A stretch of 64,000 bases of DNA from Oikopleura dioica (GCA_907165135.1 OU015568.1:6820001-6884000); one strand, 5' to 3'; shown: positions 1-64,000, counted from the first letter of the stretch. The notes: a model not told the origin generated them from the sequence alone. Made by a program: numbers and translations.

Positions 1-947
1 AATCCCGTCGGAGTGATGAATTTTTCATTTGCCATTCCGACGACTGTGTTCAATTAGACGAGCAGCTTTCCAAAAACTCGCTTAGGCGGCAACCTTGGCA
101 AGAAGCCATTCCTAACACCGTGAATTACTGTAAGCAGTGTCCTTTTTTAAACTTAGAATCGACTACAGTGTAGCAGTTATCAATATTTCCTCTAGCAAAT
201 GCTCGAAAAAAAAGTTCGGGGCAGTTTTACTACCGTAGTTTAACGATCCCATTCATGCACTTGACGCACTCGCTACTACGTAATTGCCTTTCTTTGCTTT
301 CCCTTTTTCGGACATGCTTGCTCATGTGATTTTCAGGACAAAATAAATACTAGATCGTAATTTTTTTTGAATAAATTTGCTTTACGTCACTCTCTATTTG
401 GGGTTTTTTGAAGGTGTTAGATTTATGTCTTCATAACACGACGTTTTCCTACTTAGATAAATTTGACAATAATATTATGTTTTCTAATGAAAATATTTTC
501 TTATCGACAATAATAATTATTTGTCTTCAGGAGTCAATGAAGACTCTCGTTATCTTTTAACGAAGCAGCCTTTTTAGGCGTTTTTCAATCGCTTCTATTG
601 ATTGTGCCACCCTTAAAAAGGCGACTGAATTTCTGAATTCTAGTCAGAATGTTTCAAAAATTAATTAGCTACACTCAGATGCATCTCGAATTTAGCCCTT
701 CTTTCCACAGGTGGCATCAACTTTATTGCCCTAGAAAACTACTCATATGTAAAGTTGGTGTTCCATCCGGAGTAAAGTAGCTCGCCTCTAGGTGTCGTGA
801 CTCACGAGGGGGCACCATAAATACACGGAGCAGATGACTCTTATTTCAAATTAACATTTAGCCGTTGATGCTCTTTTGTTTTGAGCACCTCAATTGTAGC
901 TCGCGCAGGGACACGAGTACGAGTCACAAATAGTACGATTTGAAATA

Positions 948-2726
948 ATGGAGAAAAAAGAAAAGCCGAATTCAGAGATAAAAGACATCTTCAGAGAAGT
1001 TACCAGGCAAATTGTCGAGCAAACGGTAATCATAAATTATCAATTACGTTAATTAACAACTGAACATAAATATAAAACAAGCATTTGAATAATCACTTCA
1101 GACACGAACCAGGTTCAATTCAGCTTTATTTGCCGATGAGTCTTCTGATGCAGAACTGTCAGTTTCCTATTCTGACATCGAGGAACAAGAAGATCCAGAA
1201 ACGACGAGTACTGCTTCTCTGACTGAATCTGCCAGATTAAGTACAGCAAGAAGATCTTATCGATTAGCCAGAGCAGCGAAGAGTCCTGGTCAGACGAGTC
1301 CAAGGAAAGCAAACTCAGACCTGAGTCAAACTCATCCTCTGACTCAAAGCACAAACGGAGCTACTACTAGAATCAGTCTCCCGCTTGATACAAAAAATGC
1401 AACGAAACGCAAGAAAGGCAAAACCCCGCAAAGCCCGGCGAAGTCGGAGAAGAGCGTCGCCGAAAGATTCAAAGACGCGAAAAAAGCTGTCTCAAAACGA
1501 CTTGGATTCAATAGTAACAAAAGCCAGTCAAGAGGTAGTAAAAATGCCTCCGCACCAAGGTCGCCTGATGTAAATGGTCAACGATCAGGACCGGAAGAGG
1601 ATGTTTTTTCGCCGGCGAATGGAGAAAAGGTCGTCGAAGTTCACCAAAGCACTGGAAATGTGAATAAACAAAGATTGAGCGATATTGTTCAAAGGACGAT
1701 TTCACGGCATCAATCAAGGTAAATAAAAATTATCAATTCGATGAGTCCATTCTCATTTTTTCCCACAAGGCATCCTACAAGAAACCCGACAACAGATCAC
1801 ACTCGCGCTGTGACTAGAAGCCAATCGACAAAAGAAGACGACAAAAGACCAAAACGAACTCGCCAGAAAACATCGGATCGTATCGAGCAGCATTTAGTCG
1901 CAGCAGCGCAGAAATTGTCCGACAATGTCCAAGGTGTTTATGGCCGCCAACCGTCGAGTTCTACTTACGAGCTGCCGCTGGAAAAGAAGTTCGACGAGGA
2001 GTTTTCCATGACGGATTTTGCGTCTGGCCCTTCTTCCAAGGGAATATCTTCGAGATCGAGTAGACAAAGCTCTCAAACATCGAATTCTTCCGGTAAGTTT
2101 CCTTCAAGATCTTCATCATTCATCCCCTCTTTCAGCTGAGGCAACTGGGACAGCTCCGATGCCATTGAATACCCGCACAGTCAGCGCTTCAGAAGACATC
2201 GTGCCTCCAACTCCCGCTTCCGTCACAAACTCACGACCACAGTCATCTCTATTTACATTCGACGAAGGTCAACTGAACACGACAATAGAAGAGGAGGCCG
2301 AAGAAAGACGACAACAAGCGATCGCTTCAATCACAAATGATTTGATTGCGATTTCGAATACGCCTCAATTCCAAGACGTAAGGAGTTGAAAATGACATTC
2401 TTTACCGATCTTTGTAGGCTACTTCCAACTTCCAAACCGACCTTCGAAACCTCTTTGCGCCAAACGCGACGTCTCTCAATCAAGAAAATGCATATCGCCG
2501 CCTAATGAGCCCGCTGAAAAGAGTCCTCGAACAAAGCACTAACATCAGTCAAGAAAACCTAGTTGAAACTCTCATCGCTTCCGCTAGAATAATCGCCTAC
2601 ATTCCGAGCCTAGCTCGCTTCATTTGGTCCTACATCACCTCTACTCTCAACTTATCTATACAAGACTTGGATGCATACGCCCAGAATAACAACGATTCAG
2701 ATTCAGACGAGGGATCCGCTGTATAA
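948..2726 (+). CDS. Uncharacterised Ser/Thr/Arg-rich low-complexity protein with a helical C-terminal segment (5 exons)
   Basis: ATG at 948. Four GT-AG introns (donors near 1027, 1719, 2092, 2378) join the open frames in consistent phase up to the stop at 2726. Many SP/TP motifs. No recognisable family. Confidence 0.6.
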
Positions 2727-2834
2727 ACTCAAGTCTGTGCAAAGCCTATCCATTTTTACATTGTGACGCTATTTTCCCTTCTAATAAAGAAACAGCTAAT
2801 TTCGTTCAAAACTCCTCTGAGTTGCAATTTTAAA

Positions 2835-3242
2835 ATGAAAATTTCTTTTAAAAACTTTGTAAAATTTTTTTCACCACAGCAAAAAATTGTTGAAAATCAT
2901 GAAAGAGGCCCGAACGAAGAAGTAAAGAGCAATTCGAGAGTTGAACAAAACGAAGCATTTGCCAACGAGCTTTTGGATAAAAACGATCAGCTGTGGAATC
3001 TGATTGAACACCTGCTTTTGACCCAGGAAAAAGCAGATGCCTGCATACAAAAACAAAAATCTCTCATCGAAACGTATCGTGGAAATCCAAGCGCTCCAAC
3101 TCATGTCTCTCTCGACGAAAACTTCGCGTTGTGTGAATCTCTCAATGATGATTTCCAACGATCCAGAAGTCAAGAAACAGTGCTACATGCTGATCTTCCT
3201 CAACGACAATGCTTTGCGACAAAATTATTTTCCTACGAATAA
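2835..3242 (+). CDS. Small uncharacterised protein, possibly coiled-coil, single exon
   Basis: ORF MKISFKNF...FSYE, with AATAAA directly at the stop (3241-3246). Confidence 0.45.
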   Translation: MKISFKNFVKFFSPQQKIVENHERGPNEEVKSNSRVEQNEAFANELLDKNDQLWNLIEHLLLTQEKADACIQKQKSLIETYRGNPSAPTHVSLDENFALCESLNDDFQRSRSQETVLHADLPQRQCFATKLFSYE

Positions 3243-3286
3243 TAAAAATGCTATATTTATTTATGTACAGGCGATATTTTTTTGCT

Positions 3287-6200
3287 TTACTGGACAAACG
3301 CAGCCAGTAGTCCTTGAAAGCCAGCATTGTAATCTAATGCGACTTCATTGGTTACATAATCGCTTCGGTCGTCGTTGAAAATGTCCGTAGGTGATCGAGG
3401 GCCGCCGACGAGAGCTCCATGGAGAGTCCAGTGGTTGGAGTCGGGGGAGTTGATGATGTCGTATCCGCAGGGCTGGGGATAAGGAGGGCATGAGCTCGAG
3501 CGATGATGAGGAGTATTCGGGAAGTTTGACCCGTGTCCAATAAGAAGAGAGCCAGGAGAGCCGTTGACAATCGGTGTTCCGCTTGGTCCTTGACCAAGGA
3601 GGTAGTTCAGCTGCCCTTCTGCCCAGGTTCTATTGAAAGAAAAATAATCGTAAAAAATATGCGTGTTGCTTACCCATATCCAGAATTGAGACCAATTGAC
3701 TCTGCGGTCTTCATCAAGAAGGCTGCATTGGCTGCGTGTCTGGCCGATCCCCACTCAGAAATATGAACCATCCCTCCAGGAGTTTTAGGCTTCGAATTGA
3801 GTGCTTGAACAAAACCGGAAAATTTCGCTTCAAAAGTTGAAGCCTGATTTGCTTGATTATCTGCTGAAAGAACTTCGTACATGACCAGATTCGCCGCTGC
3901 CGATTTGTCATCCCATGAAAATTCACTTCCGGAACCGATGCTAAAAGTCGATGCCAAGGTCAAAGCCTTGTTCAAGTCCGCTTGGAAAGAACTGGGAGTT
4001 ATGACTCGTGAAGCTTTGGCGATGAAGGCACCGGCGAGAACAATTTCATCGTTGTAGCCTGACCAAGAGTTGTAGAAATCGCGTGCAGCAGGGACTGAAT
4101 CTGAGTATTTTCCTTGATAAGTTGCTGCAAAATCAAGAAGAGATCTTGCACGGAGGAACAAATTCTCAGCGTATTGAGCATCAGTTTCGTGAAAAACGAG
4201 TGCGCCAGCTGCAAACATGGCCGCTGTTTGTGCAGCTAAATCGGATCCAGGAGCTTGCTGCGAGATTTTAGCAGAAGGGCGCTCCATTGTCATTTCTTCA
4301 GGACGTCCCCACGATGCGTGATCCACGTAACCATTGCCAACTTGTGCCCAGAGAACGTTATTTTCCATTTCGTGGCATTTTATGAAGTAGTCTAAGCCGT
4401 GTTTGACGATTCTCTTAGCGTTTTCGTACTCGCCAGCAGCAATGTAACCAGCTTTGAAAGTGTCCAGTCCCCAAGCGAGAACATGAAGAGTAAATGCCAT
4501 CGGAAAGTTGAACTTGACGTAATCTCCTGCATCGTAAAATCCACCGGTTAGATCTCTGCCTACATCACAGCCGTCCAAGAGCCCAGAATCGCCTCGCCAG
4601 CTGACGCGATGCCAAGAAGGAAGCTCGCCGGACATTTGCGCTTCGTAGAAAAAGATGTTTCTGCTCAGAGGCTCTGAGTCAGAGCGGAGGCATAATCGAG
4701 CTGACTTGTGGCCTGTGGAATTGAGGTTTGCGCTGGAGAGGATGGAACGATTCCAGATGACTTTGAGCAGTCAAGAGTTGATGGAGTGGTGGTAGTTGTT
4801 GAGCCTGGGGATAAGGTTGTGGTGCTGATAGTGGTAGTGCTGGTGGAAGTTGTTGATGTTGTTGAGGGACCATTGTCGCCCGGAACAACTGGGTCGGGGA
4901 GACAAAGCGTGATGGATTCTGGAAGAAAGACGGTCGATGAAATTGTACCGGAGAAATCAGATAGATCAACCTGACCCTCAAGAGTGATGCGAAACTCTGT
5001 TCCTGTCGTCCAATTGTGGAGAGTTTTGAAGCTCCAGGCAGTTGATTTTGATGAGAGAGTTCCCTCGGGAAGAGGAGAATTCGCGGTGTTACCCCAAGTC
5101 GTCACGCTGTGCGTCAAAAACGGAAAGGTGATTTTGAGATCGTAGAAGACGACTTCAGAGGAGATAGGAATGACCAGAACGAGTTGGAAAACATTTGAGA
5201 CTACTACGCCGTTTTCCCAGTTTTGCCATGTGCTTGGTTGAATTACCGTGTATTGAGAGGCGGTTAGAGGATAACAGGTAAGCTCTGGTGGGGTAAGAGG
5301 GGTTGTAGAAGTCGAAGTCGTTGACGTAGATGTAGATGTTGGCGTTGATGTCGTTGTTGTTCCTGTTCCAGTGTTCGTTGTGGATGTCATTGTTGTTGAA
5401 GTAACTGTCGTAGTCGTCGAAGTTGTTGTGGTGGTGGTTGTACTGGTAGTGGTAGTAGTAGTCGTATTATAAACAGACTCGTCGGTGTTGAAGCAAACTC
5501 TAGCCTTACAGTATTTTCTCGAAAAAAAAGCAAAAAGTGCACGTCTAAATCCCAAGATCTTCACCCTCCGTTTTTATTTTACGTGAAAATTTGCAAATCA
5601 CCTCGGGGCGGTCATAATCTCCGCGGAATCCAAACAAATCTCTCTGAGCATTTTTACTTTCAGATTTTCAAGAAAACGGTCCTTAACTTTTTCAGCCCAC
5701 GGAAAGCCAGTCGACAAGGCGGAAGCTGTGAGGTCAAATGAAATCGCCTTTGAAAAAATCTTATAATTATCAAAAGTATTGAAGACTTACCTTGTTCCAG
5801 CACAAGTTTTCTCTCGAATACGCAGAGTAGATTGACGCATTTTCTTCTTCAGACCATCCTTGGTATTCAAACTCGGGATTCAAGAATCGCCCATTGGGAG
5901 ATTCGACTCTTCCGGCTCCACCGATTCCGAGAAACAGCAACTCTACTCTGTAATTTTCTGAGATCGGCTGTTCCAAGGGTAGTTGGACCAGGCCGGAGTT
6001 ACAGTCGTCGCATTTTTCAAAGTTACTCACGAAAGCAGATACGCAGTTCTCTTCTGCCGGATCTTTTAACCCCTTTCTTTCGAGCTCAAGAAAGGTTTTT
6101 TATCAAAATTCTTATTAAATTTAGAAAGAAAAGCGTCTACGAGAAGCGATAAAAAACCGATCCTGACATTCCATGTTCGCGCCCTGAGTCCATTGACCGG

Positions 6201-7306
6201 TTGGAATGTTCTCATGTGGGATAAAGAAAGTGTCGATTAATCCGGGCTCAGAGACGTGGGAGGACTGCGAGATTCCCGAAACTTGAACTTTAAAAATCTG
6301 CACATTTTTCGTCGTCCCGTTGACAGCTTCCAATCGCCCCGGTTTAGCTTCAAACACGACAAAATGGCGATCGAGCGAAATGTGCGCTACGCGGACATCT
6401 TCCGATTGAAAGCTCACGTTTTCCGGAAGCTGGTTGTGAAAGTTGAAAGCGGCGTACCAACCTGTTGCTCCTGTATAAGCAGTTTTTACAAGCCCTTTGA
6501 GCAAGATAAGCGAGCGGTCAGCGGCAGGTTCACTGTAGCCAAGCTGTTTCAATACTGACACGCGCTTTTGAACCGGCACTCCTGGAATCACTTTCGGAAA
6601 TTGGATTTTTATTCGTTTTCAAACCTGATTGATCGATTCCTGCAGGACAGGGGCCTCGGCAGACGAATTCCGTACTATCTTTTTCTAAGTCGACTCTTTG
6701 CCATCCTTTGTCTGGGCTCGGCAACCTGTGTGGAATACCTGAGTCAGGGTCTGAAAGATCTTGCGCTAAGCGGCTTCGCAAAATTACCCTTCCAATCCAT
6801 TTTTAAATTCTGGCGGCTTTTCAGACCCTGACTCAGGTTTTCTACACAGGTTGCCGAGCCCGGTCCTTGAGGAGTACAGCGCACTTTGAATGGCCGATTG
6901 TTAGTTCGAGTCGTTTGATACAGTCCGGAATTACAGTGAATCGCGCACGTTGCCTTTTTCCGGTTGAAATTACAATTTTTTTCATGACTTGCATAAGATC
7001 AATTGACGATTGCTACGTGCTAAACCGCTTTCGTCATGTATTCTCAACCAAGCCCATAATTCCGATATATCTTTTGAGCAGCTTCCGAGATATCCGTTTT
7101 CAGGCAGCGGTATATCCCCGCAGTTTCCAGGTCGCCGCTCGTTTGTTCGCTGTTCTGTTTGGTTTGAGCCCGAGCGCTGGAAAAAGAATTCTGGCAAGTC
7201 GTTGGTCAGATAGGGATGGAAACCGGAGTCGGAGTGGAGAAAGGTTCCAGTGTAGATTTTCGGTGGCGTAAAGGCTTAATACAATAAAAATGATATATCG
7301 ATTCAT
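3287..7306 (-). CDS. Modular secreted GH9 endo-1,4-beta-glucanase (Cys/Sushi-like and beta-rich modules, Thr-rich linkers, CBM2-like module, GH9 catalytic domain); frameshifted by a 14-nt footprint in this haplotype
   Basis: GH9 motifs FFYEAQMSG, DLTGGFYDAGDYVKFNFPMA, HASWGRPEEM, PHHRSSSCP, LHGALVGGP, DYVTNEVALDYNAGF. Poly-Thr linkers at about 4790-4880 and 5290-5470. Phase-consistent introns traced up to about 7010. The 5' end (hydrophobic MNRYIIFIVLSLYA at 7306) is tentative. Confidence 0.88.
4664..4685. other. Probable hAT transposon excision footprint (net +14 nt)
   Basis: Coding strand reads GCTCTGA-C-TCAGAG-C-CTCTGAG. This is an 8-bp site GCTCTGAG duplicated with complemented inner bases plus a 6-nt inverted extension. 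Collapsing it to one copy restores YASALSRNIFFYEAQ. Confidence 0.7.
6715..6862. mobile_element. MITE, family A (GGCTCGACAACCTGTG...CCTGAGTCAGG TIR), inside a GH9 intron
   Basis: About 43-bp TIRs gggctcggcaacctgtgtggaatacctgagtcagggtctgaaa / tttcagaccctgactcaggttttctacacaggttgccgagccc. Related copies at 57025, 62066 and 62814. Confidence 0.8.
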
Positions 7307-7890
7307 GGTCGATTATGACTCATAATTTATGAGTGTACTTACCAGCTACAAATATCGAGCCTAGGAAAAACTTGAGCTTGACCAAAGCCATCCTTTTTTA
7401 TTTCTCTTATTCTCTTCTTTTCAAATGAAAGTTAGGTACAAGCACTCAAGTTATCATTTCCGCGCATGCGTATTTCATACCGCTCAGTGACAGCGCCACC
7501 TGAGCAGCATTGAGATTAGCAGAGAACTACTACATGTAGTCGAGTTTGCAAAATTTGATTAATTTAGAATTCCGTACGTATCCAAGTTTTATTCGGGACG
7601 CGGTTAAGTCCACCTGCCCTTGAATTTGTGGGAGCTTTGGTTTTGATTTTGGAACACAGTTATAAAAAACACATCGACAAATATAGCTTCATCATCGTTT
7701 TTCCGACGTTTCCTGAAGAATAAGACAAGTTGATGATGTTGTATCATCTGACAGCAAATTTGACTAGCCTGGCGCAACGTGGATGTTCAGAGAAAACAAG
7801 TTAGATAAGTCACATCTCTGTTTTAGACATCGCTGGCTCTATAAATTCGAGAGTTGAGAGATCAAAGAACAATTCAAAAAATCAGAGATC

Positions 7891-9237
7891 ATGAATCGGC
7901 AAGAATCGGCAAAAACCAGCGGAAAGCTCGCGTTTTTAAAGGTAAGCGGAAATAACTCATCAAAAAATTAAAAGGATTATTAGCTCTTTTTGCTTCTTCT
8001 ACTTTTGGGAATGATGCTGATGGGAAAGATGGATCTCAAAATGGGAAAAATGCGTCGCTCTCTCGATGACGAGATGATGAGCGAATCGTTAGGACAGATG
8101 AATACTGTAAATATGGAGAGATCAACCGATGAGGTGATCGAAAAAAAAGAAGACCGTTTTTCCATCCGGCGCCAAATACTGGAGCTCGGCTGCAAAAACC
8201 TTCAAAAAATGCAAGAACTCGTCGATGAAGGCGACTTCGATAAACTGCTGAAATTTCATGAAGATATTTATAACAGAAAATACATGAAATCTGATCCGAA
8301 AAATGTCTGCAGAGGACCAAGCGCAAGTAAGAAACCAGATGAATCGAGAGCCAAGTTAGAGGATGTGCGCCACAAAGTGAATATTTTCTACGAAGACATA
8401 ACAAACATGACGATTTGCCTTCCACCAAAAGCTGGTACGACCAATTTTCAAGACGCTCTTGCCCAGCTAAGGGGGCGGCATGGACGTGGAATTCTTCCTA
8501 GGCTTCAGAATAGCGATTATCGAGACGCTTCAGATGCCATTTCGAAGACCAAACTTTTTGTCCTCAACACAAGAAATCCCTTCGAACGCGTCCTATCTGC
8601 ATGGCGAGACAAGTTTTCTTCCAGCGCTTCTGAGTCTCGTCAAGATCTTTACAAAGCGTCCATCAACGTTTTTGAAGAAGAACCTGCTCCTGATGGATAT
8701 GTAAGTAGCTTTCCAGCTTTTGTAAATCATTTAGCCGCGAATCCATCGGAATTTACTCGAAATCGCCACTGGAGAAGCACTTACTATCACTGTAGCCCCT
8801 GCCACTTTCCTTACGAGCTGATAACGCACCTGGAGACAATCGATGAAGATTTTCCTCGAGTTTGGGAAGAACTTGGACATGAGATGCCGAAAATGAAGGA
8901 GCAGTACAAGCAATCTCCGATGAAATCAAAAGATGCGTCGTTTTACTACAGAGACATTTCTTCTGATGTCGTCAAAAAATTGTACATCGTAAGACTAGGG
9001 AATCTCAACCAAGACAAACTTGAAATTAAGAACTACTACCAAGACTTTGTTCTCTTCGGTTATTCCCCTGACCTCGTCAAACGGGTCATTCGAGCTTCGA
9101 ACTCGAACAAACCAGCTGATTTGAACAAACAGAAGATGTCAAGAGCACTGATGAATTTTGAAGATCAGGAAAGCATCGAATCGATCACAGATAGAGTCAT
9201 AAGATTATTGTTTCGATGCTTGAAAAGACATTTCTGA
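7891..9237 (+). CDS. Golgi carbohydrate sulfotransferase (Sulfotransfer_2 / HNK-1ST-CHST-like), type II membrane protein
   Basis: N-terminal TM segment. 5'-PSB motif CLPPKAGTTNF and 3'-PB motif RNPFERVLSAWRDKF, plus HWRSTYYHCSPC and YYQDFVLFGY. GT-AG intron after the first exon and a probable in-frame 42-nt intron near 8989. Confidence 0.9.
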
Positions 9238-9568
9238 ATGAAATTTGCTACTGAATATGCTTCCAAATTTTCTGTAAAATTATGAAATAAACACTGCCAT
9301 TTTGTGTAGATAGCTTTGTATTTGCAAACGTAGTGATCTTAGCTGACCTCTTGTTAGTTAGAAGGCGATGTTGTTGATGGAAGTAATTTTCAAAATTAAC
9401 TTTGATTGTTGACGTAGTTTGAGTCAGAAGAGTTCACTTCCTGCTGACTCTACTGATTCTATTCGAAAATAAAAGACCATGGACTTCCGTATAAAATGTA
9501 TTTCGTGAACTGTGAAAGGTAAAAAAGGAGTGAAAAGGAGTGATAACAACCAGCGAAGGCCCAGTCTC

Positions 9569-10230
9569 TCAGACATATGGACTGCCGTTGGTTGTGGCAG
9601 TGGCTGCTCGCATTTCTACGAAGACAGCGTAAATAAATACCGCAAGGAGCGACAAAACGGTGAAGAAGACATACTGTCGTTGCTTGATCGCTTCGACGGT
9701 GTCGTGCATCTTGTTCACGCCGGCTTCGAGCGCGTCGACGACAGGGAGTTTTTCAGTCACGAGGGCTGACAGCTCTTCGTATGCTTTCTTCGCCTCGAGA
9801 GCCTAAAAAGAATGGTTAGGCCATGAAAAGAAGGGAATAAACTTACCATGCGCTTGTACTTGTTTTTCTTGGCGACTAAGCTGCTGATGTACTGACGCAC
9901 ATTTCCAGTCGATTGCTGGACAATCGTCGGGCTCTCGATTCCATCCGCGGAGAAGGTTTCCACGCTTGGGACATCTTCTGCCTCGAGACGTCCTCTTCTT
10001 TCGCCACTCATCGGAATCGAACTAAATTGAAATAAAACCAAACCTTTCAAATTATTTTTTTACCTAATATCGAGCGATGGATCCCTGCCATTCTTATCCA
10101 TCAGCACTGGTCTCCGTCCCGTGAATAGCGGCGTAGGAGCTCCAAAAGGAGGACCAGGCCTTGGCGATGACGCAGCAAGAGGTTGACTTCCTCGGTTTTC
10201 TCTTTGCCTCAACTCGTGTACCCGGTTCAT
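9569..10230 (-). CDS. Small tail-anchored protein (coiled coil plus C-terminal TM), 3 exons
   Basis: Short GT-AG introns join MNRVHEL..., ...SLVAKKNKYKRM and ALEAKKAYEEL...YVFFTVLSLLAVFIYAVFV. Confidence 0.6.
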
Positions 10231-10796
10231 TTCTTATCTAAAAAGCGCGCCCATTGTTAGTCAGAGAAATACCAAAAGCGCTAGGTCATAGGTGTAGATT
10301 GGGGCAATAAAAAATTGGAGAAAAAAAATAAAACACTCCGTTCATAAGCTCTCTAACGTGCCGAATGACAATCGTATCGTCGCCACGACGAAAACTCTCC
10401 TGGCGAAAAATTTTCCCGGCGAGCGCATCTGCCAGCTTGAAAATAAAAGTCGTTGGAGTTCATGTTTTTTTATTTTTTAATAAAATAAAAATATCTTTGA
10501 TAAAATCGGCGGAAAATTCGCTAAATGCTGGAAAAATCATCTAGAAAAGCGACAGATTCAAGCGCTTAGACATTACTACAGTACAATTTACACAAATTAC
10601 AGTGAATTGCCAAAAGAGGCCTAAATTTAGGGAAGGTTAATTCAGCAATTTAGTGTCTTTATCGAAAGTTCGAGAAGAAGACCAATTCGAAAATCAACAT
10701 GTCAAAGTCGCACTTAAAAGTAATTGAGCGCAATCAAGTTTGTAAACTGCTCTACTTAGATCTGAAAGACAAGCGCTTTTTTATTCTACTAGTAAC

Positions 10797-12259
10797 ATGA
10801 GGTTCGATCTATATTTTTTGGATTTTTTTATACTAAGCTTTTTTGGTCAAGCGAAGGCGGATTTCGGCGATGTCGATGTGGAGGTTCTCAAGTCCCTCAC
10901 GAGTGGGGTCTATATTGAGTGTAAAATTGACAAGGTAGGATCAATTTTTGGAAGAAAAGAAGGAACTTCTATTTAGATGTGCGCCTGGATGACAGAGCCC
11001 TACCTCGAAAGCATCGACATAAGAAAAGAAGATGTGCCGATGTTGACATTCATCGACAGCAGCGATCCCGAATGTCAAGCACGTGACCTGGGAGCGCTGG
11101 AAGGAATGCCAGAGGATTGGCATTTCTGGCTCTGGTGCTCGAGAGAAGAGACAGAAGAAGAACACGCTAATGAGGAACCAGAATATGATGAATATGGCGA
11201 ACCGATTCCCGAAGATGGCCTTTCTCATTACACATGCGGGACGAAGACGATTATTCATCAAGGAGAAACAGGCGACGAAATAACGTCTGCATCATGGCCA
11301 TTGGCCAATTGGCAAATCGAGCCGCATATCCAGCACAGTAACAATATCAGCACGAGCGACCCTTTTCATATGCGACAGATTACACTTCCAATCGAGTGCG
11401 AATGGCCGACGACTGCTCCTGGGGATGATCCGATGGGGTTCAATTTTGCGCGCAGTGGAGGACCTTCCTACTTCAAGACTGTTTCCAACATCGACCTGAC
11501 CGTCGAGATTCAGCTATTCAAGGATGCCCAGTTTACTGATCCGTATGGAGAAAAGCCTCAGTTTGTGCTTCAAGGAGAAAAGGAAATTTTCATTTCCGTC
11601 AAGTTTGTACAGCAAGTTCCAAACGATGTCGCCATGCACCTCGTTCATCTTTGGGCCTCACCAGGTAAATTGACTTCAGTCATGACTCAGTAAGTGTCAA
11701 GATTTCTAATTTATCAGAAGAATTGAGAAAGTAATTGACTTTTTAAGTGGCGAGCTCGAGTCAAGATGTGTATTTCGCGTGGGTAATGGGTTCCTGCGAG
11801 CAGCACAGCAAGGTCAAAATGCTGAGCTCACCCTCGGAGCAGGAAATAAGGGTGTCCCTACCTGTTTTCATGTTTGAAGGTACGCACTTTCTATTTTTCG
11901 TATACTATCAATACTTGCAGATTCTGATGAGGTGTTTTTCCATGCTATCGTAAAAGCTTGCCGGGCTAACGAATGCCCAGCCGGCTGTACTGGTACCTCA
12001 ACTTGGGCCGGTTTCAATGGAGATCGACAAGTGCTCTCTCGGAGTCGGTTGAGAAGAGTAAGAAAAGACAATTTTCTTCTACGATTAAAATAATCTTCAG
12101 AGCTCGCCGGGAGACTCCTCGTTGTTGTCAATCGGCCCCATTCTCTTGGTTGAGAAAAAGTCGGGAAATATACTCAATGCTATGTTTTTGGTCTGCTCGA
12201 GTTGTACTCTTGTTTATTTATTGTTGATGAACGCGCGAATGTCGTATTTGTGTGCATAG
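10797..12259 (+). CDS. ZP (zona pellucida) domain protein
   Basis: Signal peptide. ZP-C-like segment (IQLFKDAQFTDPY...IFISVKF...LWASP; IRVSLPVFMF). Furin site RLRR, external hydrophobic patch SIGPILLV, C-terminal TM. Confidence 0.8.
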
Positions 12260-12378
12260 CTCTTTTACATCACCTGTTTTATACCCTAAAAATAAAGATA
12301 AATTTTCAGAATAAGAGCATAAAAATAAATCAGCAAGATTAGTAACACCTGACTTTATTTATAAAAAAATTAAAATCG

Positions 12379-12450
12379 TGGAGATGCGGGGGATTGAACC
12401 CCGGGCCTTTCACATGCAAAGCGAACGCTCTACCACTGAGCTACATCCCC
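12379..12450 (-). tRNA. tRNA-Ala (anticodon TGC)
   Basis: Reverse complement GGGGATGTAGCTCAGTGGTAGAGCGTTCGCTTTGCATGTGAAAGGCCCGGGGTTCAATCCCCCGCATCTCCA forms a canonical cloverleaf with A and B boxes. Confidence 0.97.
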
Positions 12451-13102
12451 GATGGTACTGCGGATTCCACTGTCGATTATAAATACATGCATATTTAAAT
12501 AATTGATAATTATATGGTATTATTTATATCAATACGTGGTCCATGTTACATAGGCAATTTCACTTTGCTTAATAATGATCTTGCTCGAAAATATACAATG
12601 ACGCGCTTTTTTAAAGTTGAGGTAGTTATTTCTCCCACTTACTTTGAAGACCTAGAACACTATATATATTTGGAATCAGTCGAAAGAATCTAGTAACGTG
12701 ACCATAACCGATCCTCAAAAATCATTTTCGGTTACGATTCTAGAGCCGGAAATGTAAAAATCAGCTACGAGCGGTACCTAAAGAAACCCTTGTTAGGTAG
12801 AAGTCAGGGCATAACCCAGACCACTCGATATGGGGCTCAAATGAAAGCTCAGCTTCTGAGCTTTCAGAATCTGTGTCATATGACCCCTCAACTAAGCTGG
12901 AAAAAGTGGCCAAATTTTCATCTAATAAGCCTATAGATAGTAGAAGTAGGAGGAAGGCGCCAAGCCACGTGCAGAGGAACGAAACGTGCCCACCACCCAC
13001 CGCACTCATAGATAACATTGATAACAGCATTCAAACGGATTTTTGCGATACGAGTTTATCGCGATATGAGACTCAGGTCCTGAGGAGGCACATTCACGTG
13101 AA

Positions 13103-13166
13103 ATAGTATCAACTTATAACTTATAAGTTGATACTATAATAATCAGTCTTATAAGTTATAAGACTG
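13103..13166. repeat. Two adjacent short palindromes sharing the core CTTATAA-N-TTATAAG
   Basis: 13103-13137 is a 35-bp palindrome and 13144-13166 a 23-bp palindrome, each perfect except at the central base. Confidence 0.8.
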
Positions 13167-13174
13167 TTTTTTAG

Positions 13175-14223
13175 GAGTGGAGGACTCTCGCCCAAGTGGA
13201 CTCCCGCCCAAAAGGACTCTCGCCCAACTTGGGCGGGAGTCCATCTTAGGCGAGAGTCCATGTGGTAATTTTCAACCATGAGAAACAGAAAGTTGGGCGA
13301 GAGTCCATCTTGGGCGAGAGTCCACTTGGGCGAGAGTCATCCACTCCAATTGTTAATGACTATTCAATGAAAAAAGAAAGCAATGAGGTGTATATAATAT
13401 ATATGCAATGAACTTGATATAAATTAAAGTTAGGGTTAGGCGGCACTGGTCAAAATGACAGAACAACCTTACCCGAGGGGGATAGGCTAGGGTTAGTTAG
13501 GGTTACTGAAGGTAACCCTAAGTAACCCTAGACTAGACCCCGGCATCTTAGGACCTAAGGGGCGAAGCCCCTTGGTAAGGGGCAATTTGATTTGATAATT
13601 TCGGCTGAAAAGTGGTGCAGTAAGACTGACCTTCTCTTTCAATCTAATCGAAGATTAGCACTTTTTTTGAGAGTTCCAATTTCGGTTTGTCCAGCAAGAT
13701 AAGAGAAAGCATAAATTCTTTGATGTGTGGAAATATTGCGCTTCGCTAATAAAACTGGAACTCTCAAAAAAGTGCTATTCCTCGACTAGGTTGAAAGAGA
13801 AGGTCAGTCCTACTGCACCACTTTACAGCCGAAATTATCAAGTCTAATTGCCCCTTACCAAGGGGCTTCGCTCCTTAGGTCCTAAGATGCCGGGGTCTAG
13901 TCTAGGGTTAGTTAGGGTTACTGAAGCCTATCCCCCTCGGGTAAGGTTGTTCTGTCATTTTTTCCAGTGCCCCCTAACCCTAACTTTAATTTATATAAAG
14001 TACATTCCATATTTATTATATACAGCTCATTGCTTTCTTTTATCATTGAATAGTCATTATTCAATTGGAGTGGAGGACTCTCGCCCAAGATCGACTCTCG
14101 CCCAACTTTCTGTTTCTCATTGTTGAAAATTTCCACATGGACTCTTGCCCAAAAGGACTCTCGCCCAACTTGGGCGGGAGTCCATCTTGGGCGGGAGTCC
14201 ACTTGGGCGAGAGTCCTCCACTC
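13175..14223. mobile_element. Non-autonomous foldback / MULE-like element, about 1.05 kb and nearly fully palindromic
   Basis: Perfect 9-bp TSD GTTTTTTAG (13166-13174 and 14224-14232). Termini GAGTGGAGGACTCTCGCCCAA. Arms of about 500 bp with GGACTCTCGCCCAA subrepeats and TTAGGG-like motifs. No transposase. Confidence 0.92.
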
Positions 14224-14262
14224 GTTTTTTAGCTTTACGGGTGTAGAAAATTTGGCGCAATC

Positions 14263-14435
14263 TTTGTGAACCCGGTTCACAAAATTTTTAAAAGTATAAA
14301 ATCAGGGGTCTGTATGCGCTCCGCGCCTGATTTCAAAGAGAAACTCATTTTTTTACGTTATTAACTTTCTCTACAACCGCGCCTTTAGTCAATTTGAGTC
14401 ACTTTTTTGACCGAAATTGTGAACCAGGTTCACAA
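14263..14435. repeat. Two copies of the short palindrome TTGTGAACCNGGTTCACAA
   Basis: Copies at 14263-14283 and 14417-14435. Confidence 0.7.
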
Positions 14436-14659
14436 AATTGATCACATTCCTCAGAAGGAAACCCCATACAACTATTTATTCTCAGAATGCCTAGACTCTG
14501 TTCTGTGTACTCGATCTCATGAACTGGAGAATATCGAGGATCATTTTTCCTGTTTATGATAAGGGGGTAGCTCATAGCGTGTGGTAAATAAAAGGCGTCT
14601 GAAAAAATGGGAATAAACCTGAAAAACAGTGTTTATGTTAATGAAATAACTAACATTAA

Positions 14660-15018
14660 CCCCACGAGTCTAAGTCGACATTTTTTATCGAAATCCGGTT
14701 TTAATCAGCTGCCCTAATTTGCCAATAACCAGAACGAGCTAAAAAATGTATTGTTTGTTTACACACGCCTTAAGCACCATGTGACCAAAAATAGAGGTGA
14801 TAAGTACTCAGCCTGGTTCTCAGTAGCCGTTCATTTCCGCTCAGCTCGAGCAAATCAGAACTTGATCACTTCAAAAAAACCAAATTTCCGATTTTTTTAG
14901 CATATTTTATTTAGTCTTGGTATAAAGTTTCAGAAGAGTATCTTGATGGGAAGGGCATTTCGACAAAAAATGTCGAATTAGACTCGTGGGGTTACGCCCT
15001 CCAGTTGGACTCGTGGGG
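14660..15018. mobile_element. piggyBac-like MITE
   Basis: TTAA at 14656-14659 and 15019-15022 flanks CCCCACGAGTC...GACTCGTGGGG. A longer internal inverted copy of the left end lies at about 14957-14994. Confidence 0.8.
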
Positions 15019-15651
15019 TTAAGAATGCTCCGAATCTCAAGAGGTTCAGAAGTAAAGAATGTTGGAATTCTTGTACGGGTTCACCAGAAGCACATTTGAA
15101 TTCGAGAGGATGAAAAAACTTCAATAACGTTTTTGAAAACAGGAGCTAAATGTCGGCGAACGGACTTATCTTTCATTGGCCGAGTCCCCCTTTAATCTCT
15201 ATAATCACTTATTTGATTTAATGACAAGATTAATGAGAAGCGCCGACCAAGTAAGTGTCCAAAATTAATCCAAGCATATTTTAGCTAATAATGCTACAGA
15301 AGGTATTGATCTATCCAGACTTTCATATGCCGCATAATATGTATAAGAAGCTTGCTAAAAAGTAACCAAGTAAGGTTGTTTAGTCATCTACCGAAGAATC
15401 TGAAGACTTTACCATAATCTAAAATTTTTCAATTAAATTATCCAACGTTACGTGTAAAACCATTCAAAATAATTTTTTTAAATAAGAATAACATAAAAAG
15501 AGCAGTATAGAGCTCATTATCCTCGTGACTTGCTCTTGATGCGACTCTGGCTCTCGCAACATCGGCTCTCGATCGCCATCTGAGCTTTCACCTCATAAAT
15601 ACTACGCGGAATGATTCTTGTTTAAGCATTATCGTGAAAAAAACACGAAAA

Positions 15652-17274
15652 ATGAAACTTTTTACTTTTTTATCTGTTCAATTAGCCGAGGCAGTTGTAT
15701 TTGACGAGACATGGATGATAAAAGGAAGAACAGGGCGGAGAACTCGACTTCAGAGTAACCAAGCTGATGCTCAAGCCTATTGTGAGAACCAAGGGGGGAC
15801 GATGGCGTATTTCAAAAATGAAGGGGAGTTCGCGCTTTTTAGCGAAGAAGAAGTCGGATGGAAGCTCGTGCGTCTTGGATACACTCGAGCAAACGAATCT
15901 GATCCTTTCATTGCTACCAACGGAGATACGGATGTTTACACCGATTTCCGGTATTTAGAACCAAATGTTCAACCAAGCAACGGGTTTTGTACCTATCTTC
16001 GACTGACAAGAAGAAAAAAGTGGACTGAAAAACAAATGAATACGATGACACAAGAGAAGTGCGACAATCAAAAGAGAATGTCATTGTGTAGATTTGAAGA
16101 AGGCACTCCAGAAGCGAGGATCCGAAATGGAGATGACTTCTCAAGATACGAGGTTGCGGACATAACTGCCAACTTTGAAGACGCATCTGCTTACTGCCAC
16201 GAGAGAGGAGGCTACTTGCCCTACAATCTTGAATACGATATCGGAAACTATACTGATCAAGATCAATGGACTGGGCTTCGAAGATTTGGCAACAGCTTTG
16301 TCGACACAGTCAATAGAGAATTCGAACCAAGCGACGATGACTGGGATGTGAATGAGCCAAGTTCAATTAAAGGCGGCGGTCAATGTGTTCAAATTGGTAG
16401 AAACTCAGATGGTGATCTGAAATTAAAAATGCAAAACTGTCTACAAAAACTACCTTTTCTCTGTCGATACAATTACGATTGTAACAAGAACATTGTATCT
16501 AACAGACGAAGGCAACTAACAGTTGGACAACCAATGTTTCTACAGGATCTTCAATGTTCAGGAAGCAACGAGTGGTCTATTGGAGTGTCTTTCAAGTGCA
16601 AAAACAGCAAAGCAGACCCTGCTGAAGACTTGGTAACTATTGTAGACAATGATAATCCGTCAACTCCCTTCTTTCGAATTCATCGACCTGCTTATACATA
16701 CAACTACGAAATTATAATGTAAGTAAAGTTGATATTTAAACCAAATATAATTAAAAATAGCCCGAAAATGTCTGAGAATACAGAAGTTGAAGGAGAATTT
16801 TTCAATCCCTACCCGGGCCATGTTCATGTCCGCGACAGAGAGGAGCCTTCGCCAATGTACAAGACTTGGATGTGCTCAAGTAGACCAGAATCAGATGCGA
16901 ATCTCGAAATAAGGCAAACTTTTTGCCCTGAAACAGGCAAATACACAAAATCGTTGTTCTGGAACAACTTGGAACGAATGCGCTACGTTGACGACGTTCC
17001 GAGCCGCATCGCGAATCTTGAGTTCTACATTGGAGGAAACTCTAACCCAGCGACAGAGATAAAGTATTTCAGTGTTGGTCAAATGGACAAGTATGGCGGT
17101 CAATGCGATGTTAATCAATATGATTGCGTTAAACCAGACAATACGACAATCCCATATGGATCAGCCGAATGGATGTATGGAAAGAAAGGCAACAACAGAC
17201 GAAGACGAGGCAAATGTTATTGTATGTCCAGGGGTCAATACAAATGCGTGCGAATGGATGGAAGAGATTTTTGA
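15652..17274 (+). CDS. Secreted protein with two C-type lectin-like domains and a C-terminal Cys-rich (FN1/VWC-like) module
   Basis: Signal peptide MKLFTFLSVQLAEA. CTLD motifs AQAYCENQGGTMA and ASAYCHERGGYL, QWTGL, WDVNEPS, QCVQI, LPFLC. One phase-consistent GT-AG intron near 16719-16760. Confidence 0.85.
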
Positions 17275-18090
17275 TCAATTTTTGCTTACTTTCTGTCAAT
17301 TGTCAAAATGCAAATCATCTTTTTTCTCTGAATAAATATACATATTTTTTAAAGCGCCTGAGCTTGCTCATTTATAAGAGATTACTACAGTTGCGAACCA
17401 ATGCTTAATAATTATTAAATTTATTCCAAATATTTTTCTTGTTTCTAGAACCTTTTACAAGAGATTTGGTCCATCTTTAAGAAACTACTAATAGTAAGAT
17501 GATCTTACAGACAATTTATTTTTGATAAAAATTCCTTGCCAATTATTTATCATAATAAAAGCATTAAAAATGGTGATGAATGATGTCATTTCAACAATAT
17601 CTAATTCATCGGACTCTTTCGACATAAATTCCTGTAGGATCCACAAAAAGATTGATCGGAAAAGCGTTTATCTAGACCGAATTTACAAACCAAATTTCCG
17701 ATTTGAAAAATAGCAAGCAATATTACTGCTAAATCTTTGTGTCATCCACCGAAACAATAAAATCGCAATTAAATAAAAAATAAGAGACTTAGGTCGTAAA
17801 CCCCTAGCGGGAGTACTTTAGACGAATAACTCTGATTCAATGGAAGAACAAAGTAGGTACTCCTCTATGATTTCAAGCCGTTCATCTCGAAGCAGGATTC
17901 CGTTCCTACACCAAATCCGATGAGCGTTGAGCTGTTGAAGACGAAATAGGTTGACGCCTATCCGAATAATAGGACTGCTGGCAATTGACGAGCTTAGATC
18001 ATAAAAATTCTCATTCCGAATAAGAGTGCCCAACTTCGCCCAAGACCATCTTATTTGCTACGAGAGAGCACTTAGAGATCAAAATAGGAG

Positions 18091-18863
18091 ATGGGCAGCG
18101 GCCAGTCCAGAAACATCGATCCAAGTAAGAGATAATCGAGAAGACAGGAAAAGTGCATAAAGAACTATTCTAGCTCAATGTCCGGAGACTTGCAGTGACG
18201 CGTATGCATGTACTTCCATAACGAAAAATGCGGCCAGTCAACACACCGATTATGCTTGCAGATTGAGTAAGTAACAATCAGTCAATGCTGATTTTTAAAA
18301 AATCTCTTTGAAAGATGAAAACGCAAGAATCGGGCTCATCGCTGGTTTCTCTGCTTTGGCGTTTCTTCTCTTTGTTTTGATCATGATCTGCTGTTGCCTG
18401 AAATGGTAAAGTTGACTTTCGACCTTCCAAAACCATCAACCATCTCGTAGCCGACGAAACAAGCGAGTTGTTCCGACGAAGAAGAACTCTCCTGATAGAT
18501 GTGGCTGCTGTTGTTTTGATCCTGAATTCGCCGAACCTGAGCAACGAGCCCCAACTCCTCCTCCACCAAGAACACCCACCCCACCTCCACGAGTCAAAAC
18601 TCCACCTCGTAAGTCAACGCACTCAGAATTAACAGGTGGGAAAATGAACATTTACCGTTTCTTTTCTAGCACGCGACGAGTTGACATACGGCGTCGTGCC
18701 CGAAAGCGCGGTCCCTGTCGCTTCCGACAGTCCATCTTCCGCCCTTTCTGATGAAGAAGGAATCGGCCGTGTGAACATCTTGAACACGAACGTTGTTAGA
18801 CCAACTGACTTTGATCCCAAGTCATCTTCTTCTTCCTCCTCCTCTTCCTCCGACTCCGAGTAA
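18091..18863 (+). CDS. Small single-pass membrane protein, paralogue 1 (4-Cys N-terminal module, TM, Cys/Pro-rich tail)
   Basis: Spliced product MGSGQSRNIDPTQCPETC...YACRL-NENARIGLIAGFSALAFLLFVLIMICCCLKC...RAPTPPPPRTP...SSSDSE. All introns are GT-AG and in phase. Confidence 0.7.
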
Positions 18864-19295
18864 ATGGTTACGAGGACAAATAAGGAAAAGATTTTCAAAA
18901 GCTCATTACTTTTTTTCGGAAGAATTTCTTTTCGAAAATCTTGACAAAGATATTAAGACAAGTCTTGTCTGCCAACAAAACCGTCAATTTCATGACAAAG
19001 AGGAATACCAGCTACTCTTATCTTTTTCCAAGCATGTTCAATAATTTTATATTTCGACTGTCTATTCAAATAACTGTTCACTAGAACACTTGCAAATTTC
19101 AACTCTAACCCTCAATTCAATTATCTGTAAAACTCAGCATAAAATAAATTTTCTACCTTTTTACGTTATTTCTTAGGACAAAGAAGCTCCTACGCTTCTT
19201 TGAATTCAAAGATATCATATTCTTCATAACAAAATTTGAAAGGAAGTCAGGCTAATCAGCAGGATTCTTCAACTGTTCGCAGAGAAACAAGGGAG

Positions 19296-19777
19296 ATGGG
19301 GAATTCATGGGGCGACACAAGTACCGACCATAACATTTTATCTTGTTTCTATTTGTTCAAGGGTATTGTCCGTACAACTGCGGACCGCACAATACAGAAT
19401 CAGTCTGCGTTTGGAATGTTCCAACTGTAGAAAACGGATATCTCGAAGGTTACACCTGTGAGCTAAGTCAGTTTCACTCCATATCTCACTTTATGAGAGA
19501 CTTTTTTCTAGCGGAGAAGGGGAAGGTTTTCGTCGGCCTGATGTTAGGCCTCGGTCTTGGATTGCCGGCACTAATCGGCCTGCTAGTCGGAGTTGGTTGT
19601 CTGATTTGCTGGCGCCACAACTACATCAAATGGTACCTAAATCAAGCACTCTGGATTTCAGAGTCTGGAACAATAATTTTTTCTAGCGTTCGTCAAGAAC
19701 TTGGTTCAAATGAGTGTGGAGTGCGCTACAATTGTGTATTCACCGAGAAGTGCAAGTCCAAATGTGTCTTAGTGTAG
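19296..19777 (+). CDS. Small single-pass membrane protein, paralogue 2, ending in a CaaX-like CVLV
   Basis: Spliced product MGNSWGDTRYCPYNC...YTCELTEKGKVFVGLMLGLGLGLPALIGLLVGVGCLICW...KCKSKCVLV. Intron positions and phases match paralogue 1. Confidence 0.68.
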
Positions 19778-19902
19778 TCACTGTAATCACGAAAAATACT
19801 GTCGGTTTACAAACATCTAAGGATTTATTTTCATACAGTTTTTGACGGAACGAAATTGATACATAAATAAAAGCTTTTTTTTAATTATAATTAAACGATG
19901 GT

Positions 19903-20820
19903 CTAGCCACGTTGTTCCTTTTTGATTTCTTTTTCAGCTTTCAGATCTTTTCGTTTTTGCTATAAAAAAATGTTAGAAATCTTAGAGCATCGAATAGTTT
20001 TCTTTACCTTATTTTCTGCTTTTCTCTCTCGCTCAGCTTGTGCCTCTTCCTTGTTAGCTTTTTTAGACTCTCGCAAACTTTGAGCTTCTTTTTTGTTTTC
20101 CGCTCTCTGTGCTTTCAGAGCTTTGGCTTGTTCTTTTTCCAGCATTTCTGAGGCCTTATTTTCAGCGAGAATTTTCAGAGCTTCTTTGCGAACAGCGCGA
20201 TCGTAGGATTTTTTCATTCGCTTTTGGAGCACTGTCGAAAGGTTGATGATCTTGTTGTACTCAGGGCAGCCTAGAGAAGGGTTGAATTTGAGGAGTTGGA
20301 AAGAAGGATGTTACCTGCGATGTATTCATCAGCGATGGCTTGGTAAGTGTTTGTAATATCATCGATTTTGCGCAAAACCTGCGCTTCCGCCTTCACTTCC
20401 TTTTTATTGCCAGATCTGAAGCCGATCGAAGTCATGGATTCCCGACAGTTGCTATTTCTAGCTGCAGATCGGGTCTTGGCGATGAGATCTCGCATTGTGT
20501 TGGAAATCTTTCGCGTAATTCTTTCTTTTCGAAGAGCATCGGCTCCAAATTGGTCATTCCAGGCAGTAACTCGGGCTTCGACGTCGAAGAGTTTGACAAT
20601 CAACGGATCGTCGGGGTCAATTTCGGGCTCTTCTTTTGGCTTGTTCGCCTTCTTTTCCCGCCGCTTTTCCCCTTTGATTTTGATATAATAGCGAAAAACG
20701 AACGAAAAACTTACTTTTCGTCTTCTCTTTAGTTTCTTGAGTCTCAACCTCTTTGTTCTTTTTATTTTTTCCAGCTTCGACCAACGCCGCCGCGCAAAAA
20801 ATCACGAAAAACAATCTCAT
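19903..20820 (-). CDS. Secreted Lys/Glu-rich helical protein
   Basis: Signal peptide MRLFFVIFCAAALVEA. Four exons joined by short GT-AG introns. K/E/A-rich C-terminus. Confidence 0.72.
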
Positions 20821-21179
20821 GCTTCCAGAGACCTAGCTTTTTCGGAAATGACTCTGCCCTGCTCATTTTTTTCTTTGCGATTTGCATGGAACATGTTGGC
20901 ACCTGACAGCTGAGCGTTCCTCGCATCAGCTTGGCAAGTTTTGCCTTTATCGTCGATAAATTTGTTGAACATGATTTTACACCGCGGATTCTTCAGAATG
21001 CCTACTTTGAGGTTCTTTTGATACCTGAATCCTACTGATTCATTGATACCTACTGTTTCCCATCCTGCATCTCATCCCTCTTACTTTATAAAGCAAAACT
21101 GTACAGTGAGTGTTGCCCGTCCCTTATTCGCATTGACAAAACTAACAGAAAATAAAGCGACCATCAGCCTAATTTCGGA

Positions 21180-21694
21180 CAGAGTTGCAAATTTTGGTTT
21201 ATTTTTGCTGAGCTGAGCTGACCTTCGTGAAAAATTCTATGAGCTGAGCTGAGCTGAGCTGGCCTATTTTGAAGCTCAATGAGCTGAGCTGAGCTCAGCT
21301 GAGCTGCCCTTCTTCATAGGTCATTGAGCTGAGCTGAGCTGAGCAGACCTTTTTTTAGGTAGTTGAGCTGAGCTGACCCTAATTTGAGCTGAGCTGAGCT
21401 GAGTGAGCTGAACTGAGCTGTTTTTACTGTATTTTTAGTAACTAAATTGTGTTAAAATCATTGAGCTGAGCAGAGCTGAGCTGAGTGATACTTGTCTGAG
21501 CTGAGCTGAGCTGAGCAGAACTGATCATGTTCAAAAATTATTGAGCTGAGCTGAGCTGAGTGATAATTGTATGAGTTGAGCTGAGCTGAGCAGATCAGAT
21601 CATTTTAGAAAATTACTGAGCTGAGCTGAACTGAGCGACTGCTCAGCTCACTCAGCCAGCTCAGCTCACTCAGCTCAACAAATTTGCAACTCTG
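21180..21694. mobile_element. hAT-family MITE with internal GAGCT arrays (intergenic copy)
   Basis: TIR CAGAGTTGCAAA / TTTGCAACTCTG. Perfect 8-bp TSD ATTTCGGA (21172-21179 and 21695-21702). Second copy at 23345. Confidence 0.93.
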
Positions 21695-21886
21695 ATTTCG
21701 GAGAAATTTCCGGTTTTGATTAACATCTTGATTACCATTTTCGGCGAGCTTACATTGATAGAAGTACTAATAAACTCATCCTGATGTCTATCTTAATAAC
21801 CAAATAACCTATTCCCGGAAATATAAAGAACTCATTCCATTTCCATTTCTTTAGTTTTGAGATTATCTGAATAATCAAATTTCAAA

Positions 21887-24141
21887 ATGCCAAAAAAGAG
21901 AGTTGTGAGAAACTTTGGTACTTATTTATTTTCGTCTGGGCTCTTCTTGATCAATTGTAAGTACAAAGAATTGTAGGTACGAACATTTAGTCTGAAATTA
22001 TCATTATCGCCTATCGATGATAATAAATGAGCGCTAGAATATGGATTTTCTTTAGTTTATAACTTTTGGCTGGAGTGCTCTGGATGAAATTTACCGAGAC
22101 AATGGCTTTTATTCATCTGGATGTGAAGTTAACGATGATGATAAACTCAGTGATACAAATCGATTTTGTCCAAGTCAAAGCGCAGCGATTGAAAATATTA
22201 TGGTTCTTGGTGGCGGTCTTTGTGAAGTTTTTATGTTTATTGGAGGAGTTTTAAGAGATCACCTTGGATTTGGACCGACTATACTGATCACCAAATCACT
22301 TCTGACAATTTCCTACGTTCTCCTCGCTAATGCTCGACCGGGAGTCTCAGATGTTCTACTGTATGGATGGGTGCTGCAATATGGCATCGCTTCTATTCTA
22401 CTTATAGTATATTTTCAACTAGGAAGACTTTTCGACAATCCCAGCATTTTTATGTCGCTGCTGATGACCATTAACACTCTGGGCACTTTTGTTCCCGAAC
22501 TATGGAAGTATTTATACATCGAATTTGGCGTCACTCCACAGAATATGGCTTCGATTTTTGCTTCAATCACAGCAATTTCCATGGTTTTTTCGGTTGTATT
22601 TATGCCTTGGTATAATGTGAAGACAAAAACATCATTCATCACTCTTCTAGGTCCGGGTTTCTTTTTATAACTACTTGGGACTTAACTTACTTTGGGAACC
22701 CTGCTGCTTTCGCTGAATTTTGAGTTTAAAGTGAAATCCGACATCAGAAATTCTGAAACAAAAGCTTCCCTTGATTGAGTATTCACAAAGAAAGATGTTA
22801 AACTCATCAGAAATCGAGGAAGACTCAACCTCTTCTTGGCAAAAATACCGAGTTTTCCTCAATCCCAACTACTTTGCGGGTATGTCCGTCTTCGCCTGTG
22901 GCAATTTCATAAATCATACTGTTCTGGCATTAATGACGGAGATCATACGTAAGTTGATTTCTGATGGCTTTTAACCAGGTTCGATTTAAGAGAAGAATGA
23001 TGAAAAAATCCTCGAAAAGGGCTCAACAGTCTCTCAGGTCAACACCCAATTCAACATCTCCAGAATTGCTTTTGGTTGCCTTCTCAAATTCTCTTTTGGA
23101 CTCTTGGTTACCTTCACCCAAAAAAAACTCTCCGGCGGCGACAAGAACTTGATTCCCTTTTTCCTTCATTTGGTGGCGTTGACGTTGTGTATTGTTGGGC
23201 TTGAAACCGCTCATACACTTGAAGGAATGTGGACTCTTTTTGTTGCCTTTGGTATGCTTCAAGCAACGCCGTATTTCTACTACTATCAAATCATAATGCT
23301 TTGCTTTCCATTCGATACTCATGGATTTGGAATAACCTCACAGGCAGAGTTGCAAATTTGGCTATATTTTCGCTGAGCTGAGCTGAGCTGAGTGAGAAAT
23401 TCTCTGAGCTGAGCTGAGCTGGCCTATTTCGGAGCTCACTGAGCTGAGCTGGCCATTTTCAGAGGTCATTGAGCTGAGCTGAGCAGACCTTTTTTAAGGT
23501 AGTTGAGCTGAGCAGACCCTAATTAGAGCTGAGCTGAGCTGAGTGAGCTGATTTGAGCCAATTTTTACTGTTTTTTAGTAGTGAAATTATGTTAAAATCA
23601 TTGAGCTGAGCTGAGCTGAGCTAAATGATACTTGTCTGAGCTGAGCTGAGCTGAGCAGAACAGATCATATTCGAGAATAATTGAGCTGAGCTGAGCTGAG
23701 CTGAGTGATTATTGTCTGAGCTGAGCAGGTAAATTCATTTTCGAAAATCAGTGAGCTGAGCTGAGCTGAGCGACTGCTCAACTCACTCAGCCAGCTCAGC
23801 TCACTCAGCTCAGCAAATTTGCAACTCTGCTCACAGGACCTTATCGGAGCCTTTTTCAATTTTCTTGGCTATCCCATAGTATTTGCTTATGAAAAAACAG
23901 CAAATTTTGATGCGTTGAAGCAAGGCGTTTGGATCTGTGGATTTATTGGTGCTCTGGTATGTATAATTTATATTTAGTTTACTCTAATAATTATTAGCCA
24001 CTCATTCTGCACTTGCCATTTGCATTTGAAATTGGGCCAAAATGGTTCCTGAAGTTGGACGAAAGAAGAAAGCAAAAGATGAATGCTGAAGCTAGTAATT
24101 TATGTCATGAAATGCAAGAAAGCAATAAAGAAATACTGTAA
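21887..24141 (+). CDS. SLC43 (LAT3/LAT4)-like MFS transporter
   Basis: FGWSALDEIYRDNGFYSSGC matches the SLC43 pattern GWGSL...EGFYSS-C. FPFDTHGFGITSQDLIGAFFNFLGYP matches FP..hFG.ltG.QSLISAVF..LQ.P. Multiple TMs. The phase of the first junction is unresolved, and the frame needs removal of the 23344-23836 insertion. Confidence 0.8.
23345..23829. mobile_element. hAT-family GAGCT MITE inserted in a coding exon; predicted GC-AG intron 23344-23836
   Basis: Same TIRs as the 21180 copy. Perfect 8-bp TSD CTCACAGG (23337-23344 and 23830-23837). Confidence 0.93.
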
Positions 24142-24359
24142 CAGATTAAGGGCAAATTAATTTTATTGAAACATTTTTATGTTTTCAGACGATTTTGTAA
24201 AGAGATTGGACGATGATGGCGGCGATAGTTAAAACGAAAAAAGCAAATGCGCCCCCACACATCCACTAAGTTTATGGTCAAAATGATCGTGCTCGTAAAA
24301 AGGCCTACTACTTCTACGCTAGTGTGGGTTAATAACGGTACTCGATGATCGACAGGTCA

Positions 24360-24967
24360 TTATTGACCACAATTCATCAGGCGTGTGCACTCGCATTTTT
24401 TCCTTCTTTCGGCGTGTTTTTTGCGACGTATTTGCTCCGGTCCTTTTGCGAATTCCTCGGAAAGAAACAGTTGTTCAGGGAAAGAAAATGCTCTGCAACT
24501 TACCTCAGTTGTGAGATCTGTCCTTTGGCACCAGAGTGAGTAGGAGCTTGTTCGTCGAACGCAGATATTTACCGTGTGATCCAGTTCCCTGAGAAGCTGT
24601 CTGACGAAATCGGCATGCTAGGAAGAAAGTGATACTTTTTTCCCACTCGACATCGAAAAATTTTCTTACCCGAGTACTACAGGGCGTGTTGTCAATAGAA
24701 AGAATAATGTCGCCCTCTCGAAGAACCTCTAATCTTGGAATCATCAGACTAAGCCCTCTGTATATTCTATCTGCTGATTCCAAACTCATAACAATAGCTT
24801 GTGCAAACTCGTTTATATGCGACACAACAACACTAAATACAAAATAGATTGTTGATTGACCATTTTTCCTACCCGCTTGGGGAATCTTCAACGTCAAATC
24901 CGAAAACTTTCACTCCAAGCTTTATCGAAGTTCTCTTTACTGTAAAATGCTGAATATAACAGGACAT
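24360..24967 (-). CDS. Single-PDZ-domain protein, tandem copy A
   Basis: MSCYIQ...KLGVKVFG...VVSHINE...VLREGDIILSIDNTPC. Exon structure shared with copy B. Carries an extra 63-nt insertion. Confidence 0.75.
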
Positions 24968-25257
24968 ACTAATTTTGAGGAAAGACGAGTTCGCTATGGT
25001 TCTTCAAGGGCTAAAACAAGCGAATCGTAAAAGAAGAGGATTAAATCTTGAAGGATAACATTTTAGTCGACTGAACCTGCAAGAGCAGCTTTTTAGTCTA
25101 AGACTTTCGACTTTCTATTAAACTCAAAATTTATTAGAATCCAACAAAAATTGAAACACAAACAAGAATTATTAGGAAGATAGTAAAGACAATGCCGCCA
25201 ATCCACTGGCCTTCTGGTCAAAATTATTTCAGATATTTTTAATTTTATAAATACAAG

Positions 25258-25784
25258 TTAACATCTTTGACCACGAATCAAACAAGGAGTCCACACTTCC
25301 TTCCAGTTCGGTTTTGCTTTCTTCTTTCCTTCGCTCATGGGCCCTTTTGCGAACTCCTAAAACAAACTCAGTACAAGTAAGATCGGACTAGAAAAGGACC
25401 TCTGTTGTAAGATCATCTCTTTGGCACCAGAGAGAGTACGAGCTTGTCCGTCGAACACAAACATGAATTGTTCCATCTGTATTTTTCAGAGTGTTTCTGA
25501 CAAAGTTGGCATCCTTCAAAGTCTTGGTTAAATTCGCGTCTCGTGTTTTTACCTGCGTACTACAAGGCGTGTTATTTATGGATAGAATTATGTCGCCTTC
25601 TTGCAAGACTTCAATAGCATGTGCATTTTCGTTAATATGCGAAACAGCAACGCTAAAACATATAAACGCAACTCTCTCAAACCTCGTACCCATTTGTGGT
25701 ATTTTCAACATCAAATCCGTATATTTTCACTCCCAATTTGATCGCCTGTTTCTTTACTTCAAAGCTCTGAATATAGCAGGACAT
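25258..25784 (-). CDS. Single-PDZ-domain protein, tandem copy B
   Basis: Spliced product KLGVKIYGFDVENTTNGVAVSHINENAHAIEVLQEGDIILSINNTPCSTQDANFVRNTLK follows the PDZ pattern. Confidence 0.8.
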
Positions 25785-26145
25785 GATAATTTACTAAAAA
25801 AAAAAAAAATTGAACAAAAATAAACAACGCCGTTTCTGGCAGTTAGACTCCTCTAATCGTAAAAAAAGGGATTATATTTTAAATGTTAATATTATAAGAT
25901 TATCGCTGTCAGTCGTGGAGCGAAAATGATTTTTGGTATTTCTTCCGGGGTGTTCGAATCCCGACGATGACACTTTTTTTCGCTTCAAAGAAGAAAATTT
26001 CGCATTCCAAAAACAGCCGCGCGCTGATTGGCCAGAGCGCGCGCCCTTGCAGATCGATCCACTATTTTTTCAATTTCTCGATTCTAGAGACGCTTTATTT
26101 CCGAATTTTCAGAGATTCGTGGGAAGAACGAAAAGAGATGAAATA

Positions 26146-28944
26146 ATGTCCGAAGCCGGCTGCGAAGAACTGGAACACAAATTAGAAACATTCGTCGAAA
26201 CAGTTCGTCAAATCGGAATCATCGTCCACGATTTTCAACCAAATAGCCAAACAGTTTTGAACAGAAAACTCGAAGAAGTTGTCAAAGGAAAAGGGTTTTA
26301 TTGCTTTTTTATACAGTTTTTTATTGTTTGATTTCCAGTAAGAAAAGAAAGTCTACTCGTGATTTCGATAATTGACTGGAGGACCTTTTTCGTTCGCTCG
26401 TTCCAAAAACGGCTTGCTGAAGATTTCAATAAGCCGATTGACCCGTTCTCCGACAGTTTTAGTACAGTCATCTCCAGAGCAAACATTTTTCTTCATGTTC
26501 ATAAGGGTTGCGATTACGATTACCAAAATGATCAGAAAAACGACTGTCAGGACGATTTTTTGAACTGTTCCGTGAGCTAAAAAGTGTTAAACAGCGGTAA
26601 AAGAAAGTAAAAATACCTTTTCGATTGGCTCTTTTTTGAGCTTCGACGAGATCTTCAGGGTCCCAGCCGGTAAATTGGCAAATGTACTTGTTCTCGATTT
26701 CTTGATCGTCTCCTAGCCACTCGTGGTAAGTTATTTCCTTATTATCTTCGTCCTCGGTCTTTCAAAAAAGTCTCCAATCATCCCTTTTTGATAGTTTTTT
26801 CAAAAGATTGGACACCTTCCGTAAAAGTCATGAGCATTTCGACCATTTCGCTCATCGAAAATGCTTGTAGTTGATGATTTTGAATCCCTCCAGCTTAAAA
26901 TATTCCATAAAATTTGGCCCAAATTTTGTCCCCTTACAAATTTGGTACGTCTCAATCCATCTTGAAAGCTGTTGCACAAGTTCTACCTTGTGCATGGGCA
27001 CATCAGGAAGCCATCCAGCCATATCAGCTGGATTGTCCGGTGTACCAGTTCTTATCACCATTTTTCAGGGATCTCACCAGGGCTGGTAAATTAGCGCACT
27101 ATTTTCTCTCGAAGAAAAAAAAATTAGCGCACTAATTATTTTTTAGAGACATTTTCGCGTCTTTCGCGCCTTAAGTGCACTAAAATGACACTAATTTTTC
27201 CTCTTGGGGAAATTAGTGACTTTTCGAGAGCCGATCAGCACTAAAGACGCGAAAAAAGAGGCTCTTTCTCATCATCCAATAGGATGATAGTCCCGGATCT
27301 CTTCCCGGATGATAGTTTCATGGAAGACGATTTTGATCAGGGAAGAATTTCTTCAAACTGAAACTGCTAGATATATAAAAATCAATGCATCGTAAATATG
27401 ACACAATTTAATTTGAAAAATATTACTTATTTAGTAACAAATAAGTTGAAAAAAATAAAAGTCAACTTGTTATTGAAATTGTTATCAAATATTGTAGTTC
27501 GGGGTCTGAAGATCATATTTATGATAAAATATGGGTTGATGTAAACAAGAAAACGGGTCTACGGCCTCTCACCCAAAAATGGGTCGATATGCGTTCCGGG
27601 AAAAATCTATTTCATGCGTTCCGGCGTTAAGAGCTCTTCTCAGTATCTTTATTCATAGAATCATATTTATTTCATAATTTAGAAGGGAGGTCTCCTCCTA
27701 AATTCACGCTTACTTCCTTGATTTCTTAATTTAAGGGGCTTGACGGCCCTTCAATCTCAGTTCTGTCCCCAACCCCATCGTTTAAAAAATTAAATTTTCT
27801 TACAGTGAGTTGCGCAGGTAGTTGCCCACTAAAGTGCGGGTGAAGGGGCAACCAATCCTGCAATCACTTTGAGCGAGTCTAGAAAGGAACAATAGAAAAA
27901 GCGCGTATATAATAATATATAATAAATTTTATTTTGTTAATAAAGAATTATATCAACAATTCGCACAAGGCTCCTCCAGCTGCAGACTTTTGAGGACACC
28001 GAAATTAGTCGAACAATGACAAGAAGAAGATTGACAAGAAAGGGAAAAAGCAGGAATAACAAGCTGCGGATGGCCCTTCAATAAAAAAAATTAGGGAGAA
28101 GACCTCCCTAAGAAAGCTTATCTTAGGCTAAAAGTCTAAGCTTATCATTCAAATCCAGCACAAAAAGAATTGCAAACTAAAGTTGAATTGTATTTTTCCC
28201 TATATAATATAGGCTATATTTGTTACTTTATATTTATAAAGAAAATTAACAAATGAATTGACAAAGTCTTTTTTGACTTTATATTCAAATTCTCGCCCTC
28301 AATTACCCAATCCACTTTTTTGAAACCAAACTTTTTGAATTTCTAATATTTGCGAAGTTTGAAATTCTCAAACTCACGTATTCTTTAGAATTAAAGAGCC
28401 CGCGCTCATTGGCGGGCCAATCAGCAGCCCTTATTTTCGACACTTTTCGAGACACACGCGAAAGAGACGCGAAAGTCACTAAAGTCTCGACAAAATAAAT
28501 TCGCGCACTAATTTTAGTGCACTAAAAATTTTCGACAGATTTTAGGACGCGAATTTACCAGCCCTGGATCTCACAACTGAACCTCGAACATAATCAGTTT
28601 CATAAACAGTAGATATTATCTAGAAACTTTCGAAAACCCCTTCCAACAGGCCTGAAAGACATCGATCAAGCAAAGAACAAGGTCAACAGAAACGTTCCAG
28701 TCGAAGTTCTTGACTACATCGACAAGGGACAGAATCCATCTTTGTACACCAAAAAGTGCCTGGACCGAGCGCTTCAGAGCAACGAGCATATCAAGGTAAA
28801 TCATAATCGAGGACGATCTATCATCACTTCTTCAAGGGAAAACTCGAAGTTCTGGGCGAGTTCCGAACTGAATTAGCGAAGCAATTGAGCCACGTCTACC
28901 CGAAAACGCTTGAAGTCTACAAAGAGCATCGAAAAGACCTTTGA
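26146..28944 (+). CDS. MED10: Mediator of RNA polymerase II transcription subunit 10
   Basis: LEHKLETFVETVRQIGIIVHDFQP...; VPVEVLDYIDKGQNPSLYTKKCLDRAL; GKLEVLGEFR. First intron 26288-28649 is GA-AG and about 2.36 kb. Confidence 0.92.
26353..27061 (-). CDS. Putative antisense gene or pseudogene fragment nested in MED10 intron 1 (single TM near the C-terminus)
   Basis: The last two exons (...QKRANRK | AHGTVQKIVLTVVFLIILVIVIATLMN...) join via a clean GT-AG intron. The upstream exons cannot be joined cleanly, and a hAT element sits at the 5' side. Confidence 0.4.
27078..28566. mobile_element. Non-autonomous hAT element, about 1.49 kb
   Basis: Perfect 15-bp TIR CAGGGCTGGTAAATT. 8-bp TSD GATCTCAC (27070-27077 and 28567-28574). 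AT-rich interior with no transposase ORF. Confidence 0.92.
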
Positions 28945-28946
28945 AG

Positions 28947-30609
28947 ATGCTGAAAGGCGGCTTCAAAATCCAAGGCAAGAAGGGGGCAAAAATCCAGAAA
29001 CTGCAAACCAATGCTTTTGAAAAAGTTGAATCAACGAAAAATGACGCTGTCGCGATAAAAGATATTGACGAAAAGGGTTTGAAAATCAAAGAAAAGGAGG
29101 AGGATTTGGTCATTCCATGCATCAAGGTTTGAATTCAAGGTAGAATTATACTGGTTCTAAAAATCTTCAGGTAAATCGGTGGAAAGGAGGTGCAGGAAAC
29201 AAGCGAAAAGCTGGGGTAGATCTTGGAGCAGAAAATGCGAACAAAAAACAATTCAAAGATGAAGTTATGGATGAAGCTGCGAAAGCAGTTCTACAGGATG
29301 CAAATCGATTCCTAGAAGGTAGAGTGGGGTTCAGTCGGTTGGGGAACTAACGGTTGATTTAGTTCAAGAAGAAAACAAGGGAGATAATTTGAATATTCCA
29401 TTGATGGCGATTAACAGAGTGCCAGAAGGTCAGGAAGCAGAGACTGGAACATTGAGGGTTGATGCTAGAGCGGATGTTTCAAATTTAGACGATTATGATG
29501 CAGTTCCTATTGGTAAGATTTTGTTCGAAAAGCATTCTGCTAAATATTTCCTTTAGAAAAGTTTGGTCTTGGGATGCTCCGAGGAATGGGCTGGAAAGAA
29601 CAAGTAGGAATCGGCAAAAACAAGCAAAAAATTGAAGAAATTCGACCAACAGTCAGACCAAAGGGACTTGGTCTTGGAGCAATTCCTGCTGCCATGAAAA
29701 AGGCGCAAATAAGGGAAGACAATAAGAGTCAAAATAATCTTGAGGTTTGTTTCTTACCGAAATTCTTTAGCTAAACCATGTTTTTCAGATGAGAAAAGGA
29801 GCATTTGTTGAGATCATCGATGGGCCTTACAAAGGAAGATATGGAAAAGTCACTTCTTTAGGGACGGGTTAAACTCTATTCTGGTTGATAGAATCAACAA
29901 AGTTTTTCGGGTTTTAAACCTTGAAAAAGATGGAGATCTTGGCCGTGTCACCGTCCAATGGGCCCTTGGAAAGCATGGAGAGCCTTCTGAGGTCCTCGAA
30001 GGTTTCACAAAAGTCGTTTCGAAGAAAGAATACGACGACTGTGGGAAAGATATCTCCCTCGCCAACAAGGACAAAATCGAAAAGAAGAGAAAAGCTGACG
30101 AAAGAGCGCGAAAAGTCGAAAAGCTCAAGGAAAAAGCTGTCAAGTAAGATTTGAACTTTTTTTCGTTAGATATTTAGTTTTTATTCAGACCAGAAGGAGT
30201 TAAATGGTGCCATCATGGATTAATTGTCAAGTTTGTCGGCAACAAAGACTCAAAGCATTACAAGAAAAAGTACGAAGTTCGAAAAAGTGTGGCTAGAGAT
30301 GAAATTCATGCTAGAAGTCTGCTAACTGACAGGATTTCTGAATTTGATGAACGAGACTTTGGTGAGTTTTCCCCCCTTTATCCATCACCAACCTTTTTTT
30401 CCCTAGAAACTGTGATCCCAAAGAAAACCGGTTCCGTAATGATGGTGATTGCTGGATCAATGAAGGGCGAGTTTGGCAAGATCATCGACCGAGACGACAA
30501 AAAAGAAACTGTTCATCTCGAGCTTTTCAACCTGCGGCGCGACGTCGAGCGCTTCAAATTTGACAATGTTTGCGAGTTCAATGCTCTTGCTGCCGATTTC
30601 GAAGATTAA
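28947..30609 (+). CDS. GPKOW: G-patch and KOW domain protein (SPP2/MOS2 orthologue)
   Basis: G-patch EKFGLGMLRGMGWKEQVGIGK...RPKGLGLGA. KOW motifs VEIIDGPYKGRYGK and ETVIPKKTGSVMMVIAGSMKGEFGKII. Confidence 0.9.
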
Positions 30610-30803
30610 AAAAAGTTTTCCCTTCTTTCTGCTTTACTATTCTTTATTGACAAGAAAATTTATTGTGACTAGTTTATTAAAATTACCAAATTTAAACTGA
30701 AACCTGCCCATTTTCGTCTGCGCCTTTTCCGTGCCTATTTTTAAATGAATACAATTATCGCAACAGAAAATTAAAACAAATCTTCAAATCTCAGAGTTGA
30801 ATA

Positions 30804-33800
30804 ATGAGTGACTCGGACGCTAGTTCCGATGACGAGCGCCCAACGAACTTGGCCTCGTCTGGGTCTGATTCTGAGCCGGAGCCAACTAGAAAAAGAGCGA
30901 TCGAGGACTCCGACGATGATGACGAGGACAAGGCTGAGGAAGAAGAAGAAGAGGAGGAAGAGATCGAAGAGGTAAGGCAGCATCTTCCTTATATAGAAAC
31001 TTTTTGTCGGAAAACAAGAAAAATGTCTGCAAAACTGCTTATTTCTAGCCGAGGCCGAAGAAAAAGCGAAAGAAGCGACGAGACAGAGTGAGGGAATTTT
31101 TCGACGACGGCGCAGACGTCGCCTCGTCTGACGAAGATAGCGAGGGAGACGGATATGGCTTCGAAACGGAACAAAAAGAAGCGGAAAATCTTGAGGAAGA
31201 GATTTACAAAAACTCCCGTCTCAATCGTAAGTTATCTAATTAAAATAATTTATTTGATGGACATGTGGGTGTACACGTATTCTTTGTCGAGGAGACTGGT
31301 GAATTGCTCGATGTTCATGGAGGTGAAATCGCTCGTGTCTTTGTTCCCCTTTCGCGTGTTTCCTTCGTAGATCATTCGTTGAGCGATGCTTTCTGAAATC
31401 GATAATATTTTCCGGTTTTTTATGAACTTACTAATGGTTGAAATGCAGACTTTATTGCCCATCATATGCCGGAGCAAGATGACAATGTCGTCGCGTGTTA
31501 TCTGACCATCGCTGTTTACATCGAACATTTCGTAAATAAGCGCAATTTTCTTTTTGATCAGCTCCTTCTTTTCCTCCGGATTTCGCGATTTTCGGAAGGT
31601 CGCTAGAATAAGTTCACTAGAGTAGAAAACAGCCCCGGCGAATACCGATAACTTTGCAAAAGCGCATGAAATCACAGTGCCCAGTATCTGTATGCAGGAA
31701 CATCTCAATGACTTGTTCGCCAAGGACATTGTGACAAAGTCCATTTATCCCGTGAAAATCCATCGTGTCCAAATATCGCTTGTGGCATCGATCGAGTGAG
31801 CCGAACCGTCTGTAAGGCTTGACCATTTTACTTTTAATCTTATTTCATTAAAAAGAGCCTTTCCGGAAGAGGTAATCGACATCTTTGGGTGAGAAACCAG
31901 TTTGCTTGATAACTTCTTCTCGGATCCCAGCGTAGTAGGAGTTGTAAAAGTGTCCGTCAGATAACGAAGCTAAACATTCGATAATCAATCAGGCTAATTA
32001 ATAATCTTGATTTAATTACTTTTTGGGAAATACCGCGAAGATCTTCTCCCAATGCTCAAAAGCCCAGTCAACACTGTGACAATAAGAATAGAGAAGAGCG
32101 CTTCGTAAAGCATCGTTATTTTCTCTTTGAAATGAAATTCCGAAGTAAGAATAACTGATAATGATCTAGAACAACGATACGAGGATGTTGACGAAGCTGA
32201 GATTTTGGCGCGGCTCGAGGAGCGCTACGCCGCTCCAGCTGGAACCGCTGATCGTCGACAGGAGTACGACAGTTTCGTCGACAATGATATCTCTGAGAAC
32301 CAGCTTCTTCCTGACGTCCACGACCCCAACTTGTGGATTGTCAAATGCGTTATTGGCACAGAAAGGTAAAATTTATTGAAAAATGTCGTTTAATATCAAT
32401 GTCTTTCAGGGAGAATGCGCTGAAGTTGATGAAGAAGTTCATCTTCCAACAGAGCAAGGAATCCCCGTTGCAGATCAAGTCCGTTGTCGTTCCTGAATCG
32501 GCCAAGGGATTCATCTACATCGAAGCATTCAAGCGGACTCATGTCAAACAAGCTGTGGAAGGCATCAATGCCTTGCGTCCTGGCGTCTATGAGCAGCAAA
32601 TGGTTCCCAACACAGAAATGAAGGATGTCTTGCGAGTCATCAAGACCCAAGCTGCTCTCAAGGTACGATCAGAGCATCAATATTTTCTTTTAAAAGCTTT
32701 GTAGGAAGGCATGTGGGTGAGAATGAAACGAGGAATCTACAAAGACGATTTGGCGCAAGTAGATTATGTTGAGGATTCGCAAAATCAAGTTTGCGTCAAA
32801 ATGGTGCCTCGTATCGACATGCAAAAGTTCCGAGGCTTCCGAGCGAGTGAGAATAAATCGAGAAGTAGAGCGAACGCGAGGCCACCACAAAAGCTCTTCA
32901 ATGAGGATAATATTCGGTAGATTGTCCGCTTATTCACCGCTTGAATTTGTTATTCAGAGCTATCGGTGGAGAATTCACTAACGATGGTGACTTCCTCATC
33001 TTCGAAGGAGCTCGATACTCGCGAAAAGGTTATCTGTACAAGACGCTCAAGATGGACCTGATTCAAATCGAAGGAGTAAAGCCAACTTTGTCCGAGTTGG
33101 AAAAATTCGAAGATGATCCCAACAGAGCCGATGTCGATTTTGAACCTATGTAAATGCATTTAGAAAAGGCCGTGATTTTTAAAACAATTGTAGGAGTAAT
33201 AAATCAGGCCGTTCGCACAACTTTGCGCCGGGAGATATGGTCATTGTTGCTGAAGGAGAACTGGCATATTTGGAGGGTAAAATCATCTCCATTTCTGGCA
33301 ACAAAATCACGATGATGCCAAAGCACGAGGATTTAAAAGAAGCGCTAGAGTTTCCAGCGAATGAGCTGCGAAAAAATTTCAAAGTTGGAGATCATGTCAA
33401 GGTCATTACGGGAAGATATGAGGACGAAACTGGTCTGGTTGTTAGAGTTGAGGATACTGTCGTTGTTGTCTTCAGGTATTCTGATGAAAAGAGGTTATCG
33501 GTTGATAGAGCGGAATTCTAGTGACACGACAATGCACGAGCTGAAAGTGCGCCCAGAAGATCTTCAGGCATGCACAGAGAAATCCTCTGGCGTCGACAAG
33601 ATGGGAAAATTCAAGCTCGGAGATATGGTGCAAATTGACGCGCAAAATGTTGGAGTCATTGTCCGCCTTGAAAAGGAGGCGTTCCAAATTCTTAACCAAA
33701 GAGTAATTCCATTTCTCAATTGTGAAGCAAATTTAATTGCTCCTTTGTAGGGTAAAGTGGAGCGATTCCGATCGGCGACGATTCAGAGACGGAGAGACTC

Positions 33801-35466
33801 GCACAATGCGGTCGCACTCGATGGCGAGCAAAATCCAGTTAGGCGAAATGATAAGGTCAAGGTGATTGATGGGCCACATAACGGGAAAGAAGGAGAAGTC
33901 AAGCATTTGTACAGAGGCTTTTGCTTCATCTACAATCGAAAGCACATTGATTCTGGTCGGTGTCATTTGCGTCTAACGAGGCATTAAATCTATTGTTAGG
34001 TGGTATGTTTGTTGCGAGAGCTCGACATCTTTCGCTGGCGGGTTCCAATTCGGGCGCAATCGCCTCTAATCTCGTCCCCATGTCGCCAAGAATTGCTCAA
34101 TCCCCGCAGCGAAACGACGGGGGAGCAACTCCTGGTCGAGGCACTCCAGGAAAGCGCGGCGGTGCTGCTGCTTCTGCTCAGAGGTCGCAGCGTGACACGA
34201 AAATGATCGGTCAGACCATTCGAATCATTAAAGGGCCATACAAGGGTCACATCGGTATTGTCAGAGATGCTACACCTAACGACTGCCAGATTGAATTGCA
34301 CTCTGACTGCTTCAAGGTAGAGATAAACGATGGAATTCTGATTTACAGATATTCTAGCATATCACAGTCAAAAAGACCAATCTGACTCACGTGGATTCAC
34401 GCGGCAGAGGACCTGGAGGAAACTCGACTCCTTTCGGAAGAACACCTGCTCATGGCTCGCACACTCCTGCCTATCACAGTGGCGCAAGAACTCCAGCTTA
34501 TGGATCTACAACACCGCGTGCTGATGGTTCAAGAACTCCTTCTCAATGGGACGGTGGGAGAACACCCCAGTACGATGGCGGAAGAACTCCGCGTGGAGAA
34601 GAAAATCCTTGGAATTCCAAAGGTATTTTACGAGGAGTTTTTGCAATTAAAAATGCTCGTAGTTGCGAATACACCGAGAGACGACAGCTTCGGAGACAGT
34701 TACGATACTCCACAAACTCCTGGAACACCATTCGAGAGTCGCCAATCCGATTATGCTCCTTCACCACAGTATGCTCCACAGACACCGAGCTACGACCAGA
34801 GCTCTACTCCTTACAGCATAAATCCATCCCCATCACCCGGTCCTTACTCGGACACTATCACTCCTTCACCAGCTTATGGATCGTCTGGTCCTACACCTTC
34901 TCCAGGGTAAGAGCTTTCTCTCGCTTTTTCTTGGCAATAAGAACATCCTTTAGTTACAAACCAACACCATCACCAGGTGGCTACGACGTCAGCCCGTCAC
35001 CAAATGCATTCACGCCAATGAATTACTCGCCTTCAATGTCGCCAATGTTCGGCCAAGGCGACGGAAATATCAACAATGTGGATTGGCACTCGGAAGACAT
35101 TGAAGTAACCATCAAGGACTCTCATGATGATGCAGGTTATCGTGGAAAGACTGGAATCATCAAAACTATCAGTGGACATGTTTCATCCGTTTGGGTTCCA
35201 GATCTTGACCAGGTAGGAATTTTTCAAAGAAAACAATGAATAAAACTTTGACCAAGACTGTATCTGTTGGAAACGACAATCTTTCGCCTGTGCAGCCACA
35301 AAAGAACCACAAGGTCAAGGTGTTGCACGGCGACGACCAAGGCCACACCGGAGAGCTCATCTCTATCGACGGCAATGACGGTATCGTTCGAATGGATGCC
35401 GATCAGCAACTCAAGATTCTCCAGCTCAAGTTCCTCGGCAAAATTGGAACTGCTGGCTCTAGTTAA
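30804..35466 (+). CDS. SUPT5H: Transcription elongation factor SPT5
   Basis: Acidic N-terminus. NGN domain ([23 protein letters not shown]). KOW repeats. CTR repeats (TPAYG, GGRTPQY). C-terminal [17 protein letters not shown]. Confidence 0.97.
31250..32113 (-). CDS. Calcineurin-B/CHP-like EF-hand protein nested antisense in an SPT5 intron
   Basis: Spliced product [21 protein letters not shown]...[13 protein letters not shown]...[27 protein letters not shown]...HMSIK aligns with the CHP1 pattern. Includes a GA-AG intron at 31810-31863. Confidence 0.85.
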
Positions 35467-35626
35467 ATTATAGCGAATGTTTCTACTCGTTATGTTCCTT
35501 CTACTGTTCACGACCCAAACTTTCGGCGCTGACATCTATATTTAGGCACATTTTAAACATTGCCCAAGCACTTTTGCTAAAAACGTCCATTCGTAAAAAG
35601 ATCTTATTTAGAAGTCGTTTTGAAGC

Positions 35627-36592
35627 ATGGCTATTTTGACGCCGCTATTTTTCGTCTTTAGAAACTACAAGGTACAGGAAAGACTTATTATCTGATAATT
35701 ATCATTCGAAAGGAAATCTCTGCCAAAGTAACAGCGGCTCTCTTCTGCAACATCCTCCTCTCCGCACTCTTCATTATTGTCCGCAAAACTCCTGGAATAT
35801 GCGAATCTCTACCCAGCACGGAGGTTACTATTCCATAAAGAACCATTTATGAATTGCTAGAATACTCCTTGTGACTTTGACTGGCGAGAAATGGAAGCTT
35901 TCATGTTCCTCTCCTGTATCATCGTTATTAGAAATCGCAGTGCCTTGAGTTGGTATCAGACCTACTCGACTGCCCTTCAGTTTGCCAAACTCACAAGTGC
36001 TTATCTCTTCTGGCGAATGAACATTTACTTCGGCCTCTTCTACATTATCCGTAAGTGACCTTGTTCAGTTTATCGTTATTCCTGATTAGTTTGTATTATC
36101 CGACTTTACTTCCTCCCCGACGATCGAATCAAGCTTCCCGACTCTGTCGAATACCTCAACGACCTCCAAGAATGCTCCAAAGGTTACTGGCTGATCTGCC
36201 TCTACTCCACCTGGTCTCCTCAGTGCCAGAAGGTCGCTCCTGTCTTCTCTGAGCTCAGCCGCAAATACGCTTGCGAAGGCTTCAAATTCGGCAAAAGTAG
36301 TTGAAAATATCCTCTTCCTTGATTCCAAATCCATATTTTAGTTGATATTGGGCGACATGAGGATATCGCCAAGAAATTCAAAATCAGAACTGATTCCATG
36401 TCTCAACAGCTTCCTACAGTTGTCTTGATGCAAGACGGCGCTGGATTGCAAAAACGACCTGTCGTCCAGAGCAGCGGAAAGTTGCAAAAGTTCCACTTCA
36501 CCGAGGAGAATATGATCCAAGCATTCCATCTCAATCAAGTTTACAACGAAGTCTCGAAGGGCAAGAAGCCCGAACAGAAGAAAAATGATTAA
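35627..36592 (+). CDS. TMX2: Thioredoxin-related transmembrane protein 2
   Basis: PCDFDWREMEAFMFL...; atypical WSPQC site; FKFGKVDIGR; QLPTVVL; FHFTEENMIQAFHLN. Confidence 0.9.
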
Positions 36593-36812
36593 AATGATCA
36601 TGGCCTGATTATTAGGATAAATCGAATTGCTTTATTTATTTTTTAAAAGTACTTTTTCGCGTGTAGCCAATAACTGCTTGTGAGATGAAGGAACACTTCA
36701 GTCTCGCATACTTCTGATTATTTCTTCAATGTGTGTGCCAATCTTAGCAAAATAAATGTTTTTACACATGTGACAGAGGTTAAAAATCATCTTTGCAGAA
36801 TCTAATGAAGAT

Positions 36813-39800
36813 ATGACTTCGGATTCGACGAACAACATTTTTGCGTCTTCGATGCGGATCAAATCGGCCCCAGTGTCTGCTAAGCAGCGAACAAAGCCAA
36901 AGATGAACGGTGTCTTTGAAATGCCCTCATCTCGTTCTACCTCCCGCTCGACAGCTAGGAATACGAATAGAGGGAAACCAAAGCCTGCTTGGGCACAGCC
37001 TGCGGCACCGAAAAAGTCTGATAAGACACCTGTGAAATCAGCGAGGCTCGCTCGTCCGAAGAGTCCTGTTTCAGAGCACGAGCAAACTAGAATAATTTCC
37101 AAGGTGGATTCAAAAATAATCTTTTTTAATAAATTATTGAATAAGGCTTCATCAAATGGCACTCGCTCAACTCCAAGTTCATCGCCCACGTCTGTTCGCA
37201 TGTCCGTATCTAGGAGCTTCCACATCAAACAACCCGCGATGATCGATTCAATCCGGCTTACAGAGGATACCTTAGAGCTACCGCGAGTGAGTAGTGAAAG
37301 TAGCTGCATCACTGAGTTCGAAAAGCGAGATCACGCGGCTGGGCGAATTCAACTTTGGTACCGACAGAGAAAATTTAACAAAGGATTGATGGAAGGACTC
37401 AGACGATTTCTAGAGCAAGAAAGGTATGCGAAATCGACTGATTATTTACACCTCCTATTTTAGAGCGGAAGCTGCAAGGAGAAAAAATGCTCGGGGAATT
37501 TTAAGAACTCCTCGAGAACAGACAGTTAAAAAAGTAAAACCTTCTTCGACAAGTATAAAAATGACGAGAAAGGAAGCTCCTTCAACAGCTCGTGCGCGCT
37601 CCCGCCCTCGACCAAAGAATGTGGAGCTGACTCCGAAACCAAAGACGGCAAGAGACTACAGTGAAAATCTTGATGGCACTCTTTCTGATATCAAATTCTC
37701 GGCAAGAATTGAATCAAAGAGGCCGCGCTCTCGAGCTTCTTCGAAAAACTCATTATCGCCAACTTCCTCTCCTCAATCAATATCGACTCTCTCCAGGCCT
37801 GTTTTCTACTCTCCGCGGGAGCCGGAAGTCAAATTCGCTGCTGAAGTTCCAAAAGCGACAGCATTAAAATCCTCGGTGACAAAATCGCCAATCAGCTCTG
37901 CTCGATCCAACTCCGTCGATGACAAACTAAAAGCCCTGATGAGCGCGCTGACCACTTTAGAAACACCATCCAAAGCTCCACAAACGCACATTGAAGTAGG
38001 ACAGTCAATTACAGACCTGAAACTGGCGAATATGGACCAAGAACTGAGAATGCTCGAGCAAAAATCAAAGGCTGCTGGGCACGATGGCGCTGGGGACAAT
38101 CCAGCCTGGAAGAAAAAAGCGGAAGAAGCGGAGAAACTGGGAAACTTATTCATCAACGAGACTCAATTCGAAAAAGAGCAGATGGAAAATCAACTGCAAG
38201 TGCTTCATTCTGCGATCAAACAGATCAAGGAGCAGTCGGCAGCGAGCCTTGAAAATCAGGAAAAACTTTTCGCCGAAGAACGGGCTAGGCTGCAAGCAAA
38301 CTCTTCTCAGGTAACTCATAAGCTAGCTACAGTCATATAATCATACACAATTCTAGCAACATCAACGACAGCTCAATTTCATCGACCAACTTATCAAGGA
38401 CAAAGAGCAACTCGCCGAGCAAGTGACGAAACTTGTCGCCAAAATCGAAAAAGACTCCGCTAAAAGCGAAAAAACGATCAACGAGATGAAAGAAAAACAT
38501 CAAATAGAACTTGTAACAGTGAAAGATAAGCTCGTCTCGGCGGAAAAGATAAGAAGGGACAAGTGGGTTGAGCAGAAACAAAAAGAAATCAAGGATCTGA
38601 CAGTGAAAGGGCTAGAGCCTGAAATTGCCAGACTTATTGCGAGACATCAGCAGGAGTTGAGAAATGTTGAAGCTACGCATAAGGTACTTATCAAGCCAGT
38701 TATCCACCCCTTATATATATATTTTCCAAGGCGGAACTCTTAGCAGCTGACGAAAGAGCAGCTAGAAGATGGTCGGACCAAACTGAACGAATGCGCCAAG
38801 CCCACGAAGAAGAAAAAGTCCAAATATCCGAACGAGAGCGTCAACGAGCCCGAGAAAACCTAGAAAGACAACTTCAAACAATCGAGCAAGAGAACCAGGT
38901 AGCAAGAGACCGGTTAGAGTACGAAAAGCGCTCTGAGATCGAGCGTCAAGAGGAGCATCTTGAGTATTTGAAGGAATCGCACAAGGCGCAGATCCGAAAC
39001 TTGGAGACCCTGCATGCTGATAATATGGCTTCGAATGTGGAGGAGTGGAAGGCGAAGTTGATGAATATGCAAAAGCAAAAAGAAGTTGACATTGAAATTG
39101 AACAACAAAAAGTAAGCCGCAAATTATATTTATTGACACATATCAAAATAAAAAAATGCTGGCAAGATGAAGCAGGTTTACTTGCGCTTCTGAAGAAAAT
39201 CCTAAATACTCGTAAAGGCCTCATAAAAATTAACCAGTAAAATAAAGATATTTACTATTATTGAAAGCGGCTTGGATATTGTTTGTTTTTGGGCTTCCTA
39301 GAAGAATTGGAATCATCAATGTCGAAACGAAAATTTATTTTCGGTAAAATTTCAGTAAAAATATCTTAAAATCAGCAAAATGATGATGACTGAATTCTGA
39401 CTAATGATTGAAAAAAGTATTCCAAAAAGCCACAAAAATCGTTTCCGACCTTATCGACTCCAATTCTTCCAGAAAGCCTGACGAGATACAGTTGCCTGCG
39501 AACGGTTGGAACTTTGTCCAGACGAACCACTGGACGTCGACTTCTCTGTTCTACGCTCCTGACTCGCAGAGTTCTGTGCATTCTGACTATTTTGTAATAG
39601 TCCCCTCGCATCCTGCAGCAGCTGCTTGACTATAAAATACAAAAAAAGCATCAGTCAGATTTTACATAGTTACCTTCATCTCGTTCAAGTCCTTGAAAAT
39701 TGACCTTGGTCGAGGTCCCATCGGGCCTTGTCTTGCTGATGACAATCTTTTTTCCTTGCTCCATGGTAGTTTAATCTCTTTAATGCTTTATGAATTATAA

Positions 39801-40812
39801 GCGCTAATTTTTAGTTATTAAAATTTATAATGTGAAGGTTATTTTTGTCTCCAACCGTTTATATACCCGGGGCGCGCGAGCGTGACTCGAAAGTACAGAA
39901 CCAATAAGGCGTACTCAATATATTTGCGCGCCATATTTAATTATAAAAAATACCAAATACTTATTTATTTCAGGCAGAACAAAGAATAAACCAGTACAGA
40001 GCAGAGCTAGAAAAGGAATTCGATGAAAAATCAAAACAGCTAGAATCAAAATTACGAGCCAAAGTCAAAGCTGAACGAGACGCTGAAATCGAACGCGTTG
40101 TCGACCGAGTTGAACGCGAAATGGAAGAAAATCGGTAATTCCCGACCCTTAGAAACCTGGTTGATAATCATCTTTTCTAGCGAGAACTCAGAAAGAGCTG
40201 CAGAAAATAAAATCCTTCGCGTGCAAGAAAAGATGCAAAAAGAAGTCGACCGCGCCGAGGCAGCAGAAAACGAAGCTCTGAAGAAATATGCCGAAGCTCG
40301 ATCAAATGTCAACGATCTCAGCGAACAACTCATGGCGGAGAGACACAGACTCAATATTACAGCTACTGAGTTGGAGCAGAAACAAGATAGAGTTACAAAA
40401 CTACTTTCTGAAAGGTACTGATGTTTTATCCAACTCGTTTTCAAACAAAGATCTAGGCATCGAGTAGAAGACGTCATCAGAGAAGAATTCGCAGAACGAC
40501 TAGTTTTGATGGAAAAAGAGCTGAAAAGACTGAAACACGAGGCTTCAGAAACTTCAGCGCGGCACAAGCTTCAGCTTCAAGAAAAAGACAAGTAAGAGTC
40601 CTTGTTGATTGCTTCTTTAAAACTGTCAAAGTCTCCGAGAAGAAGAAATCAGCCATCTAACTGACCGAATTCAAAACGCGATCAAACAACGAGACGAGGA
40701 AAACCAGCGCCTTACCAAAGTCGCCGAGCAAGCGCAACGCCGAGCAAACTACATGGAAGAAATGCTAGAAAAGCAAAATGCTCTACTGCGACAAAAGACC
40801 GCGAAAAAGTGA
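36813..40812 (+). CDS. CEP131: Centrosomal protein 131 (AZI1)
   Basis: IQ-like AAGRIQLWYRQR. Conserved KWVEQKQKEIKDLTVKGLEPEIARLIARHQQE. IERVVDRVEREME; VIREEFAERL; VKRANYMEEMLEKQ-like C-terminus. Confidence 0.88.
39451..39764 (-). CDS. Small (about 89 aa) Ser-rich protein nested antisense in a CEP131 intron
   Basis: ATG at 39764. A 43-nt GT-AG intron joins in phase to give MEQGKKIVISKTRPDG...ERDEVKQLLQDARG...FWKNWSR. Confidence 0.55.
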
Positions 40813-41034
40813 CTTTTCAGGTCCAATTCTTATTTAACCATTCTGCATGATATTTCTTCCATTCCATTCTTTCCCATTTGTCTATATTTTTTGTTAATAA
40901 CGACTTTAAAAGTTCCTAAATGATGATTTTACGTTTTTTACTTTACTTTATTTTTATACTGTGATGAAAAATCTATTTTGTCTATTTGTTTATTTAAAAA
41001 CTTCAATAAAACAGACTCTTCAGAGAAAAAGAAA

Positions 41035-41480
41035 ATGAGACTCACTTGTTTAAAAAGATATATGCCCGCAAAAAGATACATAAAAGGCGAACAACTTGAA
41101 AAGTAAGAGCAACGTTAACAATGATTTTTTCAATTCTTCGAGCAAAGGTCGATTTGGGAGCATACGCACGGAGAAATTCACGGGAAGGATCACAGTTTTG
41201 CAGGAATCAGACCTGTTCCGACTCCGAGACTCGCTCCGCATCTGGACCCATTTGGGGCGGTGGAAAATGTCCCGCGAGAAATAGAAGATATGTCGGATTA
41301 TTTCAACTGGCGAAAGGAAATGGGCTCATTCTTTAATCGACCAGGATTGCTGTAGTTTTAGCCATACCAGCGCTCGCTTTCTCGCAGCAAAAAGCAGTTA
41401 TGACTAGAACAACTGAAAATCAAATGAAAAAATATCAGACGAGCCCGGTCAAAGGACAGTATGAAAGGTCTGGAAGATAA
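41035..41480 (+). CDS. Small single-TM protein with a basic, mitochondrial-presequence-like N-terminus
   Basis: Three exons (one GT-AG and one GC-AG intron) give MRLTCLKRYMPAKRY...YFNWIAVVLAIPALAFSQQ...ERSGR. Confidence 0.5.
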
Positions 41481-41505
41481 TCCTGTTCGTGACTTCCAGA
41501 CAGAT

Positions 41506-42206
41506 ATGAAATACTTTGCTCGACGTTATGTTATTTCCATACACAGAAAGACATGCAAGGGACCAACTCAGCACGAGCGTGGCGGGAAAAGAGGTAACTT
41601 TGTCTAGGATTTTTATGAGTAAAGAAACTCCTAATTTAGACATTTTCGATATTATTCTCCATGATCGCAGAGTGGGTCACCCTGCAGATGAAATCTTCTC
41701 CGGGCGAAAATGGGATGTAGAGCTTCTTGGCCAGCTCGACATGCAGCCTAACTTTTGGAATGAAAAAGTCGTGAATCTCGATGTTAATAAAATTCTCTAT
41801 TACATCGGTCTTGGTGTTACTCTTCAGCAAGATGTTGCTGAACTTCTTGGAACTCTAGGAGTGCTCCCCGTTCATCCTGCTGCCAGGATACGACTTTCAA
41901 AGCTTCATGAAACGAGGAAGAATATGGTTGAAGATAGTGGAGCTGTCGGTGAATACGGAGGATACTTGAAATATTGGTAAAACAGCCTTTTTAACTCCTT
42001 TTTCTACTTCGATTTTCAGCACAACTGAGAATCAAGCAGCAAGAGAGCATTTAACACTAGAAGAGTACGAAGAAAAAATCTTAGAAGAGCGAAAACAAAT
42101 GATCGAAAGAAGAGTTTTGAAGCGTGAAAAGGGCGCTGACTCTAGTGCCGATTCTCACTCTTCAGTAGATAATGATTATGACGATGATGATGAAGATGTT
42201 TTCTGA
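41506..42206 (+). CDS. MRPS16: Mitochondrial ribosomal protein S16
   Basis: VELLGQLDMQPNFWNEKVVNLDVNKILYYIGLGVTLQQDVAELLGTLGVLPVHP matches the bS16m pattern VEQLGSYDPLPN..EKLVALN..RI..WIG.GA......LLG..G..P.HP. Confidence 0.8.
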
Positions 42207-42260
42207 ATTCAATAATAAAAAGCTCACTGTCAACAAATAAGAAAGAGTCTTGTTTAGACG

Positions 42261-43167
42261 ATGATCTGTCGGCATCTTAATCGTTTCGGTCTCAGGCAAT
42301 CTTCTCAACTCCCGAAAATTGCTCAAAACACGGAGCTTGATAAGACCGCAATGCTGGAAAATAAGAGCTGGCAAACTTTCTACACGGCGGATCGAGACTT
42401 TGTAAATATCGCCAAACGTTCTTTATCTGCCCGTTATTATGGCTCAAAAGGATTGAAGCTCATCATCTCCTATTTTGCTGCTAAAAGTTGTCTATTCATG
42501 GCTACGGAACTTCCTCTTTTCATGATTCAAATGCGAGAAATCGAGTCTTTCTTCCTCATGAGCGCAGCTTTCGGGCTGTTTCACCTTTATTTATACACTG
42601 GGAGGAACCCAATTACGAAAATGCAAATAAACGAAAGGTAAACTTTTGCAAAGTCATTTTAGCATCACTTGACTTTCAATAAGACTAGATAAACTTCGCG
42701 TGGAGCGACTCATATCAGCAGAAACTTCTGAAGTGAAAGAAATTTCGAGGAAATCCGTTGTTCCAGTTGAATTCGATCAAATCCAGGCGATGCAGCCGCT
42801 GATTATCAGAGAGGGTTCATCAGAAGAGCTTCTTGGTCATTTTCCCGTGACGAAGGAAGTATCTGTCGGAAATACAGTCGCCTTTGAGCTTGTCTTTGGA
42901 CCGAGTTGCTACAATACGTTCCAATTTTTCCAGCGTGGAGAACGAATCGGCCTCGAAAGCCTCTTCGAAAAACGAAATAAGTTATTGATGAACAAGTTCA
43001 AAAAAGAGCAAGCGATGCTGAAAATCAAAGGCGGCTCTAGTGGATACATAACGAAAATAGATAGAATGAACAAAATGGAAGATATTCAACGAAGTTTACG
43101 CTATAGAAGGCGTTCGCTTGGCCAGCAGCTTTTGAAAATATCTCAACCTGTTGAATTAAAGTGGTAG
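42261..43167 (+). CDS. Uncharacterised membrane protein, probably mitochondrial (presequence-like start, two hydrophobic segments)
   Basis: Two long open exons. Basic N-terminus MICRHLNRFGLRQSS. Lies in the operon-like run. Confidence 0.55.
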
Positions 43168-43199
43168 AGATCGAAATCCTTTCAATCTTCGTTTTAAGA

Positions 43200-44996
43200 A
43201 TGAGTCGGTTGCTCCTTCTGAAAGACCTTGCTTCAGTAAAGAGCATCTCCTCAATTTTATCAAAAATTCCAGCTCGGGAACAAATCACCGGCCCTTTGCT
43301 TATCAAACCGAACTACTCATCAGACAATTTCACTGAAAGCAAAGTCGATTCAAATGTCTTCAAGATTCTTTCTCAAATTTACTCCGCTTCTGAATCAATC
43401 ATTCCACTAGAAGATACCCGCGTTCTTCTCCCTTCTTCAAAGTCTACTTCTACCCAGACGGATGAAATTTTTACTGATTGCAAGTCGCTAGCTGATGAAT
43501 ACAACGCTATCTTTCTCAATGCTGATCTTGCTGAAAACAACGATGAAGAACTGTTCGTCAATAAAGGAGAACATCCACGCTACAACTCGACTTGCCTTGG
43601 TGGCACTTTCGATCGACTTCATGTTGCCCACAAGATTCTTATCTCCGAAGCTCTTCTTCTCGCAAGGCAAAGAATCGTCATTGGTATTGCTTCAGGTCCG
43701 TTGTTGGAGAAAAAGCTGCTGAAGGAACTCATCGAGCCAATTGATAAACGCGTCGACGCGGTGAAACTCTTCATTGACTCTGTTCAAAGTCATCTCGAAA
43801 CAGTCGAAGTTGTCGGAATCACTGATCCTGTTGGACCAGCGGGAACTGATGCTGATCTTGAGTGTATTGTTGTGTCCGAAGAAGTCATCGGCGCGATCCC
43901 ATCAATAAACAGCGGAAGGAACAAACTGGGGCTCAAGGATCTATCTTTTCATGTTCACAATGACGGGAAGATGCTTGAATCTGGACATAAAGACAGTGTT
44001 GACCAGATAACAGGAGACGTTTCTTCCTCTGCCGGCCGTGCAAAGCTTCTTGGAACTCTACGATTTCCTCCAAATATCCCATACTCTTCAGATGCGCCTT
44101 ACATTATCGGCTTGACTGGTCCTATCGCTTCTGGAAAAACATCTGTAGCGAAGGTAACCTCATTGTCCTAATGTAAACTAATCACACAGTCAGAGGTTAG
44201 AAAAGCTTGGGGCTTTTCGATTAGATGCTGACAAACTCGGGCACTTGGCGTACGTCCCAGAGACTTCTGAGCATCGAGAAGGACCCGCTTACAAGCCCGT
44301 ACTTGATCATTTTGGCCGCGATATATTATGCGATGACAGCACTTTCATCGACCGCAAGAAGCTCGGTGCCAAGGTCTTTGGCAATCCCGAGGAGCGAAAG
44401 AAGTTGGAACAGCTCGTCTGGCCAGCGATACAAGAACTCGCCGTGGAGAGTATCCAAAAAGCTTTTGCTTCTGGATCGAAAGTAATTGTCTTAGAAGGTA
44501 CTTTTAAAGCTCTCTTCCTTGATTTCAAATATGTGACATATGATATATATGATATAATGATATGTGATGATATATGATATTATATGATATAATATGTCTT
44601 CAGCTGCCGTCCTATTAGAAGCAGGTTGGGATTCATTTGTAAACGAGGTCTGGTCGACATATGTCCCGGTGGAAGAGTCTGTGGCAAGATGTGTTGAGCG
44701 CGATGGGAAGAGCGAAGAAGCTGCGAGGAAAATCATTTCCGCACAAGTGTGGGGATCGTTATCGTAGTATGATACTTTATTAGGGCAAATAATTATAAAT
44801 TTTTGCATGATAGTATCATGATAGTCTCTTAGACCTAGAAAGAGTGACAGTACTAGTTTGAATGAACCCTACGAAAGTCAATCTAAACGAGCGCGTAACC
44901 AAGTCAAATGTTGTCATATCCACTGTTTGGGAACCAACTGTAACTCAGCGTTATTGCGAGAAAGCGTGGGATTTACTGCTAAAGCGTCTGCAATAA
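43200..44996 (+). CDS. COASY: Bifunctional coenzyme A synthase (PPAT plus dephospho-CoA kinase)
   Basis: [12 protein letters not shown]; [22 protein letters not shown]; [12 protein letters not shown]; DADKLGH; [10 protein letters not shown]. Confidence 0.95.
44529..44596. repeat. Degenerate ATATG microsatellite within a COASY intron
   Basis: atatgtgacatatgatatatatgatataatgatatg... directly visible. Confidence 0.85.
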
Positions 44997-45256
44997 ACAC
45001 TTCAAATTTCTGTTCATTTCTTTTTTCTTTTACTTCTGATTGATCAAAGTTCATTTACGGTATGTGACATAAAGGCATTTGATTCTGCTGCAAATTAAGG
45101 GCGGGGTACAACAGAACAAACTGGGAGAAAAACACAAGCGTCACAAGAGTGCTAAGAAGGGGAGTATCAACATGTTAGCAGCTTTTTGATTTATTGAATA
45201 TTTTCAACAGTTGATTCAAGAATGTACATTTGCAGTTGTTACTTCGTTTTTTATCT

Positions 45257-46001
45257 CTACAAAAGTCGTAGTATAAAAGGTCGTTGTTTGTTTTCGTGGT
45301 CGATCCGGGCATTTTTATTCAAGGGATTTAAGCTCCTCAGAAACTTGAGATAGAAGGGAATCAGTTGAATTAGGCTCCGATTTTCTAAGACAAAGGTCTT
45401 TATGTGTATATTTTATGAGCTATTTACCCGTGAATTTGTTCAAGAAGAGCTCTAGAACCGCCGAAATTCTTTTCTCGATAGCCGGATGAAGTTAATTTAG
45501 ATAATCCATCCACGATGGGTAGCTCCTCCTGATTCTTTCCCCCATCGACAGCTGGAAAGTTAAATGTCAATCGGATTTGATATCATATTTTCATACTGCT
45601 CTGAATGTAGTCGAGTACATTTGATTGGACGGGTCTGCACTGATGATCGACCTCGTAGCCGGTAGTATTCTGCACGAAGTTATCGTACTTTCCAGATCGT
45701 TTGAAAGTGTTTGGGATGGCAGTATCCATTCGTTGGATGCTCTCATGCTTTCTCCACTTGATGGCACGGTTTTGCTCCTCTTCCTCGCCGGTCATTATCT
45801 TTCGGCATGTTTTTACCCCACCGACAAGATACTAAAAACGAAATAGAATCTTCTTGTAATCGGAAATACCTGTAAAAAGGGGTCCTTAGATCCTTGGTTC
45901 TTATTTCGGGCCATCATCTTTTTTTCGAATTCAAAATTGAAGTGCGTCAGAAATTTCTGATCTGAGTAGCTTATCTCAATTCTAGCGTCTGCTCCTCGCA
46001 C
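45257..46001 (-). CDS. Putative uncharacterised multi-exon gene; 5' end not resolved
   Basis: Several short GT-AG introns join the open frames in phase (SKDPFLQ | YLVGGVKTCRK..., DYIQS | TVDGG..., EQIHG | KSEPIQ...). No in-frame ATG found. Confidence 0.45.
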
Positions 46002-46153
46002 TTATAGTTCTCGAGTGCCGCCCTCTGTTAACAATTTCTACCCACAGGCCGTGGGCCACAGGGGTCGATCCGTGCAAATTTGCAAACCTTTTTCAATGCC
46101 AAGTTTTTCACAGAACTTATCACACGCTTCGTTTTTAAGATTCACGTCGAGTT

Positions 46154-49100
46154 ATGTCGTTGCTTAGATTTATTCGATACGCGGGGCAAGTGACTGCTGT
46201 TGATGACATCAAAAGGACAGCTCAGAAGCATTTCAAAGTAACAACAAGGTTCAAATCCCCTTTATAAACAATTCTAGCAATGGGGAAAGCATAAAGTAGT
46301 CTTCATCAAATCAAAAGAACCAATCAGTAAACAAGAAGTCGTCGATCTCTGCTCTGACATTCCATTTACTGACATTCACTGGTAAGAAGCAATGGATTGA
46401 ATTGGATTACATTCTCAGACTTCAGCCCAGTCGAGAAAAAGAAGAATGCTCAGAACGACTTCATCTATTCGAAGATAGAGTTGCCAACTTTCAATTTGGC
46501 GGCAGAAGTCATTTCCAGAGCTAGAACTGGCATCGAAAAAGAAGATAATAATTATGAGTCTGTTGGCTTTTCAAAAGAGTGGAGCATCGATGAATTCCGC
46601 AAGAAGGACAAAAATAGAACAACAAACATTCCCCGACCGCCTAACAAGAAAACAACAACACTAATCGTCCGTTTCCAGCAAAAAATCTCGCCCGCTGATA
46701 TTGTCAATCTCTTCTGCGATGATTTTAATTACCAGCCGGAAATAAAAGTAGTTCACAAACGAACAGAAAATACTTCAAGCGAAGAGCATCAACATGCGTG
46801 CATCAGATTCGAAACTCAAGAAGAAGCGATGAAAGTACTCGGGCATCTGCGGAAGAATAAACTTCATGTGTCAGCTCTGTGGGGGAAGAAAAATACAGTC
46901 GCTGGCTTGGCTCCGAGCTTTCAAAAGAACTTCTTGTATAACTTGAAAGACCCTACTCTAACGATAAAGGGGAAGGAAAGCCCTAAACTGTCTATTCAGC
47001 CAAAAGAAGTGAGAAAACTAAAAGATGGAAGCACTCATTTTACATTCAAAAGCGTCGCGGAAGCCAGAAAGGCGTTTGACGAAATGTTTGCAGATCGAAA
47101 TCGTGAATATAAAATTCTACCGTCGATGAAAAATCATATTCTGGAAATTGAAACAGAAGGTAGTCCGAAAAAGACGGTCAAAAATATCTCGCCGAGGCCG
47201 AAAGATACAGTGTTCTTCAAACGAGATAAGCTCAACTTGATCTATGCAGAGTTCCACTCTCCTAAAGACGCGTCAGATGCCTTGCTGCAACTTCAGAGCT
47301 CAGAGAAGATAGCCTCAGCCAAATTTGCGGATCGTTCGACCCTCATTCGGAATGATAGCACAGCTGAAAGATTAACAGGAGTTCTTCATGTTCCTCAAAG
47401 CTCAAGTGAAGTTTGCTATGTTCGGAAAACCTCATCTGGCGAAGAAGAAAAAGATATCGTCGTCATGCAAAATGATCTGAAAAACGCCTTTCACGGAGCG
47501 GAAGTTGAAGTTCAAATTATCGGAAAAGCGCGTGGCCGTAAACGAGGCCGAGTGATCTCGACCTCTTTTGACAATAAAAAAATTGTTGCTCAGTTGAAGC
47601 CAAACAAATCCAATTTGGAAAGGTTAATTCTTGAACCGTATGTAAAAAGAGTTGGCGAATGGTTTCCTGATATCATCGTTTCATCTGAAATTTTACCAGA
47701 GTACTTCGAGTTCGAAAAGGAAGACAATCATGAGGACACCGTCTTTTTCGTCAATGCAGATTACGATAATGAATCAGGCCATTTGGTTGCGTCAAAAATT
47801 GTTCCTAGAAAGATCAGAGAAGGTACTGTAGAGGAGTCGTTCTCTGAAAGCTTTTTATTCGCCGTGACTGATGATAACAAGAGGTACATCTTTCATCGCG
47901 GCGCTCTGGTCAACGATCGCGTCAAATTCCTCTCCGATGACCGAAGAGCCCAAATACTCGAAGTCCTCGAAAGAGAGCCAATAACTTGTGTCGGCATCTA
48001 CGATAAAGCGGAGAACGAGCTTCGTCCGATGAACTCGCAGTTGAACAGAGTCAAAATTCCAAAGAAAGAAACTCTCATCGACAAAAATGTATACAAAGTG
48101 AATCTGACATGGGAAGCAGGCTTCCGGAAAGAACCGACGGTCGAGATTCTTGAAAACATTGGTGAATCGGACTCGGTTGATAGTCTTGTTCTCGGGCTCT
48201 TGTCTGAGTGGGGATTCGATTATTCTGATATAGACAGCCAAGGCGATATCTTCTCCGATCTTAATCATGAATTGGATCTTGTCAAAGAGAACCGAGAAGA
48301 TTTTTCCAAAGAGCTTGTCTTTTCGATAGATCCAGAAACTGCTAAAGATCTTGACGATGCTCTCCATTTGAAACAAATCGACGAGGATACTTACGAAGTC
48401 GGTGTGCACATTGCCGACGTTTCCTTTTACATCGACAAAAGCTCGAAAATCGATGAGATTGCCGCTGACAGAACAACTTCTATTTATTTACCAGAAGCTG
48501 TCATACCAATGCTCCCGAAGGTACTTTTCGAGGATCTTGCCTCTCTCACGCCGGGTGAGCCAAAAAGGACCTTTACCGCTATTTTCACTATGAACAGAAA
48601 TGGGGAACTGGTAAAACCGACTCGATTCTCCAAGGGATTAATAAACAATCGCCGAAAATTTAGCTACGAAGAGGCTCAAAAGCTCCTTGATAGTACCGAA
48701 AACTCCGAATGTAGCTACTACCAAAATCTTTCAAACCTGAGTGATCTCGCAAAGAATCTTCGAGAAAAGAGGATGAAAAATGGAGCGACGAATATTGGGA
48801 CGAAATCGCCAAAGTTCATTTTTGATGAGACTTCGCGAATGCCAACTTCAATTTACAATGAAACCAGTTTCAGTACCAACAAATTAGTGGAAGAATTCAT
48901 GGTTCTTGCAAATAGTGAATGCGCAAAATTTCTCATGGAGCGGGTCGATCATCCTGTTATTCGCTTCCATGATTCCTTGCGCGAGGAAAAATGCATGGAA
49001 CTTTCCCGACTCCTGTCTGCTTCAATGCCGGAAGTGGCAGCTAAAATTGACGCGACAATGGACGGATATAGTATTCGAAAGTTGATGGAGTCTGCTGAGA

Positions 49101-49794
49101 ATCTCGATAGTATAACAAGAGAAGCATTGGAGCTTATGTTCATCAGATGCTTTACAGAGGCGCGATATGGGATCTTCAATAAAGAAGAACCTAATGCACA
49201 GCATTTCGGCCTAGCTCTCGAAGAGTATACGCACTTTACCTCGCCTATTCGCCGCTTTCCTGATGTTCTTGTTCACAGACAGCTCAACGATGCAATCTCA
49301 GAATCCAAAACTGCCTCATACGACCTGGCAGAGCTGGAAAAACACTTGCGTCGATCGAATTTAAAAAAGTACCGCAACCGGAAACTGCAGGCAGATCTGG
49401 ATCGTCTATTCACTTGGATGCTTTACAAAAATCAAGATTATAAGGGGCCGGTATTAGTAACTGGACCTATCGTGAATATCTCTGAAGACTCTGTTGAAGT
49501 CTATTGGAGCGAAACTGGCCTTGTTTTAGAATGTCTATTTGAGGTAGAGCGATTCGAGTTAGGTTAGTTAAGGTTTAATGTTCTTTTCAGACCGTTGAAA
49601 AAGAGCTGTTCGAGCCACCGGAAATGTCTGAGGACCAGGGTTCAATAATGGTCACGTGGAAAGAAACTAGAGATGATCAGGAAGATGCACTGGAGACGAT
49701 GCCTTACCACTGTTTAAAATCCGTTTCCTGTGAACTTATAATCGGGGAAACGCCTGATTCTCTTCGGGGAAAGCTAGTCTCTCCTCTTGTTTAG
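46154..49794 (+). CDS. RNase II/R family (DIS3L2-like) 3'-5' exoribonuclease with N-terminal RRM-like modules
   Basis: Intact catalytic motif SIDPETAKDLDDAL. VGVHIADVS; TTSIYLP; KLVEEFMVLAN; YTHFTSPIRRFPDVLVHRQL. Cold-shock-like segments. No PIN domain. Confidence 0.9.
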
Positions 49795-49836
49795 AATATA
49801 ATTCTGTAAATACTCATTTATTGGAGTTTATTCAGA

Positions 49837-50854
49837 ATGGCAAAGGATTTGGATTTGGAAGAAATTCTTAATTTTGCCATCGAGTGCGCAAAAACTGTCG
49901 GTCCAATCATCAAGGATGGCTATTACAGAAAAAAGAATATCGAGGAGAAACTTGGGCCGGCAGATCTCGTGACTGAATATGACAAGAAAGTTGAGGAAAC
50001 GATCGTTGGAATGATAAAAAACAAGTATCCGACTCATGAGATTATCGGAGAAGAGTCTGCCTCTGAGAATATTGTTTTGACGAAGGTAGATTAAAACCAT
50101 TTTCTATAATTTCTATCTTCTTCTGTTAGGCCCCAACTTGGGTGATTGATCCTATCGATGGCACGACTAATTTCATCTCGCAATTTCCTTACTGCGCTAC
50201 TCTTATCGGCTTCATGGTTGATCGACTACCAGTTGTTGGTGTTGCTTACAATCCGATCTTAGGTACACTTACTTTTATATCGTTTTAATTAAATACAACA
50301 AAAAGATGAACTCTTTGCTGCTCGAAAAGGAAACGGAGCAACTAAAAATGGCGAAAAGATAACTGTCAACGATACAAAAGAAGTCCGCAATTCTTTAATC
50401 ATCACAGAGTTCGGTAGCAGCAGAGATGACAAAAGAATGGACATCGTTCTCGAAAACATGAAATCAACAATCATGACTCCCTCTAGGTATTCTTTCGAAG
50501 TTCGCTGCGGATGTTTACGATCTTTCAGAGGGATCAGAGCGCTGGGAGCATGTGGACCAAACGTTTGTTGTGTTGCTAGTGGCCAAGCTGATCTGCTGTT
50601 TGAAACAGGGATGCATATTTGGGATATTTGCGCTGTTAGGTTAGTCTTCCTTGATTTTATTCTCGATCTCACATGTTTGTAGTATAATTCTTGAAGAAGC
50701 AGGTGGCTGCGTTATGAACATGGACGGATCTACACCTCTCAACTACCTGAATAGAAAGTACATCGCTTCGTGTACTCCAGAGCTGGCGCGAGAAGTCGCT
50801 TCGAAATTAAAACCGATCGAAGTCCCTGCCGATGGCGTTGAAAGCCAAGACTAG
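49837..50854 (+). CDS. IMPA1: Inositol monophosphatase
   Basis: ADLVTEYDKKVE; IIGEES; PTWVIDPIDGTTNF; GMHIWDICA; ILEEAGG. Confidence 0.93.
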
Positions 50855-51092
50855 AATAAAATATTATCACTCTCTTTTTTTCTCCGATAAAGCTTCCATC
50901 TTGTTGTTTTATGTCAAACCAAACCTTTGCTGTTCTGACTTGATCAAAGCGAAGACTTCGAGCCTTGAGCAGTACAGCATATCAACCCTCTTTATTGTCC
51001 TTTTTGAAAAGTTTTTTTCTTCAAACTTCGAATGTACCCTAGAATAAAAGTAATTGTTTCTGCGAGATTTCTAACCCGTTGATACTCTAAGA

Positions 51093-52265
51093 ATGATTTT
51101 TGAAGGCTCTCAGGTGGAAATTGTTAATCCGACCATAAATGGCCAACTTCCCTATTTGACGAAAGATCTCGGTCATGCGGACGGGATCGAGGGAGTCGGA
51201 TCAGACGACTTTGTGGAGTCTGCCAGACAGGCAAAGAAATCATCAATTAAGAATCTTCAGCAGCTAATGTTCACGAACGAAGGAAAAAATAGTAATCATT
51301 CTTATCTGATGCCACACGAGCAGCTCCGTTTTTCCACCCGTCTGGAAGAAGACGAGGTACGCGCTGGAGGAGTAACGATGAAAGCCGCTCCTCTTTGGGC
51401 GCCGTCAGGCAAGTGCGCGACAACGCCGGAAGAATATGTTCTGCTGGCGGAATTTGGAAATTGTTCTGTTACCGAGCTTCTGTCTGACTACGATATCGAC
51501 TTCCGTGTCAAGTTGTCTAAGAAAAGGTGGGAAAAGGCTCAGCTGCGGACGGAAAACTGGCTCAAAATTCAACTTCCAATGATGGCAAAAAAGAATATTG
51601 TCGTGCCAGTCATTTACTTGCCTGATGATAGGCAGTTCGAAATACATGTTCAAAACTTGAAAGAACTCCTCAAAAACTATGAAGGAACAGTTTGCGGCTT
51701 ATCCATTCGTGGATTAAACGTCAACGAAGATATCGATTTTGATAATTTGGAAAAAAGATTGAAAATGCTCCCCGATGGAGCAAGAATTTGTCTGGATCTC
51801 GCAAAGCCGAAGGAAATTGTCCTCGGTAAAGGATGATTTCTGATCTTTTTCTCAAAAGAGTTTATAGGTCGACTAGCGGGAGTGAACATCTTTGGCGGAC
51901 AATTTGCGAGCACGCAAGCTTCGAATCATAAAGCGATGATCTTGCCCACTACCGCACAGCCTTCAAGAGTGCCTCAGATGATTTCTCTTGCAGAAAATGA
52001 TCATGCAGGTTTGCGAAAAGAAATAATAGCTCAGAGTCAAATTATTCTCAGGTGACAAGAGTCAACTCTCACCCGACTCGCCGGTAGACCTCAGCCGAGC
52101 ATATATCCATCACCTGACGAATGTGAAAGAAATCCTCGCGCATATTCTACTGATGAAACACAACCTAGACCAAATGAATAAATTTATCGAACTAATTCGC
52201 TCTTGCTCGAGCGAGGAAAGCTTGAGGAATCTTTTAGAACTGTTCTAGAATTATCAAAATCGTAA
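51093..52265 (+). CDS. QTRT2: Queuine tRNA-ribosyltransferase accessory subunit
   Basis: GQLPYLTKD; LWAPSGKCATTPEEY; KKRWEKAQLRTENWL; YIHHLTNVKEILAHILLMKHN. Confidence 0.78.
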
Positions 52266-52297
52266 TTATGTCGTATTAGTGTTGATTTTGTTCAGAC

Positions 52298-54543
<2,246 letters not shown>

Positions 54544-54804
54544 AGAAAGAAGCATCGAATAATCCGTCCTGACGCAGTCAGTTTTTGCTTCATTTTTCCT
54601 TTCTTTCGGCCCCTTACTCTCTTATTGATCCTCTCCTCTTTCTCCTCTTGTTTTTTGTTGTGGAACTTATTATTATCGCTGGTTTTTGACTCAACCAATT
54701 CTAGGAAAATTTAAAGTGAAACGATCTACTGCCCTAGCAACAAAAAAGAATTAACTCAGATTAGTCTAATCATCAGAAATCCCCCTCATATTCTCGCTTT
54801 TAGT

Positions 54805-56183
<1,379 letters not shown>

Positions 56184-57024
56184 TTGATAACCCAAGGTTT
56201 GAAAAGGTTAAAGCAATCAATCAGTGACGCGGTTTCTTGTAAACTGAAGCTGATGTACCAAAAATTACTCCCATCATCATATTAAATGTTGTTCCTAGAC
56301 CCCAAGAAGATTAAATTGCAATCGCTCTCTATTTTGTACAAATACCTCACCTTATTCTTCACAACCAGCGAAAAAGAAAAAAAAATGCTCATGATCGAAC
56401 ACTAGATTTGTGCCTTATTCAGAAAAAAATCTTGATTCAACCATCTTTGATTCCAGTCGGTTTTTCAACCCTTTTCTTCTCCCAATCTGCTTTAGAGATT
56501 ATATTTTGTTAATTTTCTTAAATTGCCAAACATTCTTGAAGTACAAAAGACTGTAAGGTGCTACTTATCCGATATTTATGCCCATGAAAATTATTTTAAT
56601 TTTTATTTAATTTGCGGCTTCATTTTCTCAATGAAGTGATCCACGAGCTCCGAAAAGTACAACACTCAACAACTACTATTATATAGTTCAACTATTTATT
56701 TGATTAATTTATTTAGAAAGTAGAAAGCTTTTAGCTCATTCTTGGCAACATGAATGCAACCTGTATTTTGTAGATAACTAGAAATTGATCATTTCGATTT
56801 CGATACCTCACTAATGCTTTTTGATTACAATTAATTGATTTGTTACATTCCCGGCGATACAATACTACTGAATAAATTTCATAATTCTCAAATTGACCAA
56901 CTTCTCAATTCGTCATTTCTGATAATTCAACTCTTGGTTCAGTTTCTCTGTTCTAGCGGATCGATTAAATAAATAGATAATTTTATTCTAATTAAATCAA
57001 TTTAAATCTGAACGAATCTCTCAG

Positions 57025-57144
57025 ACTGGGCTCGAAAACCTGTGGAGAAAACCTGAGTCAGGGTCGTTTGAAAGAGCAACTTTTTATCAGAGTTCTTTCA
57101 AATGATCCTGACTCAGGTTTTCTACACAGGTTCTCGAGTCCAGT
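57025..57144. mobile_element. MITE, family A (intergenic copy)
   Basis: Inverted arms actgggctcgaaaacctgtggagaaaacctgagtcagggtc / gatcctgactcaggttttctacacaggttctcgagtccagt. Confidence 0.8.
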
Positions 57145-57720
57145 TCTCAGAAACGCAGTTTACAAATTTGTTATTAATTATGTTATTGTGTCGAGATACT
57201 GTCTTAAAGCATTTTAGCATCATCAGAAAGGCAGTAGCAAAATAGCATTCATTTAGAATGTCTCAAACTCGCCCCAAGTCAGGCCTCAAAAAGACCAAGT
57301 CGAAGCCTGCGTTGGATGTAAGTCACTTGTCAGTAATCCCGGATTATTTACGTTTTCAACCCAACAGAACCAGAACAGGCAGGAAAAAAGGAGTTCCAGC
57401 AAGGGCATTCAAGCGCAGAAAATAGGTAGCAGGATAAATAGAAAAAGCGAACTCTGATTGAAATCAATTTCAAAGTCTCAGTTTGATAAGCATCTAGCGA
57501 TAAACAATTTGCTTGAAGGAGGGTGAAATTCAAGGCCGAATTCACGGAGATTTGGAAAATTTCGCCGAAAAGGGGAAAAATCGCACCGCAGCTGGCGATT
57601 GTGGCAACAATATCCCACCGAGAATAGTGTTTCGGTGGGAGAGGACGAAAAAACAAGGAAATTTCGCGGAAAAATGATCTGCTTGTTTATCCAAAAGTTA
57701 CTGTATAAATTATACTAATA

Positions 57721-57822
57721 CAGTAGATCTTTTTCTGAAAATGACTTTTCTCAAAGCTTTTTCAGAACCGTAAATTTCTGAAAAAGCTTTGAGAAAAGCC
57801 ACTTCCAGGAAAAGATCTACTG
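57721..57822. mobile_element. Tc1/mariner-like mini palindromic MITE
   Basis: TA|CAGTAGATC...GATCTACTG|TA with about 47-bp arms, inserted in a palindromic ACTAATATTAGT-type site. Confidence 0.7.
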
Positions 57823-59677
57823 TATTAGTTTCCCGTAAAAACGTAAAAAGCTAATTGAAAATTTCGAAAAAAACGCCTGTCCCCTCAAATGGCGGATCAA
57901 TCTTCGGACTAAATTTTACAAATTTTGTTAAATCAATTCGGTGGAGCTTCAGCGCTCAGCTCCAATATGTTTTTGTTTTGGAAATATTCTTGTCAAAGTT
58001 GGCCGACAAATTGAATCTTTAGCTTTAACGTAAATTGTATTATGTTTGAGAAGTAATACTCTGTTCAACGAAATCAGCCATTTTTGATCTAAATAATCGC
58101 CTTGAAAACTGTTTTCGAAAACAAATCCGAATTGAAGAGCGTTTACTAAAGGTTAATATTATAAGACCACCCCTCAAACTTCAGCAAAAAGTCCTCAGTC
58201 AAGTCCTTTAATGAGAATCTCCTTGAAAAAAAATCTCAATAACGACGAAAAATTTTTGGCCCCAGCTGGTGGGTTCCGCATTCGCCATCCGGTTCGCAAT
58301 TTTGGCACTAGAATTATTATCTGCCCTTACACCGCCAAGAATTTTGTACAATTTTGCGAAACAGATGATGAATTCGAGCCGTTCTTTTCTTTTAGTCGCT
58401 CAGATTTGGAATTTCCATTTCGCAAAAAATGCCAATTCTGGCGCTTTTTTTAAATAGATTTTTTATCCGTTTTTGATTAATTTAAAATTTGTCCTCAAGT
58501 CTATTTCTTTGAGACTTGAGCAAATTACTACTGTAGTATCGATTCCGCGGCGAGTTAATAAAACTCGCCGTTTTGATGAGGCCAAATTGAAAAATCTGCT
58601 TTGCAGCGTGTTCTTCATTATTTTTTACAATCGCTCAAATATTTCGACAAAATTAGTTATTTAGATACACTCTCCTCTTTAAATTACATCTTGTGCTACA
58701 TTTATTCTCAAATAGAAAGGCGTAACAGTAATAACAGTCTTACGTTAGATATATTTTATTGCGCACATAATTTATTTCATGTAAGATATCTATTTTTTAT
58801 ATTTTTTTATAACACTGTTATATTGGTACTTAGAAATATTCAGGCTGAAAATTCTCGCTTGAATGATAAAATTTATGATCAGGAAAGCGTCACGATTGTT
58901 ATTTTTTTATTTGAATCGAAAAAAAATCGAGGAATAAGGATTGGTAATGAGATTATGACAATTTGTTGATATCTTTACTATAGCTTTTAGTATTCAAATG
59001 AGAATTTTTTATTATATAACCAGTTTAATTAAAGACTAATTGTATGATAACTTAGTTAAAGAAATATTTAATTAACTTCATTAAATTAAAAACATGCTAA
59101 CTAATTAATAGTATTACTATTTGACTATTATAGTAGAATAATTTAAAATTTACAAGTTTGATTGATGAATTTATCATGTTAAAACACCTAATTAGCGGTT
59201 CAATATCAGCCAGAGAGCCATTCACTTTTACCATTGGCCCTCCCTTTGAAAAAATCTTGAGTGATTTTGGCGCCGCAGAGCTTGGTCCATTGGCGGCGCC
59301 CTAACAATCGGATACTAACTGCGCCCTGCCGATTCTGGCACTGATGTCTTCTTAACGCTAATTTCGAAGATACATCTTGTTAAAAGCTCGTTCGCTGAGC
59401 ATAACATTCACAGCGCCGCTGGTGCTTTTCTTTCGCTTCGGATACTTTTTTCGGCAGCGTAATTTTTTAAGCCAGAGACATATTTTTTTTGTCGTCGGTC
59501 AGACGCCAAGAAATTCAAATTCGAGATACGAAACGAAATGTACGACGGATACAGGCGACGGGCTCACTCGAAAGTTGAAAGCTCTTCGGAAAAAAGCTTT
59601 TTTTTTTCTTCAGAAATTCTGCTTTTTTCGGGATCAATCAAAAATCACCGCTAGAAATCAAAACAGAGAAAAGAGAG

Positions 59678-62600
59678 ATGTGGAGCCCAATCCTTAGCCT
59701 ACAAGATGCTTTGATGAGACATGCTCATGCCAAACAAGGGCTGCCAAATGGAGGCCGGGTGCCCTTTTTACCCGGCATTCCAGGGCTCTCTTCTTCCTGG
59801 GAAGGATTCAACCCACTCGCCCAAGGCGCTTCCAACGCTCACAGGCCCTTCCATGTCCAGCATTTTCTAAAACAAGCTGCAGCGGCGCAACAACAGCTGC
59901 AAAGAAAGGTAAATTATCATTGATAAGTTTTCTCCATAACTTTTCAAGAATAATAGCCTCAAATTTTAATCCTAGTTGGCGGAAACAAGTTCGCACCTCA
60001 AAAGCCCTCCCCGCTCCTCCACCTCCTCCTTTCCCGAAATTCCATCTCTTCCCGCACCTTTCCGAGCTGGACTAAGTGCAGACCTGGACACTCCTAATGG
60101 GAAGAAGCGCCGTGGAAATTACGCGAGTTACACTCCTCAACAGAGAATCGAGATCGGCGCCTTTTCCATTGGTAAGTTTCCTTGACTCGAAAGCAGAAGG
60201 TCACCTTGGTGAATTTTTAGAGTATGGGACTGGAAAAGCTTCGAAGCAATTTGCTCTGCCAGAAAGTACAGCTCGCGGTTTCAGGGATAAATTGATGAAG
60301 ATCCTACAGGTACGAGTTTTCAGAATGAGCATCTATTGAGCGCATCTTTCAGGATGGAAGCGAAGGAATTCCGCTCGAACCGGAGAGGATCTCCCGCCTG
60401 CGGGTTCTCATCGAAACGAACACCTCTCTCTCCGGCGGCTCCGGAACTATTCCCAGCCCGACTCTGCCGTCCACCACCAGTCCAAGCAAGATTCCCGCAT
60501 TGCCAGCACCGCATCAGCTTTTCCGCCCGCATCTTGAATTTCTTGAAAACACGAGCAAACTCAACGATTCCAACGCATCCATCAAGATCGAGGACGTTTC
60601 CTCTGATGCTGATTCCGGCCATTCCAGCGCTAACTCGAGCAACTCAGAGGCTAAAAAATCACCCTCCCAGACTAACGCCGTAAGTTTTCTTTTGCGCAAA
60701 TTCTCCTTTTTTGGTTGGTCATTTCGGAAGTTCGCTAATCCACTTTTCAGACGGCTGACATGAGATCTCTCCTCGACAAGCTCCAAAGCTACAATCGATT
60801 GCGAACAGAGTCTTTGGAAAGAAACTACTCCTCCATCCTTCAACCAAAGTAAGTTGCATCATAGAAAATCCAAAGCTTGAAATTTTCGGCCCCTTGAACC
60901 CAATTTTGCAGGTGGACATTTTGAGCGTCCGCATTCTGTTCACGTTCAATTTTGTTTTTATCGAATTCGGTAATCGGTATTTTGAAATGGCGCAGTCAGG
61001 CGTAACATGGATCCTTATCCATTCCCTGAGACTAGTAACAACTAGGAATAAAAATGGTGTAAATAGTTTGTGTAATAAAGCAATTATTTCAACTATTTCT
61101 TCATTTCCTAATTCAGCGCCTCAATTGTTGGGCAAAAACGATCCTGCGGAGATGAAGCTCTCGACTCTGATCATGCTGCTAAACGACTTCGTCTACCCAG
61201 CCAGACTTTAGCCCACTCAAGTCCGGATCAGAAGAAGGTATTTATACGAAAAACAGTTTTTTTTTCAAAGCAGGTCCTTTTTTTGCAGAGCAGGTTGTTA
61301 TTGCCTTTCCTTGTTGATTTTTTTGCGTTCTGTTGGGTTGAAATCATCATATCCGGCGTATTTTTTCTGGTGGTGATTTTTGTTGCTTAGAGCACGTGTT
61401 CTGATCTGAGCCAGCTTCGATTGTCCAAAGAGGAGCTTCGAAAACGCAAGGATCTCATGAAATCAAAGCATATTAACTCGGCCAAGTCGGAAATCCGCAG
61501 CATGGACCCAATGCACATGCCTTCCAAAGAGGAAGTTGAAATGGAGTTGCAACGGCTTCAGGTACAATTATGACAAATTGAATAGAAGTTGCTGAATATT
61601 CACAAATTTGGAAAGACATGGCTTCAATTCACAAGAGGTCGTGGGAAAACAAGCGCTTCTATTTTTGTGATGAAAATAAGCTCGCAGAAATTTTAATTGA
61701 ATTCACCAGCGCGCACTTTATTTTGCGCGTAAATTTCATAAAATAAAGAAATTCGTCTGAATTTGATCTTTCAGGCGATCAGAAGAGCGCTTTACCAAGA
61801 CAACACGGCTCCCAATCCTTCCGGTTGTGGAACTTCAGAGCTCGATGCTTCCGTTCAAATCGATTCGCACTTTGGCATGTCTGCTCGAACTGCGGCAAAA
61901 ATGGTCGTCACTCATGCACCCAGCGATATCAGCTCGATTCAAGGGGATCTGACGGATCTTACGGAACGCGATTGTCAAACACCTACTTCTGATATTTCTG
62001 TCGAATCGGAAGAAAAGCCTGTCAATCAAGTTGAACAAAATCAGGTGATTTTGAGGCCTAGAAATCTGAGCTTGACAACCGGTGCGCAAATCCTGGCTCA
62101 GGACCCAAAATATCTTCAATGAAAAGCCGCGCTTCGCCAAAAATTTCCATCCTACGTGGCTTTTCATTGAAGCTATCTTGGGTCCTGAGTCAGGATTTGG
62201 GCACAGGTTGTCAAACCTAGCTGTAAATCATAAGATAAAGTAACCAACCTTTTCAGGACGAAAAAAGCGCCCCTGCGTCAGTAGCTGTCGAGATCGGAGA
62301 CTCGGAAGCTTCAAAGCTGCTGGGACAAATCGAGGAATCGCTGGACAAAGTGACAGGTGCCGTGACCCAGCGGCCAGCTTCCTTCACTGCACGCTTGTTA
62401 GCCACGCAGACGCAACTTGTCAAATTTGTCGCCGATGTAAGTAAACTCCAAATGGACTTTTCTTTTTATTTTAATAATCAATCTGGCTATCAAAGTGAAT
62501 ACGCAAATGGGGGGTATTTTTGAATATTTAATTAGTACACAAGTAACGTTATTTTTCTTTTAGTGCGAGGTGAAGATACTCGACGAGTCTAAGGAGCGAA

Positions 62601-63574
62601 TGAAATTAGCGATGGAAGTCGACCAAATGAAGAAATCGCAAATTAAACAGGCGCAATTAATCGATGTTCTTACTAAGGAGCTCATGGCTACTTCCAACAA
62701 AGTTGAAGCTTTGGAAAATAGCGCAAAGTAAGTCTATCTATTCCTTCCTTTATTTGGGTTCTACTGAATCAAAGTAACTATTAAAGGTTTATCATCGCTA
62801 ATTTTATGGGCTAGGCTCGACAACCTGTGTAGAAAGCCTGAGTCAGGTTCCTGAAAAAGCTTAAATAAAAAGCCGCATATTATATATATTAGTATGTGGT
62901 TTTTTACTGTAGCTCTTTCAGGACCCTGACTCAGGTTTTCTACGCAGGTTGTCGAGCCAAGCCCATAAAATCAGCGATGGTAAACCCTTAATTGTTACTT
63001 TGACGGGTTCACCCACTGCGGAGTAGAATGTTAATAAAAGTCATCTTATATATTTAATTCATATCAAATTTCCCCTTCGGTCCCCTATCATACCAGATAA
63101 GAAAATTGAGTCCTTTCGAATTCATGATTCTAATTTCTTTCCTAAAGTTGTATTTTCTATCAAAACACGCTTTGCGAAGCGTGAAATTGTTATCTTCACT
63201 TTCTTTTTAGAGTGCGTACTATTTCTATATTTCGCTATACATATGTATAATGGTCAAATCGGCTAGTGTAGTGTTTTGTACTGGCACGGCCTTATCAAGC
63301 TGTACCAAATCAGCCGTGAATATAATTTCGCTCCCATTCCATTTTTATGTAGCGCAAAATAATTTTGTTCTAACTGTCATCTTTCAGGAACACTCCAAAC
63401 GATCCAGTTGGAAATACCGTCGGCGACCTCGTGAGCCTACTGAAAAAGCCCGAAAACATGCAAAAAATGACCGAGCAGAAACCTCTCCCGAAAATGACGA
63501 CTTTGGACGTTGACGATTGCGACATTGCTGCCCTTGTCGACGCCATTGGCGATCAAATGTCAAAGCAGAAATGA
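59678..63574 (+). CDS. Putative transcription factor with a pogo/Brinker-type HTH and a C-terminal coiled coil (about 10 exons)
   Basis: Spliced product KKRRGNYASYTPQQRIEIGAFSIEYGTGKASKQFALPESTARGFRDK. QAAAAQQQ and Ser-rich regions. The later exons join in phase, and the last exon (63389-63574) is reached via AA|gtaagt...tttcag|G. Confidence 0.65.
62066..62220. mobile_element. MITE, family A (diverged copy) in an intron
   Basis: Inverted arms cttgacaaccggtgcgcaaatcctggctcaggacccaaaatatcttcaatgaaaagcc / ggcttttcattgaagctatcttgggtcctgagtcaggatttgggcacaggttgtcaa. Confidence 0.7.
62769..63003. mobile_element. Family A MITE (62814-62958) embedded in an additional 45-bp inverted-repeat pair
   Basis: Outer arms tcaaagtaactattaaaggtttatcatcgctaattttatgggct / agcccataaaatcagcgatggtaaacccttaattgttactttga are absent from the other family A copies. 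Confidence 0.75.
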
Positions 63575-64000
63575 AACACACATTTTCAAACTGACTAGCC
63601 ACCACGAAACTTCATTCTTTATCAATTTTTCCATATTTTGTCTATTTTTTAAACTCAAAAACCGTCTACGCGAAGCTTGTACTAAACGCTAAACCTTGCT
63701 AATACAGTAATACTGCAATACCCGAATCTACTGTTGGAGAAAGTCACTACTGTCGCGAAAGTTAATTTTCTTTACTTATTTCTTTATATATTTTTCCCCA
63801 TTCCATTACGTTCAAAAATCAACTTGTAAATTCATTTTCATCGTGCAGAAAAAAAAACGATTCAAAAAGTTTAAATTTTAAACTATTTCCTGTAATGTAA
63901 CTTTGAAAATTTGGACATTTGTCCACAGAAAAGTATCTTCACTTTTTTTACTTTTACATATTCTTCCCTTATTATACTATTTTGCTCTTTTTTTTAAATA

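Follow-up and report, generated by a model that had tools for sequence, protein, structure and literature searches.

The 22 nt at positions 4664-4685 of the window, by which we mean the whole 64-kb stretch of Oikopleura dioica DNA that was analyzed, very probably represent the footprint of a hAT element that was excised from an exon of a GH9 gene. Excision from an 8-bp TSD had been proposed in an earlier note on this DNA, and the proposal agrees with our data in that the geometry of the scar is exact, its additional 14 nt are derived, young hAT elements are found in the genome, and the same form recurs only with a unit of 8 nt. The features of the window that are discussed below are listed in Table 1.

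Table 1. Features in and around the GH9 gene, and the scars and hAT elements elsewhere in the window.
Feature	Position	Strand	Remarks
Last GH9 exon	3287..3629	-	Pfam positions 352-444; NEVALDYNAG motif; stop TAA
Genuine 44-nt intron	3630..3673	-	GTAAGC...AATAG; AT-rich
GH9 catalytic exon	3674..4663	-	Homologous from SRNIFFYEAQ on; DAGD intact; frame differs from that of the upstream part
22-nt scar, very probably from excision	4664..4685	-	T[1-7] GCTCTGA + revcomp(T) CTCAGAGC + T[2-8] CTCTGAG
TGA stop	4665..4667	-	Met by the upstream frame owing to the +14 shift
Upstream open frame of the same gene	4668..5564	-	Conserved module without known family; Thr/Ser-rich linkers
Candidate 32-nt GT-AG "rescue intron"	4674..4705	-	Unsupported by length, composition, or splice-site strength
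Second scar	7312..7333	+	Identical geometry; T = ATTATGAG
hAT-type MITE	21180..21694	+	TIR CAGAGTTGCAAATTT; perfect 8-bp duplication ATTTCGGA
hAT-type MITE	23345..23829	+	Same family as 21180-21694; perfect 8-bp duplication CTCACAGG
1.5-kb hAT-like element	27078..28566	+	Third family; TIR CAGGGCTGGTAAATT; perfect 8-bp duplication GATCTCAC
Third scar	28199..28220	+	Identical geometry; T = CCTATATT; inside the hAT-like element 27078-28566

Structure and Derivation of the Scar in the GH9 Exon

Read directly from the window, the minus strand from 4685 to 4664 is GCTCTGA-C-TCAGAG-C-CTCTGAG. This is the structure described in the earlier note; both of its palindromes are perfect, and the scar is real in the assembly. 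A repeat search returned the palindromes as two perfect inverted repeats, each with 7-nt arms and a 1-nt center, that have one arm in common (4664-4670/4672-4678 and 4671-4677/4679-4685). If T is the 8-mer GCTCTGAG, all 22 nt of the scar are accounted for by T[1-7] + revcomp(T) + T[2-8], a net gain of 14 nt. The GCTCTGA and CTCTGAG that surround the insert correspond to the two copies of an 8-bp target, each of them missing only the base that would have bordered the element (2 × 8 - 2 = +14). The single C at the center of both 7-nt-arm palindromes is the complement of G8 and of G1, and an odd-centered palindrome on the complement of the bordering base is how P-nucleotides of this type have been defined (PMC5873905). 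A structure of this kind is expected by chance ~2e-4 times per 64 kb, and none appeared in 60 Markov simulations. We also considered that the middle CAGAG might be the leftover terminus of a MITE, whose TIR begins with CAGAG. This reading was rejected, as one T would be left over and two bases would not match, whereas all 22 nt follow from the hairpin model.

Comparison with GH9 orthologues, which had been called for in the earlier note, revealed that the relatives lack exactly these 14 nt. The best named relatives of the GH9 genes in the window come from O. dioica, and protein identity to other lineages of this species is 80-90%. The window sequence LDYASAL|SRNIFFYEAQ aligns with LDYANALGRSILFYEAQ in the relatives. 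The proteins of two orthologues in other lineages of O. dioica (P0001 and P0002, 82% and 80% identical over the catalytic exon) read SQLDYANALGRSILFYEAQ and are uninterrupted, and the closest paralogue (C4) reads LDYQGALEKSILFYEAQ in a single ORF. Orthologous DNA from marine metagenomes (L055 and L056) has one 14-nt gap opposite the palindrome in the alignment. With 14 nt taken out, the sequence becomes LDYASALSRNIFFYEAQ, and its length then equals that in all of the relatives. These alignments indicate that the scar is the derived state and that the relatives have a single copy of the target. A pattern search of JGI metagenomes for either the intact or the scarred allele gave no match.

Consequences for the GH9 Gene

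The earlier note stated that the additional 14 nt and the TGA at 4665 uncouple a signal peptide and CBM modules from the catalytic domain. Both the frameshift and the stop were confirmed, but the description of the upstream part was not, as a Pfam search of that region gave no CBM match and no signal peptide was located. The upstream frame (4668-5564) is in frame with the orthologues up to ...LDYASAL, and the corresponding ORF (4665-5564, minus strand) ends in the TGA at 4667-4665. The catalytic ORF (3670-4635) is in a different frame from the upstream ORF and matches Pfam PF00759, a match that extends across the whole domain in two exons (E=9.5e-86 for the catalytic ORF and 1e-25). That the lesion is derived, and is the sole visible defect in the gene, follows from the conservation of the flanks in their own frames, from the retention of both GH9 catalytic motifs, DAGD and NEV (GGFYDAGDYVKF and DYVTNEVALDYNAG), and from the comparison of the catalytic exon with L055 (dN 0.14, dS ~1.6, dN/dS ~0.09). 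The proposal in the earlier note that the excision was "recent" is plausible in a relative sense only, with the rest of the gene intact and dN/dS at this value.

With the linker region and the catalytic domain put into different frames by the scar, and with a TGA now in frame, one of the roughly 15-20 GH9 loci is most likely represented by a null allele in this assembly. For the gene this is a small matter, in that one of many GH9 copies is frameshifted and the allele is probably a null allele that segregates in a laboratory line.

During these comparisons we noted that the GH9 family is large. A search of the whole genome (64,281,565 bases in 19 contigs) gave 56 exon-level matches, representing ~15-20 loci, a large number for an animal with a cellulose house. 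Several of the loci have in-frame stops and are probably pseudogenes. On the minus strand of the window, at 4668-6030, there is also a conserved module of ~150 aa (...WGNTAN...WSFKTLHNW...) that belongs to no Pfam family, has long Thr/Ser runs on either side, and is common to the orthologues and the C4 paralogue. This module may be an undescribed carbohydrate-binding module.

Evaluation of a Candidate 32-nt Intron

The earlier note had suggested that the frameshift may be compensated by splicing of an intron from 4705 to 4674 whose AG is provided by the scar. The GT (4705-4704) and the AG (4675-4674) do exist, and hand translation showed that their removal restores the frame (...QATKPLSRN...) with a net loss of 6 residues; this was the only frame-restoring GT-AG candidate found. 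In addition, introns of O. dioica are very short (median 49 nt), its spliceosome is permissive, and 11% of its introns are non-canonical (PMC8008620). Nevertheless, we consider it very unlikely that the gene, with a real scar, is rescued in this manner to give a functional, slightly shorter enzyme, and the suggestion was not upheld.

This assessment is based on the introns of the GH9 paralogues. Paralogue exons were mapped with a home-made GH9 profile, GT-AG introns were chosen by homology, and splice joins were scored against the same profile. After removal of duplicates and two mis-calls, there were 38 homology-supported introns, ranging from 37 to 194 nt with a mode of 40-45 nt, and the candidate, at 32 nt, is shorter than all of them. 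It is also GC-rich (0.56, in comparison to 0.29 ± 0.08 for the short introns of this set). Its splice sites are weak, with a score of 4.8 bits in comparison to 11.3 ± 4.4; only 1 of the 38 real introns was weaker, and a score at least this high was reached by 10.5% of 2441 exonic GT..AG decoys. Splicing from 4705 to 4674 would delete SQLDYASA, and with it the conserved beginning (LDY..A) of the first helix in the catalytic barrel. Neither the orthologues nor the paralogue have an intron here.

An apparent precedent for a 32-nt GT-AG intron in another GH9 paralogue, in L032, was rejected, as a 68-nt GA-AG intron fits the homology better. This probable non-canonical intron is on the minus strand of L032 (G000:C1:3941501-3944500), at ~1150-1220 when oriented. 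A 22-nt intron candidate in L034 was, like that in L032, excluded as a mis-call.

Recurrence of the Scar Geometry

We scanned the window and other sampled loci of the same genome, ~207 kb of non-redundant DNA in all, for T[1..L-1] + rc(T) + T[2..L] with L = 5-12, and for an even-centered version of this form. The scan revealed 12 distinct sites with L=8, in comparison to ~0.001 predicted from base composition, and three of the sites are in the window itself (64 kb; at 4664, 7312, and 28199). No sites were observed in the ~207 kb at L = 6, 7, or 9-12. The even-centered geometry was likewise represented by 0 sites in the ~207 kb, with none in the window beyond a simple repeat. In this sample, the scar geometry is tied to a unit length of 8, and not to palindrome formation in general.

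Long-P variants were few in the same scan (one site that is one base shorter, at 58103, and three doubtful 5-nt forms, versus 12 complete forms), although only long-palindrome forms were searched and the 12 sites are no measure of the share of this product among excision outcomes. The shorter site, 58103-58123 (TGAAAAC TGTTTTC GAAAACA), has the form of the scar with one base fewer in its inverted part, and may be a variant repair product or due to chance. The sampled DNA had about one scar for every 17-21 kb, an estimate that is biased because the sampled loci were chosen for their hAT or GH9 content; the window alone has 3 per 64 kb.

The third scar in the window lies inside the 1.5-kb hAT-like element, which points to nested insertion and excision. 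Another scar (L053:442-463) is inside a non-autonomous hAT copy, and its sister copies, L054 and L052, are without exactly 14 nt and have the single 8-mer, so that L053 and its sisters are a second before/after pair. At L043:14-35 (G000:C1:5288087-5288108), a scar with target AAGATGGA is 5 nt from an inserted MITE with the TSD GGATGGAA, as if the element had moved over a very short distance. Two further scars, 29 nt apart (L011:1935-1956 and 1964-1985; G000:C3, near 1689 kb), were observed beside a degenerate hATC-domain match, and the pair suggests repeated use of one small region.

The targets inferred from the scars resemble real TSDs in composition. T is at position 2 in 6 of the 12 inferred targets versus 9 of 16 real TSDs, and A is at position 7 in 6 of 12 versus 10 of 16. 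The target of the GH9 scar, GCTCTGAG, has C at position 2 and not the preferred T.

It is unlikely that the scar arose as an inverted duplication without any transposon, through reverse copying of the 8-mer by template switching during replication or by snap-back synthesis of polymerase theta at a random break. Such processes do make short inverted duplications, and O. dioica depends on error-prone alternative end joining, which yields insertions (PMC6635534). In addition, no element-occupied allele at 4664-4685 was seen among the sequences compared. However, nothing in these processes would favor a unit of 8 nt or the loss of exactly one base at each junction, and 12 of 12 long scars show both. 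A hand check also showed that if switching had been primed by microhomology in the ancestral sequence, the product would differ by one base. Furthermore, scars adjoin hAT elements or sit inside them.

It is extremely improbable that the scar is an artefact and that the true allele is a single GCTCTGAG. This possibility was considered because the genome fits the OKI2018_I69 assembly, which was made from an animal of generation 47 of a laboratory culture, is Nanopore-based, was polished with Racon and Pilon, and had its haplotypes, which differ at 3.6% heterozygosity, merged with HaploMerger2 (PMC8008620). A perfect palindromic insertion of 14 nt, however, is no known basecalling or polishing error and matches a specific biochemical product, and an artefact would not account for a geometry that recurs only with the unit of 8. 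The same geometry was also observed in an independent Illumina metagenome contig, L060. The GH9 gene of this contig is 90% identical to the C2 paralogue, which indicates that it is from another O. dioica lineage, and its scar therefore argues against a Nanopore or Pilon artefact. The noncoding flank of the L060 scar was too diverged to align to an empty site in this genome.

hAT Elements in the O. dioica Genome

If the scars are produced by hAT excision, elements of the appropriate type would be expected in the same genome. The hATC domain, PF05699, was matched at nine genomic sites, and the scores at seven of these were identical. The element is ~6 kb long, with the TIR CAGGGTGTCAAATCG / CAGGGTGTCAAATCGCGGGGGAT, a hATC domain, and an 8-bp TSD (GTGTTAGC in L026). 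Copies of this element are 98-99.9% identical to each other, and its shorter deletion derivatives had perfect 8-bp TSDs in 5 of 5 cases. A family of MITEs with the TIR CAGAGTTGCAAATTT is represented by 317 termini genome-wide and ~150 MITEs are present; two copies of the family are in the window, and the 8-bp TSDs of this family were perfect in 7 of the 13 copies examined. Judged from these identities and duplications, and from their CAG... TIRs, hAT elements with 8-bp TSDs are present in this genome and have been recently mobile.

Additional features of the elements were noted. In the two MITEs of the window (23345-23829 and 21180-21694), the space between the TIRs is filled by (GAGCT)n-like repeats. 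Near-identical clusters ~96 kb apart, at G000:C1:634560-645435 and C1:730273-741147, each have two ~6-kb hAT copies that share termini. These clusters represent either a segmental duplication or a nested or tandem insertion, with the outer TSD ATCATTAC.

Proposed Mechanism of Excision and Repair

We propose that a hAT-superfamily element, either autonomous or more likely a MITE, entered the GH9 exon, duplicated the 8-bp target GCTCTGAG, and later excised, and thus that this very site would once have been occupied. In the first step of excision, the hAT transposase would place a nick in the non-transferred strand at a point one nucleotide inside the flank, and would close the ends of both flanks into hairpins. 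Flank hairpins are known to be formed by hAT, Transib, RAG, and MULE (PMC5499845). Because of the position of the nick, each hairpin would have at its apex the complement of the base next to the element, and the expected structures are GCTCTGA-C-TCAGAGC for the left hairpin and CTCAGAG-G-CTCTGAG, on the other strand, for the right.

All steps after hairpin formation are ones that we infer. Both hairpins would be opened at least 8 nt from the apex, leaving 3' tails of CTCAGAGC on the left flank and GCTCTGAG on the right flank. These tails would be perfectly complementary and able to anneal, since both derive from the same duplicated 8-mer. Annealing of the tails, followed by flap trimming and ligation, would then yield T[1-7] + revcomp(T) + T[2-8], precisely the 22 nt of the scar, with a gain of 2L-2, which is 14 at L = 8.

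The uniformity of the scars may be explained by the repair pathways of the host. O. dioica is without classical NHEJ and its breaks are repaired by microhomology-mediated end joining (MMEJ), as reported by Deng et al. 2018 (cited in PMC11067885 and PMC6635534). MMEJ is therefore a plausible cause of the stereotypy, and the 8 nt of perfect microhomology between the P-tails would be an obvious substrate for it. On balance, we lean slightly toward the broader view that hAT excisions in O. dioica are repaired in one stereotyped way, in which 8-nt P-tails anneal and leave a universal +14-nt scar, and that there are thousands of such scars genome-wide. If this is the case, the scars would be a natural record from which past excisions can be counted. 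A very compact genome would in addition be steadily supplied with exon frameshifts, new small hairpins, and new AG/GT dinucleotides.

An exact 22-nt scar that recurs only at an 8-nt unit provides a means to count past hAT excisions from sequence alone. The pattern may also indicate how an animal without Ku, Lig4, and the rest of NHEJ resolves breaks that are capped by hairpins, and it bears on how transposons and MMEJ together have shaped the O. dioica genome, including its rearrangements and the turnover of its introns and exons. For annotators, the implication is that +14 palindromes in exons should be treated as real lesions and not as introns.

Comparison to Known Systems

The scars described here share several properties with the footprints of Ac/Ds, Tam3, hobo, and Hermes in plants, insects, and yeast. 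In those systems, too, both copies of the 8-bp target are kept with the bordering base complemented (PMC5873905, PMC1978519, PMC5499845), P-nucleotides are centered on the complemented base, and the hairpins on the flanks are joined by host end joining. However, the footprints of those elements are heterogeneous and have mostly short P-tracts, whereas the long form in O. dioica is one +14 product. For comparison, P-tracts are ≤3 nt in Candida and reach ≥3 nt in 20-47% of events in Arabidopsis and yeast. A further difference is that the O. dioica scars are from the natural germline, while the footprints of Ac/Ds, Tam3, hobo, and Hermes are from experimental revertants.

There is also a likeness to V(D)J coding joints and to excision by Transib and ProtoRAG, in which a flank (coding) hairpin is opened away from its apex and palindromic additions result. 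The hairpins formed by RAG and Transib differ in that they are even-centered, without a complemented single base, and are associated with 5-bp TSDs, and the even-centered form was not found in the DNA that we scanned. With regard to repair, the MMEJ of O. dioica reported by Deng et al. 2018 likewise involves the annealing of short complementary tails without Ku, Lig4, or classical NHEJ. The breaks in that work were experimentally induced, and in applying the same pathway to the hairpin ends left by a transposon we infer an extension of it. hAT footprints as such are already known; what is new is a single stereotyped +14 product that is abundant in a chordate without NHEJ.
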